Source: Promethearchaeia archaeon
GTDB lineage: Archaea > Asgardarchaeota > Lokiarchaeia > Sigyniarchaeales > SOKP01
NCBI GenBank assembly: GCA_029856155.1
Contig: JAHQWL010000034.1
Coordinates: 1 to 47,248 of the forward strand
Direction: 5' to 3'
Length of the DNA: 47,248 bases
In this document: one piece after another, positions 1-47,248 of the stretch
Layout: every line of letters starts with the position of its first letter
How positions within the stretch are numbered: position 1 is the stretch's first letter
The notes under the pieces: generated by a model
Database searches by the model: none
Told to the model about the DNA's origin: nothing
What the model saw: only the letters and a program-made list of their open reading frames with translations
Program-made: the position numbers and the translations under genes

Positions 1-142
1 CAGATAACACCCCAACAAGAGAAATACCTATCCAAGGAACGCAAAAATACTCCAACACACACCCAATCGCATTCACCGCAAATAACACTGACCCACACAA
101 CAGCGATATGCCACCAAACAAATTACCCCCTAGCCTCGCCAT
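1..142 (-). CDS. Small hydrophobic membrane protein, paralog of 2187..2453 (5' part only; runs off the window edge)
   Basis: ATG at 142 (minus) reads MARLGGNLFGGISLLCGSVLFAVNAIG...; nt 1-127 are identical to 2312-2438; codons 2-5 differ by 5 substitutions, 4 of them synonymous. Confidence 0.8.
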   Translation of the reverse strand, partial: MARLGGNLFGGISLLCGSVLFAVNAIGCVLEYFCVPWIGISLVGVLS

Positions 143-209
143 AACATCATTTGATCACTCTGTCTTTTAAACTTATTTGTCAAAAAGAAAAAGAAAAAAT
201 AAAATCCTT

Positions 210-305
210 GCTCGAGAACATACTCCATCAACTCTTCTCATCTCAAATCAACCATCAACTTACCTTACCGCTCCTTTCCACATCCTATTCCCCTACACGC
301 TAAGC
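210..305 (-). repeat. Pre-23S 3' trailer / processing-stem arm, copy T1
   Basis: Shares GCTCnAGAACATACTCC...TCTCAAA...CTCC...CCCT...CTAAGC with 2103-2192 and 3645-3737; complementary to the 23S leader (7160-7304); followed on minus by a U-rich tract (182-204). Confidence 0.85.
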
Positions 306-457
306 CTGAACCTTGTGGTTCCTCTTTCAACACCACACACTCGTGCTATTGAGAGTGGCGGGCTGAACAGGTCGCCCGAAAGCTCCCTGCGTACACCCCC
401 ACCTCACTAACCCCGTCTTTTACGGGTGCACTCGTCTCGCATACTCAGTTCGCGTCA
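289..457 (-). repeat. Perfect 169-bp duplicate of the 23S rRNA 3' end (end of ES39, H99-H101, start of trailer)
   Basis: Base-for-base identical to 3721-3889 (offset 3432). Confidence 0.95.
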
Positions 458-474
458 TCAAGCTGACATTGCTA

Positions 475-1980
475 TTATATTTTAAAATTCAAAGTCATAT
501 TACACTCTTCACATGTATCTAACTCTTTGGATTGCACGTGATTACAATTCGAACAAACTGTTTCTGGAAATGTTGAAAAAAAGTCTCGAATTTTAGATAT
601 TATCTCCCCTTGTCTATGAGTAAATTCTTTATTTGATTCTTTTTGATATTTATCAATCACTAACTCAATAACTAACTTGTATGTTTTATTTCCTGTTTGA
701 ATCTTCCAAGCTTCATATTTATAATCAAAATTCATTGTAAATTCTAGATTTCCTGTTTTATTTACCTTAATATTGTAAGGTTTATTTATTAAATACATAT
801 CAGGATATTGAGCTAAAATTTTAAGATATTCTTCTCTCGCATTGACTATATGCTTATTAATTGCGGAAACTATAAGCCCAGTCACAGTTCTGCCAAAAGG
901 AATAACATCTGGTACAATAGTTTGTTTAGTCTTTGGCATACTCGGCCCATATAATCTATAATTTGTCATCCATATATGACCAGGGTATTTAAAATGTGCT
1001 TTTGGTAGCTTTACAGTTCCTTTAAAATGAGCAATTATATGCTCGTCTGCTTGAAAAGAGTAAATGAAAACAGTTTTTTCAAGCAAGTTACTCTCTAATT
1101 CAAAAAGATCTCGTTCTTTTTCCGGAAATAATTTTACTATATTCATTTTAATTTTTAAATCCCATATCTTAAAAAAACTCGGATTTATTTTAACCAAATT
1201 GATTAAGAGATCTGCTGAATCTTCTAGTGAATTTTGCATAAAGTAATTAGTAAATACGATCACTAATTCTTCTTCTTTTTTCTTTGTTGCATATTCTCCA
1301 GCCCTAAATTCAAAATTTGTAAGATCAGCAATTATTTTTTCTTTGGTATAACATGCATCATTAGAAACAGGTTCTATTTTTTCTGGATATTGAAAATTTC
1401 TTTCTTTTAGTAATTCATTAAGTAGTTTGGATCTTAGATTACTATATACAATTTCCAGCATGCAAATGTCTGATGGATTTTTTTTTGGAATTTTCCCTTT
1501 AGGATATGTTCTTAAGATTGGTGCTAAACGATCATAAATTTCTGATTTACTTTTTTTTATTAGGATTGCAGCTCTTCTTATTAATTCAACATTTCGTTGT
1601 TTAAATGGTTTTTTAGCATCTAAATCCTTATCTTTAATGACACTGAGATGACAATAAGGGAATCTATGATCCCCCAGTATTAATTCAGACCTAGAAAAAT
1701 CATACTGCATAACATGCCAAGGGATATAAATGAAATCTCTATTCCTAATAACACAGAATTTTTGAATATTGATAGAAAAGAGATTTGTAAATGCCACCCC
1801 ATTATCTGTTAATATTACATGGGAAATCCATTTATCATTTTTAGCTTGAACGTTGATTTTTACTACTTTCAATTTTCCACTATAAAAAATGTGATCTTCA
1901 GAGGGTATTATTTTACTTAACTTTGAATTCTCTAGTGGTTCATCAAGCTCAACTTCATTTAAAAAATCTAGATTCTCCAT
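475..1980 (-). CDS. Hypothetical protein with two PH/GRAM-like segments and a C-terminal zinc ribbon
   Basis: 501-aa ORF; IIPSEDHIFYS...WISHVILTDNGVAF and FQADEHII...GHIWMTNYRLY resemble PH/GRAM strand patterns; C-terminal CSNC...CEEC. Confidence 0.7.
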   Translation of the reverse strand: MENLDFLNEVELDEPLENSKLSKIIPSEDHIFYSGKLKVVKINVQAKNDKWISHVILTDNGVAFTNLFSINIQKFCVIRNRDFIYIPWHVMQYDFSRSELILGDHRFPYCHLSVIKDKDLDAKKPFKQRNVELIRRAAILIKKSKSEIYDRLAPILRTYPKGKIPKKNPSDICMLEIVYSNLRSKLLNELLKERNFQYPEKIEPVSNDACYTKEKIIADLTNFEFRAGEYATKKKEEELVIVFTNYFMQNSLEDSADLLINLVKINPSFFKIWDLKIKMNIVKLFPEKERDLFELESNLLEKTVFIYSFQADEHIIAHFKGTVKLPKAHFKYPGHIWMTNYRLYGPSMPKTKQTIVPDVIPFGRTVTGLIVSAINKHIVNAREEYLKILAQYPDMYLINKPYNIKVNKTGNLEFTMNFDYKYEAWKIQTGNKTYKLVIELVIDKYQKESNKEFTHRQGEIISKIRDFFSTFPETVCSNCNHVQSKELDTCEECNMTLNFKI

Positions 1981-2102
1981 ATTAAATCACTTAAAAATAC
2001 TTTTTTGTCTTAAATATCAATATTAATACCTAATTTATATTTATTAGGTTTTAATGGATAGAATATAAATTCTCTGTTCATAAAAAGAAATAATAAATCT
2101 TT

Positions 2103-2192
2103 GCTCTAGAACATACTCCATCTTTTCTTACTATCTCAAACCATTCAATCATTATAATCTCCGTCCACGCTATATTCCCTCATAACCTAAGC
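2103..2192 (-). repeat. Pre-23S 3' trailer / processing-stem arm, copy T2
   Basis: Diverged homolog of T1/T3, starting at GCTTAG (which supplies the stop codon of the 88-aa ORF) and ending GGAGTATGTTCTAGAGC; followed by a U-rich tract. Confidence 0.85.
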
Positions 2193-2453
2193 ATAATAAA
2201 CAATTACCTGTATCAACACGCCTACAAAATAGATTACGCTCTCCACCACACCCAAAATACACCCAACCTTCCCAAATAGCCCATCCTTATCATATCTCAT
2301 CCCAATTAGCCCAGATAACACCCCAACAAGAGAAATACCTATCCAAGGAACGCAAAAATACTCCAACACACACCCAATCGCATTCACCGCAAATAACACT
2401 GACCCACACAACAGCGATATGCCACCAAACAAATTACCGCCCAACCGCTCCAT
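2187..2453 (-). CDS. Small Gly-rich membrane protein (about 3 TM segments)
   Basis: 88-aa hydrophobic ORF; mostly synonymous differences versus the paralog at 1-142 support coding. Confidence 0.75.
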   Translation of the reverse strand: MERLGGNLFGGISLLCGSVLFAVNAIGCVLEYFCVPWIGISLVGVLSGLIGMRYDKDGLFGKVGCILGVVESVIYFVGVLIQVIVYYA

Positions 2454-2467
2454 AACTCGCTACCGTA

Positions 2468-3463
2468 TCAAATTCGGTCCTCATTATCAGATTCTTCAAG
2501 ATATTTCTTGTATTCTTCTTCTTTTTGAGCCATTAGTCCATTTGTTCTCATTTCATCCCTTCTTCTTCTTTTTTCTCTAATCTCAAAAACATCAATTAGA
2601 AAACTAATATTCTTGATAATACATTCGAATTCTTCTTTACGTTGATTATCCTCTTGATAAATGGAAATAAATTGCGCCCCACACTCAAAGCATCTTTTCC
2701 GTAAAAAAGTTATCATTCCCATAGCATTATATTTAAATTTCTTTTTGATATTTCCTTCATACATTATTTGCAAGTGAGGTAATAACTCAGTTTCATATTC
2801 CAGGAACTTTAGAGTCTTGCTACTATCAATTAATCTGCATATTTCAAAACCTGGTTCTTCTTTATGAAGTGTATTGTATAATTGTTTAAAAAACTCATAA
2901 ATTTCCAATACTTCGTGAGTGTTCAATAGGGGTTTTTGGGTCTCTGGGATTCTATGTGGAATAAGTTCTTTTATAAATTCTTGCTTTTTCTTATTGTTTT
3001 TCTTTCTTTTTACAGTTATTGCTGCGATTATTGCTATGATTAAACCTATAATTCCAACAACAATCAATGGAATTGTAATAAAAACAACAGAAGTATTAAT
3101 CGTTATAGAAGTTGTGGAAATCCCAATATTAATAAAAAGAATATGCCATGTATCAATACTTGGTGGATGCCAAGTACCACTATCGCTAAAGAAACTATGT
3201 TTATTCAGCCATGCAGTATAGTCAGATAAAATTAAGTTATAAAACGCATCATATTGCTGTTGGGTTAAAGCAATAACCATGATAGCTGAGCTAGTTGAAG
3301 AAAAAGACCATTTGTATGGATCAAGATTACCCATAAAATTAGAATCAGGAATATAAGTATAAGGGGATAAGCTATAGGTTCCCCGAAGTGCTTGTACTGG
3401 ATATACATAATTTAATCCGCTGAAAATTATCAAAAAAATAAATATTAAATAATTTTTATTCAT
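2468..3463 (-). CDS. Single-pass membrane protein (signal peptide, extracellular beta-rich domain, TM, cytoplasmic domain with CxxC)
   Basis: N-terminal hydrophobic leader ending VQA; TM VVFITIPLIVVGIIGLIIAIIAAITV followed by KRKKNNKKK; CFECG in the C-terminal part. Confidence 0.75.
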   Translation of the reverse strand: MNKNYLIFIFLIIFSGLNYVYPVQALRGTYSLSPYTYIPDSNFMGNLDPYKWSFSSTSSAIMVIALTQQQYDAFYNLILSDYTAWLNKHSFFSDSGTWHPPSIDTWHILFINIGISTTSITINTSVVFITIPLIVVGIIGLIIAIIAAITVKRKKNNKKKQEFIKELIPHRIPETQKPLLNTHEVLEIYEFFKQLYNTLHKEEPGFEICRLIDSSKTLKFLEYETELLPHLQIMYEGNIKKKFKYNAMGMITFLRKRCFECGAQFISIYQEDNQRKEEFECIIKNISFLIDVFEIREKRRRRDEMRTNGLMAQKEEEYKKYLEESDNEDRI

Positions 3464-3644
3464 TTTTTTTAATCGTGGATTTCTGTTTATTAATAATAAA
3501 ATTGTACATTTTTATCTATTTATATTTTATACTAGAATTATAAATCGGCACTAAATTATTGGATTATATTAGGAATATGCAATTCCAAAATATTTAACTC
3601 TTATGTTAAGAAATTTTGAATAAAAATAAAAAAATTAAAATCTA

Positions 3645-3737
3645 GCTCTAGAACATACTCCTTCCCTTCTCATCTCAAATCATTCATCAACCATCACTTA
3701 TCGCTCCTTCTACGCTACAATCCCCTACACGCTAAGC
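3645..3737 (-). repeat. Pre-23S 3' trailer / processing-stem arm, copy T3 (adjacent to the intact 23S gene)
   Basis: Directly follows the 23S 3' end; GGAGUAUGUUCU pairs with leader AGAACAUACUCC (7286-7297) and GAGC with GCUC (7301-7304) around an AUA bulge (BHB-like). Confidence 0.9.
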
Positions 3738-3867
3738 CTGAACCTTGTGGTTCCTCTTTCAACACCACACACTCGTGCTATTGAGAGTGGCGGGCTGAAC
3801 AGGTCGCCCGAAAGCTCCCTGCGTACACCCCCACCTCACTAACCCCGTCTTTTACGGGTGCACTCGT

Positions 3868-4106
3868 CTCGCATACTCAGTTCGCGTCACCGCGCCCTGA
3901 TCTCGTTACAAAGCATCCCATACATTCAAATTATAATGCTTCTCGCTTCATGCTTACGTCCACGCTCATGCTTCCGCTTTCGCTTCCACGCGCGCGCAAA
4001 CACTCGCATTTACACTCCGATTGGCTTCCGGCTTTCACAGGAGAACCTTACCAATCACACCAACTTAAATACATAACACACCTCGCAACACTCACTATAC
4101 GAGATT
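3868..4106 (-). other. LSU expansion segment ES39 (helix 98 insertion, about 240 nt)
   Basis: Insertion between CCCGAAAAUAGUCAGCC and GACGAGUGCACCCGUAAAAGACGGGG; closing helix AUCUCGU(4099-4105)/ACGAGAU(3900-3906); GAAGC-like short repeats. Confidence 0.85.
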
Positions 4107-4284
4107 GGCTGACTATTTTCGGGTTTGGCTTCGTGCTTAGATGCTTTCAGCACTTATCCATTGGCGCGTGGCTGCTCGGCACTACCTTGTCAGATAACCG
4201 ATACACTAGAGGCGCCGGCAAAATGTTCCTCTCGTACTGATTTTCCCTTACCCTCAGTCAACCCACAAACCCAGTAGATAGAAT

Positions 4285-4327
<43 letters not shown>

Positions 4328-4359
4328 TTAATGGGCGTACAGCCCCACCCTTGGAGGTT

Positions 4360-4391
4360 ATGCGCCTGTGCTCCTTTGCGGAAACACATAT
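4360..4391 (-). other. About 32-nt insertion in the helix-91 loop of 23S rRNA; candidate BHB micro-intron
   Basis: 39 nt lie between GGAGG and CCUCC where 8 are canonical; GCGC-ACA...hairpin...GCGC-AUA arrangement. Confidence 0.65.
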
Positions 4392-6307
4392 GTGCGCCTC
4401 CAGGATAGGAAGAGCCGACATCGAGGAAGCAAGCCACGAGGTCGATAGGGACTCTTACTCGTGACAACTCTGTTACCCCCGGGGTAATTTTTCTATCACC
4501 TCAACCATCCACACGAGAAATGTTGAGGATCGCTAGACCAGGCGTTAGCCTCAGGATTCCTTGGTGATCAGAATCCAGTCAGACCAGCTTTTGCTCTTAA
4601 ACTCTTCAGCGGATTCCTGACCCGCTTGAGCTGATCATTGGTTACTCTAGATATTGTTTCTAGAGTGAGCCGCCCCAGCCAAACTGCCCACCTGCGGGTG
4701 TCCGACGCGGTATGGGCGCCGTTAGCGATTTCAAAGGGGAAAGCCGGTGTTCCAATTGTGCTCCGCCGTAACCGAGATCACGGCATCGACGCTCCCGACT
4801 ACACTCTGTATCCAATTCAAAACCGCAGCAACAAGCTGCAGTAAAACTCCACGGGGTCTTCTCGTCCCACTGGGTTTCTCCGGACCGTTCGCCGGAGTGT
4901 AATTTCAATCGTCAGAAGGCTGGGACAATGGGGAGAACGTTGGACCATTCATGCACGTCTGAACTTACCAGACAAGGCATTTGGCTACCTTAAGAGAGTT
5001 ATAGTTACTCCCGGCGTTTAGCAGGACTTACTCGGGTTGTAACCCGGATTTATCAGACTGCCACTGGCCAGGTTTCAGCCACTGTAAACAAGCTTTCGCT
5101 CTATCAGTGACCTATGTTTTTATTAAACAGTCGTCCCCCCCTAGTTATTGCAACTTGTGAGCCCCTGCACACTGCCGAAGCTGCGTGTAGAAGTTCGCAA
5201 GCAAGCCTTATCCCAAAGTTACGGCTCTATTTTGTCGATTTCCCTAGCCTCCTTTACACGAATACGCCTTAGGCTACTCACCTAGGGGCACCTGTGTCGG
5301 TTCTGGGTACGATCACGGCATTTCTTACTTTTGCTTTTTTAGTAGGTCCTGGGATTGGCGGAACCTTCCACAATTGGATGGCTATTCATGCTTTAAGCTG
5401 GGTCTAAGTATTACACTATTCACCAGCCTTATGCATTTAAATAGGGAAATATTCGACAGCCCTATTCCACCTACCCTGAACCGTCGGCACAAAGTCATGC
5501 GTTACCGCTATTTGTAGTGCCGTGGTACAGGAATATAAACCTGTTTCCCTTTCGCGTATACCAGTTAAGGGTACGCTTAGGATCGACTAACTCTTCGCTG
5601 ACGACGCATTGCAAAGAAACCCTTGCCCTTTCGGCGGATGGGATTCTAACCCATCTATGCTTTTACTATTACCAGGATTTTCACTACGGGCAGATCCACA
5701 GGAACTCACGCCCCTGCTTCTGCTCTACCCGCACGCTCCCCTACCAGATCATGGGGTTCTTCCGCCCATGCTCTTGGGTCTCGGTGGCAGATTTGAGCCC
5801 CGTCCATTTTCGGGGCTATATTTCTCGGCAAATGAGTTGTTACACACTCGTTAGGGAATGGCTACTTCTATACCTATCCTTTTGCTGTTTTAGAAATATA
5901 ACGCCCTTTAGTGTAACACTTAACCTGCACTTAGGGACCTTAACCCAAGTCTAGGTTGTTCCCTTCTCGGCGATGGACTTTACGCCCACCAACCCGTTTC
6001 CCAGAGTCTACGGTGCCAGCAGATTCGGAGTTTAAGAGCGGGGAGAGGAATTTCTTCCCCGTACCACGCAATTAGTGCTCTACCCCACTGGCTCCCTCGT
6101 CTGAGACTTGGCTGACACCAACTTCGGGGAGAACCAGCTATCACCGATCTAGATTAGCCTTTTGCTCCTATTCCCAGTTCATCCAAGTGAATTGCACGTC
6201 AACACTGGTGCAGACCTCCATCGCCCTTTCGAGCGACTTCATCTTGACCAGGAATAGATCGACCGGCTTCGGGTATTATAGCAGAGACTTTTGGCCCTTT
6301 AAGACCA

Positions 6308-6412
6308 TTCTTCTGGCTTAATTCCTTAGAAGGATTCACTAAACGTTTTCAGAATGGCAGAACCACTCTTAAACGAGTAGGTCTTCCTAATGTGATAATT
6401 AAGTTGCAAGAA
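6308..6412 (-). other. LSU expansion segment ES9 (about 105 nt)
   Basis: Insertion after GGGAAACC closed by UUCUUGCAACUUAAUU / AAUUAAGCCAGAAGAA, before GGUCUUAAAGGGCC. Confidence 0.7.
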
Positions 6413-7142
6413 TATTGGTTTCCCTATGCCTACGCGCCGTAAGACGCTTAAGCTTGCCACTACTATAAACTCCCTGGCCAATGATTCCAGACTGATGATG
6501 CGACCCTAGTCCTCTGTATTTTGATATTCTGTCACCAGAACTCATTCATGCAGAATCTGTCCTTTCAGGCTGCATCCTTAATAAACTATTTGGTTTCAAG
6601 CACTTTTCAACGCCCTTCCGGGTTACTTTTCATCTTTCGCTCACGCTACTATTTCGCTATCGGTCTTGGGACATATTTAGATTTACCAGCGTGTATCTGG
6701 CACGTTCATACGAGAAAACCATCCCGCATTACTCGGGGACTCTCGCAGCAACCTTCTAGATTATGATTACGCGGCTGTCACGCTCTATGGCTCAACATTC
6801 AAGAGGTATTCATCTTCTCTAGGGAGGTCGTACAAGGCCCACACACCACATTTCCCATAGGTTTCCCTAGGGATTCGGTTTGATCTAATCCGCTTTCGCT
6901 CGCCGTTACTCACGGAATCACTATTGTTTTCTTTTCCTCCTGGTACTAAAATGTTTTACTTCCCAGGGTTCCCCTTCCCATGAGGGAATCTTGCGGATTA
7001 TTAGGCCGCAAGCGGATGTCCTATTCGAGAATCTCGGGGTCAACGTCTTCATGCGACTAACCCGAGCTTATCGCAGCTTGTCACGCTCTTCATCGGTGCC
7101 CAAGCCAAGATATCCACCAAATAGTGGAGGCGTATTGGCGTC

Positions 7143-7312
7143 TAGTTGAGGAAAGATTCAGATTGCTTGTATAAGGGTATGCGTATTCGGAGACAATAAG
7201 TCTATTGAGTATCTATTAATATCACTCAATATCATTAATGACGATTTGAAACGATAATAAGAAGACATAAATTAATATTAATTAGGGAGTATGTTCTTAT
7301 GAGCATGATTTT
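7143..7312 (-). other. 5' arm of the pre-23S processing stem (leader)
   Basis: Blockwise complementary to the trailer: UCUGAAUCU/AGGUUCAGG, CCCUUAUAC/GUGUAGGGG, CUUAUUG/CGAUAAG, UUUCAAAUC/GAUUUGAGA, AGAACAUACUCC/GGAGUAUGUUCU. Confidence 0.85.
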
Positions 7313-7796
7313 TCATGCTTGGCTCCGGTTTCCTCAAACCAACAAAAGTACTTGTTGGTTTAAGCTCTCACTTCCTGTAGTACCAATTTCAAGACGGAAG
7401 TCTTTATTGATGTACTTCAGTGAGGCCTATGCCAGCTATCGGTCATATATCATCAATAATAGATGAGATATTTTTATTACCAATAACTTGTCGATGATAC
7501 ATAGGGAGTTTATTATTCAACTCATTTAATGCCATCGACAAAATATTAGAATAAATCCTTGATTAAAAATTTTATGGTCTAGTTCCAAAAATTTTGAAGG
7601 AGATGACAAATGGTTTGAGGTTTATTAATTAAAGAGTTAATAAAGAGCGAAATCATAAAAAAGGTAAATTAACAGAGAGTACAAATTAGAAAATATAGTA
7701 ACTTTTATAGTTTAATTATGAATACCATAAATTATTAATATTAGAAGTGTAAGATTTCGAAGGGATAATTGGATAGTCTAATACGAATAGTGAATA

Positions 7797-8675
7797 ATGA
7801 CAGATAAAAAAATCTTAGTGGGAACATCGGGTTGGGGCTATGATGAATGGGTTGGTCCTTTTTACCCAAAAAATTTAAGGAAAGAGGATTATTTGTTGTA
7901 TTATTCGGAGATTTTTTACACGAATGAGATAAATACGACATTTTATAATATACCGTCTCGATGGGTTGTAGAAAACTGGGCTAATAAAACACCACAAAAC
8001 TTCTTATTCTCAGCAAAAATCCCTCAGTCAGTGACACACGAGCATAAATTAGATTCAAAAAGTTGCTTAGATGATTTGGATAATTTTTTGAGGGTAATGG
8101 ATCCATTAATTGAATCAAAGAAGTTGATTGCTTTCTTAATTCAATTACCTCCCTCTTTTAATAGGAAGGAACATTTCAATAGACTTAAAGAATTTATTGA
8201 TAAATGGCCAGGTAACCCCAAAAGTGATGATTACCATTTAGTTATTGAGTTTAGGGATAAATCTTGGATGGATGATGAAGTATTTAGGTTTTTAGAACAG
8301 AAATCATTGACGTATTGTTCTGTGATTGAGCCCCTTTTACCTCCGAGGATGGATATTACCAATTCAGCTTTCGCATATGTGAGGTTCCACGGTTATGGTA
8401 AGGAAATTTGGTTTGATTATTATTTTAATGAAGATGAAATTAAAAAGTGGGCCCATTCAATTCAAGAGGTAATTCCTAAAGTAGATACAATAGGAATTTA
8501 TTTTAACAATCATTTTTCTGGATATGCTGCTAAAAACTCGCTAATGTTGATGAAAGAATTAAATCTTCAACCAAGAAATTCACCAAAAGACATAAGTATT
8601 TTAGATATTAAGAAAAAGACAGGAGAGTATTCGAAGGGGCAAGTAGGTTTAGATAAATTTATTAAATATTATTAG
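7797..8675 (+). CDS. DUF72 (YecE/YunF) family protein
   Basis: VGTSGWGY..W.G.FYP, EINTTFY, FSAK, QLPPSF, IEFR, YVRFHG, YFNNH motifs. Confidence 0.92.
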   Translation: MTDKKILVGTSGWGYDEWVGPFYPKNLRKEDYLLYYSEIFYTNEINTTFYNIPSRWVVENWANKTPQNFLFSAKIPQSVTHEHKLDSKSCLDDLDNFLRVMDPLIESKKLIAFLIQLPPSFNRKEHFNRLKEFIDKWPGNPKSDDYHLVIEFRDKSWMDDEVFRFLEQKSLTYCSVIEPLLPPRMDITNSAFAYVRFHGYGKEIWFDYYFNEDEIKKWAHSIQEVIPKVDTIGIYFNNHFSGYAAKNSLMLMKELNLQPRNSPKDISILDIKKKTGEYSKGQVGLDKFIKYY

Positions 8676-8691
8676 TGAGATACAACAGCTT

Positions 8692-9699
8692 TTGAATAAA
8701 GTAAGTTTAAGAGTTGGGTTTATTGGAGCTGGTTCTATAGGAAGCCTATTTGGTGGCTATTTAGCAGATATTAAATCTGATATTTATTCAATAGAAGTAA
8801 TCTTTTTTTGTATGAAAAACCATGCTAATGTGATAAAGAGGAAAGGGTTAAAAGTATATAGAGATCAAAAGGTAAACATAATTAGAAACATCAAAGCATT
8901 TGAAAACGAAAAATTTGTTGAGGGTATATTAGATAAAGATACGAGTTTTAAATTTGATTTCATTTTTCTTACAACTAAAACATATGATATTAATGCAGCT
9001 ATTCTACAATACGATAAAATCATTAAAGCGAGCAAATATTTAGTGATTTTACAGAATGGAATTGGTAATGAAGATGTTGTTATTGAATATTGTAATAGGG
9101 CAAAGATTATTAGGGCAGTGACAACGAACGGGGCTTTATTGGAGAAACCAGGTCACTTAATTCATACGGGGCAAGGTATAACCAAGATTGGATTTCCATT
9201 TCTTATGGAACTTAATTTAGAAGAACGTGAATTAGATCAAGCTAAATCGTTTTTAATATTATTAAGAGATATTTTAAATTTAGCCGATTTGGAAACTATT
9301 ATAGTAGAAGATATAATCAAGGAATGTTGGGAAAAAGCATTGGTGAACATTGGGATCAATGCAATTGGGGCTTTAACTCGTTTAACTAATGGAGAATTAT
9401 TGAAAATTGAGGGATTAAGGTATTTCATCGAGCAAGTAATTAATGAAGCAATGAAAGTGGCGGAGATGAAAAATATTATACTTTCCAAAAAAGATTATGT
9501 ATCGATAACATATGATGTTCTTAAGAAAACAGCAAATAATAAGAATTCAATGTTACAAGATATCTTAAATAGGAGAACGACAGAAATTGATTTCTTAAAT
9601 GGAAGAATCTTGAGTTATGCTGAAAATTTAGGTATAAAAGTGCCTATTAATGAGCTTTTAACTTGTTTAATAAGAGGTTTGGGAGACTCAATTATTTAA
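8692..9699 (+). CDS. panE: 2-dehydropantoate 2-reductase (ketopantoate reductase)
   Basis: GAGSIG Rossmann motif, TTKTYD, LQNGIG, WEKALVN, NKNSMLQD...TEIDFLNG. Confidence 0.93.
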   Translation: MNKVSLRVGFIGAGSIGSLFGGYLADIKSDIYSIEVIFFCMKNHANVIKRKGLKVYRDQKVNIIRNIKAFENEKFVEGILDKDTSFKFDFIFLTTKTYDINAAILQYDKIIKASKYLVILQNGIGNEDVVIEYCNRAKIIRAVTTNGALLEKPGHLIHTGQGITKIGFPFLMELNLEERELDQAKSFLILLRDILNLADLETIIVEDIIKECWEKALVNIGINAIGALTRLTNGELLKIEGLRYFIEQVINEAMKVAEMKNIILSKKDYVSITYDVLKKTANNKNSMLQDILNRRTTEIDFLNGRILSYAENLGIKVPINELLTCLIRGLGDSII

Positions 9700-10229
9700 A
9701 AATCTTTTGCATCTAGAGTCATAAAATACGCATTTTCACCGTCTCGATAATAGTTTTTTTTAATACTTTCAATTTTGTAATTTAATTTTTCATACAATCT
9801 AATTGCTGTATAATTTGAGACTCTAACTTCGAGAACATATTCATGAATTTTATACTTTTGAATTGCTTTCATACTATTTGACAATAATGCTTTAGCAATT
9901 CCTTTTCTTCTAAAACCTTCAGAGACAGCAATTGACACAAGATGTCCCTTATTTATATATTTTAAGCTATTAGCAGAAGGAGCTTTTTCTACTCTCCACA
10001 TTATATAAGCTATTATTTTTCCATGCTGATTTTGAGCCACTAAGAAGCATTCTGGAAAATCATCAAGTATATTTTTATAGAAAAAATATGGATAATCTTC
10101 GGGTAATTCTTTTTCATTTACATCAATTACATCGTCTAAATCTTCTGACCTACACTTTCTAATCCAGAATTCTGGGTCATTTTTGATAGTATTGAAGATA
10201 TTTGTCTTGGTTTCCTTATTAGTTGTCAT
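9696..10229 (-). CDS. Protein N-alpha-acetyltransferase (Ard1/RimI-type GNAT)
   Basis: LPEDY, GHLVSIAV..FRRKGIA, LEVRVSN..AIRLY, YYRDGENAY. Confidence 0.92.
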   Translation of the reverse strand: MTTNKETKTNIFNTIKNDPEFWIRKCRSEDLDDVIDVNEKELPEDYPYFFYKNILDDFPECFLVAQNQHGKIIAYIMWRVEKAPSANSLKYINKGHLVSIAVSEGFRRKGIAKALLSNSMKAIQKYKIHEYVLEVRVSNYTAIRLYEKLNYKIESIKKNYYRDGENAYFMTLDAKDF

Positions 10230-10335
10230 TGTTATTAATGCTAAAGATTTTTTAAATATAAAATAGCCATAATAGTATATGGATTATAAAAATATAAGCT
10301 TTTAAGTTTTTATGAATCAGAAAATATAGATAAAA

Positions 10336-11133
10336 TCAAAATTTTACAGCAGCAAATGCGTTTTCTTTTTGTTTTTCAATATATTCAAGAATTAGATTCA
10401 GAGTATTTTGAATATTTAGTTTATTATTAAAGTTGTTTACAATCATTTCTAATTTTGTTTTATCGAGTTTCTTTAATTTTTGTGCAGCTTTTATCATTTC
10501 TGGGATTGTTCTTACAATGTTATCAACAATTGTAATATCAGCCCATATAGCAGTTCTACTTAATGGATTTAAATCAACAGCGATAACTTTTTTGTTTAAT
10601 TTTTTCAAAGCTTCAGTTCTATCTCCATCTTCTAATGGGACCATAACTAAATCAGCATTTGCTATGAATTCAACCTTTTTTCTATTGCTATCAAGACCAT
10701 TCAGGTCTATCATTTTTTTTGGATCAGTTCCATAAATTACAGACGCTCCAGCCTTTTGTAAAACTTTTTTAATTGCATTTATTCTACCTTTTTTATGATA
10801 AAACAAATTGATTTCGAGCGGAGTATTTAAAATATTCGATAAAATTACGAGCTCATCGGGCACTAACGCTGCAACATTTCCATTTACACTGATGATAGGT
10901 CTATCAGCTAATAATATAGAAGCCACAGCAGCCTCAATGGCTTTTTTGGCAGTTTCAGTAGTTTTTTCACCTAAAATATAATCAAAACATTCTCCTCTTC
11001 CGTGTGCGATGAGCCCCGCTTCAGCAACCACCAAATTTTTCATACCATCGATTATTTTATGACGATATTTTATACTTTCATAGCGGGGGTGAGACTTAGG
11101 AACCATATGATCTTGATCTTCGTTTGAAGTCAT
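10336..11133 (-). CDS. pps: 4-phosphopantoate--beta-alanine ligase (archaeal phosphopantothenate synthetase)
   Basis: PKSHPRYES, GLIAHGRGECFDY, SVNGN, VPLEDGDR, DLNPLSRT. Confidence 0.95.
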   Translation of the reverse strand: MTSNEDQDHMVPKSHPRYESIKYRHKIIDGMKNLVVAEAGLIAHGRGECFDYILGEKTTETAKKAIEAAVASILLADRPIISVNGNVAALVPDELVILSNILNTPLEINLFYHKKGRINAIKKVLQKAGASVIYGTDPKKMIDLNGLDSNRKKVEFIANADLVMVPLEDGDRTEALKKLNKKVIAVDLNPLSRTAIWADITIVDNIVRTIPEMIKAAQKLKKLDKTKLEMIVNNFNNKLNIQNTLNLILEYIEKQKENAFAAVKF

Positions 11134-11227
11134 GAGATTTTAAAATTATTAATATTGTTCTTTATATAGATTGATATAAAGAAAAACTATTAATCTTTTG
11201 TATAATAATATAATTTTGCAGATGATT

Positions 11228-12502
11228 ATGAGTTCATTAGCCAAAAAAAAGCCTAATGACTTGCGGATCTATAAAACAAAAAAACTACTAAAAGATCTTA
11301 AAAGTAAAAAGGGCTTTCATACAGAATTAATTTCAGTATACATTCCTCATGATAGAAAAATTTCAGATGTAACAAATCATCTAAAAAATGAAATAAGTGA
11401 AAGTCAAAATATTAAATCAAAATTAACACGAAAAAATGTATTAGATAGTATTTCTAGTCTTTTAGGGCAATTGAAAAATATAAATGATGTTCCTGAAAAT
11501 GGATTAGTCATGTTCTCTGGAGCGATTCCCCAGAGTAATACGCCCGGAACAGAAAGGAATGAAATGTATATTTTAGAACCTCCCGATAGAGTAGTAACTT
11601 TTAGATATCATTGCGCTAGCGAGTTCTTATTATGGCCTTTAGAGGAAATGTTAACTCCTAGTGATACATATGGTTTATTAGTGATAGGGAGAGCGGAATC
11701 TGCCTTAGGTTACATTAAAGGTAATAAAGTCGAAATAGTTAGAGAATTTACTTCAGGTATTCACGGAAAACACAGAGCGGGAGGACAATCTCAAAAGAGG
11801 TTTGAAAGACTAATTGAAGAAGGAGAAAAGCAATTTTATCGCAGAATTTCAGATACAGTAAATGAACTTTTCTTACCCATGGAGGATCTAAAAGGTATAT
11901 TTATTGGTGGCCCAGGTCAATCAAAAGAAAAATTTGTTTCTGATGAGAGTTTAGATTACAGATTACGAGATAAAATTTTAGATACAGTTGATCTTGGTTA
12001 TGGTGGTGCAGAAGGAATTCGAGCTTTAATAGAAAAAGTGAAAGACAAAATAGAAGATGTAAAATATATTCAGGAAAAGCAAATTATGCAACGATTTATG
12101 AAAGAGATTTCAGTTGATTCGGGTTTGGCATCCTACGGATTGGAAGAAATACAAAGAGCATTAAATTATGGTGCTGTTGACACATTAATGCTTTCAGAAA
12201 GATTAAATATCTATAAGGTTAAATTAGAATGTTCTAATTGTGAATTTAGTGAATATAGAAATATTAAAGAAAATGTCCTTGAAACAATTAAGGGAGATAT
12301 TCAAGAAGAAATTTGTCCTAAATGCTCATCAAACACATTCAACATCACTGAAAATAAGGCAATCATAGAAGTACTCGGGGAATTAGCTGAATCAACTGGA
12401 ACAGATGTAATTATCTTATCAACTGAAACTGAAGAAGGAGAAATGTTATATAGTACTTTTGGAGGAATTGCAGCAATCCTTCGTTATAAAATTGATTATT
12501 AA
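11228..12502 (+). CDS. prf1: Peptide chain release factor aRF1
   Basis: TELISVYIP, NIKS, YHC, KHRAGGQSQKRFER, FGGIAAILRY; start more likely ATG 11222/11228 than TTG 11198. Confidence 0.97.
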   Translation: MSSLAKKKPNDLRIYKTKKLLKDLKSKKGFHTELISVYIPHDRKISDVTNHLKNEISESQNIKSKLTRKNVLDSISSLLGQLKNINDVPENGLVMFSGAIPQSNTPGTERNEMYILEPPDRVVTFRYHCASEFLLWPLEEMLTPSDTYGLLVIGRAESALGYIKGNKVEIVREFTSGIHGKHRAGGQSQKRFERLIEEGEKQFYRRISDTVNELFLPMEDLKGIFIGGPGQSKEKFVSDESLDYRLRDKILDTVDLGYGGAEGIRALIEKVKDKIEDVKYIQEKQIMQRFMKEISVDSGLASYGLEEIQRALNYGAVDTLMLSERLNIYKVKLECSNCEFSEYRNIKENVLETIKGDIQEEICPKCSSNTFNITENKAIIEVLGELAESTGTDVIILSTETEEGEMLYSTFGGIAAILRYKIDY

Positions 12503-12551
12503 ATGAAAAAAAGACTTCAATTTATAGAAGAGATAAAAAGAGGGTTTAGAT

Positions 12552-13535
12552 ATGGAATTGAAAGATCAATTATTATCTTTAAAAATCATAATGTTTGGGG
12601 GAAAAGGAGGCGTCGGAAAAACAAGTTGTGCTGCAAGTTCAGCAATATGGGCTGCAGAACATGGAAGAAATACATTAATTATTAGTACTGATCCAGCTCA
12701 TTCTTTAGGTGATAGTTTAGGAGTTGAATTACCTCCCGGCATACCTACACTTATTGAAGAAGTAGAAAATTTAACAGCTTTAGAAATTAATCCAAAAACC
12801 AATATGGCAGAATTCAGAGGATTAACAGACATAAACCCCTTAGAGGAAATGGGAATGGGAGATATGATGGGAGGGATGCCGTTAATAGGTGATCTAGAAG
12901 ATTTAACTTCAATGAATCCCCCTGGAATTGATGAGGCTTTAGCTTTTGGTAAGATCTTAGAATTCATTGAGACTGAACATGATTATGATTTAGTTATCTT
13001 TGATACGGCTCCCACAGGTCATACATTAAGATTCTTAAGTCTCCCAGACACGCTATCCGGGTGGATAGGCAAGCTCATAAAAATGAAGATGAGATTAGGG
13101 AATATGTTTGGGGCTTTAAAAAGGATGTTTACTCATGAAGAAAAGAAAAAAGATAATTCTTTGGACGTTTTAGAAAAGTTAAATCAATCAATAATAAACG
13201 CAAAAGATGATCTTACAAATCCGATAAAGAATTCTTTTGTAATAGTTATGATACCAGAGGAAATGGCTATATTAGAAACTGGACGCTTACTCAATGAATT
13301 AGTTAAATATGAGATTCCAGTTTCTAATATTGTGGTGAATCAATTATATCAAGAGTCAACTGAATTATGCGATTTTTGTAAAACCAGACGAGACATGCAA
13401 CAAAAAAACCTTAATAAGATACGAGAGATATTTAAGAACAAATTAAATAAAATTTTAATTGAAGTCCCATTATTCCGGGAAGAAATAAGAGAATATGAAA
13501 AATTAAAAGAAATGGGAAAATTTTTAATAAGATAA
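12552..13535 (+). CDS. Get3/TRC40 (ArsA-family) ATPase
   Basis: GGKGGVGKT, STDPAHSL, PGIDE, DTAPTGHTLRFL; Met-rich insert EEMGMGDMMGGMP and CxxC (CDFC), typical of Get3-type members. Confidence 0.9.
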   Translation: MELKDQLLSLKIIMFGGKGGVGKTSCAASSAIWAAEHGRNTLIISTDPAHSLGDSLGVELPPGIPTLIEEVENLTALEINPKTNMAEFRGLTDINPLEEMGMGDMMGGMPLIGDLEDLTSMNPPGIDEALAFGKILEFIETEHDYDLVIFDTAPTGHTLRFLSLPDTLSGWIGKLIKMKMRLGNMFGALKRMFTHEEKKKDNSLDVLEKLNQSIINAKDDLTNPIKNSFVIVMIPEEMAILETGRLLNELVKYEIPVSNIVVNQLYQESTELCDFCKTRRDMQQKNLNKIREIFKNKLNKILIEVPLFREEIREYEKLKEMGKFLIR

Positions 13536-13537
13536 AA

Positions 13538-14515
13538 TTATTGATTTAATTCTTGTAAAAAGCTACAGTAATTACAAATTTTCCCTCTTCCACATGGATA
13601 ACCACAAGTTTGACATGAATTATATTCTTTTTTTTCTCTATAACTATAAAGTGATTCTGATAATTCTAAAAAACTATTTAATAGATTAAACTCTATTTCC
13701 GGGCTATATTTTTTGCATTCTTGAATAAAATCTAATACTCTTTTCCTTATGATTGGGTCTTTTTCTCTATAAGGGCAATGAGAGGGGTAATAACTGAATT
13801 CTTTAATATTTGAATACAAAAAGATTTCTTCTTCGGGGATTCTTATTAAAGGTGTAATTTTCTTTATAAAAAAATGATTTATCTTCTCATTCTCTTTCTT
13901 AAATAAATATTGATTTGCGATAATATCCAAACGTTTATAGAGAATATTCATAAGATATGTTTCTGCTAAATCAGTAAGATTATGTCCCATTGCTAAGACA
14001 GTACCACCTAATTCTTTAGCACCATCATTCAATAACCTCCGTCTACCTGTTGCACAATAATTACAGGCATATTTGTAATCTGGAGATTCTTTTTTTATCT
14101 TAATGATCTCATCTAAAGTATATCCAATTTTTTCTTTAAAAGAAATAATTTTATGTTCAATATTATATTTCTTGCAAAATTCTCTTGCTTTTTCGATACT
14201 ATATTCTCTATATTCTTTTATTCCTTCATCAATTGTTAAGGCTATAATTGATTTAGATTGATGAGTTCTATTCTGAATGTTATTTAAATTATATAAAAGT
14301 GAAATTGAATCTTTCCCTCCTGATAAAGCAACTACAATTCTGTCTTCGGGTTTTAGCATTTGATATTTAGATATAGTCTTATAAATTATTTTCTCAATAT
14401 TTTTTTGAAAGCATTCTGGACAAAGATTTTCTCCAGAGTATTTTCTTTGTATTACAGTAGTATTAGTACAGTGTGAACATTTCCCATTTTTCAAAAAAAT
14501 ATTATAATTACTCAT
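13538..14515 (-). CDS. tRNA 2-thiolation protein (TtuA/Ncs6/CTU1 family)
   Basis: N- and C-terminal Zn fingers, PP-loop SGGKDS, CNYC, GHNLTD, CPY; start placed at MSNY (14515). Confidence 0.92.
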   Translation of the reverse strand: MSNYNIFLKNGKCSHCTNTTVIQRKYSGENLCPECFQKNIEKIIYKTISKYQMLKPEDRIVVALSGGKDSISLLYNLNNIQNRTHQSKSIIALTIDEGIKEYREYSIEKAREFCKKYNIEHKIISFKEKIGYTLDEIIKIKKESPDYKYACNYCATGRRRLLNDGAKELGGTVLAMGHNLTDLAETYLMNILYKRLDIIANQYLFKKENEKINHFFIKKITPLIRIPEEEIFLYSNIKEFSYYPSHCPYREKDPIIRKRVLDFIQECKKYSPEIEFNLLNSFLELSESLYSYREKKEYNSCQTCGYPCGRGKICNYCSFLQELNQ

Positions 14516-14544
14516 TAAAGTCTTAAAAAAAAAATAGTTAAAAA

Positions 14545-16359
14545 TTATATCCAAAATAGAAATCCACCGAAATTTATAAAAGATAGAACAAAATTTCCCA
14601 CAACTATAAACAATGTGATTAATCGTATAATATTTAAAAGTTTATTTTTTACTTTTCGTTTCTCATCATGCCAATACTCATAAGAGATCTCAATAAGTGA
14701 ACCATCTTCTATTTTTGTTTGTTCAGGAAGGTTTAAAGATACAGTATCTTTAAATCCATCACCAATTTTATCGATTAGAGTATATTTTTCTTCAGCTAAA
14801 ATTATTTCACTCTGTTTTCTATCACCGATTTGATTCTCTATTAAAATTTTGACAGATTCTATTTTTTCTACTCTGTATTCTGATAAACTGAGATCTTTCT
14901 CATCTTTTTTAAATTGAACTTTATCTGTTTTTTTCTTGGTAGTTTTGAAATCTTCTCCAAAACCCCAATTAATTAATTCTTTAACCATTCTATCGCCATC
15001 GAATATTGGTAAAGGAAGCATATTAAAGAGAGTTATACTGAAAGCAATAATAAATAGCCATGCTATTTCCCTATACCAAAATTCTGGCCAAAAAGGTGTA
15101 AAGAATTTTGCGAAATCGTTTTTATGCATAAAGTATGAATTACTATAAATGCCAATTTTTACCCCTATTTCTTCAACATCTAGGATATAAGGATCAGAAG
15201 CAGTACTTAGATTAATAGTATTTAGATTAAATTGCGTTAATGCTTTTTCCAATGTATCTCCGCTAATTCGATTTATTGGAACTCCGTTTATCTCGGTAAT
15301 AGTTAATCCAACAGTTAAATTTTTATTATAGTTATTTCCTCCTTCACTTTCAGAATATATTCTAGTTATTTGTAATTCAGTGTCTGAGATATATTCATAA
15401 AGAATTCCTATATTATATCTTGGGCCTAACGTTATATTTTTCTCTGAATAACTATCTGCAGAAGGATTATAAATTCTGAATGTTAAATTATCCCCTATAG
15501 AACATTGTAAGCCAGTTCTATTATTTAATATATCATTTAGAGTTCTTCCCGCATAGTTATCAAGATAGATAAATTGATCGTCTTCAGCCCCTTTCTTTTT
15601 AATCGCTAAAATTACATCACCATTTGCTATATTTCCAAAATTAAATCCCCCATCTGCTTCTGTTACTACACTGTTTACTTGAGCGACTTGAGAATAAAAG
15701 GGAGCGATGATAAGTGGGAAACTTAATAATAGTAAGAATGCAACTCCGGCTGTCATTCCATTTACATATGTCCCCGCGGCTGCAATTCGTAACCTTGTAT
15801 TTCTATGGAATTTTCGAGAACTTAATGCTCTCTCATCAACTTCAACAAAAGCGCCAAAACCTATAATAAAAAAAATCCCTGCTGCGAGAACACCAGTAGA
15901 TTTTATATCTACTCCATCCGCGCCAGCTGAAATCCCATGAGCAAGTTCGTGTGTAGTTAAAATAAATAATAATGGAAGGATTAAATAAACCAAGACGGGT
16001 AAGTCGATATTCACACCTGGAATAAGAGGAACTATAGCTTGTTCAATCCTAGGATTAAAAATCAGATTGACAAAGTTTGTAAAGAAGAAATATAGAGCAT
16101 AAATTGTAAAGCTAAATGACACAAATATGCCTATAGTCCAAAAAATTTTCCAGAATTTAGGAGCTTTTTTTGATAATTTCGTTATGAAATTATTTAATTT
16201 TCTCGTTTTAAACATTGCCAGCATTGGAAACCAGAGATAGTATGCCTCTTTCTTATTTCTTAATAAGCGAATTAAAAGTAAAACTCCAACCCAAAATATT
16301 AAAGATAAAATGAACCATGGATTTAAAATAAAATCTAATATAAAATCAAGTACAGACAT
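14545..16359 (-). CDS. Site-2 protease (M50 membrane metalloprotease) with PDZ-like inserts
   Basis: HELAH, GAFVE, IAAAG, NMLPLPIFDGD. Confidence 0.93.
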   Translation of the reverse strand: MSVLDFILDFILNPWFILSLIFWVGVLLLIRLLRNKKEAYYLWFPMLAMFKTRKLNNFITKLSKKAPKFWKIFWTIGIFVSFSFTIYALYFFFTNFVNLIFNPRIEQAIVPLIPGVNIDLPVLVYLILPLLFILTTHELAHGISAGADGVDIKSTGVLAAGIFFIIGFGAFVEVDERALSSRKFHRNTRLRIAAAGTYVNGMTAGVAFLLLLSFPLIIAPFYSQVAQVNSVVTEADGGFNFGNIANGDVILAIKKKGAEDDQFIYLDNYAGRTLNDILNNRTGLQCSIGDNLTFRIYNPSADSYSEKNITLGPRYNIGILYEYISDTELQITRIYSESEGGNNYNKNLTVGLTITEINGVPINRISGDTLEKALTQFNLNTINLSTASDPYILDVEEIGVKIGIYSNSYFMHKNDFAKFFTPFWPEFWYREIAWLFIIAFSITLFNMLPLPIFDGDRMVKELINWGFGEDFKTTKKKTDKVQFKKDEKDLSLSEYRVEKIESVKILIENQIGDRKQSEIILAEEKYTLIDKIGDGFKDTVSLNLPEQTKIEDGSLIEISYEYWHDEKRKVKNKLLNIIRLITLFIVVGNFVLSFINFGGFLFWI

Positions 16360-16555
16360 AAGCTTCCATCAAACTATTTTCTTTTTATTATCTAATTTAC
16401 ATAAGAAATTAAAGTTATTGGTTATAAACTTGGTATTTTAACATTAGAGATATAAATACCCTTATAAAATAGAAAAAGATTAAATTATTAGTTTATAATG
16501 TTATATATATAATTATTTTATATTGCATAGGAATCAAACCCATAGATCCTTTCAT

Positions 16556-16666
16556 AGCGGGGTGGGCTAGCCTGGTTTATGCCGCAGGGCTCATAAGTCG
16601 CAGATATTATTCCCATCTCATCGAGAAACCCTGAGATCGTTCGTTCAAATCGAACCCCCGCTACCA
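16556..16666 (+). tRNA. Initiator tRNA-Met (CAT) with a 32-nt intron at 37/38 (16596-16627); CCA encoded
   Basis: A1-U72 acceptor AGCGGGG/CCCCGCU; CAGGG-CU-CAU-A...A-CCCUG with three G-C pairs; T-arm GUUCG-UUCAAAU-CGAAC; relaxed BHB. Confidence 0.93.
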
Positions 16667-16813
16667 TTTTCAATATATTTCTCTATGGTGTAAATAAGTA
16701 ACCTATACAAATATTTTGAGAAAAAGTGCTCTTTAATATTTTTAGCTTAATAATTACTTCTATATTAAAAAAAGATTTACTTTTAAAATATTAAAATAGG
16801 AGAAAGGTTAGAG

Positions 16814-17560
16814 ATGAATGAAATAAAAAGATTCAAGAGAAATCCTGCAGTTCAATGCTGGATAAAACATCTTTTTGAGGGTCAATATGATGAGAATGAG
16901 AAATTTTTCTATACAATTTTTGGGCATGTTAAGCGTATTCGTATAATTGCTACAATTATTGAAAAAAGAGAGAATTTAATAGAAGCAAATGAGGTAGACA
17001 TGGGAATAGAAGAAAAAATTGATTCAAACATTAGACTTGATTTTGATTTAGATGATAGCACGGGAATGATCAGAGCGATTATTAGGAATGTAAATCCAGA
17101 TAAGTTCAAAACTTTTAATAAGGGTGATATCGTAGAAATTACAGGTCGCGTAAGTAAATTTAAAGATTTCATATCTTTATGGATAGAAATTGTAAGAAAA
17201 GTGGAAGAACCTAATCTTATTTTACTAAGGAATGCTGAAATAATTAATAAAATAACGCACGGAGAAATTCAAGAGATACCAGAATTGTCTAATGTAAATA
17301 ATAATATAGATGAATTTTCTGATGAAATAGATGTTACGACTTTATTTGAAAGTGAAAATGATTCTGGCAAGCACGATACAATAAAGGAAAAAATTTATTT
17401 AATTGTTGAAGAGTATTCTGCGAGAGGAAATGGAATAAATTTTGAAAAATTACGGCAAGAAGTTGGAATCCCCGATAATGATTTGAAAATATATCTGAAT
17501 GACTTAATTTTAGAATCACGTATTTACGAATCTGACAATGATAATTTTGAAGCATTTTAA
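16814..17560 (+). CDS. RPA32/RPA2-like protein (OB fold plus C-terminal winged helix)
   Basis: RIRIIATII...FDLDDSTGMIRAI..GDIVEITG OB fold; acidic linker; C-terminal GINFEKL...LILESRIYE winged-helix pattern. Confidence 0.8.
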   Translation: MNEIKRFKRNPAVQCWIKHLFEGQYDENEKFFYTIFGHVKRIRIIATIIEKRENLIEANEVDMGIEEKIDSNIRLDFDLDDSTGMIRAIIRNVNPDKFKTFNKGDIVEITGRVSKFKDFISLWIEIVRKVEEPNLILLRNAEIINKITHGEIQEIPELSNVNNNIDEFSDEIDVTTLFESENDSGKHDTIKEKIYLIVEEYSARGNGINFEKLRQEVGIPDNDLKIYLNDLILESRIYESDNDNFEAF

Positions 17561-17659
17561 TTTAAATTTATAGGTCTATTTTTTCACTAATAAAGGAAAA
17601 TTATTTTTCTTATAGTTGATTTCATATATATATAAACTATTTGAATTAAGAATAGAATT

Positions 17660-18073
17660 ATGGATATTAATAATTATAATGAATTATTAGATAAGGCTTA
17701 TGAAAAGATACCTGAAAATGTGAAAAGATCATCAAGATTTGAAATACCTAAAGTTGAACTACGGATTGAAAGCAGAAATTCATTTATTACCAATTTTAAT
17801 AAAATAATTAATACTCTCAACAGAGATAAGAAACATTTTATTGGTATATTTCTGAAAAATGCAGGGACGATGGGGGAGATTAGGGGACAACAATTATTTT
17901 TAAAAGGGCAATATAAGGAGCAGGTACTAAATAAATTGATTGAAAATTATACTAAAACATACGTTTTATGTAGCATTTGTAATAAACCAGATACTCAAAT
18001 TCAAAGAGAAGGTAAAAAACTTTATCTTAAATGTACTGCTTGTGGGGCAAGAGAAGAAATTAAAGAAAAATAA
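17660..18073 (+). CDS. eif2b: Translation initiation factor aIF-2 beta subunit
   Basis: YNELLDKAY..IP, RFEIP, YVLCSICNKPDT...CTACGA. Confidence 0.96.
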   Translation: MDINNYNELLDKAYEKIPENVKRSSRFEIPKVELRIESRNSFITNFNKIINTLNRDKKHFIGIFLKNAGTMGEIRGQQLFLKGQYKEQVLNKLIENYTKTYVLCSICNKPDTQIQREGKKLYLKCTACGAREEIKEK

Positions 18074-18098
18074 GCTCAAGGTTGAAATAGCAAAATTG

Positions 18099-18395
18099 AT
18101 GAAGGTATATCTCAAAGTTCATGTTAGGGATGATTTTGAAACAATAGCATGTTGTGATGAAGAATTGCTAAATCAAGTTTTTAAAGAAGGAAATTTAAGA
18201 ATAGAAATTTCAAACCAATTTTTTGGGGGGAGCCTAATAAGTCTCGAAGATGCAATTTCTATTTTGAAAAGTGCATCATTTTTCAATATAGTTGGAGAAA
18301 AGATAATTAATAAAGCGATTGATTGTAATATTCTCCCTAAAGAAGGAGTTAGATTTATTAATGGAATACCTATGGCTTTAAAGATGATGTTTTAA
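18099..18395 (+). CDS. DUF424 family protein
   Basis: MKVYLKVH...IACCDEELL...FFGG...NIVGE; start placed at ATG 18099, after the aIF2-beta stop. Confidence 0.88.
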   Translation: MKVYLKVHVRDDFETIACCDEELLNQVFKEGNLRIEISNQFFGGSLISLEDAISILKSASFFNIVGEKIINKAIDCNILPKEGVRFINGIPMALKMMF

Positions 18396-19309
18396 TGCCT
18401 AATCGATTTTGCGCGATATGTGGAAAAAAATTAGGTCGGGAGGATCCACATTTTGGAATGTGTCTCACGTGTTTTTTAAAAGAACATCCATTATTTAAAT
18501 TACCAGATCGTTTATCAATTAATATCTGTCTTGATTGTGGTAGTTATTCTAAAAAAGATATATGGATTGAACCCTTAGATAACGAGTTATTTTCAATTAT
18601 CGAAGAAGCGATTCAAAAATTCCTATTAAAACCGTTTGAAAAAAAAAATAATATTGATTTTACTCTCAATATAAATGAAAATAGTTTTATTTTTTCATCA
18701 AAAGATTTATTAGTTTCACTTGAAGTTGAAATTATCGGTGTGTTCAAAGAGGATTTAAATATAAAACACAAGCATATATTATCTTTAAATCTAAATCATA
18801 TACTTTGCAAAAATTGTACTAATTTAAGAGGAGGAACTTACTTTATAGCAATTATTCAATTAAGAGTTAAAGATGAGGAACAATTTGATTTAATAAAGGA
18901 AGTTTTAGACGAAGTAAACGCCTATGCTGAGAACCTTTTTGAAAAAAACCATAAACATTATATCTCTAAATTAGAGAATCAAAAATTTGGGGTTGATTTA
19001 TATCTTAGTACAAATGAATTAATGAATTACATTATCAAGTTCTTAAAGTCTAAATATTACTTTTTATTAAAAAGGACAAAAAAGTTGGTGGGGAGGGATT
19101 CTCAAAAAGGGAGAAACCTTTATAGATTAAAAGCATTAATAAAATTTTTACCGGTGAAGATTAAGGACGTAATTTTTATTGGAGATCAAAACTATTATGT
19201 AGAAAATATCACCAAAAATAAAATTATTCTCAGAGGTGAAAATAACACGAAGTTGATAAAAGACTATACTTACTTCTTTAATGAAAAAATAATTAAAAAT
19301 AAATTATAG
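18395..19309 (+). CDS. NMD3-family ribosome biogenesis protein
   Basis: FCAICG...MCLTC, CLDCG, CKNC...YFIAIIQLR, GVDLY, KLVGRD. Confidence 0.9.
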   Translation: MPNRFCAICGKKLGREDPHFGMCLTCFLKEHPLFKLPDRLSINICLDCGSYSKKDIWIEPLDNELFSIIEEAIQKFLLKPFEKKNNIDFTLNINENSFIFSSKDLLVSLEVEIIGVFKEDLNIKHKHILSLNLNHILCKNCTNLRGGTYFIAIIQLRVKDEEQFDLIKEVLDEVNAYAENLFEKNHKHYISKLENQKFGVDLYLSTNELMNYIIKFLKSKYYFLLKRTKKLVGRDSQKGRNLYRLKALIKFLPVKIKDVIFIGDQNYYVENITKNKIILRGENNTKLIKDYTYFFNEKIIKNKL

Positions 19310-20169
19310 TGGAAAATCTTTTGGAAGAAAATAACAAGAGTGCTGACGAAGAGTCTGAAGAATTGATAGATAATGAAATAGATAGAAAGTTTGATTTGAC
19401 CATAGATGAGTTACAAAAAAAAAACATCGATATTAAACGAATCAAGAAGATTGATCAATCAAAAAAAAGAGCAACAATAGAATCGGTCTTTGATGAAAGA
19501 ACTATTTTTACTTTAAATAAATTATTAGTAAACGGCCCATTAGAAAGAATAGAAGGTATTATTTCAGCGGGGAAAGAAGCAAATGTGTATCTAGCATATG
19601 ATTTAACTGGAAAAGAGGTCGCTATCAAAATCTATAAGATTGATAGTAATACTTCGAAATGGATGAAAAATTATATCATTGGTGATCCTAGATTCAAGAG
19701 GATTCCTCATAATATTTCAAAGATTATATATTTATGGGCGAGTAAAGAGTATAAAAATCTTAAACGAGCATATAAAGTAGGTTTAAATGTTCCAAATCCT
19801 ATATTCATTAAAAATAATATCTTGATCATGGAATACATCGGATTTGAATCTATTCCTGCTCCAATTTTAAAAGATATTAAGACTCCTAAAAATTCTTTTA
19901 ACCTAATGAATGAAATATTAATATTTATAAAAGAATTATATCAAAAGGCTAAATTAGTTCATGGAGATCTCAGTGAATTTAATATCTTATATCATAATCA
20001 AAAACCAGTTGTAATTGATATTTCTCAAGCTGTATCTATACACCATCCAAAAGCAGAAGTATATTTAGCAAGAGATATAAGTAATATTTTTAACTATTTT
20101 GAGAAATTAGGTACAAACACACCTAATCCTAAAGATTTTTATTATGAGGTTATCAATATAGATACATAA
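19309..20169 (+). CDS. rio1: RIO1 serine/threonine kinase
   Basis: ISAGKEANVY, AIKIY, WASKEYKNL, LVHGDLSEFNIL, IDISQAV...HP. Confidence 0.95.
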   Translation: MENLLEENNKSADEESEELIDNEIDRKFDLTIDELQKKNIDIKRIKKIDQSKKRATIESVFDERTIFTLNKLLVNGPLERIEGIISAGKEANVYLAYDLTGKEVAIKIYKIDSNTSKWMKNYIIGDPRFKRIPHNISKIIYLWASKEYKNLKRAYKVGLNVPNPIFIKNNILIMEYIGFESIPAPILKDIKTPKNSFNLMNEILIFIKELYQKAKLVHGDLSEFNILYHNQKPVVIDISQAVSIHHPKAEVYLARDISNIFNYFEKLGTNTPNPKDFYYEVINIDT

Positions 20170-20212
20170 GAAATTGATAGAAACGAAAAATTATTATAAA
20201 TAAAATAATAAC

Positions 20213-20770
20213 ATGAAAATTGGAAAAAATCGTATTGCTGTCCTGATTGGTAAAGACGGTAAAACAAAAATAGAAATTGAAGAGAAGTTAGGGGTTAAAA
20301 TTAATTTAGATAGTAAATTGGGAAATTGTGAGATTTTACCTCAACCAGAGAATCCAAATTATATGCCTTTAAATGTTTTTACAGCCCAAAAAGTTGTTAA
20401 TGCAATTAATAGAGGTTTTAATCCAACCAAAGCGATGAAATTATTAGAAGAGAATTTTGATCTTGAGATCTTTAATTTATTGAAAATTATCGGAAAATCT
20501 GATAAAAGAATTACGCGTGTAAAAGGAAGAGTAATAGGGAGAAATGGGGAAATGCGAATAGCACTTGAAAAGTTTGCTGAAAGTTTTATCTCTGTTTATG
20601 GAAAAACAGTTTCTATTATTGCAGATTACGATAATTTACAAATTGCTAGAAAAGCAGTAAGTATGTTAATTAATGGAATGCCTCATCATGTGGTTTTACA
20701 ATTTTTGGAGGATAAATACAATATAAAGAAAAAGGAACAATTTAAACAGATGTATAAGCCTGAATTTTAA
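20213..20770 (+). CDS. Pno1/Dim2 KH-domain rRNA-processing protein
   Basis: RIAVLIGKDG, AINRGFNP, RVKGRVIGRNG; follows rio1 as in other archaea. Confidence 0.92.
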   Translation: MKIGKNRIAVLIGKDGKTKIEIEEKLGVKINLDSKLGNCEILPQPENPNYMPLNVFTAQKVVNAINRGFNPTKAMKLLEENFDLEIFNLLKIIGKSDKRITRVKGRVIGRNGEMRIALEKFAESFISVYGKTVSIIADYDNLQIARKAVSMLINGMPHHVVLQFLEDKYNIKKKEQFKQMYKPEF

Positions 20771-20773
20771 AGA

Positions 20774-21142
20774 TTACTTTATAAGCGAATTATGATAAAT
20801 TTTCGAGGCGTTTTTTACTAAATCTTTTCCATATATAACAGCATTTAATTCCTCTAACAAGGAATTTCTATTTGAAATATTATTAACAAAATATAATTCC
20901 TGATATTCTTCTTTGTTATAATTTTTAAGATGAATTTCGAAACTTTTAATTGAATATGTGTTTGTACAATATGATTTAAATAGTGTAATGCAACGAGGAA
21001 AAATATTTTTCTCTCTTAAAAAGATCGCCCAACCATCAAAATAGAATTCGATAGTTGTATCAAAATAATTTTTCCATTTCTCAATTTTAGCTATAACTTC
21101 ATTTATTTCTGTTTGAATATCTGGTGAAAACTTATTATTCAT
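20774..21142 (-). CDS. Hypothetical protein
   Basis: ORF with host-like composition downstream of ftsZ; likely start MNNKF (21142). Confidence 0.6.
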   Translation of the reverse strand: MNNKFSPDIQTEINEVIAKIEKWKNYFDTTIEFYFDGWAIFLREKNIFPRCITLFKSYCTNTYSIKSFEIHLKNYNKEEYQELYFVNNISNRNSLLEELNAVIYGKDLVKNASKIYHNSLIK

Positions 21143-21188
21143 AAAATAATATCTAAAAAGAATTATATAAAGGGAGATCAAAAAAAAA

Positions 21189-22298
21189 TTAATCAAATGT
21201 AATTTCGCCTATATTAAAAATATCATCAGATAATCCTAATTTTGAAGTTTTTTTAATATTGGAATTATATGTAGAATTATTGAAAGAATACCCACTGCCG
21301 AAAATCTGAGGAGATTTAATACCAGTTATTAGAAGCATAACTCTTAAAAGTCCATCAAATTCATCTGAAACACGAGCACCCCAAATTACCATTGAATCAT
21401 TTACATCCATTTTTTCTGATATCTTCTTAGCTACTGAATTAGCTTCTGCTAATGTCATATCATTTCCTCCACAAATATGAATTAAAGCACCTTTAGCACC
21501 ATCAATACTTACGTCTAATAAAGGAGTATTAAGAGCATCATTAATAGCATCTTCAACACGATGATCTTTTCCACTAGATTCACCAACACCTACAATAGCA
21601 ACCCCTCCAGTACTTAAAATAGTTCTTACATCGGCAAAATCCAAGTTTATTAAAGAGGGTAAAGATATTGTTTCGGTTATACCTTTAACCATAGTAGCTA
21701 AAACTTCATCTGCCACGCTGAAGGCTTCTATAATAGGTAGATTTGGTGCAATTTCTAGTAATCTATTATTATCTATTACTACTAATGTGTCGACATAACG
21801 TTTCAATAGATTCAAACCCATTTTTGCTTTATCAATCCGACCTATTTCAGTAGCAAAAGGCAATGTTACTACTCCAACAACAATTGCCCCTTCCAATTTT
21901 GCGATTTCTGCAATTATAGGAGCACTTCCAGTCCCTGTTCCTCCCCCCTCTCCACATGTAATAAAAACTAAATTTGATTCTCTTAATATTTTAGTAAGAT
22001 CTTCACGAGATTCTTCAGCTGCGGCTCTACCTATCTCAGGGTTTCCCCCAGCACCAAGTCCTTTCGTCAAATTCTTTCCAATCAGAATTTTTATATGAGA
22101 TTCAATACTATCTAAATGTTGGCAGTCTGTATTCACACCTACACATTTAGCACCCCTTATACCTATTTTCATCAATCTATTAATTGTATTATTACCAGCT
22201 CCACCACATCCAATGATTTTTATATTAGCATACCCGAAGTTCTCAATCTTTGGTCGAATTATTTCTCTTTCCCGAGCGTTTTTTATGAATGATTCCAT
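21189..22298 (-). CDS. ftsZ: Cell division protein FtsZ
   Basis: GCGGAGNN, NTD, GAGGNP, GGGTGTG tubulin signature, NLDFAD. Confidence 0.98.
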   Translation of the reverse strand: MESFIKNAREREIIRPKIENFGYANIKIIGCGGAGNNTINRLMKIGIRGAKCVGVNTDCQHLDSIESHIKILIGKNLTKGLGAGGNPEIGRAAAEESREDLTKILRESNLVFITCGEGGGTGTGSAPIIAEIAKLEGAIVVGVVTLPFATEIGRIDKAKMGLNLLKRYVDTLVVIDNNRLLEIAPNLPIIEAFSVADEVLATMVKGITETISLPSLINLDFADVRTILSTGGVAIVGVGESSGKDHRVEDAINDALNTPLLDVSIDGAKGALIHICGGNDMTLAEANSVAKKISEKMDVNDSMVIWGARVSDEFDGLLRVMLLITGIKSPQIFGSGYSFNNSTYNSNIKKTSKLGLSDDIFNIGEITFD

Positions 22299-22406
22299 AT
22301 TTTATCAAATTTTAGTTTAATTTGTACAAAGAATTAAAATCAAAAAATTAGAATTAATGTGATATCGGAATATTACAGAATAAAGCTGTTTAGAATTAAA
22401 TGTGAT

Positions 22407-23627
22407 TCAATTTAATGAAAAATCTTCATCAATTTCAGGATTAAAAATTTTTTTAATGGTAGTATCATTAATAAGAAGAATTTTTGGCAACGAATATGGA
22501 AATCTATTTGAAAATGTAAGACAATAGGCACCTGTATTAGTAACAAGAACTTTATCCCCTTTTAATAAACTTTCTGTAAAAAAATAGTCTTTTGCTAATA
22601 CATCTTGATCCGTGGGAATAATACCTGCAATTGAAGTTTTATATTTATGGGGTTCATTAATCTGAGAGGCATTATAAAACCTTAAAGAACATCGTGCAAA
22701 TTTTGGGCAAATATGATTACCTAAATTTATAAATACCCATCTATCCTCACAAACTTTTACAATTTTTGAAATAAACAACCCAGCGTCTCCTATAAAATAC
22801 CTTCCGGGTTCGAAATAAATATTTCTATAATTCACTTCAAATTCCTTTAAAGCACATTTAATCTCCTTAGCGATATGTTTCAATTGGACTTGGGGCATAA
22901 CATTAGCTTCTGGAAACCCACCTCCAAGATTTATATCTTTAATATCTATACCATGATCTGATAAAAGTTTTAAGTTAGATGCTATAGCTTTAACATTTTT
23001 TCTAAATTGTTTAATATTATTCATTTGGGTACTAAAATGAGACAGAATGGAGGTAATCTTTACATTTTGATAATCTTTAATTATGTTTTTGAATAGAGCT
23101 AATTTTTGTTGATCAAATTTTACGCCTAATTTACTAGCATATTTCTGTGAATTAACTCTAATACTAATATGTTGAATAATATCAAATTTTTTAGCAATAG
23201 AGTTAACTTTTTTCAAAACGTTCAAATCATAAATTATTATTTCTTTTACGTGATTTTTGATACTTAATTCTATCAATTCTTTTGATAAATAAGGTCCACC
23301 AATAATGATCTTATTACTAGGAAATCCAAGTTTAAGAGCTAACTTCAATTCCGGTAATCCTACAATTTCTGCCCCAACTCCCTCAGATAGGACAATTTTA
23401 CAAATTTCTGAAAGAAAATTAGCTTTGAATGAGTAAAAACATTGGAAATTTTCAAATTCTGAGCTAAAAACATTAATAAATGTTTTTATGTTTTCTCTAA
23501 TTCTATTTTCCAAAAAGATTAGCAATGGTGTTTTAAATTGCTTTACAATTTCACTAAAGGATACTGAATCAATAAAAATACCATCACTATCACTTGTTAA
23601 ATATGGATTACCGGAAATATTTTTCAT
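22407..23627 (-). CDS. PLP-dependent Orn/DAP/Arg decarboxylase family (LysA-like) enzyme
   Basis: YSFKAN (PLP Lys), SKLG, NLGGGF, EPGRY, GAY; the usual GPxCExxD appears as GIIPTDQD. Confidence 0.85.
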   Translation of the reverse strand: MKNISGNPYLTSDSDGIFIDSVSFSEIVKQFKTPLLIFLENRIRENIKTFINVFSSEFENFQCFYSFKANFLSEICKIVLSEGVGAEIVGLPELKLALKLGFPSNKIIIGGPYLSKELIELSIKNHVKEIIIYDLNVLKKVNSIAKKFDIIQHISIRVNSQKYASKLGVKFDQQKLALFKNIIKDYQNVKITSILSHFSTQMNNIKQFRKNVKAIASNLKLLSDHGIDIKDINLGGGFPEANVMPQVQLKHIAKEIKCALKEFEVNYRNIYFEPGRYFIGDAGLFISKIVKVCEDRWVFINLGNHICPKFARCSLRFYNASQINEPHKYKTSIAGIIPTDQDVLAKDYFFTESLLKGDKVLVTNTGAYCLTFSNRFPYSLPKILLINDTTIKKIFNPEIDEDFSLN

Positions 23628-23634
23628 AATCTGT

Positions 23635-24936
23635 TTATTTATCGTTGTTTATTAAATTTTTATATGTAAAATGTGTTTTATTACTAATTATATCCCATGT
23701 ATATTTTTGGGATACTTTTAATTGTCCTGCTAAGCCAAATCTTTTTCTTAATCTCTTATTTTTTAGAAGATTTATAACTTTTTGGGCGATATCTTCAAGG
23801 TTATCAAATTCAACTAGTAATCCATCAACATTTTCTCTAATTACTTCTGGAGTTGCTCCGATCCTAGCTCCAATAACAGGTTTTCCAGCAGACCAAGCCT
23901 CAAGAAAAGATATCCCAAATGCGTCACTCCGACTAGGCATTAAATAGATATCAGCTTCTCTAAAAGCTGCTATTTTTTTTTTATCGAAATAACCGATTAA
24001 GTTATCTGGAGTGAAATTTAGAATTCTAGCATTTTTAAGTCTGTGTATTTTCGATAATTCTTGATTAAAAGCGATGGTTGATGGACCAATAAAAACAAAA
24101 TAGACTTTTTTTACCTTGCTAATAATGTAAGGTATTGATTTCAGAATAGATAATGCTCCTTTTTCATAATTTTTATAACCACAAAATAGAATTAGTTTGT
24201 ATTTTTGTTCCTTTTTAATGAAAAATTTTTGCTTAAAATAATTATATTCTAAGGATGATTTATTAACACTTTTAAACCTTTCATAATCCACACCCATTGG
24301 AATAACTTGTATTTTTTCTGGTTGAATTTTACATTTTTCGATTAAGAATTTTCTCTCTAGATTTGTGCACGCAATTAATAAATCAAATTTCTTTAAAACT
24401 TCTATTAATCTTAAGTCCAAATATCGAGGATTAGAAAAATGAAAAAATGGAGTGCATATTACTGGTTTATTAATAGAATTTCCAATGATTAAACTTATAA
24501 TACAGTTAAAATATGGGAAAAAAGTAGTGTGAATTAAATCATAATTCAAATCTGGCGTTTTTAATAAATTTTCTAATAAATCTCCTAAATAAGGTCCATT
24601 TGCAATAAAGGGTTTTAATACTTCATCTCTTATTAAAAGATTATTTAGCGCAGGAATAGTTTTCAATTTATTAAGAATTTCATTTTCAGAGAGATTATAA
24701 TTCACCTGGAATCGATTTATCTTCAAATTATTGACTTTATCATAATATTTATTATCTTTAACGAGCCTTTTTCCGCTAGAATCTCTTAAAGCTTTAAAAT
24801 CTATAGCGTCTGAAGTATATATATCGATGTTATATTTATATTTCATAGTTAATATCTCTGCCATTCGCTGAAAATAGAATTCAGCCCCAGATATTGAAGG
24901 AAAATATCTTGTTGGAAGATATAAAATATTATTCAA
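23635..24936 (-). CDS. Glycosyltransferase family 4
   Basis: YFPSISGAE, VIPMGVD, PSRSDAFGISFLEAWSAGKPVI. Confidence 0.92.
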   Translation of the reverse strand: MNNILYLPTRYFPSISGAEFYFQRMAEILTMKYKYNIDIYTSDAIDFKALRDSSGKRLVKDNKYYDKVNNLKINRFQVNYNLSENEILNKLKTIPALNNLLIRDEVLKPFIANGPYLGDLLENLLKTPDLNYDLIHTTFFPYFNCIISLIIGNSINKPVICTPFFHFSNPRYLDLRLIEVLKKFDLLIACTNLERKFLIEKCKIQPEKIQVIPMGVDYERFKSVNKSSLEYNYFKQKFFIKKEQKYKLILFCGYKNYEKGALSILKSIPYIISKVKKVYFVFIGPSTIAFNQELSKIHRLKNARILNFTPDNLIGYFDKKKIAAFREADIYLMPSRSDAFGISFLEAWSAGKPVIGARIGATPEVIRENVDGLLVEFDNLEDIAQKVINLLKNKRLRKRFGLAGQLKVSQKYTWDIISNKTHFTYKNLINNDK

Positions 24937-24987
24937 TGAGAGAATGAACCTTTTTATTTTTTAAATATAATAGGTATATATATACAA

Positions 24988-25380
24988 ATGTCAAAAGATT
25001 TATTATTTCAAGTTTTTGAAGAAGCAAAGAAAAAACAGATAATTGATGAAAAATTCATATCTTTCTTAGATGAAATTTTTCCTGATAAATCTACTAATGT
25101 TATTGAGGTATTAAAAAGGGGAATTTTAAAATACACATATAAACCATCCAATAGAATCGTATGGACCGCTCAAGGAGAAAATCAAGAGCATTTAATTTAC
25201 CCAAAATTGTTTTGTTCATGTCAAGATTTCTACAAGAACGTCGTTATTAAGAAAAAGCGTACATTTTGTAAGCATATATTAGCTCAAATAATTAGTGAAG
25301 CTTTAAATACATTTAAATCTGTCACTTTAGACGATCAACAATTTAAAGAATTAGTTAGAGAATTAAAGCTAAGAATCTAA
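24988..25380 (+). CDS. SWIM zinc-finger protein (Sws1/ZSWIM7-like)
   Basis: FCSCQDF...FCKHILA SWIM motif. Confidence 0.8.
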   Translation: MSKDLLFQVFEEAKKKQIIDEKFISFLDEIFPDKSTNVIEVLKRGILKYTYKPSNRIVWTAQGENQEHLIYPKLFCSCQDFYKNVVIKKKRTFCKHILAQIISEALNTFKSVTLDDQQFKELVRELKLRI

Positions 25381-25393
25381 TAATTTTTTCAAC

Positions 25394-25990
25394 TTATTTT
25401 ACAGAAATATCTTCTCTTTCCCAATTTTGTAAATACATATTAAATTCTTCCAAACTTATCTGACGCGGTATTTTAATTTGTTTTTTTGCCTCTAATTTCC
25501 TTATTTTAAAAATTAATTTTTTATTTTTTCGGTAAAATTTCTCTGCTTTTGGATATTCTTCTTTAAAAATTTCCTTCAATTTTTCAATATCTAAATTCTC
25601 TAATTCAGAATAATATTCAATAACAAAATTACATAGAGGATCTATCGATATCTCAAAATTAAAAGCATCTATGCGTTTCAATGCTAAAGGGTATGCTTGA
25701 CAAGCTAAAGGTTTAGTATCATGTACTGTACAACCATATGATTTAATATAATACGGACATCCTTTATTTTCATTATCTAATTTTATGCGATAAGTCAAAA
25801 TCAATATTTTCTTATTCTTAATATCTGGAAACACTAAATCTTCGACAATTTTAAAGGCAATGTTGCGTTCCTTTGCAATCTCAATTAATTTATCTGCCTC
25901 ATCTGGATATATAGGAATTCTTTTTACATAGTCACCTGGAACTTCATGACAACATGTACCGCACATTTTACATTTATAATTTAATGACAT
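25394..25990 (-). CDS. YkgJ-family cysteine-cluster protein (CxxCxxCC)
   Basis: CKMCGTCC...CPYY...CTVHDTKPLACQAYP...C. Confidence 0.9.
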   Translation of the reverse strand: MSLNYKCKMCGTCCHEVPGDYVKRIPIYPDEADKLIEIAKERNIAFKIVEDLVFPDIKNKKILILTYRIKLDNENKGCPYYIKSYGCTVHDTKPLACQAYPLALKRIDAFNFEISIDPLCNFVIEYYSELENLDIEKLKEIFKEEYPKAEKFYRKNKKLIFKIRKLEAKKQIKIPRQISLEEFNMYLQNWEREDISVK

Positions 25991-26178
25991 TATGCAAATT
26001 GATATTTTTTACTTAGATTTATAATGTTTTTTTCTAAAATTAATTTTCGGTAAAATGATTTAGATATATCAATTTCTTCTATTTAAACAGTAAGAATCTA
26101 AAAACTCAGGAAATTATAAGAATAAAAGTAAAAAAAATTGAAATATTCTTTATTTGATTAATAGGCTTTTTAATAGCA

Positions 26179-26292
26179 TTAAGGTCCTCCACCATCGCCT
26201 TTCCAACCTAACACAATACTCATCATAGGCAAAATGAAAGCAATGTTGGCTAATACAAATAAAAGAATCCTATATACTTTAAATATTTTCAA
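26179..26292 (-). CDS. 37-aa signal-peptide-like precursor 1: MKIFKVYRILLFVLANIAFILPMMSIVLGWKGDGGGP
   Basis: TTG start, TAA stop; 24/37 identical to the paralog with no indels; TATA box TTTAAATA 57 nt upstream. Confidence 0.8.
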   Translation of the reverse strand: MKIFKVYRILLFVLANIAFILPMMSIVLGWKGDGGGP

Positions 26293-26348
26293 ATTAATTA
26301 TCTTTTTATTAATTGAAATGAATTTATGTCCTTTTTTCTATATTATTC

Positions 26349-26356
26349 TATTTAAA
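26349..26356 (-). promoter_or_regulatory. TATA box (TTTAAATA) of peptide gene 1
   Basis: Consensus archaeal TATA at the same distance from the start codon as in unit 2. Confidence 0.65.
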
Positions 26357-26445
26357 CCGAAATAATCTAAAGATCCAAGGAATTATAAAAATAAATTTAA
26401 AAAAATATTTGAAATATTCTTTATTTGATTAATAGGCTTTTTGTT

Positions 26446-26559
26446 TTATGGTCCTCCACCACTTCCATTATACCCTAATACAATGCTAACCATAGGTAAA
26501 AAGGAAGCAATGCCGATTAATACAAATAAAGCAACTCTATATAACTTTAATAATTTCAA
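26446..26559 (-). CDS. 37-aa signal-peptide-like precursor 2: MKLLKLYRVALFVLIGIASFLPMVSIVLGYNGSGGGP
   Basis: TTG start preceded by AAGGT, TAA stop; paralog of 26179-26292. Confidence 0.8.
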   Translation of the reverse strand: MKLLKLYRVALFVLIGIASFLPMVSIVLGYNGSGGGP

Positions 26560-26615
26560 AATTGTAACCTTTTTTGTAAATGAAATGAATTTATGCCATT
26601 TTTTCTATACTATTC

Positions 26616-26623
26616 TATTTAAA
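26616..26623 (-). promoter_or_regulatory. TATA box (TTTAAATA) of peptide gene 2
   Basis: Consensus archaeal TATA 57 nt upstream of the TTG. Confidence 0.65.
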
Positions 26624-26771
26624 CAGAAAGAATTTTCTATATTTACAAAATAAATAAATCAATTTTTTTTTTAAAAAGAAATATTTTATTCAATTCAAAA
26701 GGAGTTCCGATGAAAAAGTTTAAAAAGTAAATTACTGCATATTAAATTCAGGACAAAAATTAAATAACAAA

Positions 26772-29700
26772 TTGGTAAATTTGGTTAATTCTCCTAATTT
26801 AGATAGCTTGAAAAAATCTGTTATTGATGACCCTATTAGGATAAATCAAGTATTCCTTTCTCTAATAAATGAGTTAAGAGCTTATTTAAATTTGGAAGTA
26901 ATCAATAGGAAAGTAAGAATCCATATTGTCGATGAAATAATAAAAAGTATAGATTTTGATTCAAGATTATCTAGCTATGGGGTATTTAGATTTATTAAAG
27001 AGGGTGTATATCAAATTCAACTCTTTAGGGATTATAGTAAATTCTTTCCTTTCTTATTACTTCAAAGTGCGTATCTAGTTTTTATTCCTGATAATTTAAA
27101 AGAAACCAATCTCATTAATTTTGCTATTAACCAATTTGTTGAAATTGATTTACAAGAATTTACATCAATTAACGAATGGAAGTCATTTATAAGAGAAAAA
27201 TATCTAAATTACAATTTTCTAGTTAATCAATCTGATAAATTTCGGTTTGACAAATTTCTTGAATTAGAAGAAAGTCAATTAATTGAAAGTCCGAAACAAT
27301 ACTTTTTTGAATATATTAGAAGAAATCTAAACTTAAATTATGCTGATAATTTACATTTTACCCTTGGAAAAATATACGAAGATTTTTTATTTAAATCTTC
27401 AAAAAGTTTACAGGATAATGAGATCACCGAAACTCTAAAAGTTTTAACCAAAATTTTCTATAGTGTAAAAAATTGTGATACTTTGGAAGGATTTTGTAAT
27501 AATTTTAAGTCTCTTAAAAATCAGGGGGTCATCGATACCGATTTAAGTTTGCGGAGATTTAGCAAAAACTTACGTTGGATAAATAAATATAGTTTTATAA
27601 CCCCAACATATTATTTTGATTGGAAAGCACTAAATATTGCTCTTTTAACATGCTATCTTAAATTTAATCCACTTTTAGAAAAAGCTCAAATTGACAAGAT
27701 AATTAACCAAATGCCATTCATAATTATGCCAAAACTTTCAGTAGCTAATTTTTCTATAGAATTATCGGCATATTTTGTCATTCCAGAGAGATATATAGAA
27801 GATTTGAAATACCTGTTAGAAAAAATGGAACAAAATGGATATTTGATAAAAAAATTTTGTTCGTTAGCAAAAAAATATGTTTTTTCCTTGAATTTAAATT
27901 ATTTTAGAGAATCTTATAAAAATGGTCAAATAATAAATTATAACAAGAAGAACTACTCAAATGACTATGAACTTGAATTTATACAGGAGTATAGTAAAAA
28001 TTTTAATAAAGCAAATCTTAAACTCTTAGATTTTTTAATTCTGGATAGAATAAGATTCTTTTCCTATGTCGGAATAAACTTTTCAAGAAGAAGGGAAATT
28101 TCAAATATAATAAAATCCGATTATAATAACTTTTTCTCTGGTGAAAATGGTTTAACTAAAGAATTAGAAAATAGTTTAGAAGTTTTAATTAAGTCCCCTA
28201 AACTCCAAGAGGATTTCCTTAATTTTTTAGATAGAAATCAAAGCTTTGGATTTTTCTATATTAAGGATGAGTTAGAAAAATGGGTAAATTACTCACAGAT
28301 AATTGAAAAAGAATCGAAAGATACTATGAATGGTTTTATTAAATTCAAAGAATTTTATGAGAAAGAGCATACCTTACAATTAATTGAAGAAGATGCTATT
28401 TTCGACATTATAGATTCAAACTGCTATTCTTTCAAAAATCTTTTCTTAAATTATTTAAATTCTAAAAAAAAGTATGCAAAAGAAGTTGAAAAAATCCGAT
28501 TTTTTTTCCAATTTTTAAAATTATGCTCTAATTTAAAAATTTTTAATGTCAAATCAATTAAAAAATTAATATCTAATTTGGAATTATTAAAGGAAATTAC
28601 TCAAATAAAAAAAGAACGCCTTAGAAATTTAAAAAAAAATAATAAATGTTATGAAATAACAAATAAAACTATCAATCTCAAAATCAATGAATTTATCAAT
28701 GATAATCCTAAGATAATCAAACCTTATTTAATTGATAGTATTTGGACAAACACAATCTCAAGCTATTTTCCTCAATTAATTTTAAAGAATTCCCCTGAAG
28801 TTCAAGTCATATTAGATAAAATGAAAAAATGGTTTCCAAAAATTTATTTCTACGAAACTACAGATTTATTCAACAAACAAGAATATGTCTTCTTACAATT
28901 TTTTATCCCAAATTTGAAGAATAATGAAAAAATAATTTTCATATCAATATTATCTAATATTTTTAACAAAGATATTATCTCATTTAACCGGTATTCTTGG
29001 AATGGATTATTACAGACTTTTTCAAGAAAAGATTTTTACGATTTCAATCGGAAAGTCTTTTTCTATACTAAAGACCTTTTTGAGCAATACTTTCTTTACA
29101 TTAAAGGAATTTTGGGTGAAGAATTAAAATCATTTAAAGAAAAAAGCGTTACTTCACCCAATCTTTGGACTATAAAAAAAAATATGAAAAATCTTCTTAA
29201 TAAAATCAATAGACGAATTATAACTGAACATGTCAGTTTTAAAACAAATGATATTCAAAAATTATTAAGTTTCCATTTAAATCTTGAAAAATATTTCAGG
29301 AATAAAGAAGAATTTGAAATAACAATTAAAGAAAATTATTTCAAACAATATGTGAAATCAATAAAATTCATTCCTGCTTTCCAAAATTTTGGCTTAGGAC
29401 AATATTTATTATATATTACTCCTTTTAATTTAGAAGAAATCGATTTTAAAATGCTATTTACAAATACATTTCAAAAGATTAAACACATAGCTTCAATCGA
29501 TAGTTCAAATTCATTATTTATTAAATATATTTTTCCTTTTAACGAGCCTAACACTTCATATCTTAACTGGTTGAGAAGTAAGAATAAAATCAGAGAATAT
29601 TGCCTACTTACAATTAAATCTATATCTCAAATTTTTCATTTCAACCATAATTTAAGTTCAAATGGCTGGTATCTAGATCCTAATAATTTCAAAACCTATA

Positions 29701-30419
29701 TATTAAACATTCTTTTTAATCCAAATTATAGAGAGCAAACTTCAGATGTGAAGCATTTTGAAATTGATGATTTAATAATTTCAGATTATTATAAACCAAA
29801 TTCTCCCTATTTTAAAGCTTTATTACATGTGTACAATTGGCATTCTATTGATATTAAGAAAAAAACCAATAACCTTAACAACTCAATTTTCGATGAGATT
29901 CAAGTTTTAATTAAAAATAAACTTATCTTTCCTTACATTACTCTAAAGAATTTGGATTTGAAGGAAACTATTCATATTATTTTATTAAATCTAAAAAAAG
30001 ATACAATTGATATACTCAAATACATATTTCAGTATTTTAATTTTGGTTATATTTACGAAATTGAAGGAGAATATTATATTCACGGATTTGATGAGAAAAA
30101 AAAAATCCATAATGGGTTAATGATTAGGTTATATTTTCCGGATTGCGAACTTGCTGAATTTTTAAGACTTTTCGAATATGTGTTTCAATACTTAAAAGTT
30201 GAAAAATATTTGATAATAACTGATTTGGTTAATAGTGAGTCTCTTATCAAATCAGTTTATGGAAATAACAATTTTCTTGAAAAATACAATCCATTGCAAA
30301 ATTTAATATGGAATGGAAAAACTGAAAAGTGGGAGAACCATAAATTATTTAGTAAGACTTTTGAGTATTTATACCCTGAATTATTTTACAAAGAAAAAGA
30401 AGATTTAATGCACGTATAA
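26772..30419 (+). CDS. Large protein with about four Lrp/AsnC-like (HTH/RAM-like) modules; putative regulator
   Basis: 1215 aa; recurring pattern like PTYYFDWKALNI..CYLKF...P...LSAYFVIP, IKFIPAFQNFGLGQYLLYI...LFIKYIFP and IFPYITLKNLDLKE..IIL...GLMIRLYFP, resembling the Lrp linker plus RAM fold. Confidence 0.6.
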   Translation: MVNLVNSPNLDSLKKSVIDDPIRINQVFLSLINELRAYLNLEVINRKVRIHIVDEIIKSIDFDSRLSSYGVFRFIKEGVYQIQLFRDYSKFFPFLLLQSAYLVFIPDNLKETNLINFAINQFVEIDLQEFTSINEWKSFIREKYLNYNFLVNQSDKFRFDKFLELEESQLIESPKQYFFEYIRRNLNLNYADNLHFTLGKIYEDFLFKSSKSLQDNEITETLKVLTKIFYSVKNCDTLEGFCNNFKSLKNQGVIDTDLSLRRFSKNLRWINKYSFITPTYYFDWKALNIALLTCYLKFNPLLEKAQIDKIINQMPFIIMPKLSVANFSIELSAYFVIPERYIEDLKYLLEKMEQNGYLIKKFCSLAKKYVFSLNLNYFRESYKNGQIINYNKKNYSNDYELEFIQEYSKNFNKANLKLLDFLILDRIRFFSYVGINFSRRREISNIIKSDYNNFFSGENGLTKELENSLEVLIKSPKLQEDFLNFLDRNQSFGFFYIKDELEKWVNYSQIIEKESKDTMNGFIKFKEFYEKEHTLQLIEEDAIFDIIDSNCYSFKNLFLNYLNSKKKYAKEVEKIRFFFQFLKLCSNLKIFNVKSIKKLISNLELLKEITQIKKERLRNLKKNNKCYEITNKTINLKINEFINDNPKIIKPYLIDSIWTNTISSYFPQLILKNSPEVQVILDKMKKWFPKIYFYETTDLFNKQEYVFLQFFIPNLKNNEKIIFISILSNIFNKDIISFNRYSWNGLLQTFSRKDFYDFNRKVFFYTKDLFEQYFLYIKGILGEELKSFKEKSVTSPNLWTIKKNMKNLLNKINRRIITEHVSFKTNDIQKLLSFHLNLEKYFRNKEEFEITIKENYFKQYVKSIKFIPAFQNFGLGQYLLYITPFNLEEIDFKMLFTNTFQKIKHIASIDSSNSLFIKYIFPFNEPNTSYLNWLRSKNKIREYCLLTIKSISQIFHFNHNLSSNGWYLDPNNFKTYILNILFNPNYREQTSDVKHFEIDDLIISDYYKPNSPYFKALLHVYNWHSIDIKKKTNNLNNSIFDEIQVLIKNKLIFPYITLKNLDLKETIHIILLNLKKDTIDILKYIFQYFNFGYIYEIEGEYYIHGFDEKKKIHNGLMIRLYFPDCELAEFLRLFEYVFQYLKVEKYLIITDLVNSESLIKSVYGNNNFLEKYNPLQNLIWNGKTEKWENHKLFSKTFEYLYPELFYKEKEDLMHV

Positions 30420-30663
30420 TCTATTTTTGGCGCAGGCAATATCATATTCCTTCTAGATTCATCATTTCCAGATATAAGAAACCTTTATCCTCCTTATCTC
30501 CTTTTTTGCCGAGATTTATAATGTTTAATTCTAAAATTTATTTTCGATAATATGAAAATATCACTATTACAATAAATCTTGTGTCTACTAGGATAATACA
30601 TCGTTTTTAAATTGATAAAATCACCCTATTATTAGGGATGTCTTTAATAAAAGGGAAAAAGTT

Positions 30664-31473
30664 ATGGAAGGAATAAGAATTATAAAACATAATAATATAG
30701 CTAAGGAAGATTTTATAAGACCTCTTTGTATTTTAGGAATGCCAGGAATTGCCGATGTTGGCAAATTTGCTTTAGATTCTCTTATCGGTCAGCTTGACGC
30801 TCAAAATTTAATTGATATTATTTTTGATGACTATCCCGCTGGGGCTATTGTTGATGATAGCTTATTATCTGCTCCTAAAGCTGAAATTCTATATTGGAAA
30901 GACCCAAATGAATTAAGAGATCTTATTTTAATAACTGCTGACGCCCAAAGTCTCACCCCAAAAGGCATATACAAAATATCGAATTTTCTAAGTGAAATAA
31001 TTAATCAGTATGGGATAAAATTAATAGTTACTCTAGGAGCATACCCCGTTAATAGTAGAAAAATCACGGGTAACCTACCTAGAATTTATCTTAGTTCAAC
31101 AAATCAAGAGTTATTAGACCATTATTTATTGGAAAATAATTGCCAAAAGATTCAAAAAGGGGTAATAATTGGTGCGAATGGTTTGATTCCGACACTGGCA
31201 AAAGCACGATTTAATATTGATGGACTAGTTTTTCTAGCAGAAACAGATAATATTGCCATGATAAATGAAGATATTACTGATTTGAAAGCATCAATAACTC
31301 TTTTAGAAATGCTTAAAAAATCCTTCACATTACCGATTAAAAAGAAATATTCCTTGGAAAATATAGAAGAAATTACAAAGAATCTTCAAATTAAAAGAGA
31401 TCAGTTAGAAAAAGATCTCGATTCACTCCAACTTGTTGATACTGAGGATAAACGAAAATCATTATACATATAA
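30664..31473 (+). CDS. PAC2-family proteasome assembly chaperone
   Basis: ILGMPGIADVGK, DLILITADAQ, IVTLGAY, IIGANGLI. Confidence 0.88.
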   Translation: MEGIRIIKHNNIAKEDFIRPLCILGMPGIADVGKFALDSLIGQLDAQNLIDIIFDDYPAGAIVDDSLLSAPKAEILYWKDPNELRDLILITADAQSLTPKGIYKISNFLSEIINQYGIKLIVTLGAYPVNSRKITGNLPRIYLSSTNQELLDHYLLENNCQKIQKGVIIGANGLIPTLAKARFNIDGLVFLAETDNIAMINEDITDLKASITLLEMLKKSFTLPIKKKYSLENIEEITKNLQIKRDQLEKDLDSLQLVDTEDKRKSLYI

Positions 31474-31572
31474 GGTCACTTTTTTTTTAATAATCTCTCC
31501 TTGATTATAAATTATTGATTCTTAAAGGAATTAAGCAAAAAGTATTTTAATCATTGAGAATTTAATATAACT

Positions 31573-31722
31573 ATGAAATATGTGTGTGCTCGGAAAAGTT
31601 GTGGGAAGGAAGTTAGCAAAAAAGAGTTAAGTGCGCTTCCAGGTATTAAATGTTCTCACTGTGGATTTCGTATCTTGTATAAGAAGCGCCCAGATGTTAT
31701 AAAACGAATTAAAGTACGTTAG
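31573..31722 (+). CDS. rpoP: DNA-directed RNA polymerase subunit P (Rpo12)
   Basis: Not in the ORF track (49 aa): MKYVCARKSCGKEV...IKCSHCGFRILYKKRPDVIKRIKVR. Confidence 0.95.
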   Translation: MKYVCARKSCGKEVSKKELSALPGIKCSHCGFRILYKKRPDVIKRIKVR

Positions 31723-31790
31723 GTCTAATTCTTTTTATTAAATTTATATAACTTCTCAATACTTTTTAAATTGAAAAGAAGAGAATTTTG

Positions 31791-32729
31791 TTAAACTTTT
31801 ATTTCAAATTTCAAATGATTAACTAGCTCTTTATATCGATTTCGGATTGTAGCTTCAGTAACTCCCGCTGCGATTGAAATTTCTTTCTGAGTGCGTCTTT
31901 CTCCTTCTTGAATCGCAGCAACGTATAACGCTGCACCTGCTAAACCTGTTGGAGCTTTTCCTGCTGTGATGCGATATTTGTTTGCAAGTTTTAAGATAGA
32001 AGCAGCTCGATTTTGAGTTTTTCCTGATAATTTTAATTCGGCGCAAAACCGTGGAATAAAAAATATGGGAGAGGATACTTGTATGTTTAATCTAAGTTCA
32101 TTTAAAATTAATCTATAACATCGAGCAACTTTCTTTTTATCTACTGAAGCAAATTCTATGAAATCATCTAGAGTTTTGGGTATACTATTTAATCTACAAG
32201 ACAAGTAAATAGACGCAATTAACACTGCTTCAATTGATCGACCTCTAATCAAATTTTTATTTGCCATTTTCCTATAAATATGTGCAGCAGATTCTTTTAA
32301 ATCTTTAGACAGATTCAATTGAGAAGAAAATCTGTCTAATTCATTCATTGCATATGCTAAATTTCTATCAATGGATTTATTAGTACGTGTTCTAACATGC
32401 CATTTCCTTAACCGATAAACTTCAGCTTTCATTTTAGGACTTAGGGTCTTTCCAAATGCATCTTTATTCTTCCACCCTATCATAGTGCTTAATCCTTTAT
32501 CATGAAGAGTCAGTGTTGTAGGGGCACCTACTCTTACTTTTTTATTTGCCTCTTCTGATGTGAAAGCTCGCCATTCGGGACCTGCATCTATAATTCTTTG
32601 ATTTAATACTAAACCACACACACCACAAACTATCTCACCACGAGAATCATCTGAGATTAAATTTTCATTACCACATTCTGGGCATAAATTAAAAGTTTTT
32701 TGAGGGAATGAAAGATCCAATAACGCCAA
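31791..32729 (-). CDS. tfb: Transcription initiation factor IIB (TFB)
   Basis: CPECG..CGVCG Zn ribbon, PEWRAF B-reader, cyclin repeats, RTQKEI...VTEATIRNRYKEL. Confidence 0.98.
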   Translation of the reverse strand: MALLDLSFPQKTFNLCPECGNENLISDDSRGEIVCGVCGLVLNQRIIDAGPEWRAFTSEEANKKVRVGAPTTLTLHDKGLSTMIGWKNKDAFGKTLSPKMKAEVYRLRKWHVRTRTNKSIDRNLAYAMNELDRFSSQLNLSKDLKESAAHIYRKMANKNLIRGRSIEAVLIASIYLSCRLNSIPKTLDDFIEFASVDKKKVARCYRLILNELRLNIQVSSPIFFIPRFCAELKLSGKTQNRAASILKLANKYRITAGKAPTGLAGAALYVAAIQEGERRTQKEISIAAGVTEATIRNRYKELVNHLKFEIKV

Positions 32730-32888
32730 CCCTTTAAAAATTCTCTTCTTTAATTTTCATAATTAATCTAGCACATTTAAATGTTTGCGTTTTGAGGATT
32801 TATCCATTAATAAGAAACTTAGTTTTTAATTTTTGATTTTCTTATTAGATCGAAAAATTTTAATAAGTTCATTGTTTCACTTAATATA

Positions 32889-33362
32889 ATGCGACATTAT
32901 TATAAAACACATGGAAAGCATTGTTATCTTCGCTCTTTTCAATCAAAATGTCCAAAGTGTAATGCTGATGTTTTATATTGGGAATGCACTCATGGAAGTA
33001 AAGTTTTCTTTGAATATCCCCCTTATGGAAAATTAGTGAGACATATTTGTCGGTATCATAAGGATTCATTTAATGTAAAGAAAAGATTTCACGTTATTGT
33101 TAAAAAACCAAAAGGACTGTTAGAAAATCAATCTCCAAGTTGTCCCATATGTGGGAAATTATTTAAAAATAGTATTAGTTTAGAAAATCATCTGGAAAAT
33201 TTAAAGAAAAATGATATTAATCATAAGCTTTTTTTTGAAAATAGAATTTCCTTTGAAAATGAATATAAAACAACTATAAATAAAGATTTGGGGCACATCA
33301 AATCCAGTGATCAATCGGAATTTGGTAAAATTAATTTAAAAAAAGAGAAAAAAATTGGTTAA
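32889..33362 (+). CDS. Zinc-finger protein (CPKC/CTHG plus a C2H2-like CPICGKLF...H)
   Basis: Cys/His motifs in a 157-aa ORF. Confidence 0.65.
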   Translation: MRHYYKTHGKHCYLRSFQSKCPKCNADVLYWECTHGSKVFFEYPPYGKLVRHICRYHKDSFNVKKRFHVIVKKPKGLLENQSPSCPICGKLFKNSISLENHLENLKKNDINHKLFFENRISFENEYKTTINKDLGHIKSSDQSEFGKINLKKEKKIG

Positions 33363-33476
33363 AATTATGTTATAGATAAATTTTTAATAAATTAGTATAT
33401 AATTATTTTATAACAAAACTTAATGATTTTAGATATTATTTTATTTTAAAATTACCAAAAGAGAGAGGAAAAAAAG

Positions 33477-34112
33477 ATGCCAGTAGATCCCGCAACCGCA
33501 GTTTATAATTTGATGCAATCCGATCCTAACATTATTGCCGCTGTAGTAATTAAAGGAAAAGATATTATTTATACAACAGATAATTGGGATATTAGCGGAG
33601 ATGTTGATAGAGTAGTGTCAAGTTGGACGGGTCAAAATGCTCAATTTTTAATGGTTTCTGGAGTAAAATATTCAGTATTGCAAATGGAGACTGAACGTTT
33701 AGTTGCTATTTCTTTAAAAGGCGAAGGAAGTATATGCGCAGCAAAAGATGAGGAGCATAAACTTATATGTTATCTTCAACCAGATGGAGATGCTCGTGGA
33801 GCGATAATGGATGTTCAAAGAACAGTAGGGTTTATGAGCACACAAGGACCATACATGGATGCGGGAGTTCAAATGGGACAGCAAACGACTCAAATGGGTG
33901 GTACTGCTTCTGCGGGAGTTACAGCTCCAGCAGGGACTGTTTCCAATGTGGATCCTCAGTTGAAAGGGGAAATACAATCGTTCTTAGACTGGATTAAAGA
34001 TACTGAAGGTTTAGCGGGTTATATAAATTATTATCTTCAACAAAACAATATTCAAATAATTTCTGAGTTATCAAAAATTTATAATGAGCTAAGACAGATT
34101 TTTGGTGTTTAA
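33477..34112 (+). CDS. Asgard profilin-like domain with low-complexity linker and C-terminal helical domain
   Basis: IIAAVVI..IIYTTDNW...VSGVKYSVLQ..ERLVAISLKGEGSICAAK..HKLICY matches the profilin strand pattern. Confidence 0.7.
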   Translation: MPVDPATAVYNLMQSDPNIIAAVVIKGKDIIYTTDNWDISGDVDRVVSSWTGQNAQFLMVSGVKYSVLQMETERLVAISLKGEGSICAAKDEEHKLICYLQPDGDARGAIMDVQRTVGFMSTQGPYMDAGVQMGQQTTQMGGTASAGVTAPAGTVSNVDPQLKGEIQSFLDWIKDTEGLAGYINYYLQQNNIQIISELSKIYNELRQIFGV

Positions 34113-34303
34113 GTAAAACATTAATCAATAAAAGTTCTCTTAATAATTGTTATTGAACAATATATTCGATACATAGTTTATACTTAAATTTTTATCCAGA
34201 TTTTTATAATGATAAATAGAAATGATATTTTCAATTTCAATAGATATAAATTTTTTAATATTAAAGGTAATCTTAATAATTAGACAACTCAAAATTTCAA
34301 CAA

Positions 34304-34807
34304 GTGAGATTTTTGGCTAAAAAGAAAATAATTAAGGAGAATAAACCGACGATTTTAAAAAAAACTAAGAGTAAGACTACGCGGGAGGAAATGAAAAAGA
34401 AAAAACCCGCAAAAAAACCATTAAAAAATGAAGAAGAATTAAAAACTGAATATTCCTCAAAGGTAGAGCTTGAATTAGATATCCCAATTGTTCCTGAAGC
34501 CCCTAAGAAAAAAGAGAAGTTAACATTTTCTACTTCTAATTTATCTACTGATGTATTAGAAAGAATAAAAAAAATTGAATCGCCTGATATCAAAGTAGTA
34601 TTAGTAAATTGTGAGAGATGTAAAGCTGTTATCCCCATTCCAATTCCAAAAAAGGCAGTATTGCAATCAGAATTACCCGTAGTTCCAATTAGTTATGTTC
34701 ATAAAAATCTACAGAAAAAAGATCAACATTGTTTAACAATCCATCTTGATCATGATTTTGATATTCGAAGACAGAGAATATCTGATGTAGTTATATCTTC
34801 TGATTAA
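34304..34807 (+). CDS. Hypothetical protein with Lys-rich N-terminus and a CxxC...H...H metal-binding domain
   Basis: CERC...PISYVH...HCLTIHLD. Confidence 0.65.
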   Translation: MRFLAKKKIIKENKPTILKKTKSKTTREEMKKKKPAKKPLKNEEELKTEYSSKVELELDIPIVPEAPKKKEKLTFSTSNLSTDVLERIKKIESPDIKVVLVNCERCKAVIPIPIPKKAVLQSELPVVPISYVHKNLQKKDQHCLTIHLDHDFDIRRQRISDVVISSD

Positions 34808-34821
34808 AATTTATTAAAATT

Positions 34822-35049
34822 TCATAAGATAAAAATAATTAAGAAAGCAATTAAAACAGGAATAAAACATAAACAGCATAAAAATCCATACCAGCTCTTT
34901 TTCCAATTAATATATGTATTAGGGTTCAAGATTACTTGACAATTAGGACAATATTTTTGTTTTTGATCAACAATTTGTACTCCACAATTATAACATATAT
35001 TTATTTTGCTATTGAATTTTTTATAGCTTTTACCCTCGATTTTTAACAC
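34822..35049 (-). CDS. Small zinc-ribbon membrane protein
   Basis: CYNCG...YCPNC plus a C-terminal TM segment. Confidence 0.65.
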   Translation of the reverse strand: MLKIEGKSYKKFNSKINICYNCGVQIVDQKQKYCPNCQVILNPNTYINWKKSWYGFLCCLCFIPVLIAFLIIFIL

Positions 35050-35210
35050 TTTAGACTTTCTTTAGAATTCAATTATTGAGATGATGAGATATTATTATTT
35101 GCTATCTAAATATAATTTTTAAATATAATTAAATAATATAAGCATTGTTATACTACAATATCAATTTTTAATTGTATAATTAAAATCTAAAATCACAATC
35201 ATTTATAAAA

Positions 35211-35576
35211 ATGAAGCCTTTAGCTGAAGATAATATAGAAATTGATGAAATTACAATATATTTAAACCTTTTTAAATTACATAAGAGTTTTCTATTATTA
35301 ATTTCTGATCAACCAAATATGGGGATAGGGAATATAACTTTAGGAAGTCCTCCAGCAATAAAAGGATTAAAATCATTAACAGCTTCTTATAATTTATTTG
35401 GTGTGAATAAAAAGTTGATGAGTACTATTATAGCTGAGAGAGCTTCAAATATCCTTAAGACACCAGTACTTCTTCTGTTGTTTTTAAAGAGTAAAAAGAG
35501 TGATGATGAAATATTAAAACCTTTAGTGAATTTTCTGAATAAAACTTTAAAAAAAGTACTTGAAAATTTGGAATAA
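35211..35576 (+). CDS. PAC4/PAC3-like proteasome assembly chaperone (tentative)
   Basis: SFLLLISD..GIGNITLGSP...LFG...STIIAERASNILKTPVLL resembles the PAC4/PAC3 fold. Confidence 0.55.
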   Translation: MKPLAEDNIEIDEITIYLNLFKLHKSFLLLISDQPNMGIGNITLGSPPAIKGLKSLTASYNLFGVNKKLMSTIIAERASNILKTPVLLLLFLKSKKSDDEILKPLVNFLNKTLKKVLENLE

Positions 35577-35739
35577 TGCAGGGAGTGGGATTCGAACCCA
35601 CGAAGAGCTATCTCACCGGATATCTCATTAGTTATTATGTTAATCAACGGATAATATAATAATCAGATCTTGAGTCCGGTTATTGAGGATTATTTTCCAA
35701 AAAAAGTCCGGCACCGTTGACCAACTTGGTTATCCCTGC
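35577..35739 (-). tRNA. tRNA-Leu (CAA) with two introns: 32/33 (35674-35705, 32 nt) and 37/38 (35622-35668, 47 nt)
   Basis: GCAGGGA/UCCCUGC-A acceptor; CCGGA-CU-CAA-GA-UCCGG after splicing; long variable arm; GUGGG-UUCGAAU-CCCAC; BHBs CCGG-ACU/CCGG-ACU and CUCA-AGA/UGAG-AUA. Confidence 0.92.
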
Positions 35740-35854
35740 TTGAAGAAATACTCATTATTTTATATATTCATTAAATAAAATTATTATTTTAATTTTTACT
35801 AAATATTATCATAATCAAAAAAAAGTAATAATAAGTGCTAAGTTCATATCTAAT

Positions 35855-36091
35855 TTACCCAAACAAACTTGGTACTATCATTATAAGCATCATTACAACT
35901 AACATCACAATCAAAAAAACGCATTGTAGTCTTCCTTTTTTCTTCTGTTTTCTCTCTTGGTTAAGATAATTATCCTTACAAGCTTGACTACAAAATTTTT
36001 TATCAGTGGGCATTGCTTTGCCACAAATTGGACAATGACTATGAGGTCCCCATTTTTTTTTTATTTGATCTTTCCATGAAGATTGAGACAT
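35855..36091 (-). CDS. DUF2116-family Zn-ribbon membrane protein
   Basis: PHSHCPICGKAMP..KKFCSQAC plus a C-terminal TM; sits next to pyrH as in other archaea. Confidence 0.85.
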   Translation of the reverse strand: MSQSSWKDQIKKKWGPHSHCPICGKAMPTDKKFCSQACKDNYLNQERKQKKKGRLQCVFLIVMLVVMMLIMIVPSLFG

Positions 36092-36165
36092 TTTTTAACT
36101 CGAGTTTAAGAGGGTTAATATAGGATAATAAAAATTAGAAGATTAAAATAATTTACCAAAGATTT

Positions 36166-36891
36166 TCATTCAGTTATCATAGTACAAGTTATGTCTTCTT
36201 CACCATTCCAATATTTTTCAAAATCCTTTAGATCTTTGCCAGAAATAATTCTTATATTAAGTTTACTTCTTTTTAATATTTGTAAAGAAACTGCATCAAA
36301 AATGCGATATTCCCCTGCTGCTGCTTGCTTATTTCCGGATGAATTAATTATAATTTCTTGTAAGTCAGTATAAGTCAAGTGTTTCAACAATTTAGCATCA
36401 TTAAATTTCTTTGGATCTTTATCATAAATACCTTCTACATCTGTAAGAATCACTAATTCCTCAGCTTTTATAAACTCGGCAACTTCGAGAGCAACTGAGG
36501 TTGTAGATTGTCCAGGCTGCAATCCTCCCATTGCAATAATTTTTCCAAAAAGCAATGCTGTAGAAAGTTCTTCTAATGATTTTGGAACTAAAGGATAAGC
36601 TAAATCTTGAAAAACGGATAAGAGCAATTTTGCATTTATACGAGAAATATCAATTCCAAATGTATCACATAATGCTTCATTGCTTTGAAAAGATCTTACT
36701 GCATTTATATATTCCCTAGCGATTTTGCCGCCGCCGCATATAATGACATGAGTTCCCGAATATTTAATCTTTTTAAAGATTTGGCAGAAATTATGAATCT
36801 TTTCCTTATCAATTTCTTTATCTTCAGTAAATAATAATGACCCCCCGATTTTTACGACAGTATTTTTAACTTTCATAATATTTTCATTCAA
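36166..36891 (-). CDS. pyrH: Uridylate kinase
   Basis: VVKIGGS, CGGGKIAR.YI, MGGLQPGQST, TDVEGIYDKDP. Confidence 0.95.
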   Translation of the reverse strand: MNENIMKVKNTVVKIGGSLLFTEDKEIDKEKIHNFCQIFKKIKYSGTHVIICGGGKIAREYINAVRSFQSNEALCDTFGIDISRINAKLLLSVFQDLAYPLVPKSLEELSTALLFGKIIAMGGLQPGQSTTSVALEVAEFIKAEELVILTDVEGIYDKDPKKFNDAKLLKHLTYTDLQEIIINSSGNKQAAAGEYRIFDAVSLQILKRSKLNIRIISGKDLKDFEKYWNGEEDITCTMITE

Positions 36892-36942
36892 ATTTTCTTT
36901 GTATTAATATATAGTTGATTTGGTAATTTAAGTTACTTTAGA

Positions 36943-37908
36943 ATGATATTTAATAAAATTAAAAAAATTGCAGTCGAAATTCCTCACAGAATATCTGGAT
37001 TTTTTGAAATAGTTGATCAAATTAACGGCGTAAAAATCAAAGATCCAGTAAGGATCGGATCCCGAGGTGCTGGTTTTTGTGTCAACGCAAAAGGTAAAAC
37101 AGAGATTGAAGCTCAATTTATTGATAAAAGTAATGATACCGAGACTGAGATTTATATTAATGACGAAAAATTAAATCAGAAGGCAGAAACGTCATATTTC
37201 ATTGTTGATTATTTGAAAAATTATATTAAAGAATCATATAAAATAAGAATTAATCATTTTTTTGAATTACCTGTTGGATGTGGTTATGGAGCTAGTGGTT
37301 CTGGGGCACTAGGAACCATATTTGGTTTAGATTATTTGTTTAATTTAAAATTACCATATCTAGAAAAGGGAAAGATTGCACATATTGCAGAAGTTGTAAA
37401 TCGAACAGGTTTAGGAACTGTGTGCGGTCAATTAAATGGAGGAATGGGAATCTTGAAAGCCCCGGGATTCCCTTGTGTATATGAGAGGATTAAAGTACCA
37501 CAAAATTTAAAAATTATATGTGGGTCATTTGGAGTTATTCATACAAAATCAATATTAACCGATCCTATCTTAAGTATAAAAATTAAAGAAGCGGGTAAAA
37601 AAGCCTTGAAGAGATTAAAAATAAATCCAAATATTAAAACATTTATTGATACTTCCTTAGAGTTCGTGAAAGAAACTGAAATTCTTGATATTTTAGATTT
37701 ATCAAAAACTAAAGAGTTAATTGATAACTTGAACAAATTAAGCATAATTGGTGCCAGTATGAACCAGTTAGGTCGTTCAGTTTATGCAATATGCAGAATA
37801 AAAAGAGAGAAAGAGGTTTTAAATGTTTTAGAATCCTATAAACCTGAAATTAAAGTTTTCATCACATCCATCCATGAAAATTCATCTATAAATTTGAAGA
37901 ATAAATGA
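36943..37908 (+). CDS. Pantoate kinase (GHMP family)
   Basis: PHRISGFF, GSRGAG, PVGCGYGASGS, AHIAEV..RTGLGTV, SMNQLG. Confidence 0.92.
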   Translation: MIFNKIKKIAVEIPHRISGFFEIVDQINGVKIKDPVRIGSRGAGFCVNAKGKTEIEAQFIDKSNDTETEIYINDEKLNQKAETSYFIVDYLKNYIKESYKIRINHFFELPVGCGYGASGSGALGTIFGLDYLFNLKLPYLEKGKIAHIAEVVNRTGLGTVCGQLNGGMGILKAPGFPCVYERIKVPQNLKIICGSFGVIHTKSILTDPILSIKIKEAGKKALKRLKINPNIKTFIDTSLEFVKETEILDILDLSKTKELIDNLNKLSIIGASMNQLGRSVYAICRIKREKEVLNVLESYKPEIKVFITSIHENSSINLKNK

Positions 37909-37948
37909 AATCCTTTTACTAAAATATCATAGCGCAAGATAAATTTTC

Positions 37949-38683
37949 CTATTTTTCATATAATTCAGTTTTTAACTCCTCAATAAGTTTTGCTTTAATT
38001 ATTCCGTTATTTCTATCATAACCTTCACATACTACAGTTCTTACTCCAATTATATCTGGTGAAATATCATTTATTAACTGAATATTTTTCATCCTTAAAT
38101 TCCCCGCTAGTGCTACTTCAAGATCATATTTATGTGCTTTATTTTTAAATTGAATTAATTGTTCAAAACTCAGAAAATCGAATAATCCCTTTTCATCTTT
38201 AATGAAAGTATCAAGCATAGCAATATCAGCCTTAGATTCTGACGCGATAGTAGGAATACTCATAAATTCTGGTGAGGATTCCATTCGTATGCGATCTGCG
38301 TATCCCGCAGCAACAATTTTTATATCTTCATTATATTCTCTTACTGCTTTAACAACCTTTCTCATTAAGTATATGGCATCTTTTGTGTTTTTAGGGCCTT
38401 TTAATCCAACCTTTATTATATCTGCCCCAGATACTGCTGCTCCTAAAGCGGCTAATGATGCTGAACCGGGTAGATTCGGAAAGTCTCCAATTGTAGCGCT
38501 TAATAATTGATGGCTCTTGTTGGGAATTAAAGCCTTCATTTGTTTAATAATCCAAGGAAAATTTGCTCCTAGAGACCCCTCCTCTGGATTTTTACAATCA
38601 ATATATTCTACTTGATTATCAATAACAATTTTTGCTTCTTCAATCGTTTTAGGACTAATTAAAAGTTTGATATTATGGGGCAT
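37949..38683 (-). CDS. mfnB: (5-formylfuran-3-yl)methyl phosphate synthase (methanofuran biosynthesis)
   Basis: LLISP, IDCKNPEEGSLGANFPW, SATIGD, IKVGL, MLDTFIKD, ALAG, DIIGVR. Confidence 0.95.
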   Translation of the reverse strand: MPHNIKLLISPKTIEEAKIVIDNQVEYIDCKNPEEGSLGANFPWIIKQMKALIPNKSHQLLSATIGDFPNLPGSASLAALGAAVSGADIIKVGLKGPKNTKDAIYLMRKVVKAVREYNEDIKIVAAGYADRIRMESSPEFMSIPTIASESKADIAMLDTFIKDEKGLFDFLSFEQLIQFKNKAHKYDLEVALAGNLRMKNIQLINDISPDIIGVRTVVCEGYDRNNGIIKAKLIEELKTELYEK

Positions 38684-38946
38684 AATATATCTAATATAAT
38701 GTAAAAATATTAAAAAATTTAATTAGAGTTGAAATTTATAGAAAGTTAGTCCATTTAAAATAATTAACACGTTTACTTCTATTGTTCTTAGTTATTTTTT
38801 ATATTGTTTATGAAGAAAAATATTACTCAAATTTATGGTTTATAAAAGAAATAATAAAATCCAAAACATTTATTTTTGTATGATTTTATATAAAAATTTA
38901 TATTAAATCATTTTTATTAAATACAAAATACGATTGCGAATTTATT

Positions 38947-39474
38947 ATGTCACCTAAAGAAATTACCAAAGTGGATATAACGAATGAGGTTTTTAAAGAA
39001 CCAATAGAAGTGGTTAAACAATTATCTTCGCACTTAGGTTTAAATTACACTAAAGTTATACAAACTTATGTTATGGAAGATCGACGACTAAACTTAACGT
39101 TAGAGGATCAAGGTAATAGTTATTTCAAAGGTAAAGTTGTATGGATTGGCAATAAGAAGGACGATACAGAAGGATCTATATTTTGTGTCGATACAAGAGA
39201 AGAATTGAAACAAATTAGTCCTACTGCAGAGAACACTGAAAATGTAACACTAGATATTAAAAAAGAATTAATAAAAGTATCTACTGCATCAAAAACCAAA
39301 TGTTCTGTATGTGGAAAAAATATAGAGATTTTTGATGAGGTTACTGGCTGTCCTATTTGCGAAGCAAAAGCACATCGAGAGCATTTAACAGATTGGGTAA
39401 GAATGAAACATACATGTCCAGTTTGTAAGAAATCTTTAAACGTTTCGAGTACTGGTGTTATTTTTATCGATTGA
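38947..39474 (+). CDS. RING-finger domain protein (E3-ligase-like)
   Basis: C-terminal CSVC-x11-CPIC...HREH..W...CPVC. Confidence 0.8.
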   Translation: MSPKEITKVDITNEVFKEPIEVVKQLSSHLGLNYTKVIQTYVMEDRRLNLTLEDQGNSYFKGKVVWIGNKKDDTEGSIFCVDTREELKQISPTAENTENVTLDIKKELIKVSTASKTKCSVCGKNIEIFDEVTGCPICEAKAHREHLTDWVRMKHTCPVCKKSLNVSSTGVIFID

Positions 39475-39484
39475 TTCAATAAAA

Positions 39485-40222
39485 CTAATGGAAATGCCTT
39501 AATTTTTCAATATCTACTGTTCCATCATATAAAGCAGTTGCGATTAATATACCCGAGAAGTTTTGTTCTTTATAATCTAAAATATCTCTATAATTTTTGA
39601 TTCCTCCACCTACGAAGATATTTCCAGTAAAATTATGTAATAGATCCAAATAGAGTGGTGGAATTCCTCCAATTTTCTGACCGACTCTAAACAAATCTAA
39701 TAGAATGATATTTTTAATTCCGAGAGATTCAATTTTTTTTATGAGTTTTAACGGATTTTGATTTTTTATGTCCTTCGCACTTGATAAGATCTGTCCATTA
39801 TACATATCAATACTTATTATGATTTTATTCTGATCTAAGATCTGTAGACTTTGATCAATAAGCGTAAAACTTTTAAGAGTTTCTAATCCTAATATTAGAC
39901 TTTTAATATCGAATCTTGAGTAAAGATAAATATCTTCAAGATTAACAATTCCAGGGTCCAGAATTACATTCATGTCTGTGATCTCTAAAATTTGTTTTAA
40001 AATTGGGAGATTTGGGTTTTTATATATAATAGAATCTAAATCTGCGACATAAAAATCATTAAATCCAAACTTTTTTTTAAGTAGTTGAATAATCTCTACT
40101 GGGTTTGATGATTGAATTAATTTAGATTTTAAAGGTTTGTATTTAGTCCTTTCACCCTTTTTAGCATGAACTGCCTTAGAATTTAAAATATCTATAACGG
40201 GTATGATTTTAAATTTTGTCAT
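39485..40222 (-). CDS. HisA/HisF-related TIM-barrel protein (C1-cofactor-associated type)
   Basis: IIPVIDI..KAVHA..GER..YKP, YVADLD.I, LDLFRVG, VGGGI, ATALYDG; lies near mfnB. Confidence 0.85.
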   Translation of the reverse strand: MTKFKIIPVIDILNSKAVHAKKGERTKYKPLKSKLIQSSNPVEIIQLLKKKFGFNDFYVADLDSIIYKNPNLPILKQILEITDMNVILDPGIVNLEDIYLYSRFDIKSLILGLETLKSFTLIDQSLQILDQNKIIISIDMYNGQILSSAKDIKNQNPLKLIKKIESLGIKNIILLDLFRVGQKIGGIPPLYLDLLHNFTGNIFVGGGIKNYRDILDYKEQNFSGILIATALYDGTVDIEKLRHFH

Positions 40223-40441
40223 TTACACCAATAAAACTTAATTAATAGAAATCTTAGAGAGAATAAGAGTATCAATTATCTCCTTATAATTGCCCCAATA
40301 AAATAACTTTGAAAAATTACCTTTATTTAATACTCTTTAATTTTAAAAGAATATCTTTTTTTAATTACAATTAAATAATTTTTTTTTTAAATAATCCCTA
40401 CTAAAATATTTTTAAAACAAGAGTAATTTTTTGTGATTGAA

Positions 40442-42157
40442 ATGAAAACTGAGATTTATGTAAATAAAATTATAGAGGATACAGGTTTAACAAGAAAGGA
40501 GATTCAGAGCTTAGTTGAAGATAAGAAAAATGAATTAAAGGGATTGATTTCTGATGAAGGCGCTTTATTTATCATAGCTAAAGAGTTGGGCGTTGACATT
40601 AAAAATGAAAATAAAGATCTCTTAAAAGAAATTGAAATTTACATTTCTGATATTACGCAAAATATGAAAAACATAACATTATTTGGTAGAATCAAGGATA
40701 TCTATAATGTTAATAGTTTTAGTAAGAATGATGGAAACAAGGGTTTTGTAGGGTCTTTCTTATTGCATGATACTACGGGAGATGCTCGAATTGTACTCTG
40801 GGATGATCAAGTAAAAGTTTTTAACGAATCTAATTTTGAAAAGAACGAACTTGTTAAAATAGTTAATGGAAACGCAAAAAAAGGAAAATTTGGAGATATT
40901 GAAATACATGTAGGAAGTTATGGAAAAGTTATTTTATCTCCTGAAGATGTTGACTATAATAAATATCCCAAAATAACATTTAAATCTATTAATATAAAAG
41001 AAATTAATTTAAGTCTTAGATCTTTATCCATAGAAGGAAAAATAATTCAAATATCACCAATAAGAGAATTTACTCGAAAAGATGGTGAATTTGGAAGAGT
41101 AGGATCGTTAACATTATTAGATACCACGGGATCAATTAAAATTACCTTTTGGAATGATGATACAGAAAAATTAAATAAATTAGAAATTAGTGATTTTGTA
41201 TCGGTGACTAATTTAAATCCTAGATTAAGTACATTGGATTCGAAAACAATTGATCTATATGCAAGTAAAAATACAAAAATTACTAAAAAAAATAAAGATC
41301 TCAATATTGAAGGAGAAGTTATTGAAAATATAAAAGCACTACAGGAGAGTAAAGGAGTTGTTACCTTTAAGGGTATTATCACTTCAGTTGATAATATTAA
41401 AACAATATCTTTAAAATCGGGAGATAGTGTCTCTCTATTAGGTTTTATTATTAGTGATAATACTGATGGTATTAGAGTTACTTTATGGCGTGAAAAAGCA
41501 GATGAATATTCAAAACTATTAGCTGCAGGACAGGGATTAGTATTGAAAAATGTTTTAGTCAAATATAGCAACTTTTCGAATAGAAATGAAATCTCTTTAA
41601 TTAATGAATCAACGTTAGAGCTAAAAGATCTCGAAATAAAAAACCTTAAAAGCCTTAATTTAGAAAAAAAAGAGAAGGGAGCTAGTTTTTCTGGTGATTA
41701 CGCAAAGATAGACACTATTGGAACTCCTGGTACGATCGAATTAAAAGGATTTATTGCTAAAGATCTTAATAATATTACGGTTTATGAAGCATGTAAAAAT
41801 TGTTTTAAGAAGGTTGAAAATTGTACTTGTGGTAAAGGAGATGAGACTGAATTCCGGATGATAATTAATCTTATTATAGATGATGGAACAGGAACAATAA
41901 GAACTACTTTTATAGGAGATCGAGCAGAAAAGTTAATGGGTGTAGAGACAACTAAAATCGTACAACTAAAAGAAACACCCGAATTTGAGAAATTTCTAGA
42001 AAAAAAATCAGCAGAGTTTCTAGGAAAAGATATTATAATAAAAGGTAGAGCTAAATTTAGCGATTATTCTAATCAATACGAGATATCAGTTTATGATTTT
42101 AAAGATATTAATATTGATGAAGAATTAGAGCGCGTTATGAAACAGATTGAAACTTGA
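40442..42157 (+). CDS. Replication protein A large subunit (multi-OB-fold with Zn finger)
   Basis: N-terminal DUF2240-like GLISDEGA; repeated DxTG..RxxLW OB folds; YEACKNC...CTC; IDDGTG. Confidence 0.9.
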   Translation: MKTEIYVNKIIEDTGLTRKEIQSLVEDKKNELKGLISDEGALFIIAKELGVDIKNENKDLLKEIEIYISDITQNMKNITLFGRIKDIYNVNSFSKNDGNKGFVGSFLLHDTTGDARIVLWDDQVKVFNESNFEKNELVKIVNGNAKKGKFGDIEIHVGSYGKVILSPEDVDYNKYPKITFKSINIKEINLSLRSLSIEGKIIQISPIREFTRKDGEFGRVGSLTLLDTTGSIKITFWNDDTEKLNKLEISDFVSVTNLNPRLSTLDSKTIDLYASKNTKITKKNKDLNIEGEVIENIKALQESKGVVTFKGIITSVDNIKTISLKSGDSVSLLGFIISDNTDGIRVTLWREKADEYSKLLAAGQGLVLKNVLVKYSNFSNRNEISLINESTLELKDLEIKNLKSLNLEKKEKGASFSGDYAKIDTIGTPGTIELKGFIAKDLNNITVYEACKNCFKKVENCTCGKGDETEFRMIINLIIDDGTGTIRTTFIGDRAEKLMGVETTKIVQLKETPEFEKFLEKKSAEFLGKDIIIKGRAKFSDYSNQYEISVYDFKDINIDEELERVMKQIET

Positions 42158-42237
42158 GTTTTATACTTTTTAATTTCCCTCTTATTTATCGACTAATATT
42201 TAAATTCCTAATGTAATTTAATAACTAGAGTATTAAA

Positions 42238-43176
42238 ATGGGTAAAATAGATATTATTGGATTAGGAGAGGTTGTTGTTGATTGGGTAGCTGAAATTCCT
42301 CATTTTCCTAAACCAGATGAAAAAATTGATGCTATCGCCGAAAATTATTTCTCTGGTGGTGTAACGGCGAATTTTCTAGTCGCAGTGGCGCGTCTTGGGA
42401 TTTCTTGTGGATTTATTGGTGCCGTTGGAGATGATTCATATGGAGATTTTTTAATTAAAGAATTTAAAAAAGAAAGAGTAGATACTACACTTACAGTAAT
42501 AAAAAAAGGAAAGCAAACTCCAGTAAATTTTATTTTTGTAGTTAAAGGGGAAAAGACAATAATTCAATCTCCTCATATGTTAACTACGAAATTAGAACTT
42601 AAGGATTTGGAAGAATATTACTTGTCGGAAGCTAAAGTTTTACATACAACATTAATTCACCCAGAAATATCAGAAAAAGTGATTAATTTAGCAAAGAAAT
42701 TTGATGTAAAAATTAGTATTGATTTGGAATCTCAAATAGCTCAACGAGGTTGGAAAGATTTAAAAAAATTGTTACTAATGGCAGATATTTTAATTCCTAA
42801 TAAAGAAGGAGCTAAGATGATAACAAAATGTAAGACACCAGAAGATGCTGCTAAAACCTTAATTGAAAAAGGGATTCCCCTCGTAATCATAACATTAGGG
42901 AATAGGGGGGCATTGGTTTCAACTAAAGAATTTCAAAATGAAATTCCCACTTATATAATGAATAATATTGTTGATACTACTGGTGCGGGTGACGCATTTA
43001 ATGGAGCATTTTCGGTTGCTTATTGGATTAAGGGATGGAGTTTAGAAAAATCAATCAAATACGCAAACGCCGCGGCATCCTTAAAAATCCAGAAGTTAGG
43101 TGCCAGAACAGGGATGCCTTATGATTTAGAGTTGAGGAAATTTTTGAAAGAAAATGAGAAAGAATTGTTTATTTAA
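42238..43176 (+). CDS. PfkB/ribokinase-family carbohydrate kinase
   Basis: GG..AN.AVA.ARLG, VGDDSYG, PNKEGA, TLG.RG, DTTGAGDAFNG. Confidence 0.93.
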   Translation: MGKIDIIGLGEVVVDWVAEIPHFPKPDEKIDAIAENYFSGGVTANFLVAVARLGISCGFIGAVGDDSYGDFLIKEFKKERVDTTLTVIKKGKQTPVNFIFVVKGEKTIIQSPHMLTTKLELKDLEEYYLSEAKVLHTTLIHPEISEKVINLAKKFDVKISIDLESQIAQRGWKDLKKLLLMADILIPNKEGAKMITKCKTPEDAAKTLIEKGIPLVIITLGNRGALVSTKEFQNEIPTYIMNNIVDTTGAGDAFNGAFSVAYWIKGWSLEKSIKYANAAASLKIQKLGARTGMPYDLELRKFLKENEKELFI

Positions 43177-43195
43177 ATGTATGCTACATAATAAG

Positions 43196-43636
43196 TTATT
43201 GAGATATTAAACAAATACTATTATAATTATTCGGATTCTGTATTATATCATTATAGGTTTCTAATATTTCCTCTTCTGATAGATCTTTAAGATCTATATT
43301 AAAAGGCCAGATACCTAAGATGATGTCTCCTAAATTCTTCACATTTCCAATTAAATATCCTACTCTCCTCCCATTTGATTTGTAGGTATATAAAATAACA
43401 AGATAATAGTTATATGTATGATTAACTGTAGGATTCCCAATTATGAGAACTTCTTCAATATTTTGAAAATTAATTATATGTTGATTCGTTTCACTTAATT
43501 TTTTTAATTCTAAGATAAATTTAGCAGGAATAGATAGAGGCTTTTTAAATTCTAGATTTTTAAAACTTAGGGTAAGGTTTTTATGTTCAAATTGCTCGTG
43601 CGCCGTAAAGATTACTTTATATATAATAGAATCCAT
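43196..43636 (-). CDS. Hypothetical protein
   Basis: 146-aa ATG ORF with host-like composition. Confidence 0.6.
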   Translation of the reverse strand: MDSIIYKVIFTAHEQFEHKNLTLSFKNLEFKKPLSIPAKFILELKKLSETNQHIINFQNIEEVLIIGNPTVNHTYNYYLVILYTYKSNGRRVGYLIGNVKNLGDIILGIWPFNIDLKDLSEEEILETYNDIIQNPNNYNSICLISQ

Positions 43637-43736
43637 AGAAATTATGTTAATCCGATTTATTCAATAATTTATCTAATAGTTAAGTCTTCCAGCTTTTTAT
43701 AGATTGTATTACGTGGTTATTTTTCTTTTCCGCTAA

Positions 43737-44054
43737 TTATTCTTGAATAACAATATTTTCTTCAGGAAATCCAAGATCAATCAAGAATTTTTTCAATTTA
43801 AACCGATGATCTCCTTGAAGTTCGACTTCATTATCTCTTACAGTTCCACCAGAAGCACATTTTTTTTTTGCTTTTGTTAGGATATTCTTAAGATTTACTT
43901 CAAAATTTCCAACGAACGTGATTACAGTAACAACCCTCCCCCATTTCCTCCTAGAGTTAGAGATTATTATTTGCTGTTCATCGGCGCTTAAACTATCACA
44001 TATACATAGCTCTTTTGGAAAACTACATATAGGACAAATCTCGTCGTCTTTAAT
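43737..44054 (-). CDS. Translation initiation factor aIF1 (SUI1/YciH), apparent AUU start
   Basis: Not in the ORF track: (I)KDDEICPICSFPKELCIC...RRKWGRVVTVI...KKKCASGGTVRDNEVELQGDHR...LGFPEENI; in-frame TAA at 44061-44063, two sense codons upstream of the ATT. Confidence 0.93.
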   Translation of the reverse strand: MKDDEICPICSFPKELCICDSLSADEQQIIISNSRRKWGRVVTVITFVGNFEVNLKNILTKAKKKCASGGTVRDNEVELQGDHRFKLKKFLIDLGFPEENIVIQE

Positions 44055-44425
44055 GCTGTCTTATCACAACCTTTATTGTAAAAACTTTTTAAAATTTAGT
44101 TCTAAAAAATAATAGAATAAAATCTTATAAAAATCTTTTTTATTTTGGAATGAAACTTTTATAAAAACAATACTCATTCAATTTTTTAGTTTTGTTAATG
44201 CCCATTTGTGGAATTCAAATTTTGAAATTACGTCTAACAGAAATTTAATGAGATAAATGAAGTAGATTTTAATTGCTAATTTCTGTATAAGTTAATTCAG
44301 TTTTCAGACTAAATTTTCCAAAATTTAGAATCGACCTTCCTAAGCAAAAAATATTTATAGAAAAATTTTTATTATTTATCAATAAGCTTATTCTTAAACT
44401 TAGATTATAAATGTGATACGATAAA

Positions 44426-44953
44426 ATGCAGAGCTCATGGATTTTTAAAGTAATTGTTGCAGGTGCGGGCGGTGTAGGAAAAACTGCAATGATTACTCGG
44501 TATTGTACGGGAAAATTCGAAGAAGGATATAAAATGACAATAGGAGCAGGATTTCACACGAAAGCTGAAATGCTTGACACTGGAGAAGCCGTTAAAATGC
44601 AACTATGGGATTTTGCTGGTGAAAAACGTTTCCGTGAACTCCTACCTGATTATTGCAAAGGTGCGAGTGGGGCATTTATTTGTTTTGATATTAGTGATTA
44701 TGATACTTTCAGAGAAATACCTGAATGGCTAAGGATTATCCGCCCAAAAGCCGGCTTTATCCCCATAATTCTTTTAGGAATGAAATGGGATCTTCCAGGT
44801 CATGAAGTAGATTATGAAATAGCAAATGATTATGCTATTAAAGCGAAATGCAACCAATGCGTATTCTGTTCCGCAAAAGATAATATAAATATTAATGAAT
44901 CTTTTCAAGCTATGGCAAAATGGCTGATCTATTACGCAGCACAAGCAGATTAA
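44426..44953 (+). CDS. Rab/Ras-like small GTPase
   Basis: GAGGVGKT, Y.MTIG, LQLWDFAGE, G4 variant MKWD, CSAK. Confidence 0.92.
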   Translation: MQSSWIFKVIVAGAGGVGKTAMITRYCTGKFEEGYKMTIGAGFHTKAEMLDTGEAVKMQLWDFAGEKRFRELLPDYCKGASGAFICFDISDYDTFREIPEWLRIIRPKAGFIPIILLGMKWDLPGHEVDYEIANDYAIKAKCNQCVFCSAKDNININESFQAMAKWLIYYAAQAD

Positions 44954-45069
44954 TTCAAAAATGATTGGTCAATTTTTACGTTTAATTTAAATACCACTTA
45001 ATTAATAGAGAAAAAGCTAAATATTATAGTTAATAAAATAATATATCAATAAAAATGTCAAAAAAGGTA

Positions 45070-45209
45070 GCCTCGGTAGCTCAGTTAGAAAAAACGCCGT
45101 TTTTCGGTATTTTTGGCAAAGTAGAGCAATCGGCTGTTAACCGATCGGTCGCATGTTCGATTTCATTGTTCAATCTCTGAGCAAGACGACAACCATGCCC
45201 GGGGCGCCA
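45070..45209 (+). tRNA. tRNA-Asn (GTT) with a D-loop intron (about 45089-45120, 32 nt) and a T-loop intron (45162-45192, 31 nt); CCA encoded
   Basis: GCCUCGG/CCGGGGC-G-CCA; GCUC/GAGC D-stem; AUCGG-CU-GUU-AA-CCGAU; GCAUG/CAUGC T-stem; both inserts fold as hairpins with BHB-like junctions. Confidence 0.9.
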
Positions 45210-45222
45210 ATCTCTCTTAATT

Positions 45223-47247
45223 TTACTTATTTTTTGATTGAATCTTAAGTTTATTCCGCCAATAGTTTATAGTTGTTTGAGATGTGTTAGTAATTCGTGC
45301 TATTTTTGGATCAGATAACCCCCATTCATAATAAACATGTTCAAGCCAAGCTTTATGCTTGTAGAGAGGATTAGATTGGGAGGATACTTTTGTGGGATTT
45401 AGTAATTCCCCCGTTTGGAGATTCCAATTTTGAGAAATTGCATTCCAATTAGTCGATCTAATTTCTTCTTTAATCCTTTCTTCATCATTTGTAAGTTCAT
45501 AGGACTTTGGCTTCCATCCAAACTCAACTTTTTCAGTTTTGATATGTGGATATTGCTTAACAATATTCGCGGGGAATTTAAAATTTTTAATATTGTCTTT
45601 CAAATTCTTGTAAAAAGTGGCAATTTCACGAGATTATTTGGTTCCAACGATTTTTTGATGATTTTTTTCGAAGTAATAAGCCTCAGTCATTCTATGACAA
45701 TTTCCGCAGATATATACTGCATCATCTTGGATGAGCTTTTTTTCAATCTTTTCAATTGTGGTATAACGTAATTTATCATATTTTGGAAATGTCTTTTTTG
45801 ATATGTCACGGTGGTGAAACTGAAGAGTTGCTAAATTTTTTTCCCCGCAACCAATACACTTCCCATTATATAATCGATCGATTACTATTCTTTTACTCAT
45901 CCATGATTTAATTTGGTGTCCTTCTTTATGCCCTTTATCTGGAAACCGCTTGTAAATGAGCTCATATAATTTTTTTTCAATATTTTTTATTGATGATTCA
46001 AAATCATTTTTATTTTCAATTAATACTTTGTACGTTTTATAGTACTTCGACTGTTTCTTCAAGTGACAGTTCCTACATGAAGGAATAGCTTTTTCCTTTT
46101 CAAGCTTCTTTAATGTATTTTCCCAATTACCATGAAAATTGATTCTTTTCGTCTTTAATTCTTTCATGGGATGATGAAAATCGAATGCTGGAAGTTTAGC
46201 GACAGTGGTATTACATTCTGGGCACTTTTCGGCAAATTTTCCGCCATATATATTTCGAATGATACTATTTTTGTTTTGTAAAGCTCGAATTTGTTTATGT
46301 TCTAACCTACATGGCTTACAATAACGTGCATATACAGGTTTATTGGATTTCATATAGTTTTCGAATTCAGAAAGTGATTTGATTTCGTGACATAGACCGC
46401 ATTCTTTTGTTTCTCTGTGATTATGTAAGTTTTGATGAGGATTTACCTCTGGATTACCAGTAATTTCTTTATTTTCAGTCTTTTGTATTGGATCAGTTTT
46501 TTCGAGCTCTGGTTTATTTTTTGGTGTATCTTTCAATTGATTTGTTGATCTTTCAATTTTATCGTTTTTAGATGTATCTCTTTTAACAATCTCTTCTAAT
46601 TTTGGCGAATAGAAAGAATAACTCTTTAGGTCTTTAAGAATAGTCGCTTGAAGCTTTGGAAGGTTTTTCATTTCCCACATATCCGAAACTAGCCTAAACA
46701 CAATCTTTTTTAACCATATTATAAATGTTAGAAAATGAGTTCGATAATCCTGATTTGACTCTACTTTTTTTTGGAGTAGTTTTAATGAATCATCAAATTC
46801 TTCAATAGAGATGTTATGTAAATTCTCTAAAAAGGTTCTACTTATTCTTTTAGTTAATATAGGTTTTAACTTACTTGCTAAATAGGTGAGAATAGATTGA
46901 TTTAGACTTACACGGCGCACGCTGACATTATTTTCTTGCTCCCATTCCCTAATTAAAAGGTAGATTAAGCGGGAAATCACTATGATTAAATTTTCTTTGA
47001 ATATTTGAGGAAAAGCCTCGTCATCTCGAATCACATTCACAGAATACTTTCTTGATTTCGTTAACTTCCCGAGTCTTTTAATAAAAGTCTTTTTATTTTT
47101 CTTAATATCATCTTTATGATTCGAAATTTTTTTATGCGGGTCTTTAACTAATCCTTCTTGAGTGTCAAGAATGTCGATATTAATTTCGATTCCACAGAAC
47201 CCACAGATTACAAGTTCTTTGTTTTCAACGATTTTTTCTATAATATC
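45223..47247 (-). pseudogene. Zn-ribbon / Zn-finger / tandem HNH / HTH protein, split by a single in-frame TAA at 45634-45636; 5' end beyond the window
   Basis: The frame is open from 47247 (DIIEK...ICGFCG...) through the 468-aa ORF; two CxxC...FHH...CxNCH modules; after the TAA the same frame continues SREIATFYKNLKDNIKNF... to an HTH (GLSDPKIARITNTSQTTINYW). Confidence 0.75.
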
Positions 47248-47248
47248 T

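Follow-up and report, generated by a model that had tools for sequence, protein, structure and literature searches.

In terminal-displacement arrays (Rhs C-terminal displacement and Vibrio T6SS effector-immunity arrays), a conserved anchor stands at the head, the old 3' part is displaced downstream, and head growth is followed by homologous exchange without an integrase. A two-step model, homology-facilitated illegitimate recombination plus homologous exchange, was proposed for these systems (PMC5361080). The array described here follows a 23S rRNA gene in a 47,248-nt stretch of DNA from Promethearchaeia archaeon (the window). It resembles terminal-displacement arrays in its layout and probably in its manner of growth. 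Unlike those arrays, it is anchored on an essential rRNA gene with its processing trailer and its relics are non-coding; its cargo, moreover, is made up of unrelated accessory genes, a tRNA gene among them, which may point either way.

Long target repeats of variable length also flank inserts in insertion with long target duplication (Nobusato, 2000; Furuta, Abe and Kobayashi, 2010, PMC2853133), and here too the repeats exceed 30 bp and mobility genes are lacking. The cases described, however, are one-off events near restriction-modification genes, in bacteria that are mostly competent and with rRNA unmentioned, whereas the 23S target is reused up to ~14 times per genome. In tandem islands at tRNA and tmRNA genes (Prochlorococcus tycheposons, bioRxiv 10.1101/2020.12.28.424599; PMC10872708; PMC8430335), as here, a stable-RNA gene heads the array, same-direction partial copies of its 3' end separate the cargo blocks, and the newest material lies by the gene. 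A direct repeat of the target 3' end flanks the insert, as in integrase-driven stable-RNA islands. Those islands rely on site-specific integrases and short fixed att sites, whereas here the target is 23S, the copies span 40-300 nt with free front ends, and neither a fixed crossover nor an array integrase is seen. Integrons and CALINs, archaeal and Asgard examples included (PMC9668308), are likewise polarised rows of small cassettes that draw on a shared pool and are reordered, but here IntI, attC hairpins and core sites are absent, orientation is mixed and crossovers are scattered. Our literature search, largely confined to openly accessible papers, found no description of 23S-tail cassette arrays.

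The 23S rRNA gene and its tails in the window

The window is one whole contig of a short-read-type bin with 5.7% contamination (features in Table 1). The 16S gene lies ~50 kb from the 23S gene in two relatives (G064 and G077); in contrast to the 23S end, the 16S gene is followed by a tRNA and shows no repeats and fixed neighbours. The leader and the live trailer T3 are predicted to form a duplex of -113 kcal/mol, against -61 ± 6 for shuffles, and foreign and native trailers pair with the leader at -114.5 versus -116.0 and at -120.0 versus -118.8.

Table 1. Features of the array zone in the window.
Feature	Position	Strand	Evidence or remark
23S rRNA gene, stand-alone, head of the array	3761-7141	minus	Rfam RF02540, 2534 bits
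5' leader arm of the pre-23S processing stem	7136-7335	minus	duplex energy with T3
Half of 3-4-3 bulge-helix-bulge motif, in leader arm	7162-7168	minus	
Basal helix, in leader arm	7286-7297	minus	
Repeat source: 129 nt at the 23S end (starting on the 3' side of ES39), followed by 40 nt of trailer	3721-3889	minus	
Bulge-helix-bulge motif, in repeat source	3731-3737	minus	
Live trailer T3, 3' arm of the processing stem	3613-3760	minus	tail profile and duplex folding
17-nt core of T3	3645-3661	minus	followed by T-rich run
331-aa gene, predicted single-pass membrane protein	2468-3463	minus	ORF
88-aa gene, hydrophobic protein	2187-2453	minus	ORF; stop inside first bases of T2
Relic tail T2, trailer only, begins at bulge-helix-bulge half site	2081-2192	minus	core 2103-2119
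501-aa gene, C-terminal zinc ribbon	475-1980	minus	ORF
Relic tail 1, perfect 169-nt copy (289-457) plus trailer T1	178-457	minus	core 210-226
Second 88-aa gene, start only	1-142	minus	cut by contig end after 47 codons

The initial annotation had reported a perfect 169-nt direct repeat and three trailer copies (T1, T2, T3) behind the 23S gene, and both are present; the repeat is 100% identical at a spacing of 3432 bp. Its designation as the 23S 3' end fits the mature part, the remainder being trailer. Likeness around it reaches 276 nt at 90%, and a second direct repeat (1-145/2312-2456) spans 145 nt at 97%. T2 covers positions 203-311 of the tail model and is chimeric when compared with a variant in SRR3085416. 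A 23S-tail profile search of the 4.1-Mb genome returned nine matches, all nine within the array zone and in one direction; the array runs on to another contig (C83), which carries six further tails.

All three kinds of cargo ORF stand as annotated, on the minus strand. This co-orientation with the rRNA is no rule across arrays, where 115 cargo genes point the same way and 87 the opposite way. A distance of 14-17 nt from cargo stop to next anchor had also been proposed. The 501-aa stop does lie 17 nt from its relic; the 14 nt, however, separate the 331-aa and 88-aa genes, the 88-aa stop falls within T2, and the arrays have a median of ~25 nt with a wide spread. The 331-aa and 88-aa genes form one cassette. 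The 331-aa protein matches no family above cut-off, has one relative at 46% identity and was not on record among the other assemblies looked up; the 88-aa protein was found only in the source species. The 501-aa protein occurs in three other assemblies, and a 46% identical relative elsewhere is likewise encoded behind a 23S tail. Pfam, NCBIfam and Atlas gave only weak leads to cargo function, the cargo of the window showed no restriction genes, and promoter and terminator scans matched at chance level. What had been called a second 88-aa gene is a gene start that runs into the contig end. Three of the four codons changed between the two copies are silent, and the fragment may be a real second copy or the path of another strain.

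Tails and cassettes among relatives

We found ~160 same-direction, front-truncated 23S tails in 32 genomes of the genus and a few in other Asgard families, including one in a closed genome, probably that of the cultured Promethearchaeum syntrophicum MK-D1, where a 4.5-kb block separates the relic from the live trailer. The tail profile gave 182 matches in 62 related loci and none in reversed controls, and long contigs carry 8-13 tails each. The regions downstream of 23S are variable and multi-tailed in relatives, not fixed and single-trailered. The "dispersed" tails of two single-contig genomes (G006 and G023) carry no information because both genomes are N-joined scaffolds.

The front ends of 157 relics are spread evenly over the tail, with no pile-up at the processing site, and at least 128 extend to the trailer end. 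A single one reaches ES39 or further, and an exchange of ES39 together with the tail was unsupported once gaps were left out. Well-preserved copies begin at different bases (32 positions among 42 junctions). Relic quality does not fall with distance from 23S, and no age gradient was found (rho 0.14, p 0.26; the genomes in our tests are related, so p-values here and below overstate significance). The trailer is lost in 16 of 58 long relics. Short relics retain just 60-100 nt at 75-85% identity, which is little for RadA and counts against its acting on them. Trailers within one array differ about as much as those of different species, and each tail continues into DNA linked to its downstream cargo, the cassettes keeping that tail. 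Cassettes have a median length of 1.1 kb, and tails lie a median of 25 nt behind stops and >100 nt from divergent starts.

The order of the cassettes varies from species to species. Genes next to 23S are the least shared (33% versus 57-82%), a change of gene neighbours coincides with a tail in 61% of broken versus 22% of conserved adjacencies, and synteny breaks are weakly enriched at tails (91 versus 77 ± 7 of 200, against random intergenic positions). Among strains, the junction of the 501-aa gene with its relic is identical in JGI 3300028837, SRR25582489 and SRR3085416, assemblies that are non-identical and match at 98.8-99.8%; the first 35 nt of T1 also recur in other assemblies. Behind a chimeric T1, one strain carries another gene, and in a further strain the 501-aa gene directly follows a 23S-type tail, the 331-aa/88-aa cassette being missing. 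No relative was found to have an empty site for the full 3432-bp unit. Switch points vary between strain variants and fall at several places in the trailer, upstream of the core. These comparisons show that strains differ by whole cassettes exchanged inside tails. Two otherwise near-identical arrays differ by a 2.85-kb tract with 171 differences, which shows allelic replacement.

Origin of the array

We read the locus, with a probability of roughly 0.6, as an additive gene island that is anchored on rRNA and that host recombination built up in two steps. In a rare founding step, DNA of a relative would pair through the conserved 23S 3' region, and the donor's non-matching end, with its trailer and downstream genes, would be joined illegitimately to the host gene, at some arbitrary position in its final ~280 nt. 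The 23S gene would gain a new working trailer, and the old tail would be displaced downstream as a front-truncated relic, passive and decaying from then on. In a frequent shuffling step, tail-bounded blocks would be inserted, lost, replaced and reordered, being exchangeable because the live tail and the relics serve as short homologies. The enzyme of this second step, whose products are those seen among strains, is probably RadA, and the route may be a linear double crossover or transient circles. The site presumably tolerates insertions because 23S stands alone, with no essential sequence following it, and because one trailer can replace another as partner of the leader. The data support the proposal that accessory cassettes land repeatedly at the 23S 3' end and trailer, no integrase being encoded in cis, and filling by homologous recombination with DNA of relatives fits best. 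The 3432-bp circle is not needed, because a linear double crossover yields the same product. We found no junction-spanning donor sequence, and microhomology at junctions gave no signal in an indirect A+T test (p 0.26). DprA and ComEC were not found above cut-off in five genomes; natural competence is at most a candidate route of DNA entry. The lack of an age gradient, the weak enrichment of synteny breaks and the shortness of some relics likewise weigh against the two-step reading.

Integrase-driven elements might instead have accreted at the 23S 3' end, their integrases and att fronts being deleted later. The geometry is that of tRNA islands with partial tRNA copies (tycheposons), and in one genome (G024) a tyrosine integrase lies ~1.5 kb from a lone decayed tail. 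We consider this origin unlikely: the arrays of 54 genomes contain neither integrases nor integrase fragments, resolvases are absent from five genomes, no viral contig in IMG/VR has the tail pattern, and well-preserved copies differ in their first base. The G024 integrase was rejected as the array enzyme, since it ends a provirus-like block whose far side lacks a second tail. In the source genome no IntI integrase with attI was found, whether next to the array or at a distance from it. Somewhat less probable again is a host or trans-acting recombinase, XerA or another, acting in integron-like fashion on the 17-nt trailer core as a new site. XerA is present throughout the genus, most of the 54 genomes having only a tyrosine recombinase of its size, and cassettes retain their downstream tail. 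The source genome encodes one such protein (311 aa), on another contig, and the unit itself holds no recombinase, as first annotated. The core is also the best-kept part of short relics, but this is a detection effect, because relics found via their 23S part keep the core no better than its neutral surroundings (decay of 6.3% versus 5.3% for the rest, p 0.31; core lost in 16 of 58), and selection on the core was rejected. Crossovers, moreover, lie upstream of the core at several points, which together with its neutral decay speaks against the trans-acting site-specific recombinase first suggested. An attC identity of the tails was rejected: they have no stable hairpin as single-stranded DNA (z 0.2-1.5), and the attC core pair occurs in 1 of 158 (1.1 expected, shuffles alike). 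By a 28-bp dif pattern, the array contains no dif-like site; the sole match in the genome sits on contig C44, outside the array, and a dif identity of the tails was likewise rejected. Given 32 positions among 42 junctions, neutral tail decay and arrays devoid of integrases, the attL/attR geometry and the special breakpoint in the ES39 hairpin, both read from the window's repeat, therefore do not generalise.

Internal tandem duplication of the 23S end and its downstream genes, with deletions trimming the copies and transfer merely reshuffling them, seems as doubtful as accreted integrase elements. Deletion is evident from the long relics that lack a trailer, the 88-aa gene is present twice, and the short distances behind stops and long ones from divergent starts would fit trimming under selection. 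Against it, cargo between tails is mostly unique rather than duplicated, the trailers of one array are as unlike as those of different species, and relics almost never reach ES39, although long identical copies, too, would break assemblies. Reverse-transcribed copies of a pre-23S 3' fragment would, as seen here, have variable front ends and fixed rear ends, would rarely extend upstream of ES39 and could begin at the processing motif as T2 does. They are very improbable here, as the copies lie in one zone and one direction rather than dispersed, continue into cargo-linked DNA and show no start pile-up at the processing site; reverse transcriptase is absent in four of five genomes and was found neither in the source genome nor on the array contigs of four relatives. 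We give equally little weight to an assembly artefact in which segments of co-occurring strains were joined at the 169-bp repeat. The bin is short-read-type and contaminated, its contig ends in the duplicated 88-aa gene, and another assembly has a different gene after the same repeat, but the cargo-to-repeat junction and the start of T1 recur elsewhere, most relics are 70-90% diverged and hence not collapsed repeats, and tails occur on long contigs and in a closed genome. The single link between T1 and the second 88-aa gene is possibly chimeric.

Compared with two-step host recombination, a dedicated gene-capture route of Asgard archaea, coupled to the 23S gene end and founding the cassettes, is a long shot. 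It might act, for instance, through breaks or R-loops at the stem that serves pre-rRNA processing, or through an enzyme of the host outside the known recombinase families. Our tests exclude a fixed site and the known integrases, and a structure- or transcription-guided process is compatible with them. Such a route would account for copies hardly ever reaching upstream of ES39.

Significance for Asgard archaea

Loki assemblies that break at 23S are explained by tail arrays, and orphan tails will mistakenly be annotated as non-coding RNAs or as additional rRNA genes. For future Asgard genetics, the locus also points to a site at which insertions are tolerated. Gene capture anchored on rRNA, an old idea, becomes testable, as a primer in conserved 23S sequence allows the zone to be amplified from any sediment. 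The 23S end is a hot spot at which gene gain can be predicted in the archaea most closely related to eukaryotes. Under two-step host recombination, the cell's most conserved gene would be a cross-species recombination anchor, and distant relatives would therefore be able to deliver genes without mobile elements.

Layout and recurrence of the array

The window is an entire contig (C34) from a 4.1 Mb, 97% complete bin, here called G000, which belongs to a genus of Lokiarchaeia. Behind the 23S rRNA gene, in the same direction, lie trailer T3, genes for 331-aa and 88-aa proteins, trailer T2, a 501-aa gene, a 169-nt copy of the 23S 3′ end joined to trailer T1, and a second 88-aa gene. We use tail for the 23S 3′ end and/or trailer, relic for a displaced, front-truncated copy of it, and array for cassettes separated by such copies; T2 is a relic made of trailer alone. 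The perfect 169-bp copy claimed in the initial annotation is present as an exact repeat, and the claimed gene order holds for the 331-aa, 88-aa and 501-aa genes; the second 88-aa gene is represented by its first 47 codons, at the window end. Elsewhere in the window, two 188-nt repeats (79% identity, 267 nt apart) bear no relation to the tails.

Coordinates of features in the window, in other contigs of G000 and in relatives
Feature	Location	Remark
23S rRNA gene	3761-7141	minus
Original of the 169-nt copy	3721-3889	
Bulge-helix-bulge, leader and trailer sides	7162-7168; 3731-3737	
ES39	3945-4140	236 nt between the landmarks used for size classes
188-nt repeats	26074-26633	
Second tRNA-Pro(CGG)	G000 C83 (L001:4382-4457)	between tails
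Dif-like match	G000 C44, near offset 10745	minus
Surface-protein genes	L033:4181-7186; L034:3532-6177; L036:962-5032	opposite strand
Replaced tract	L124:7486-10338	compared with L032
Tyrosine integrase locus, G024	L071:6978-9918 (C28:147977-150913)	
Relic trailer, closed genome G050	L097:5765-5923 = G050 C1:90764-90922	4.5 kb behind 23S

Computed pairing with the leader identifies T3, T1 and T2 as the 3′ arm of the pre-23S processing stem (duplex energies of -113, -106 and -76 kcal/mol; respective shuffles, -61, -66 and -46). Leader and trailer also form a 3-4-3 bulge-helix-bulge motif; the perfect repeat stops ~10 nt beyond it, which is also the limit of between-species conservation. In these pairings the trailers are interchangeable as leader partners and, containing 7-8% C, are thus tolerant of G-U pairing.

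An identical 501-aa protein is encoded in three other assemblies (JGI 3300028837, SRR25582489 and SRR3085416), all with the same cargo-to-repeat junction, 0.2-1.2% different from the window. The array is no artefact of the window's assembly, and this recurrence speaks against the concern that segments from different strains had been joined at the 169-bp repeat. JGI 3300028837 has the repeat and, of T1, only the first 35 nt; a different trailer end comes next, and then another gene, of 73 aa. In SRR3085416, the 331-aa and 88-aa cassette is missing: the 501-aa gene lies directly behind a 23S-type tail, belonging either to the live gene or to a copy, whose trailer is chimeric. The two variants have unlike switch points, and the last link of the window, from T1 to the second 88-aa gene, may be a strain mosaic.

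Tails across the genus and the phylum

A tail profile built from 15 native tails gave nine matches in G000: C34 holds three, the first 8.5 kb of contig C83 the other six, and the rest of that genome none. Because 23S and C83 genes occur together on one contig of a relative, the C34 and C83 ends form one zone. A second, divergent tRNA-Pro(CGG), on C83 in G000, forms a cassette between tails in five genomes, and its place in the array varies; contig C88 has a further tRNA-Pro for which the same anticodon was called.

Tails were matched in 45 of 54 genomes of the genus. The 62 fetched loci hold 182 matches, all except one in the same direction within their locus (reversed controls: 0), and relics occur in 32 genomes and one metagenome contig, up to 14 in each. 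A live 23S gene is present in 21 loci, with relics behind it in 13 and none within the available stretch in eight, so relatives do not all share the fixed, single-trailer region that the initial annotation had named as the contrary outcome. Front ends of 157 relics are evenly distributed over ~280 nt from ES39, the 23S segment upstream of the repeated 3′ end, to the trailer end, which at least 128 of them reach. ES39 is entered by one relic, and the 42 exact junctions are spread over 32 positions, contrary to the proposed breakpoint in an ES39 hairpin loop.

Blocks between tails have a median length of 1.1 kb and hold genes in both orientations; the co-orientation of all genes with the rRNA that had been claimed does not extend to the genus. 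Blocks common to different species, including the second tRNA-Pro, are arranged in different orders, and the 73-aa gene lies directly behind the live 23S gene in another species. Tails separate gene neighbours at 61% of broken versus 22% of conserved adjacencies (p = 8e-8, overstated because the genomes are related), and with intergenic position taken into account, synteny breaks show only weak enrichment at tails. The least shared genes are those within 2.5 kb of 23S. Large (880-1360 aa) predicted surface proteins recur near the array head, and in two cases the tail abutting the 3′ end of such a gene has lost its trailer. A single 2.85-kb tract (171 changes, ~6% divergence) distinguishes two near-identical arrays; its ends are not at tails, and it is an ordinary, recent allelic replacement.

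The distribution is patchy, with this genus the densest of those tested. In other Loki families, relics occur in four of eight genomes, one to three in each; one of the four, closed genome G050 (4,324,194 bp), has a 169-nt trailer copy (84%). In the rest of the phylum, same-direction copies were found in eight of 38 further loci (inverted, 0; controls, 0), and six single-contig genomes had no copy within 19 kb of 23S. The single contigs of G006 (CP070831.1, a record titled chromosome) and of G023 (L037-L040, L046-L047) are scaffolds joined by 100-N runs; the order of genes on either side of a join cannot be relied on. The 16S control showed no such repeats in three genomes, where 16S is followed by a tRNA, read as intron-containing tRNA-Ala in L117, L118 and L119, and fixed neighbours. 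16S is unlinked from 23S (in G064 and G077, ~50 kb separates them); the G000 assembly yielded neither 5S nor 16S.

Enzymes, sites and mechanism

The claimed absence of a recombinase from the unit extends to the genus: no array in 54 genomes contains a tyrosine recombinase, and most genomes have a XerA-sized enzyme only. In G024, a ~16-kb provirus-like block ends in a tyrosine integrase. A 23S tail, decayed and on its own, lies 1.5 kb from this integrase, against the 3′ end of the gene for a 1578-aa surface protein; as no second tail lies on the far side of the block, the integrase was rejected as the array enzyme. Resolvases were absent from the five genomes searched, one of the five encodes a reverse transcriptase, outside its array contigs, and no viral contig carried a tail. 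Contig C44 holds the sole dif-like match found in G000, which we take to be a candidate XerA site. Testing tails as attC sites led to rejection. A 17-nt core within the trailer appears conserved across tails; in relics found via their 23S part it is changed like invariant rRNA positions (6.3% versus 5.3%) and lost in 16 of 58, a neutral decay, and is therefore not a maintained site.

In the arrays, displaced tails point in one direction and have free front ends, whole cassettes are exchanged with crossovers inside tails, trailers are interchangeable and decay is neutral. Founding by homology-facilitated illegitimate recombination, followed by RadA-driven shuffling between tails, would account for this pattern, and we give this reading a probability of about 0.6. 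We go no higher because no founding joint was caught in the loci examined, junctions gave no microhomology signal, the competence genes DprA and ComEC had no match above cut-off in five genomes, relics form no age gradient and break enrichment is weak. ES39 is ~50-98% identical between species, versus 89-100% for the block behind it, and, measured from one fixed landmark to the other, it falls into two size classes in the genus, ~165 nt and 221-270 nt or more. Copies that reach beyond ES39 on its upstream side are nearly absent, which could reflect either a divergence barrier or long copies being lost and misassembled.

For Rhs arrays and for the effector-immunity arrays of Vibrio, the same two-step recombination model has been put forward (PMC5361080), and insertion with long target duplication gives similar products (PMC2853133). 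tRNA-anchored islands and integrons are similar in layout, but 23S-tail arrays differ from both in their defining properties. Our literature search returned no description of a 23S-tail array, which we class with terminal-displacement or additive islands, as a variant whose anchor is of a new kind.

Follow-up and report, generated by a model that had tools for sequence, protein, structure and literature searches.

The window, a 47,248-nt contig of a Lokiarchaeia genome assembly, carries one 23S rRNA gene with a single 5' leader and, behind it, three diverged copies of the 3' trailer (T1, T2, and T3), all of which can pair with that leader. This raises the question of whether the cell uses the spare trailers or whether their pairing is a trace of an earlier role. 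Archaeal pre-rRNAs form a processing stem with a BHB and yield circular pre-23S (PMC7038931, PMC12918454), and circular 23S has been reported among Asgard transcripts (PMC12918454). The features of the locus are as follows.

7143-7312, reverse strand: 23S 5' leader, the processing stem's only 5' arm, co-folding with all trailers
7286-7312, reverse strand: processing-stem base in the leader, a conserved helix interrupted by a 2-nt bulge or 1x3 loop
7153-7177, reverse strand: BHB half in the leader (canonical 3-4-3 motif: outer helix, AAGC, AAU bulge at 7164-7162, inner helix)
3761-7141, reverse strand: archaeal 23S rRNA gene (RF02540, full length, 2534 bits)
3621-3760, reverse strand: T3, the working trailer, with its BHB half at 3746-3722, a variable middle, the stem base at 3661-3637, and a U-tract
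2468-3463, reverse strand: cargo A, a 331-aa predicted membrane protein (Pfam matches all sub-threshold)
2187-2453, reverse strand: cargo B, an 88-aa hydrophobic protein
2082-2192, reverse strand: T2, a 5'-truncated relic that starts at the BHB central helix
475-1980, reverse strand: cargo C, a 501-aa protein that has two CxxC motifs at its C-terminus
289-457, reverse strand: 169-bp duplicate, identical to 3721-3889 (final 129 nt of 23S, spacer, complete BHB half)
186-328, reverse strand: T1, a full-length displaced trailer allele (intact BHB half 314-290, U-tract)
1-145, reverse strand: second copy of cargo B (97%), cut off by the contig end

The 16S model RF01959 had no match in the assembly (a 97% complete genome), so the 23S gene stands alone. 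The 169-bp stretch ahead of T1, which duplicates the 23S 3' end without a difference, went unmentioned in an earlier, sequence-only reading of this DNA. That reading counted three trailer copies; six further ones are present on contig C83 of the same genome, onto which the array probably continues. The genome thus holds eight displaced copies, here called relics, clustered on contigs C34 and C83.

Leader and T3 form a canonical, rRNA-adjacent 3-4-3 BHB (7177-7153 with 3746-3722), in which the core AAGC/GCUU is flanked by the bulges AAU (7164-7162) and AGC (3733-3731) and by 9-bp helices on either side. Its geometry is identical in 11 cognate leader-trailer pairs, and the outer helix co-varies across these 11 species. 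By analogy with cleavage in other archaea, the splicing endonuclease is predicted to cut at 3732/3731 and to give a 3431-nt circle in which 3732 is joined to 7162; the genome encodes two EndA subunits (on contigs C13 and C52), one of them with catalytic residues. The site GGAGUAUGUUCUnGAGC, which had been taken for BHB-like, is instead the base of the stem, with a simple leader bulge of 2 nt in 9 of the 11 cognate pairs and a 1x3 loop in genome G064 and in all three copies here. The ligation junctions suggested earlier, joining 7298 to 215, 2108, or 3650, are wrong because the true BHB lies at the two bulges given above. Nor do all three copies keep this motif. T1 completes a 3-4-3 BHB identical to that of T3, whereas T2 does not, as its first outer pair is broken and its inner helix is missing, replaced by the end of the 88-aa gene; the BHB energy with T2 is -15 versus -25 kcal/mol.

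The pairing blocks listed in the sequence-only reading are all present at the positions it gave, as Watson-Crick or G-U pairs, and co-folding and shuffles agree. Co-folding with the leader yields 97, 97, and 96 intermolecular bp for T3, T1, and T2, with duplex energies of -89, -81, and -70 kcal/mol, versus -48, -49, and -41 kcal/mol for dinucleotide shuffles (SD ~4.6), and none of 300 middle-only shuffles matched the real trailer energies. The proposal that the changes preserve pairing to the leader is borne out only in part. Neutral-drift simulations starting from T3, with substitution and indel counts set equal to those of the real copies, gave trailers that pair 11 to 14 kcal/mol worse and were modestly beaten by the real ones (P = 0.03 to 0.05 for T1 and 0.01 to 0.03 for T2). 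However, the pairing is not tuned to this leader: on it, working trailers of other species reach -98, -91, -91, and -88 kcal/mol, versus -89 for T1 and -77 for T2, and so match T1 and beat T2.

The divergence between the copies points to where they came from. T1 and T3 have no differences over 169 positions and then differ at 21 of 81 (26%; Fisher P = 7e-12). T1 is nearest to the working trailer of G005 (87%), a genome whose leader is 97% identical to the present one, and is less like T3 (78 to 80%); the downstream 137 nt of T2 match the first trailer copy of G027 at 94%. Two loci with the same 23S end, L191 and L069, form a before/after pair that differs by a 6.0-kb insert with a duplication of ~180 bp. 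Here the former working trailer survives as a relic at 99% identity, and the trailer that replaced it changes from one allele to another partway along. This pair shows an insertion turning a working trailer into a relic. We consider it likely that T1 and T2 once served as working trailers and that serial gene insertion has since displaced them. Relics would then pair with the leader because each was once selected as a working trailer against a genus-conserved leader, and the spare tails probably match the front end through past use, not continuing use by the cell. The suggestion that the copies are functional trailers imported from relatives is supported in that they once worked and are alleles from relatives, with one correction: the resident, now displaced, is the distal copy, and the newcomer or hybrid is the proximal copy.

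In related Promethearchaeota, 161 relics form polar cargo arrays, located only 3' of the 23S gene and all in one orientation. Their left ends scatter around the BHB helix between about -177 and +90 (those falling in the variable middle are fuzzy, and relics are non-independent samples), and 130 of the 161 run to the terminator. No left-end peak was found at the EndA cut site among these 161 relics; a clustering there, which would suggest an RNA-derived copy, appeared on the first HMM map only and was gone after pairwise refinement. Retroposed 5'-truncated RNA copies were rejected on the same ground, together with the lack of a reverse transcriptase (RVT_1) match in the genome and the clustered, not dispersed, arrangement of the copies. 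The leader is indeed single, as had been noted: neither 43 genus genomes nor the 20 kb upstream of two 23S genes contained a further copy or relic of it. Relics were likewise not found behind 16S (three genes in 3 genomes). At invariant sites of 38 long relics, decay amounts to 3.8% in the 23S part, 3.7% in the stem base, 5.6% in the middle, and 2.1% in the BHB core. Relics therefore decay about as fast as dead 23S sequence, roughly neutrally; the BHB core lags slightly behind the dead 23S sequence (P = 0.06, from related samples).

The cargo consists of whole genes, with junctions at a median of 36 nt past sense stop codons and 130 nt ahead of antisense starts, and about 100 to 130 nt upstream of cargo starts are retained. 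The first gene behind the working trailer is different in almost all genomes, and one cassette end (junction at -49 to -57) recurs in four genomes with differing downstream neighbors. Sense-to-antisense counts are 72:52 and, for genes upstream of relics, 53:33, a mild sense bias (P = 0.04); about 40% of the cargo is antisense. The stop codon of cargo B comes from the first bases of T2, and this protein has a single weak homologue (28%) among 53 genus genomes. Cargo C belongs to no Pfam family and has three homologues (40 to 46%), one of them directly behind a trailer relic. The cargo scanned in this genome includes amidohydrolase, GPP34, HTH, beta-propeller, flavodoxin, DUF1326, and DUF362 proteins plus unknowns; a Pfam scan of 14 proteins gave no mobile-element proteins. 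A tyrosine-recombinase search found no homologue in 865 kb of array loci and one in the genome, on another contig. Scans with sigma-70 promoter and hairpin-terminator models, which are unsuited to archaea, stayed at chance level, and no viral contig with the stem-base motif matched the trailer model.

We propose that donor DNA from a relative, made up of a trailer tail, terminator, whole genes, and a 5'-truncated head of a 23S end or trailer, may recombine with the 23S end or trailer of the resident by way of sequence common to both. The gene would then be followed by a new or hybrid trailer, and the old trailer would be left downstream of the cargo. Host homologous recombination would presumably drive insertion, and illegitimate joins may first create the cassettes. 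Trailers would be swappable because every allele is compatible with the conserved leader. In the window, recombination between the two 169-bp copies would excise 3432 bp and restore T1 as the working trailer at the DNA level. [quoted passage not shown] Plain homology does not account for the strict 3' polarity or for the missing relics behind 16S. A bolder and rather unlikely reading would make the trailer a population-wide exchangeable docking site, at which cassettes enter and leave behind an essential gene by an integrase-free, dedicated, and undescribed 3'-polar route; in its strongest form, EndA would sometimes use intact relics such as T1 on read-through RNA, giving stable circles with cargo mRNAs.

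The 3' polarity and insertion density might instead reflect an unrecognized system dedicated to the 23S tail, acting either through a nuclease or recombinase in trans or through breaks linked to rRNA transcription and termination. Such a system would fit the restriction of relics to the 3' side in one orientation, the whole-gene cargo with its regular junctions, and the absence of relics near 23S genes in the multi-operon genomes G044 and G055 alongside their presence in G050, G054, and G042. However, there is no fixed crossover or att core, no attC-like hairpin in either strand of the trailers (z-scores of -1.2 to +1.5), and no candidate enzyme in the arrays among tyrosine-recombinase homologues, and similar repeat-bracketed cargo occurs at ~25 other sites in the genome (close direct repeats of 55 to 350 bp, most bracketing ORFs). 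We regard this explanation as unlikely.

Continuing use of the relics would require read-through transcripts in which the leader pairs with T1 (or T2), producing a circular pre-23S enlarged by cargo mRNAs (6863 nt via T1), with selection keeping the relic pairing. This is very unlikely. T3 is transcribed first, pairs better than T1 by 7 and T2 by 20 kcal/mol, and is followed by a U-tract; all 11 full-length relics compared pair more weakly than their working copy (median 12 kcal/mol); and T2 is without a BHB. Moreover, 66 of 159 relics align solely downstream of the BHB helix and 14 stop before it, and the antisense share of the cargo and the roughly neutral decay point the same way. What speaks for it is the intact canonical BHB of T1, with 97 bp to the leader, the intact BHB core in 52 of the 65 relics spanning the BHB and its slower decay, the mild sense bias upstream of relics, the two EndA subunits, and the circular 23S of Asgard transcripts.

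Local tandem duplications of T3 that merely drifted, with pairing surviving by G-U tolerance alone, are more improbable still. The trailers are rich in G, A, and U and the leader in C and U, so shuffles already reach -41 to -64 kcal/mol, yet the T1/T3 divergence is sharply non-uniform, simulated drift pairs worse, T1 is closer to another species' allele, the flanking genes are without tandem copies, and the L191/L069 pair largely refutes the idea. Least probable of all is an assembly chimera in which strain variants were joined at the 169-bp repeat, since the metagenomic origin of the assembly (5.7% contamination), a repeat of about read length, and a contig ending in a duplicated gene are outweighed by the same architecture in dozens of independent assemblies and by the unique short junctions, common to several genomes, of T2 and most relics; a chimera could at most affect the T1 join here and not the array type.

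Displacement by recombination resembles several known systems in part. Long-target-duplication insertions of restriction-modification genes are bacterial single events, with no archaeal case passing the screen and no mention of rRNA (PMC2853133). They share with the array whole genes, a direct duplication that is long (>30 bp) and varies in length, and a size below 20 kb; the bacterial insertions are free of other mobile elements and occur mostly in naturally competent species (PMC2853133). By the same filled/empty comparison, L069 versus L191 gives a 6.0-kb insert with a ~180-bp duplication, and the present locus has a 169-bp duplication around 3.3 kb; duplication lengths vary among relics. 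Unlike in those cases, insertion here recurs at one essential RNA-processing site, the cargo is mixed (no restriction and modification genes by the PMC2853133 criterion in the scanned cargo of this genome), and the two copies are different alleles with an internal crossover. The tandem ssrA islands of Dehalococcoides and other accretions at tRNA and tmRNA 3' ends (PMC3146451) are also polar stacks that follow a single-copy stable-RNA gene, and every island is bordered by a copy of that gene's 3' end pointing the same way. Those islands have a fixed 20-bp repeat, insert at a precise site, and carry a serine integrase module (PMC3146451), whereas the array repeat extends up to ~280 bp, has scattered left ends, and includes the processing arm and terminator, with no integrase found (tyrosine type searched). 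An integrase-driven stable-RNA island was rejected on the lack of a fixed crossover or short att and of a tyrosine-type integrase module beside attL.

Integrons and CALINs, including archaeal ones, share with the array small gene cassettes set apart by a repeated non-coding site, with new cassettes joining at one end and shuffling between genomes (PMC9668308). The array, however, has no attC hairpin and no tyrosine-type integrase homologue, its genes lie in both orientations with their own upstream regions, and its repeat is part of an rRNA gene. This candidate was dropped because there is no attC single-strand hairpin and the cassettes are neither mostly co-oriented nor promoterless. As in known archaeal pre-rRNA stems (PMC7038931, PMC12918454), leader and T3 build a long stem that contains a canonical 3-4-3 BHB, and EndA genes are present; here, in contrast, the trailer arm is an exchangeable allele pool facing a conserved leader, with spare arms downstream, and use of a distal arm is undescribed there. 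We found no description of such arrays in the openly accessible Asgard and archaeal literature.

Cargo-carrying rRNA circles would matter more if they were true, and the evidence points against them. The arrays help explain the frequent assembly breaks at the 23S 3' end. More than 200 trailer variants pairing with near-identical leaders constitute a natural library, with which the stem sequence tolerance of archaeal rRNA processing is directly testable. Asgard archaea are the closest prokaryotic relatives of eukaryotes. The relics provide an ordered acquisition record, and the arrays suggest that these archaea regularly gain genes by a route that apparently needs no integrase and has its anchor in an rRNA processing arm instead of a tRNA.

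The contig belongs to a metagenome assembly of 4.1 Mb with 30% GC, and a pattern derived from its 23S trailers matches mainly records of Promethearchaeota (Lokiarchaeia-type Asgard archaea). The pattern also matched a Jiulongibacter contig (NZ_LGTQ01000013.1), which may be a chance match, and a Piscirickettsiaceae bin (L065), which is probably a misbinned archaeal contig. The features of the locus, in window coordinates, are as follows.

7312-7143, minus strand, leader, the 5' arm of the 23S processing stem
7141-3761, minus strand, full-length archaeal 23S gene
3760-3621, minus strand, T3, the working trailer
2192-2082, minus strand, T2, a trailer copy
328-186, minus strand, T1, a trailer copy

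Following the 23S gene downstream on the same strand are T3, two genes coding for 331 and 88 aa, T2, a 501-aa gene, an exact 169-bp duplicate of the 23S end, and T1; the contig then breaks off within another copy of the 88-aa gene. No 16S gene was found in the whole assembly; 16S was detected in just 6 of 54 assemblies of the genus, and the 23S 5' region was matched in 44. Close to its 3' end (window ~3890-4110), the 23S gene has a long expansion of variable sequence where alignments to relatives break; no displaced trailer copy (relic) was seen to extend into it, possibly since assemblies break at long repeats.

The blocks listed in the sequence-only reading are all present and all pair with the leader, and the co-folding that it suggested gave ~97 bp for each of the three trailers (-70 to -89 kcal/mol, versus -41 to -49 for shuffles). 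When the variable middle alone was shuffled, the real pairing value was reached in 0 of 300 tries. As a stricter control, T3 was given as many random mutations as separate it from T1 or T2, and the real alleles paired 11 to 14 kcal/mol better (P value = 0.01 to 0.05). Because these controls were beaten, trailer pairing is real and exceeds what G-U tolerance alone gives.

The processing site itself had to be moved. The BHB-like site proposed at the stem base is conserved, but 9 of 11 pairs have a 2-nt bulge there, and this genome has a 1x3 loop. A bulge-helix-bulge (BHB) motif is instead formed nearer the rRNA by leader 7177-7153 and T3 3746-3722 (9-bp helix, 3-nt bulge, AAGC/GCUU, 3-nt bulge, 9-bp helix); its geometry is kept in all 11 leader-trailer pairs of the genus, and its outer helix co-changes on both strands. 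BHB motifs are usually cut after the second base of the bulge, and that position predicts a working junction of 3732 to 7162 and a circle of 3431 nt. The claim that all three trailers keep the BHB stands for T3 and T1, where the motif is intact and in T1 unchanged, but not for T2, whose sequence begins with the central helix; its inner helix is absent and its first outer pair is broken. The stem base (7261-7312 and 3637-3661), though no BHB and ~100 bp beyond the cut site, is nearly invariant across the genus and may bind a protein or act in nucleation. Two unlinked splicing-endonuclease subunits were seen (L208:1177-1773 and L209:1219-1827), one with Tyr/His/Lys residues and the other apparently without His; they probably form a heteromeric enzyme, a type that accepts relaxed motifs. 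Circular pre-rRNA requires an intact BHB in Haloferax (PMC7038931), and circular 23S transcripts have been reported in Asgard archaea (PMC12918454).

Evolution is slow in leaders and fast in trailers: between this genome and a relative, G005, identity is 97% in the leader and 83% in the working trailer. With this leader, the working trailers of five other species give -88 to -98 kcal/mol, compared with -96 for T3, -89 for T1, and -77 for T2, and T1 pairs best with leaders of other species. T1 is 87% identical to the G005 working trailer versus 78 to 80% to T3. T1 and T3 agree at all of 169 positions and then differ at 21 of 81 (P value = 7e-12), a pattern that drift following self-duplication would not yield. 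Together, the heterologous pairing, the closeness of T1 to G005, and the sharp T1/T3 switch lead us to infer that T1 and T2 are alleles shaped by selection during former service as working trailers. Leader-trailer coadaptation does exist, as 7 of 10 working trailers pair best with their cognate leader; for T3 the cognate leader ranks only fifth, which fits a recently arrived allele.

How such alleles are displaced is suggested by two contigs that form a before/after pair. In L191, the 23S gene is followed by its trailer and a 153-aa gene; in L069, the same 23S end leads into a hybrid trailer, then 6.0 kb of cargo and a relic, ahead of the downstream DNA that both contigs have in common. The L069 front trailer matches the L191 trailer for half its length and then switches allele, and the relic is 99% identical to the L191 working trailer. 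A crossover within the trailer would place a new tail in front and leave the old tail behind the cargo, and the L191/L069 arrangement is the outcome expected of it.

Arrays of this kind recur across the genus. Matches were found in 29 of 36 genomes, many with several copies, and the same layout occurs on independent metagenome contigs. Another contig of this genome carries six further relics in a gene order common to the distal arrays of relatives; almost every genome has its own proximal cargo, and the distal array end is syntenic. Among 161 relics, 130 reach the terminator, and left ends are scattered between about -177 and +90 relative to the BHB helix without forming a peak. Cargo consists of whole genes in both orientations, with relic junctions a median of 36 nt past sense stop codons and 130 nt ahead of antisense starts. 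In four genomes, one cassette end has kept its junction (-49 to -57) and has different neighbors; in another sample, a homologue (46%) of the 501-aa cargo sits immediately behind a relic. In G027 (L041:256-403), the sequence that follows T2 is retained through codon 12 of the 501-aa gene (window 1945-2082), and an unrelated antisense gene then takes over, which reads as an illegitimate join creating a new trailer-cargo junction. A GPP34 (Golgi phosphoprotein 3) family gene lies between two relics (L031:1097-1759; E value = 2e-20). Relics that are internal 23S fragments cut at both ends (L032:3456-3509, L034:4105-4181, L035:17023-17086, L118:12193-12300, and L031:4034-4078) indicate that later joins trim the 3' side too. 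Relics with cargo in midcontig and no 23S match near (L043, at G002:C2 ~289100-290100; G024:C28 ~150650 and 453960; G016:C1 ~369360) suggest secondary arrays or moved blocks.

The sequence-only reading had also proposed, as one of two alternatives, that read-through RNA can use a distal copy as its trailer; for T1 such use is possible but unlikely, and we found no positive evidence of it. T3 is transcribed before the distal copies and is followed by a U-tract, and each of the 11 full-length relics whose leader is known falls short of the working copy in pairing strength (by a median of 12 kcal/mol). At sites invariant among working copies, 38 long relics have decayed by 3.7% in the stem base, close to the 3.8% of the dead 23S part, and by 5.6% in the middle. 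Decay of the BHB core is slower (2.1%; P value = 0.06), which recurrent crossing over with working alleles could equally explain. Roughly half of the relics align solely outside the BHB, although the variable middle limits some of these left ends.

The arrays are also strictly polar: no leader relics were found in 43 genomes and no relics behind three 16S genes. Since plain homology does not predict this 3' polarity, a dedicated insertion route is possible. No tyrosine recombinase was found in 865 kb of array loci (one lies elsewhere in the genome), and no reverse transcriptase was found in the genome. Relics are absent within ~16 kb of the 23S genes in G044 and G055 (L138-L142), genomes with two or three 23S copies, and present in G050, G054, and G042 (L143, L146, L151, and L163) of the same order; array formation may be linked to having a single 23S gene.

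Among known systems, an integron was rejected for the 23S-tail array, in which no attC-like fold was found. The tandem ssrA islands of Dehalococcoides look similar, but their fixed 20-bp repeat and integrase are missing here (PMC3146451). In its workings, the array resembles insertion with long target duplication (PMC2853133) repeated at one site. Our literature search found no paper on rRNA-tail arrays. The observation behind the sequence-only reading is partly confirmed and its interpretation partly supported; the present analysis corrects the processing site and contributes tests of heterologous pairing and of decay together with the before/after pair. Elsewhere in this genome, ~25 other close direct repeats (55 to 350 bp, ≤15 kb apart) occur on contigs C5, C21, C82, C89, C97, C100, and others; most bracket open reading frames (ORFs), and several include a gene end and bracket 1 to 12 ORFs. 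Given these sites, the insertion process seems to be a general one, with the 23S tail as its apparent hotspot.

Follow-up and report, generated by a model that had tools for sequence, protein, structure and literature searches.

A predicted 30-nt BHB intron in helix 91 of a Lokiarchaeia 23S rRNA gene

Introduction

Short (<50 nt), hairpin-forming BHB introns are known from the 16S rRNA genes of Thermoproteales and Desulfurococcales (Jay and Inskeep, 2015, PMC4496867), and two short introns have been described in the 23S rRNA of Staphylothermus marinus (Kjems and Garrett, 1991, as cited in PMC3608112). Non-canonical tRNA introns with relaxed BHB motifs are cut by an (alpha-beta)2 EndA with a crenarchaeal-specific loop, and the loop lysine responsible for cleaving relaxed motifs is also conserved in Asgard (PMC5829648), whose tRNAs are rich in non-canonical introns (PMC11291895). 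A literature search retrieved no paper naming an intron in helix 91 or in an Asgard 23S rRNA; key older intron literature lay outside this search, so that a prior description is possible.

We analyzed a 47,248-nt stretch of DNA (the window) from a genome of a Lokiarchaeia family, in which an initial annotation had pointed to a 32-nt insertion shaped like a BHB micro-intron in the helix-91 loop of the 23S rRNA. Judged from this sequence and those of its relatives, the insert is very probably an ORF-less archaeal BHB intron of 30 nt, cut by the splicing endonuclease and with its exons joined by RtcB. It would most likely represent a known type of element with an ordinary mechanism.

The insert and its host gene

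The sequence quoted in the initial annotation maps to minus-strand positions 4401-4353, within the LSU rRNA gene (Table 1). E. coli numbering was set by hand on C2520-G2523 of rrlB (the automatic alignment mis-gapped the helix-91 loop), which places 4401 at G2523, 4395-4392 at 2529-2532 and 4390 at 2534. The extra sequence in the loop is real: within the loop, the window has 34 nt at a point where the Rfam archaeal LSU model expects 3, and homologous hairpins were found in relatives, in records named Promethearchaeota (Lokiarchaeia) such as Loki_b32. An Rfam search returned no match besides the LSU rRNA, and at 30 nt the insert is far too short for the catalytic core of a group I or II intron, which takes hundreds of nt. 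Helix 91 had been assigned to the peptidyl transferase region; it extends from the peptidyl transferase centre in the direction of the GTPase centre (PMC2952862), and its loop faces away from the former, towards the sarcin-ricin loop, where A2531 touches A2662 and uL6 (PMC4889946).

An assembly error had been named as a finding that would undo the intron reading, and an assembly or sequencing artefact has next to no probability. The genome is a MAG, with a private extra G at 4366 that a 98%-identical relative (G096) lacks; however, homologous, covarying inserts are present in 23 other independent assemblies. Hairpins that are related to one another but differ in sequence occur in all 10 members of the window's genus for which this region is assembled, which excludes such an error for the insert itself.

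The 23S gene stands alone, with no 16S, 5S or tRNA gene found beside it, inside a long processing stem that has a canonical BHB of its own (AAGC:GCUU, 3-nt bulges). Given this 3-4-3 motif in the pre-23S stem, the splicing endonuclease is expected to act on the 23S transcript too. At the 3' end of the gene, the ES39 region is expanded by more than 200 nt beyond the Rfam model and is about 60-70 nt longer than in most members of the genus.

Table 1. Features of the 23S rRNA gene, the helix-91 insert and other intron-related loci in the window.
Feature	Position	Strand	Remarks
Archaeal 23S rRNA host gene	3761..7141	-	Rfam RF02540, 2534 bits; sole copy in assembly
Pre-23S processing stem BHB	7168-7162 and 3737-3731	-
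ES39-region expansion	about 4100-3880	-
Helix-91 outer stem, 5' strand, GGAGG (E. coli 2523-2527), exon	4397..4401	-
BHB central helix, 5' strand, exon GCAC (2529-2532, including A2531)	4392..4395	-	Invariant except for one C>U in 23 introns
Bulge 1, AUA	4389..4391	-	Inner hairpin starts directly after in 23/23 introns
Predicted 5' cut	4390/4389	-	Follows position 2534 when counting from the 5' side
Predicted 30-nt intron	4360..4389	-	Excision would give the exact intron-less allele of relatives
Inner hairpin of intron	4366..4388	-	Extra G at 4366 here (U·G pair and 1-nt bulge)
BHB central helix, 3' strand, GCGC (family consensus GYGY)	4362..4365	-	A·C mismatch opposite A2531 here
Bulge 2, AUA (family consensus ANA)	4359..4361	-	Middle base A/C/G/U, both flanking A's invariant
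Predicted 3' cut	4360/4359	-
A opposite C4396 (C·A replacing the usual U·G) and outer stem 3' strand CCUCC, exon	4353..4358	-
Window equivalents of 11 other 23S intron sites	5293, 5127, 5000, 4991, 4848, 4618, 4492, 4477, 4473, 4446, 4293		E. coli, about 1617, 1776, 1917, 1927, 2070, 2308, 2433, 2446, 2450, 2477, 2599
tRNA-Met(CAU), iMet-like	16556-16666	+	32-nt intron at 37/38
tRNA-Leu(CAA)	35577-35739	-	Two introns, one at 32/33

Pairing register and predicted cut sites

In the family alignment, all inserts end in GYGY-ANA, followed by the invariant exon A and the stem. The exon reads GC-GC-AC, so the GYGY can pair with GCGC or, two bases on, with GCAC. We prefer the GCAC:GYGY register because the inner hairpin begins exactly 3 nt after GCAC, as it does in all 23 introns compared, with its first pair formed in every one. 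Runs of at least 4 contiguous inner-helix pairs were found in 20 of the 23 introns at this 3-nt offset versus at most 1 at any other. Across the first four pairs of the hairpin, 87 of 92 cells were paired, with 5-7 pair types per column, many of them compensatory; shuffles gave a mean of 46 paired cells (maximum 61) and slid registers 24-39, figures to which no probability is attached since the introns are related. Taken alone, the 49-nt unit folds modestly better than shuffles (z of -2.7); the strong signal is the comparative one.

This register yields a 3-4-3 BHB, in which the central helix lies between two 3-nt bulges, one on each strand, and excision of 4389-4360, after the second base of each bulge, leaves the empty allele of the family letter for letter, with its 9-nt loop. 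One genus has an A>C loop variant both in members with the intron and in members without it, and the predicted cleavage preserves this variant. Together, the conserved geometry and the exact empty allele lend good support to the BHB micro-intron shape that was first proposed. The central helix is fully paired (4 bp) in 7 of 24 introns; the other 17, including that of the window genome, have three of four pairs and an internal A·C. The predicted motif in the window genome is consequently a relaxed BHB. Two further weak points of this register are the C·A that precedes the 5-bp outer stem and, in the window genome, the extra G next to the central helix. A further register, CGCA:NGCG, was rejected, the base opposite the A being U in only 6 of 23 introns.

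The initial annotation had instead paired GCGC with GCGC, by likeness to the intron of tRNA-Leu, removing 32 nt (4391-4360) and leaving a 7-nt loop. We consider this version very unlikely. It does form a perfect 4-bp helix, and in the window genome alone the extra G leaves room for a 3-nt first bulge with a closing U·G; in the relatives, however, both bulges measure 5 nt, a 7-nt loop is absent from all 27 short alleles, and the two further bases that would be removed are conserved like exon. The 7-nt product had been set against the canonical 8 nt, although the proper reference is the 9-nt loop of the family's own intron-less allele, which gives an intron of 30 nt and is restored by placing the central helix 2 nt downstream. 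The 3' cut, the same in both registers, is retained while the 5' cut moves to 4390/4389. As for the tRNA-Leu intron, its CCGG-ACU repeat is real, but its register does not carry over to helix 91.

Predicted splicing and the fate of the insert

Two splicing-endonuclease subunits are encoded in the genome, one of which retains the catalytic Tyr/His/Lys and aligns best with the EndA of Aeropyrum pernix, including the specificity loop with a lysine equivalent to K44; RtcB is encoded as well. We infer the cutting, the ligation and the exact cut positions as follows. In the precursor, the GCGC of the intron would pair with the GCAC of the exon between the two 3-nt bulges, flanked by the inner hairpin and the helix-91 stem. 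An (alpha-beta)2 endonuclease would cut after the second base of each bulge, and RtcB would ligate the exons. The product would be the normal loop of the family (a C·A pair closing 7 nt), with A2531 freed for its contact with the sarcin-ricin loop. An intervening sequence excised without re-ligation, giving a fragmented 23S as with RNase III in some bacteria, would also fit a short hairpin, but is extremely unlikely in view of the conserved 3-4-3 geometry, the position in the conserved core and the presence of RtcB.

The slipped register, GCGC:GYGY, bears on whether the insert leaves the rRNA at all. It pairs fully in all 23 introns scored, and its predicted energy differs from that of the GCAC register by 0.03 kcal/mol on average (in the window genome, -16.1 versus -15.9). 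With its two 5-nt bulges it would escape the endonuclease, and the insert could then be kept in all or some mature rRNA as an expansion hairpin. Large expansion segments do occur elsewhere in Lokiarchaeia, but they avoid functional centres, and helix 91 is not among the Asgard expansion sites listed in the same study (PMC7594248). We regard retention as quite unlikely given the patchy presence of the insert, its precise empty allele and the 650-750-nt endonuclease-encoding inserts at the same site in other archaea. Moreover, pairing would sequester A2531, the contact of A2662 and uL6 (PMC4889946), and seven family members have GUGY, which makes the spliceable register the more favorable one (by about 4 kcal/mol across the six that were scored). 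We suggest that removal is favored, since a retained insert pairing with 2529-2532 would block the A2531 contact in the only gene copy assembled.

There is a small chance that splicing is incomplete or regulated, the 3' strand slipping between a register with 3-nt bulges and the A·C, which can be cleaved, and one with 5-nt bulges and a perfect helix, which cannot. The equal predicted stability of the two registers points this way, as does the base favoring the uncleavable form, which most family members keep. If so, some ribosomes would bear a 30-nt hairpin at the loop that contacts the sarcin-ricin loop, and this hairpin would be a new site of expansion or a checkpoint in assembly. On the preferred reading of a spliced intron, the element has no evident host benefit and is probably a near-neutral passenger.

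Distribution in the Lokiarchaeia family

Helix 91 was assembled in 40 of 135 family genomes, on which the following counts rest: the insert was present in 24 (28-58 nt) and absent from 16. The intron-less allele, which the initial annotation had proposed to seek by aligning helix 91 across Asgard, was obtained from these 16 genomes and from 11 metagenome contigs. In the genomes, the empty allele is a 9-nt loop, CGCAC(A/C)UAA, one base over the usual 8. The metagenome contigs, searched with a pattern that permitted 6-12 nt, all had 9-nt loops (one with a C>U variant). No near-identical spliced twin of an intron-bearing genome was found among the 11 (best identity 97.1%), and we therefore counted them as intron-less alleles and not as spliced RNA. 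In other Asgard, all 31 matching genomes had the usual 8-nt loop and no insert. The 9-nt loop with C·A for U·G (4396-4390 and 4359-4358) is family-wide, whether the intron is present or absent, and is one base longer than in E. coli and the 31 other Asgard genomes.

We built a tree of the flanking 23S sequence with the insert removed, omitting rows shorter than 800 nt. Intron presence required 6 changes, at least 4 of them forced by well-supported branches. A single origin without loss was rejected, the intron-bearing rows not forming one clade (AU test, p of 7e-8, with L191 and L166 also omitted). Gains and losses of the intron are indistinguishable on this tree. An endonuclease-bearing long form at helix 91 was sought in the family and not found, the longest insert being 58 nt; the 30-nt intron of the window has no ORF and does not qualify as a homing-endonuclease intron.

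The same site in other archaea

Searching with only the 3' junction gave 92 stretches, and both junctions were resolved in 79 of them, which include a few duplicates and some doubtful labels. These 79 records from other archaea carry a 22-755-nt insert starting 2 nt after GCAG, and its excision restores the canonical 8-nt loop. The central 4-bp pairing was partly built into the search pattern and is not independent evidence; the boundaries and the restored loop were not built in. The hosts are mainly Woesearchaeota, Aenigmatarchaeota and other Nanoarchaeota, plus Desulfurococcales and Sulfolobales, and three further Thermoprotei with helix-91 inserts came from a separate search. By its sequence signature, the helix-91 intron site has users in several archaeal phyla, in DPANN and Thermoproteota as well as in this Asgard family. 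Labels that clash with the 23S sequence (Odinarchaeota, Freyarchaeota, Methanosarcinales and Desulfobacterales, in L111, L217, L092, L210 and L257) are probably due to misbinning or mislabelling; L217, an insert-bearing contig labelled Freyarchaeota, was probably misbinned, since its 23S resembles that of Aenigmatarchaeota.

Four of the Desulfurococcales inserts (646-725 nt) contain open frames of 201-219 residues with a LAGLIDADG motif, and the one frame that was scanned matched PF14528 (E-value of 2.6e-18). These frames, in L212, L247 (672-1307), L263 and L275, are candidate homing endonucleases targeting helix 91. The family's intron may have arisen as a shrunken homing-endonuclease intron or by co-conversion.

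Other introns in the family and the window

Relatives (L148-L197) carry BHB-shaped inserts at 11 other 23S sites (Table 1), mostly of 29-36 nt; those at 2433 measure 92-94 nt and those at 2599 120-209 nt. In each of the 36 inserts at these sites, the best of the registers lying no more than 3 nt from the aligned junction gives a full 4-bp central helix. Where introns occupy both 2433 and 2446, as in two genomes, the micro-exon between them is only about 13 nt long. At 1927, L191 carries a 1,499-nt BHB intron in a Lokiarchaeia-type 23S, with a 452-residue open frame that has a LAGLIDADG-like motif; the introns of relatives there measure 29-31 nt, so that long and short forms coexist at one site.

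Two tRNA genes of the window also contain introns. That of tRNA-Met(CAU) has a central-helix A·C mismatch in terminal position, which makes it an imperfect control for the helix-91 introns, where the A·C is internal. One of those in tRNA-Leu(CAA) is bounded by the CCGGACU repeat; this gene was miscalled as tRNA-Lys or missed by ARAGORN.

Comparison with known systems

The predicted intron extends rRNA BHB introns to Lokiarchaeia and to the helix-91 site. Introns of 30 nt would inflate estimates of Asgard 23S length, pass for expansion segments and possibly break primers and assemblies. With or without the intron, the family's mature ribosome has a small but real peculiarity in its 9-nt loop beside the sarcin-ricin loop. 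Uniform mini-introns that were repeatedly gained or lost at 12 sites, with no coding endonuclease, offer a dataset on the spread of ORF-less archaeal introns.

Like ES9 and ES39 of Asgard, the helix-91 insert is extra helical RNA in a Lokiarchaeia 23S, but those segments occupy variable positions on the surface and stay in the rRNA (Penev et al., 2020, PMC7594248), whereas the helix-91 loop touches the sarcin-ricin loop, a functional centre (PMC4889946), which is not the location of an expansion segment. With non-canonical tRNA introns it shares the predicted enzyme type, the 3-4-3 geometry, a size of about 30 nt and a 7-nt loop product; it differs in that its host RNA is an rRNA. As with the introns of S. 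marinus and the I-DmoI intron of Desulfurococcus mobilis, it would be a BHB intron in a 23S gene. The S. marinus introns are reportedly hairpins of about 55 nt in domains IV and V, spliced in vivo; the helix-91 intron is shorter and its splicing is a prediction from sequence, and the S. marinus site in domain V may coincide with it.

The closest likeness is to the short 16S introns of Thermoproteales and Desulfurococcales, which are also ORF-less hairpins of similar size with a BHB at the junction, lie in the conserved rRNA core and have long endonuclease-coding and short forms at one locus; the helix-91 intron differs from them by its 23S location, its Asgard host and the A·C mismatch in its central helix. 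In the features that a sequence can reveal, it is a short BHB intron of the kind found in Thermoproteales rRNA and would work like one, with a relaxed central helix.

Follow-up and report, generated by a model that had tools for sequence, protein, structure and literature searches.

Short peptide genes paired with a giant Lrp-like protein point to a peptide-protein partnership in uncultured Loki-type archaea

Several described systems resemble parts of the locus presented here. The RRNPP/Rgg pairs of Firmicutes and phages (Rap-Phr, PlcR-PapR, Rgg-SHP, ComR-ComS and AimR-AimP) combine a very short precursor gene with an adjoining, often divergent, gene for a cytoplasmic protein, and the active part of the peptide is its C-terminal 5-10 aa. 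Regulators of the Lrp/AsnC (FFRP) family, such as P. furiosus LrpA (1I1G), FL11 (2E1C) and ST1022/Grp, have RAM pockets that take small effectors, and autoregulation is frequent among them (PMC2995911). Lrp-like modules are also found fused in one chain in the sirohaem decarboxylases NirDL and AhbA-AhbB (4CH7, 4CZD), which are ~300-aa enzymes of haem d1/haem synthesis. A further example of a very small gene is mccA, the 7-codon microcin C precursor. Asgard archaea are the closest known relatives of eukaryotes, and we know of no peptide-based module for cell-cell or intracellular signalling that has been described in archaea.

The window analysed here, a stretch of 47,248 nucleotides from a Promethearchaeia archaeon, contains indications of a peptide-protein partnership, not described so far, in uncultured Loki-type (Asgard) archaea. 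A preliminary description had reported two 37-aa minus-strand ORFs, each with its own TATA box, which lie head-to-head with a 1215-aa gene and whose tails differ at three positions; all of these features were found again. Peptide gene A (26179..26292, minus strand, tail WKGDGGGP) and peptide gene B (26446..26559, minus strand, tail YNGSGGGP) each comprise 37 codons with a TTG start. They diverge from the large gene (26772..30419, plus strand), with 212 nt between, which encodes a cytoplasmic protein of 1,215 aa in clade A of a genus-restricted family.

Both peptide genes sit within a ~268-bp tandem duplication. Each duplicated unit carries a TATA box, TTTAAATA, 64 nt ahead of the start (minus strand, 26349..26356 for gene A and 26616..26623 for gene B), and a conserved 42-nt 3' block (minus strand, 26130..26171 and 26401..26442, respectively) that is 95% identical between the two copies. 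The TTTAAATA box is invariant across all close homologues, and an SD-like AAGGT/AAGAT lies ~10 nt ahead of the peptide-gene start. The 3' block, which ends in a T-run and is a likely terminator, is nearly invariant at all homologous loci, including single-copy loci. On the plus strand, the large gene is preceded by a TATA-like GTTTAAAAAG (26718..26727), within a promoter/5'UTR stretch conserved among close paralogues. As context, the promoter (TATA 26080-26087) of a minus-strand CxxCxxCC (PF03692) gene of 198 aa (25394..25990) is a third copy of the repeat unit; this gene is found in this synteny block and is absent from other peptide loci.

Homologues of the 37-aa ORFs were found at 19 loci. 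The arrangement is not due to chance: the 4.1-Mb genome has 1,610 hydrophobic small ORFs, of which just three terminate in GGGP, each of them upstream of a large-gene paralogue. The start position is occupied by TTG, ATG or GTG in different homologues, and variable sites are most numerous at the third codon position (16/14/26). The ratio pN/pS amounts to 0.32-0.33 over residues 2-29, rises to 0.79 over residues 30-33 and falls to 0.0 (pS 0.32) for GGGP, where changes are purely synonymous and which is the most constrained part of the peptide. Judged by this start-codon switching, third-position excess and synonymous-only GGGP, both ORFs are genuine genes. That the conserved units are instead non-coding RNAs with incidental ORFs is highly improbable: the 5' and 3' flanks are conserved at least as much as the ORF, the coding region could pair with the 3' block, and hairpins follow the stop codons of related genes, but no Rfam match or covariation was found, and the same coding signs extend to residues G5 and E6 of the shorter peptides described below. 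A collection of 15 billion proteins holds no TTG-start form and contains an ATG-start homologue labelled 'hypothetical protein'.

By inspection, the N-terminal 29 residues of the 37-aa peptides have n/h/c anatomy. As the preliminary description had proposed, a basic n-region (K2, K5, R/K8) precedes a hydrophobic h-region, 13 hydrophobic residues running to P22, and its V-x-G motif, a predicted cleavage site, recurs in every homologue with G at -1 and either V or A at -3. The genome encodes an archaeal signal peptidase I. Constraint on the hydrophobic segment (pN/pS 0.32) is the same as on the n-region and exceeds the needs of a disposable signal peptide. With its 21-residue hydrophobic span and strong conservation, the segment would fit a stable transmembrane helix equally well. 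The peptide might accordingly be an uncleaved single-pass membrane micro-protein, a modulator or toxin-like, in which the helix acts and the tail is only a short external stub. The span is flanked by basic residues before and an aromatic after, L11, F12, L14, M23, S25 and L28 are invariant, and the tandem arrangement and the conservation of untranslated regions are reminiscent of type I toxin loci. We nevertheless consider this unlikely: GGGP, rather than the helix, is the part under greatest constraint, no antisense promoter or RNA family was found, and peptides of other clades are hydrophilic and leaderless with the same tail type in the same position, which makes the tail, and not the helix, the common element.

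These other peptides belong to the more distant relatives of the large protein. In clade A (paralogues of at least 65% identity with upstream DNA available), a 37-aa gene lies upstream on the opposite strand in 12/12 cases, in at least five different genomic contexts. Upstream of at least 18 of 27 distant paralogues, its place is taken by a leaderless gene of 8-14 codons, so that peptide genes generally adjoin homologues of the large protein. Most of these peptides read M-P-x-x-G-E-x-x-P/G, with G5 and E6 invariant while their codons vary, and one is MFRNGDGGIP. At 13 of the 27 distant loci, 17 ORFs fit the pattern M-x(2-4)-G-[DE]-x(2-4)-stop. Every one lies within 700 nt on the divergent strand; the co-directional strand has none, and the frequency of the pattern in the genome itself predicts 0.22. 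Five further loci carry other peptide types of 9-14 aa, and no recognisable micro-ORF was found at the remaining nine. Each micro-gene has its own TATA box, stop and hairpin. The TATA box ends 20-21 nt ahead of the ATG, consistent with a leaderless mRNA, or is followed by a hairpin and GGAGGT; 3' of the stop lies a hairpin with G.U pairs and a T-rich tract. A genus-wide search with a DNA pattern gave 11 matches in 54 genomes (none with the reversed control), ten of them at a family gene or no more than 4 kb from one. Nearly every family member appears to have one to three divergent upstream peptide genes, each with its own promoter.

The tail of clade A peptides (x-x-G-D/S-G-G-G-P, 8-9 aa) resembles the leaderless peptides of other clades, as in WKGDGGGP vs MFRNGDGGIP, and the first 29 residues therefore look like an added export or anchor segment. 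This likeness also suggests that the C-terminal part is the active one. Peptide type follows the clade of the large protein, and within one genome different types adjoin different paralogues. However, one genome has the tail WKGDGGGP next to two paralogues that share 73-74% identity, which speaks against strict one-to-one specificity. As the loci are all related and come from a single genus-level lineage, co-occurrence partly reflects shared descent. Whether the pairing reflects nothing but the common descent of duplicated segments is a different matter, and we regard this as very unlikely: the pair recurs in different genomic contexts, and the micro-gene has kept its position and orientation, with a clade-specific sequence, while the large proteins diverged to 35-42% identity.

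No sequence model or library recognises any domain of the large protein. With a cut-off of E<=1, Pfam assigns no family to the window protein, nor to any of 27 members, and when 1.84 billion proteins were searched with a profile, only 210 clusters were recovered, all from its own family. Structural matches are of middling strength (Z about 7-8.7). Residues 17-213 (26820..27410, plus) have a thermolysin/M1-aminopeptidase-like fold without HExxH, matching the catalytic domains of these enzymes at Z 7.0-8.3 over 163-177 residues, and may be described as a degenerate zincin. Residues 215-371 (27414..27884, plus) form a complete Lrp/AsnC-like module of winged HTH and RAM; whole Lrp/AsnC chains make up the top ~30 Foldseek matches (E from 2.6e-3; Z 8.0-8.7 over 135-139 aligned residues), and ESM Atlas shape matches carry HTH_AsnC/AsnC_trans_reg. 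Further on are an ACT/RAM-like ferredoxin domain (residues 661-748; 28752..29015, plus) and two ferredoxin-like domains (residues 867-1156; 29370..30239, plus) that pack as in the double Lrp-like NirDL. For this C-terminal half the best Foldseek match is NirDL/AhbA-AhbB (4CH7, 4CZD), with weak scores (E 1.8e-3, Z 7.0-7.2). The HTH/RAM fold anticipated in the preliminary description is therefore present at residues 215-371, but its estimate of about four Lrp modules was too high, since one is complete, the other three are only ferredoxin/ACT-like, and Pfam matches none in 27 members. The N-terminal peptidase-like domain and the leaderless 8-14-aa peptide genes of other clades go beyond that description. 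None of the three outcomes that it named as a refutation arose. With a pseudo-peptidase joined to an Lrp module and three ACT-like domains on a single chain, the protein has a new architecture.

Where gluzincins have HExxH...E, the N-terminal domain has two Glu 25 apart; the remnant of the site is R-E-A-Y (Q-S-A-Y in clade A) with the Glu 25 residues on. An HExxH-like motif is absent from all 27 members compared, which also share no invariant His or Cys. The domain is probably not catalytic, since none of the 27 members retains either metal-binding His. This bears on the idea that the peptides are precursors or substrates that are processed or modified in a RiPP-like manner (cf. mccA), with the giant protein serving, by way of its zincin-like and NirDL-like domains, as processing enzyme or scaffold. 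The peptidase-like fold, the enzymatic role of Lrp-like folds in NirDL and AhbA/B, and the multiple precursor copies typical of RiPP loci are in its favour, yet such a role is doubtful given the missing catalytic residues. In addition, the neighbourhood contains no conserved gene for a known RiPP enzyme, transporter or immunity function: Pfam, NCBIfam and PADLOC reveal no RiPP modifying enzyme at the locus, and the large protein is the only conserved neighbour.

Some peptide genes occur without an intact partner. Intact ones stand beside a degraded large gene (G077 C15, L096, L098) or have no large gene nearby (G077 C5, L094, L097), and a leaderless-type gene is likewise alone in G002. As evidence against a partnership these orphans are weak, because an ORF of 30-114 nt offers mutation a target 30- to 120-fold smaller than a 3.6-kb gene does. 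Their persistence would also agree with the peptide genes being only divergent targets of a giant Lrp-like regulator, their products acting elsewhere and going unsensed. Lrp-type regulators often control their own and neighbouring genes (PMC2995911), and a conserved intergenic region is common to both promoters here. We still hold a target-only relationship to be rather unlikely, as it leaves unexplained both the peptidase-like domain beside the HTH and the clade-specific peptide as sole conserved neighbour in every clade.

Coding constraint, gene anatomy, family-wide pairing and folds are established here. As a tentative reading, somewhat short of probable, the short peptide would be the cognate effector of the giant protein and would be routed outside in clade A. 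The 37-aa ORFs would then be signal- or anchor-bearing members of a wider set of micro-peptide genes, whose partners form the genus-restricted family of ~1,200-aa cytoplasmic proteins, each with a degenerate zincin-like domain (a putative peptide cleft), one Lrp/AsnC-like module and three ACT/RAM-like domains. In most clades the product would be a leaderless cytoplasmic peptide of 8-14 aa. In clade A, the 8-9-aa sequence would be fused behind the 29-residue basic and hydrophobic segment, which should insert N-in/C-out, and a cut after the invariant V/A-x-G is possible. Either the peptidase-like cleft of the giant protein or one of its RAM-type pockets may bind the cognate peptide, and the protein may then act via its HTH on the shared divergent promoter region. 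We infer export, cleavage, binding, DNA binding and regulation from these features. The clade A peptide would be delivered outside or displayed on the cell, and if so, a private signal becomes potentially public in this clade.

At its most ambitious, this reading would make the locus the first ribosomal-peptide signalling in Archaea, with a dead zincin plus Lrp/ACT receptor sensing an octapeptide, intracellular in most clades and in clade A a Sec-secreted, quorum-sensing-like cue with two variants from tandem genes; in this full form we consider it improbable. The family nonetheless offers a defined resource for testing, about 20 natural pairs of a protein and its clade-specific peptide, among them independent genes just 8-10 codons long, each with its own promoter and terminator. 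It also seems to record how a cytoplasmic peptide evolved into one that is exported or displayed on the membrane. Even without signalling, it shows how many micro-genes standard annotation misses.

Among known systems, the large protein is like Lrp/AsnC regulators in that residues 215-371 correspond to their entire chain of ~150 aa, in which a winged HTH precedes a beta-alpha-beta-beta-alpha-beta RAM, and in its extra RAM/ACT-like domains and a gene divergent from a small neighbour. It differs in having no sequence-level match to them, in carrying an N-terminal peptidase-like domain and three additional ferredoxin-like domains on one 1,200-aa chain instead of being an oligomerising 15-kDa subunit, and in its presumed effector, a gene-encoded peptide rather than a free amino acid. 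The fusion of Lrp-like modules recalls NirDL/AhbA-AhbB, though without haem d1/haem pathway context at this locus. The N-terminal domain shares fold and Glu spacing with the HExxH...E helices of zincins (thermolysin, M1 aminopeptidases), without their metal-binding His, and a peptidase-like domain joined to an HTH in a regulator-like protein has a parallel in ImmA/IrrE (zincin+HTH). Type I toxin-antitoxin loci share the hydrophobic peptide, tandem copies and conserved UTRs, although neither the antisense promoter nor the antisense RNA of such loci was identified from sequence. Like mccA, the micro-genes are independent genes of fewer than 15 codons with a hairpin directly after the stop; unlike mccA, they have no MccB-type adenylyltransferase or export genes, and their partner is an Lrp-like giant protein. 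The RRNPP/Rgg pairs share the very short gene beside that of a cytoplasmic protein, a putatively active C-terminal part, and peptide types specific to the partner's clade with several variants per genome. In contrast to these pairs, the hosts are archaea, the peptide of most clades has no export segment, and the putative receptor is not of the TPR fold: Pfam reveals no TPR family in the large protein, whose folds are zincin-like, Lrp-like and ACT-like.

Both minus-strand ORFs of 37 codons proposed in the preliminary description are present, at 26179-26292 (peptide gene A, tail WKGDGGGP) and 26446-26559 (peptide gene B, tail YNGSGGGP). Each has a TTG start, and both are contained in a tandem duplication of about 268 bp. 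Within each repeat unit, a TTTAAATA box lies 64 nt ahead of the start and is followed by an SD-like AAGGT or AAGAT; the ORF closes with TAA, and a 42-nt block comes after it. The earlier assignment of a separate TATA box to each ORF holds. The divergent orientation is also as described, with 212 nt separating peptide gene B from the plus-strand ORF of the 1,215-aa large protein (26772-30419). The 42-nt blocks (26130-26171 and 26401-26442) end in a T-run and are 95% identical between copies, compared with about 79% for the ORFs. The same block is found at the extracted loci L008, L067 and L070-L072. It is nearly invariant between species, even at single-copy loci without a downstream promoter, and therefore belongs to the 3' end of the peptide gene and does not serve the next promoter as an operator. 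In the RNAalifold structure, TAATCAAATAAAG of this block pairs with TTTTATTTGTATTA of the ORF over 13 pairs, covariation being absent. The motif TTGAAATATTC, with two mismatches allowed, occurs in the window at chance level, and scans for bacterial-type promoters and terminators were uninformative.

The next gene encodes a 198-aa CxxCxxCC protein (PF03692 by Pfam; 25394-26087 with its promoter), and its promoter comes from the repeat, whose spacer and TATA region occur here a third time. Given this shared repeat promoter, the gene may be co-regulated with the peptide genes. The link is confined to one synteny block, represented by the window and by contig C32 of genome G065. Searches of the large protein, the peptides and their neighbours with Pfam, NCBIfam and PADLOC returned nothing else of relevance. 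DNA sequencing runs containing the locus come from marine-sediment and salt-marsh metagenomes, and the run search listed no RNA run with the locus.

The genome to which the window belongs (4.1 Mb, 104 contigs) contains exactly three such 37-aa ORFs, each adjoining a paralogue of the large gene. These are also the only ones among its 1,610 hydrophobic small ORFs to end in GGGP, and the 3' block occurs exactly three times, once behind each. Homologues were found in five further genomes of the genus, one more genome bin and ten metagenome contigs, giving 19 distinct loci. Their start position is shared while the codon differs (TTG, ATG or GTG), variable sites number 16, 14 and 26 at codon positions 1, 2 and 3, and most pairwise dN/dS values lie between 0.16 and 0.55. 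The n-region has a pN/pS of 0.33, the hydrophobic part 0.32 and residues 30-33 0.79; the ratio falls to 0.0 in GGGP, where synonymous sites differ at 0.32. This pattern amounts to coding constraint, and on such comparisons the ORFs are very probably coding. For the units to be non-coding RNA instead, the last-ranked of the alternatives, is extremely unlikely: in most copies the duplex between coding region and 3' block has an energy z between about -1.5 and -4, but it shows no covariation, the ORFs are constrained as protein and an Rfam scan of 25900-26850 found no match. Features from the ESM Atlas placed the 37-aa peptide in unnamed clusters only.

Two further details concern the starts of these genes. 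The ATG-start subfamily (L068, L069, L091, L093-L099) has a 15-nt 5'UTR insertion between TATA box and SD that forms CCAG-N8-CTGG, with an invariant stem and a variable loop. Met23 is invariant across 17/17 distinct 37-aa forms, a tally that leaves out two 38-aa forms (G062 and G065 C19); codon 23 in G062 is TTG, likewise usable as a start. An internal start at codon 23, yielding a 15-aa product, was set aside since it lacks a preceding SD and constraint extends to the codons before it.

How regularly the peptide genes accompany the large gene can be judged first in the window's own clade (clade A), whose close paralogues share 65-74% identity. A 37-aa gene lies upstream on the opposite strand at all 12 loci with upstream DNA available, and these loci represent five or more distinct neighbourhoods. 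A second copy in one bin, diverged and 44 aa long, keeps a GGGGGP end and V-x-G before the tail. At three loci (G077 C15, L096, L098) the peptide gene is intact beside a remnant or internally deleted large gene, and at four (G077 C5, G070, L094, L097) no large gene is nearby. In G065 C32, syntenic with the window, the large-gene orthologue (L070, 8781-12437) is split by one in-frame TAA into 297 and 908 aa, with neither peptide gene damaged. At most close paralogues the two divergent promoters flank a conserved palindrome, CACTTAAAGTG (CACTCGAAGTG in L091), at columns ~120-135 of alignment A9; it sits in a stretch of about 70 nt deleted at the window's locus (26560-26771).

The distant paralogues (35-42% identity; 27 loci examined) have a different kind of peptide gene. 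BLAST clustering of their upstream ORFs of at least 20 aa found nothing, because the real micro-ORFs are shorter. The pattern M-x(2-4)-G-[DE]-x(2-4)-stop picks out 17 ORFs at 13 of these loci, against 0.22 expected from the genome's own pattern frequency; every one of them is divergent from the large gene and at most 700 nt away, and the co-directional strand has none. Examples include MPSTGEGGG (in the window's genome), MPHAGETLP, MNFQGETVP and MFRNGDGGIP. At five more loci the type differs: three have a 14-mer built around P-G-G-G, one has a 10-mer and one a 9-mer that starts with GTG. The remaining 9/27 have no recognised micro-ORF. Upstream of the large gene at L026 (G005), the divergent strand has three tandem 10-codon ORFs (MSKSKDSSWR-like), each after CTCATGGCGGTGATGG; these may be a further micro-peptide type, judging from their sequence and position, and fall below the criteria used here.

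The micro-genes have the anatomy of expression units. A TATA box precedes each, in some cases ending 20-21 nt before the ATG, which would yield a leaderless mRNA, and in others at a distance of about 60 nt, with a 5' hairpin and GGAGGT between it and the ORF. Past the stop lies a hairpin, differing in sequence between clades and containing G.U pairs, and then a T-rich tract. Across 14 ORFs G5 and E6 never change, although more than one codon is used for each (GGA/GGG/GGT and GAA/GAG). A genus-wide search with a DNA pattern for the commonest type gave 11 matches in 54 genomes and 0 with the reversed control. Of these, nine adjoin family genes, another is a third copy at a distance of 3.7 kb, and the last is an orphan in G002, at a syntenic site where the large gene is missing. 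G002, a genome of 100% completeness, lacks the large family altogether, which means a clean loss of the large gene that spared the micro-gene. The orphan (L103, G002:C1:388599-388654) is a leaderless MPRGGEIGS gene with a hairpin; its neighbour is the Trm5-like gene found next to the large gene in G000.

Relatives of the large protein thus have adjacent peptide genes at 12/12 loci of clade A and at least 18/27 distant ones. As to the co-variation called for earlier, peptide type tracks the clades of the large-protein tree; the peptide gene is tandemly duplicated in several clades. All loci are kin and the counts overstate their independence, a point in favour of linkage without function, ranked fourth among the alternatives and very unlikely in our estimate. 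A functional partnership of some kind between peptide and large protein is probable.

In the 37-aa peptides, residues 1-29 comprise K/K/R near the start, 13 hydrophobic residues to P22 and then M-x-S-x-V/A-L-G. By inspection, position -1 is always G and position -3 either V or A in the homologues, and the window's genome encodes an archaeal signal peptidase I. The charge distribution predicts an N-in, C-out topology. The hydrophobic span of 21 residues, the aromatic after it and the strong conservation suit a stable helix no less than a signal peptide, so that an uncleaved membrane micro-protein or toxin-like peptide, the second-ranked alternative, is conceivable but rather unlikely. The neighbour peptides share a common pattern: short, with a Gly-acidic (or Gly-Ser) core and often with a Met-Pro start and a Pro end. 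Since the 8-9-aa tail of the 37-aa ORFs matches this pattern of leaderless peptides (WKGDGGGP vs MFRNGDGGIP), we take the tail to be the functional unit and residues 1-29 an added targeting segment.

The large protein itself belongs to a narrow family: 30 of 36 sampled genomes of the genus have a member, as against none of 24 genomes from other genera. A profile of its C-terminal half matches only 210 clusters in 1.84 billion proteins. Neither it nor 26 relatives match Pfam, NCBIfam, PADLOC or PDB sequences, and a profile search against PDB sequences gave a chance match only. AlphaFold2 models of both halves were built from a 27-sequence alignment (mean pLDDT 75 and 64). In the model, residues 215-371 align over whole Lrp/AsnC chains: the first ~30 Foldseek matches in the PDB are all Lrp/AsnC (E from 2.6e-3, probability 1.0), VIA-align gives Z 8.0-8.7 over 135-139 residues for both Foldseek's list and a Foldseek-independent search, and ESM Atlas shape matches bear HTH_AsnC, HTH_24 and AsnC_trans_reg. 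HTH and RAM folds are accordingly predicted here. The modelled C-terminal half contains three beta-alpha-beta-beta-alpha-beta domains. Residues 661-748 reach Z 8.7 against engineered ribosomal protein S6 permutants and 7.4 otherwise. For residues 867-1156 the matches are double-ferredoxin proteins, among them the double Lrp-like enzyme NirDL (Foldseek E 1.8e-3; Z 7.0-7.2). The description of about four Lrp/AsnC-like modules is thus only partly right, as there is one complete module and three ACT/RAM-like domains; hhalign between the four detected no repeat at sequence level. The large protein's ESM Atlas features (score 0.80) are a lead only. The last ~100-160 residues are its most conserved part and are also found as separate short ORFs or fragments (G003:C20:110912-111211 and several short matches, one directly behind a full-length gene), which could be stand-alone RAM-like proteins or debris.

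Residues 17-213, a domain absent from the preliminary description, match M1 aminopeptidase and thermolysin catalytic domains (Z 7.0-8.3, 163-177 residues aligned). HExxH occurs in no family member examined; the corresponding helix carries R-E-A-Y in the majority of clades but Q-S-A-Y in that of the window. A conserved Glu follows 25 residues past it, near the gluzincin spacing of 22-23. From these mid-range Z-scores, the domain is probably a degenerate, non-catalytic peptidase fold. The third-ranked alternative, in which the peptide is a processed or modified precursor and the giant protein its enzyme or scaffold, has a small chance of being correct.

The models thus combine a peptide-cleft fold, an HTH and ACT/RAM-type ligand domains in one protein. 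In Lrp proteins, which are frequently autoregulatory, effectors bind at the RAM domains (PMC2995911). The most economical mechanism would have the peptide as cognate effector of the large protein, which would control the divergent promoter pair; drawn from sequence and models, it is put forward tentatively, at somewhat less than even chances. Against the cognate-effector part, the same tail occurs at two loci with different paralogues in one genome. Orphan peptide genes also count against it, weakly, since an ORF of 30-114 nt can outlive a 3.6-kb gene by chance. Co-folding of residues 215-1170 with a 37-aa peptide (score 0.12, mark 0.32) is evidence neither way. The first-ranked alternative, in which the peptide is a regulated output only of the large protein, is itself unlikely.

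Among known systems, no description of such a peptide/large-protein system turned up in the literature searches. The micro-genes recall mccA, but without an MccB-type partner. The large protein has the Lrp/AsnC fold in common with that family, while sequence-level membership is lacking. In their working, the RRNPP/Rgg pairs of Firmicutes appear closest: in both, a short precursor adjoins a cytoplasmic protein (the receptor in Firmicutes, a putative one here), peptides differ by clade, and activity lies, or in the archaeal peptides probably lies, in the C-terminal part. The large protein does not match their defining TPR receptor. The arrangement is of a known kind, a peptide with an adjacent cytoplasmic receptor or regulator, here in archaea and with a putative receptor of unprecedented architecture.

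Follow-up and report, generated by a model that had tools for sequence, protein, structure and literature searches.

In the stretch of DNA analysed here (the window, 47,248 nucleotides from a Promethearchaeia archaeon), the gene for the start-fidelity factor aIF1 has no canonical codon from which its complete product could be initiated, and an ATT (AUU) codon at 44052-44054 on the minus strand is by far the best candidate for its start. This codon is retained, almost without exception, in the close relatives of the source organism. We lean slightly towards a functional aIF1 gene, present in one copy, which starts at this AUU and whose product feeds back on its own start.

An aIF1 gene without a canonical start

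The aIF1/SUI1 coding sequence occupies positions 43737-44054 of the minus strand and comprises 105 codons counted from ATT, followed by a TAA stop at 43737-43739. Its product contains a SUI1 domain (PF01253, 2e-18, 66.9 bits for a cut-off of 25.5, residues 26-97), preceded by a zinc knuckle of the archaeal type (CPIC-x7-CIC, residues 7-19) that is kept across the Lokiarchaeia relatives and in most Asgard families. The NCBIfam profile NF002096 scores 113.6 bits (cut-off, 98 bits) and aligns residues 4-103 with its positions 2-101 out of 102. The complete frame with an N-terminal knuckle that an earlier note had recognized from the letters is borne out by both profiles and by the motif. Moreover, since NF002096 is aligned from residue 4 onward, aIF1 has its whole N-terminus only if translation starts at ATT or beside it. 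The 4.1-Mb assembly, which represents a genome that is 97% complete, holds one copy of aIF1, and a search of the assembly for a second aIF1 with a normal start found none. Some relatives carry an aIF1 paralogue, in which the ATT AAA architecture also occurs. By orthology, the protein is expected to reject non-AUG codons on the 30S subunit. In public records, the bacterial name 'YciH' has been attached to archaeal aIF1.

The 5' region reads, on the minus strand, GGTTG TGA TAA GAC AGC ATT AAA GAC GAC GAG ATT TGT CCT ATA TGT, exactly as had been described, with no ATG, GTG or TTG in frame. Two tandem in-frame stops (44061-44066, minus strand), TGA at 44066-44064 and TAA at 44063-44061, precede ATT by 3 and 2 codons; the TGA belongs to the conserved sequence GGTTGTGA and is found in frame in essentially all members of the family. 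Downstream, no ATG, GTG or TTG is met before codon 86 of 105, a TTG, and the ORF list contains no frame of at least 30 aa opened by ATG, GTG or TTG in the aIF1 frame. Stops two or three codons upstream, a first canonical codon at position 86 and a profile that requires the N-terminus together imply that initiation of aIF1 must be near-cognate.

Public annotation is divided on this point. PGAP products in relatives are 105 aa long and begin with MKDDD, i.e., the ATT is read as methionine, and non-PGAP pipelines report forms of 70-90 aa from which the zinc knuckle is wholly or mostly missing. The expectation that gene callers would miss or truncate such a gene is thus correct for some pipelines but not for PGAP, which annotates the ATT start. 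Given that common callers truncate aIF1 and that dozens of AUU- or AUA-initiated genes are exposed to the same risk, Lokiarchaeial proteomes are mis-annotated at their N-termini.

Comparison with relatives, the check proposed in the earlier note, shows that the near-cognate codon is kept. The start is ATT in 22 of 22 congeneric genomes, and in a set of 107 loci from related Promethearchaeota (Lokiarchaeota) the homologous codon is ATT in 97, ATC in 3, ATA in 1 and canonical in none. As the ATT arrangement recurs in 78 further GenBank loci beyond the congeners, none of which has an in-frame canonical start, an ATG concealed by sequencing error is ruled out. The codon before ATT varies among relatives in a non-coding-like manner (AGC, AGT, AAC, CGT, AAA, ACA or CCT), and the codons after it undergo synonymous or conservative, coding-like changes. 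The apparently 'split' aIF1 gene of a complete congener genome proved to be an assembly artefact caused by an N-run gap.

Near-cognate initiation across the genome and in aIF1

The lineage of the source genome is AT-rich (30% GC). Start codons anchored by a Shine-Dalgarno (SD) sequence were counted as ATG 109, TTG 32, ATT 28, ATA 13, GTG 9 and ATC 4, over a background of 2 each for AAT, TAT, TTA and TTT; complement control anchors gave ATG 4, ATT 2 and ATA 2. AUU, AUA and AUC thus account for about a fifth (20-23%) of the clear SD-led starts, with approximately 45 strict candidates that include the genes of ribosomal protein eL21 and of the RNase P protein Pop5. Pfam coverage of the N-terminus supports the ATT or ATA start in 9 of 10 genes tested, the domain beginning 3-15 residues after it; in 8 of the tested genes the domain starts at residues 3-10 and at profile positions 1-3, and the first canonical codon of the tested genes lies 25-106 codons downstream. 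AUU starts are extremely rare in E. coli. They are common in this archaeon, so that AUU is a less specific signal here, and an AUU start, being ordinary in the genome, is by itself no mark of regulation. The earlier interpretation consequently survives in part: a near-cognate start is necessary and weak starts are retained in a gene-specific manner, but the AUU itself does not set aIF1 apart from some 45 other SD-led genes.

The strongest competing explanation follows directly from these counts. The AUU start of aIF1 could be real but unremarkable, an AT-rich lineage tolerating AUU, AUA and AUC behind a well-placed SD, with no feedback involved. With a prior of about 20% for any SD-led gene and Pfam support in 9 of 10 cases, special regulation would be unnecessary, and the starts of eL21, Pop5, ThiF and DNA_binding_1 do interchange among ATT, ATC, ATA, CTG, TTG and ATG across the genus. 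Within the genus, eL21 starts with ATA in 11 cases, ATC in 6, ATT in 4, CTG in 3, TTG in 3 and ATG in 2; Pop5 with ATA in 17, ATC in 6 and ATG in 3; ThiF with ATT in 19, ATC in 7, ATA in 1 and ATG in 1; and the DNA_binding_1 (MGMT-like) gene with ATT in 13, ATC in 9 and ATG in 5. Tolerance alone nevertheless leaves unexplained why the aIF1 codon is frozen (97 ATT out of 101, no canonical codon) while those of the other genes drift. Flips to a canonical start were observed at 0 of 101 aIF1 loci versus 14 of 116 for the four other genes pooled; restricted to the genus sample, the difference (0 of 22 versus 14 of 116, p = 0.13) is not significant.

Neither does it account for the wider distribution of weak aIF1 starts. 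Across the Lokiarchaeia, aIF1 begins with ATG in only about 3 of 21 genera, the others having ATT, ATC, ATA, TTG or GTG. In Asgard archaea outside the Lokiarchaeia, a canonical start is unavailable to 10 of the 40 aIF1 genes, which must use CUG or AUA; CTG is found in two families and ATA in three more. In the same sample of genomes, genes lacking a canonical option number 0 of 33 for aIF1A, a count that leaves out three loci, and 0 of 36 for eL21. The contrast between aIF1 (10 of 40) and these controls (0 of 69) is supported by Fisher's test at p = 2e-5 by genome and 0.046 by family, values that overstate the case given the shared ancestry of the genomes. Nor are weak canonical starts peculiar to aIF1, as aIF1A begins with TTG or GTG in 24 of 38 cases. 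Within a comparison that draws on non-independent kin and, at the phylum level, on two control genes (aIF1A and eL21), a weak or non-canonical start nonetheless appears to be retained in aIF1 specifically, beyond the genomic background. Finally, the rejection of AUU by aIF1 in vitro (PMC4705826) makes some dependence of the aIF1 mRNA on the level of aIF1 hard to avoid. For these reasons we regard an unregulated AUU start as a serious but doubtful alternative to self-limiting synthesis of aIF1. The ATT could also have been frozen by some other constraint, such as its overlap with the stop of a small out-of-frame ORF (T + AA) or an unusually strong conservation of the whole 5' region.

Signals upstream of ATT and competing start sites

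The GTGAT previously noticed 8 nt ahead of ATT was confirmed and forms part of a longer conserved SD-like element, GGTTGTGAT (44063-44071, minus strand), with its GTGAT core ending 8 nt before ATT. Because the 3' end of the 16S rRNA is unassembled in the source assembly, that of a congener (GGATCACCTCC) was used instead; its ideal complement is GGAGGTGAT, which GGTTGTGAT matches at 7 of 9 positions, with two internal mismatches. Of 77 distinct upstream regions, 76 share the sequence GGTTGTGA unchanged, and 9 nt followed by ATT or ATC always come after it. Genome-wide, the distance from GTGAT to the start ranges from 3 to 9 nt, with a mode of 5 nt (40 of 78 cases) and 5 of 78 cases at 8 nt. With an AUU codon, an SD that matches at 7 of 9 positions and a spacing of 8 nt versus an optimum of 5 nt, the initiation site of aIF1 is a poor one.

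Further upstream, the block AAAAAAGATTTTTATAAGATTTTATTCTATTATTTTTTAG (44102-44141, minus strand), whose columns are 90-100% conserved across the 77 distinct upstream regions and which is more conserved than the spacer that follows it, is a likely promoter and contains a TATA-like sequence, TTTTATAA (44125-44132, minus strand). Typical archaeal promoter geometry would place the transcript start near 44102 and predict a leader of about 48 nt; the proposed role of the SD would fail if this predicted start were instead located downstream of GGTTGTGA. A nearer TATA-like sequence, TTTAAAAAG, 26 nt before the GTG of the SD-like element, was rejected because it is less conserved and a zone prone to indels lies between it and the SD; as a promoter it would imply an 8-nt leader devoid of SD. 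The RNA around the start is not unusually structured (MFE of -12.4 kcal/mol, z = -0.86, no difference from shuffled sequences). A candidate 7-bp hairpin (UUACAAU/GUUGUGA) was discarded on account of its many mismatches, its invariant 3' arm and the lack of covariation across the 77 relatives, and no Rfam family was detected in the leader or intergenic region at E <= 1.

Two other start sites deserve consideration. A second isoleucine codon, ATT at 44037-44039 (minus strand), directly precedes the first cysteine, and initiation there, or at both isoleucine codons, would yield a protein that begins at the zinc knuckle. All relatives have a near-cognate codon here (ATT, ATA or ATC), one 99-aa PGAP product (MCPLC...) has been called from it, and only 2-4 residues precede the first cysteine in some Asgard aIF1 proteins. 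Its third position, however, varies as in an ordinary isoleucine codon, in contrast to the near-invariance of the first ATT, and its distance from the SD core is 23 nt, against the 3-9 nt seen genome-wide. In addition, the intervening K-D-D-D/E codons show coding-like substitutions and NF002096 aligns from residue 4, which leaves the second codon an improbable start.

The other candidate, at least as improbable, is an out-of-frame mini-ORF, GTG ATA AGA CAG CAT TAA (44050-44067, minus strand), whose GTG falls within the SD-like element and whose stop overlaps ATT by one base (AT-T-AA). Ribosomes initiating at this GTG (44065-44067) would have to enter the aIF1 frame through a +1 frameshift at CAT-TAA, or else terminate and re-initiate at AT-T-AA. 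The geometry GTG-N12-TAA/TAG does recur in four genera, with differing second codons (AAA, AGC, AAC or AGT), and in another genus an ATG or TTG stands 10 nt ahead of the ATA start, out of frame by one base. Against this stand the lack of an SD at a workable distance from the GTG, the absence of amino-acid conservation in the codons of the mini-ORF, the loss of the geometry in a genus that starts at ATC, and its absence from the families whose SD is AAGGAG. As for a frameshift, the P-site codon varies between CAU and UAU, neither of which could re-pair on AUU after a +1 shift; a programmed +1 frameshift of the prfB/RF2 type was accordingly rejected, as there is no dedicated SD, CAU and UAU are non-slippery on AUU, and the peptide is unconserved. 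Re-initiation would need the AUU in any case.

Lastly, a pseudogene, or a start lost to sequencing or assembly error, could be suspected from the lack of a canonical start and from the errors found in MAG assemblies (one congener copy is broken by an N-run), but is effectively refuted by comparative data and hardly credible for the sole aIF1 of a 97% complete genome, with an intact ORF under purifying selection and the same ATT in more than 100 independent assemblies.

A proposed self-limiting synthesis of aIF1 and its counterparts

In the reading that we favour, aIF1 would limit its own synthesis. The AUU at 44052-44054 would be read by the ordinary initiator tRNA-Met(CAU) with a mismatch at the third position, the ribosome being positioned by the imperfect SD (GGUUGUGAU) 8 nt upstream versus the genome optimum of 5 nt. 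The window encodes such an initiator tRNA-Met(CAU) of standard type, which has A1:U72 and an anticodon stem containing three G-C pairs. It is the sole Met tRNA among the 28 tRNA genes recovered, an incomplete set that includes no Ile tRNA and in which no special AUU-reading initiator was found. Initiation at AUU by means of tRNA-Met(CAU) and SD positioning is, on this evidence, strongly implied.

Discrimination against non-AUG mRNAs in vitro has been reported for the aIF1 proteins of S. solfataricus and P. abyssi (PMC4705826, PMC6237735), and S. solfataricus aIF1 rejects AUU complexes in a reconstituted in vitro system (PMC4705826), which renders the principle of a feedback plausible. If aIF1 of this archaeon likewise destabilizes initiation complexes formed on AUU and other non-AUG codons, use of its own weak start should depend on its level, falling when the factor is plentiful and rising when it runs short. 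Such a negative feedback would hold start-codon stringency at a set level, which would matter in a lineage where about one fifth of SD-led genes depend on AUU, AUA or AUC. The unreplaced AUU is consistent with self-limiting synthesis, although it is no proof of autoregulation.

A more ambitious version, which we advance tentatively, is that of an Asgard start-codon stringency homeostat, in which a near-cognate aIF1 start (AUU here, AUA or CUG elsewhere) feeds back on aIF1 and at the same time co-regulates the genes initiated at AUU, AUA or AUC, including that of eL21. Were it true, each of the three domains of life would have start-site autoregulation of a fidelity factor, and the start codons used by Lokiarchaeia would form an expanded repertoire, ignored by standard gene callers. 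That AUU, AUA and AUC serve so often as starts already makes one ask how Lokiarchaeia set their stringency. In the literature searched, we found no report of a non-AUG start or of autoregulation for any archaeal aIF1 gene, and nothing relevant on non-canonical starts in Asgard archaea or Lokiarchaeota. The aIF1 proteins of S. solfataricus, P. abyssi and M. jannaschii, whose role in start-codon fidelity has been the subject of biochemical and structural work, belong to the same family and share the architecture of the protein described here.

Two known systems offer the closest parallels. The bacterial gene infC, which encodes IF3, starts at AUU and is under translational autocontrol (Butler, Springer and Grunberg-Manago 1987, as cited in PMC4705826). 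As in the case of aIF1, the gene of a fidelity factor begins at AUU behind an SD and the codon has been retained in evolution, and the predicted logic is the same: less factor leads to more initiation at AUU, and hence to more factor. Although the two proteins are unrelated, IF3 and aIF1 each bind the small subunit close to its P site. The feedback of infC was proven by mutating AUU to AUG, whereas that of aIF1 is a prediction.

In eukaryotes, eIF1 (SUI1) is translated from an AUG in poor Kozak context and is autoregulated (Ivanov et al. 2010; Martin-Marcos et al., as cited in PMC6237735 and PMC4705826). Through the SUI1 domain, aIF1 is the direct orthologue of eIF1, and a feedback on its start would bear on the origin of eukaryotic start-site stringency control. 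The N-terminal zinc knuckle distinguishes the archaeal protein. In both cases the initiation site of the factor is suboptimal and conserved as such, but by different means: eIF1 keeps its AUG and weakens the flanking context within a scanning system, whereas aIF1 of this archaeon relies on a near-cognate codon positioned by an SD.

The aIF1 frame and its first codon

On the minus strand, aIF1 is encoded by a frame that runs from an ATT at 44054-44052 to a TAA at 43739-43737, and whose translation from the ATT yields 105 residues in which a CPIC...CIC knuckle at the N-terminus precedes a SUI1 domain (Pfam, 2e-18). NCBIfam NF002096 matches this protein at 113.6 bits (cut-off 98) and aligns residues 4-103 with profile positions 2-101 of 102, thereby placing the N-terminus of the family at the ATT or at most two residues from it. 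The sequence around the start reads ...AAAGGTTG TGA TAA GAC AGC ATT AAA GAC GAC GAG ATT TGT CCT ATA TGT..., with in-frame stops TGA (44066-44064) and TAA (44063-44061) three and two codons upstream of the ATT. The ORF list holds no ATG-, GTG- or TTG-initiated ORF in this frame, where the first canonical codon is a TTG located 85 codons downstream. The complete frame that opens on ATT without a canonical start, as described in the earlier note, thus stands in all its parts, and aIF1 is the only SUI1 gene of the 4.1-Mb assembly (97% complete).

The earlier note proposed a comparison of 5' regions with relatives, and its outcome favours the ATT. The arrangement GGTTGTGA-N9-ATT AAA GAC GAC..., together with the same in-frame TGA, recurs in all 22 other species of the genus. 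A scan of GenBank genomes added 80 aIF1 loci at 82-99% identity, from records titled Promethearchaeota (as Lokiarchaeota are now called); the 5' end is readable in 78, and in each of these the stretch before the knuckle is free of in-frame ATG, GTG and TTG. Among 107 loci that could be aligned, 97 have ATT at the homologous position, three have ATC and one ATA, never a canonical codon, the remaining six belonging to more distant genera with indels. At the same loci, two neighbouring genes keep ATG in 94/97 and 100/104. The codon preceding the ATT appears in seven spellings for six amino acids (AGC, AGT, AAC, CGT, AAA, ACA, CCT), and the codons following it undergo synonymous or Asp/Glu exchanges (GAC/GAT/GAA/GAG). 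Such non-coding-like change before the ATT and conservative change after it indicate that coding begins there, and the codon at 44052-44054 is very probably the start of aIF1. Sequencing error and pseudogenization are excluded by an intact frame with this ATT in over 100 assemblies, the 22 congeners among them. An apparent split aIF1 in the single-contig congener G006 (L024, G006:C1:1383613-1386870), broken by a run of ~100 N and with its first 25 codons matching a site 353 kb away, was rejected as a scaffolding or assembly artefact.

The concern that gene callers miss or truncate the gene applies to some pipelines, which give products of 84, 90, 76 or 70 aa in which little or none of the zinc knuckle is left, but not to that of NCBI, which annotates 105-aa proteins beginning with MKDDD... 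in many Promethearchaeota MAGs. The ATT start call is therefore already present in public records. These records (P0001-P0007 and others) name the archaeal protein 'stress response translation initiation inhibitor YciH', a misleading bacterial label passed on from the NCBIfam model. Several MAGs of the same genus have also been deposited under conflicting phyla (Odin-, Hod-, Hermod-, Thor- and Heimdallarchaeota) and even as Nanopelagicaceae. No report of a non-AUG start or autoregulation of archaeal aIF1, or of widespread AUU/AUA initiation in Asgard archaea, was found in literature coverage that omits most subscription journals. The present analysis contributes the genome-wide near-cognate control in this assembly, the comparison of start-codon drift among orthologues, the phylum-wide aIF1 survey with two matched control genes, and the promoter footprint upstream of aIF1.

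Initiation signals and near-cognate starts in the genome

The 16S rRNA of a congener ends in ...GGATCACCTCC, which makes GGAGGTGATCC the ideal Shine-Dalgarno (SD) sequence. In the genome under study, 1,400 unambiguous canonical starts show an 8- to 38-fold enrichment of GGTGA, GTGAG, AGGTG and GTGAT in the sequence before them. The GTGAT previously noticed 8 nt before the ATT was recovered as part of a conserved SD-like element, GGTTGTGAT, which agrees with the ideal at 7 of 9 positions, both mismatches being internal. Genome-wide, GTGAT lies 5 nt from the start in 40/78 cases and 8 nt in only 5/78. Judged against these figures, the aIF1 signal is real but doubly suboptimal, in its match and in its spacing.

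Further upstream, a 40-nt AT-rich block, AAAAAAGATTTTTATAAGATTTTATTCTATTATTTTTTAG (44141-44102, minus strand), is 90-100% conserved over 77 distinct sequences and in this exceeds the neighbouring third positions of the coding sequence. A TATA-like TTTTATAA lies inside the block, which probably represents a BRE/TATA promoter with the stretch leading to the transcript start. Under the usual archaeal promoter geometry, transcription is predicted to start at ~44102, with a leader of ~48 nt that includes the SD. The conservation of the entire block exceeds what a TATA box needs. Neither significant RNA structure around the aIF1 start nor an Rfam match was found. A tRNA-Met(CAU) at 16556-16666 (plus strand), interrupted by a 32-nt intron after position 40, has the A1:U72 pair and the three anticodon-stem G-C pairs typical of initiators; ARAGORN detects it only with introns allowed, its default run giving no tRNA in the window. 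Since this is a standard initiator, AUU must pair with it through a third-position mismatch.

To place the ATT in its genomic context, codons were read 3-9 nt from perfect SD 5-mers at ORFs of at least 100 codons with a positive coding score, an in-frame stop at most 10 codons upstream, and canonical codons absent both upstream and from the next 20 codons. They were ATG (109), TTG (32), ATT (28), ATA (13), GTG (9), ATC (4), and AAT, TAT, TTA and TTT (2 each), most of the other codons being the second codon of an ATT or ATA gene. With equally many anchors, a complement k-mer control returned ATG 4, ATT 2 and ATA 2. AUU, AUA or AUC thus make up roughly a fifth (~23%) of clear SD-led starts. The optimal 5-nt spacing is found at 23/41 ATT and ATA starts versus 27/109 ATG starts. 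Of 10 candidates compared with Pfam, nine have a domain that begins 3-15 residues past the ATT/ATA codon, eight of them at residues 3-10 and profile positions 1-3. The first canonical codon of the Pfam-backed genes (ApbA, Ras, eL21, rubrerythrin, ThiF, MGMT-like DNA_binding_1, hexapeptide, DsrE and Pop5) lies 25-106 codons further on. Altogether, ~45 SD-led genes have only ATT, ATA or ATC at the start position, and two have CTG; this near-cognate set includes eL21, RNase P Pop5, a Ras-like GTPase, ThiF, ApbA, rubrerythrin and DsrE. Examples are L112 (C102:38460-39383, +), L113 (C88:63853-64461, -), L114 (C57:22291-22599, +), L116 (C52:86628-87365, +), L117 (C14:53977-54300, -) and L120 (C75:55207-55563, +). 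Given this abundance, the AUU of aIF1 is not by itself evidence of regulation.

Four of these genes were followed in ~29 congeners each (orthologues L127-L245). The start always lies 5-6 nt behind GGTGA and its codon drifts freely: ATA 11, ATC 6, ATT 4, CTG 3, TTG 3 and ATG 2 in eL21; ATA 17, ATC 6, ATG 3, GTA 2 and CTA 1 in Pop5; ATT 19, ATC 7, ATA 1 and ATG 1 in ThiF; ATT 13, ATC 9, ATG 5 and GTT 2 in DNA_binding_1. Interchange at a fixed SD distance between species of one genus lends good comparative support to the use of these codons as starts, and argues for an expanded start-codon set in the lineage. Canonical codons account for 14/116 starts in the four genes, versus 0/22 for aIF1 in the genus sample (p = 0.13) and 0/101 at close loci (p = 1e-4, for kin that are not independent).

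aIF1 starts across Asgard archaea

Within Lokiarchaeia, aIF1 starts with ATG in only ~3 of 21 genera, and elsewhere with ATT or ATC (most of family f1), TTG (f6 and several f2), GTG, or ATA (f5, f7, genus g5 and probably g13). In g5 (L026, L029; genomes G030, G034), the sequence GTGAG[A/T] TGA AAA AAC ATA CCA AAA GAC contains no in-frame canonical start and probably starts at ATA, 10 nt downstream of an ATG or TTG that is out of frame by one base. A sister genus reads GTG AAA AAA ATA CCA in frame; either a one-base insertion may have moved the g5 start to ATA, or the out-of-frame codon may compete as a start.

Outside Lokiarchaeia, the proposed survey of aIF1 5' regions (40 loci, 19 Asgard families) again revealed near-cognate starts, 10 loci having no in-frame ATG, GTG or TTG from the upstream stop to the knuckle and two more being ambiguous. 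CTG follows GGAAGGTG in f9 (2/2) and CAGGAGA-N9 in four f12 genomes, two of which have a TGA two codons upstream; ATA follows AAGGAGG-N9 in f14 and f20, and also occurs in one f19 genome. In the same genome sample, aIF1A is non-canonical in 0/33 genomes outside Lokiarchaeia, and eL21 (36 genomes) starts with ATG in 32, GTG in two and TTG in two (Fisher's test against aIF1, p = 2e-5 by genome and p = 0.046 by family). Recurrent near-cognate starts with varied codons, alongside canonical controls, are the outcome expected if a weak start were selected for in aIF1.

As a separate observation, aIF1A (L329-L365) begins with TTG or GTG in 24/38 Asgard genomes (TTG in 7/7 of f12, also in f13, f14, f15, f22 and f25), and genes for initiation factors in Asgard archaea may more generally tend toward weak canonical starts. 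In the Lokiarchaeial family studied here aIF1A starts with ATG, as do both copies of the source genome (C25:28143-28349 and C64:5725-5931). A second, diverged aIF1 paralogue (~63% identical; L260, L263, L286 and L287, in the relatives G074, G120, G080 and G064) has a perfect SD, GAGGTGA, 8 nt before ATT AAA, the near-cognate architecture being common to both copies. An extra aIF1 copy in G007, interrupted in frame by two TAA codons, is possibly a pseudogene.

Proposed feedback through the AUU start

In work on S. solfataricus, aIF1 makes the archaeal 30S complex reject AUU mRNAs in vitro (summarised in PMC4705826), and a fidelity role is described in P. abyssi (PMC6237735). The AUU start, the imperfect SD at 8 nt and the standard initiator tRNA are either read directly from the DNA or strongly implied by it. 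Abundant aIF1 would lower initiation on its own AUU and scarce aIF1 would raise it, a negative feedback that would also set the level of leniency for the many AUU/AUA-dependent genes of the lineage. We consider such functional feedback slightly better than an even prospect.

The main competing explanation, that the AUU is an ordinary near-cognate start without feedback, fits the abundance of AUU, AUA and AUC starts in the genome but accounts poorly for a codon that is frozen in aIF1 while others drift, and for recurrent weak starts across Asgard; it is a possible yet distinctly less likely account. Translation from the second Ile codon is very improbable, considering that its third position wobbles among relatives (ATT, ATA or ATC), that it lies 23 nt from the SD, and that the NF002096 alignment disfavours it. 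Slimmer still is the chance of initiation at an out-of-frame GTG followed by frameshift or re-initiation into aIF1: the mini-ORF GTG ATA AGA CAG CAT TAA does end on the T of the ATT, in a geometry recurring in several genera, but its GTG lacks an SD, its P-site codon is unable to re-pair, its peptide shows no conservation and genus g16 no longer has the geometry. As a competing start, this GTG may nonetheless matter.

Feedback on aIF1 through its AUU would have two precedents, described in the same sources (PMC4705826; PMC6237735). Like infC, a fidelity-factor gene autoregulated through its AUU start, aIF1 very probably begins with AUU, and the feedback would be shared as well. eIF1, in contrast, is autoregulated through a poor AUG context, whereas aIF1 would rely on the near-cognate codon itself.
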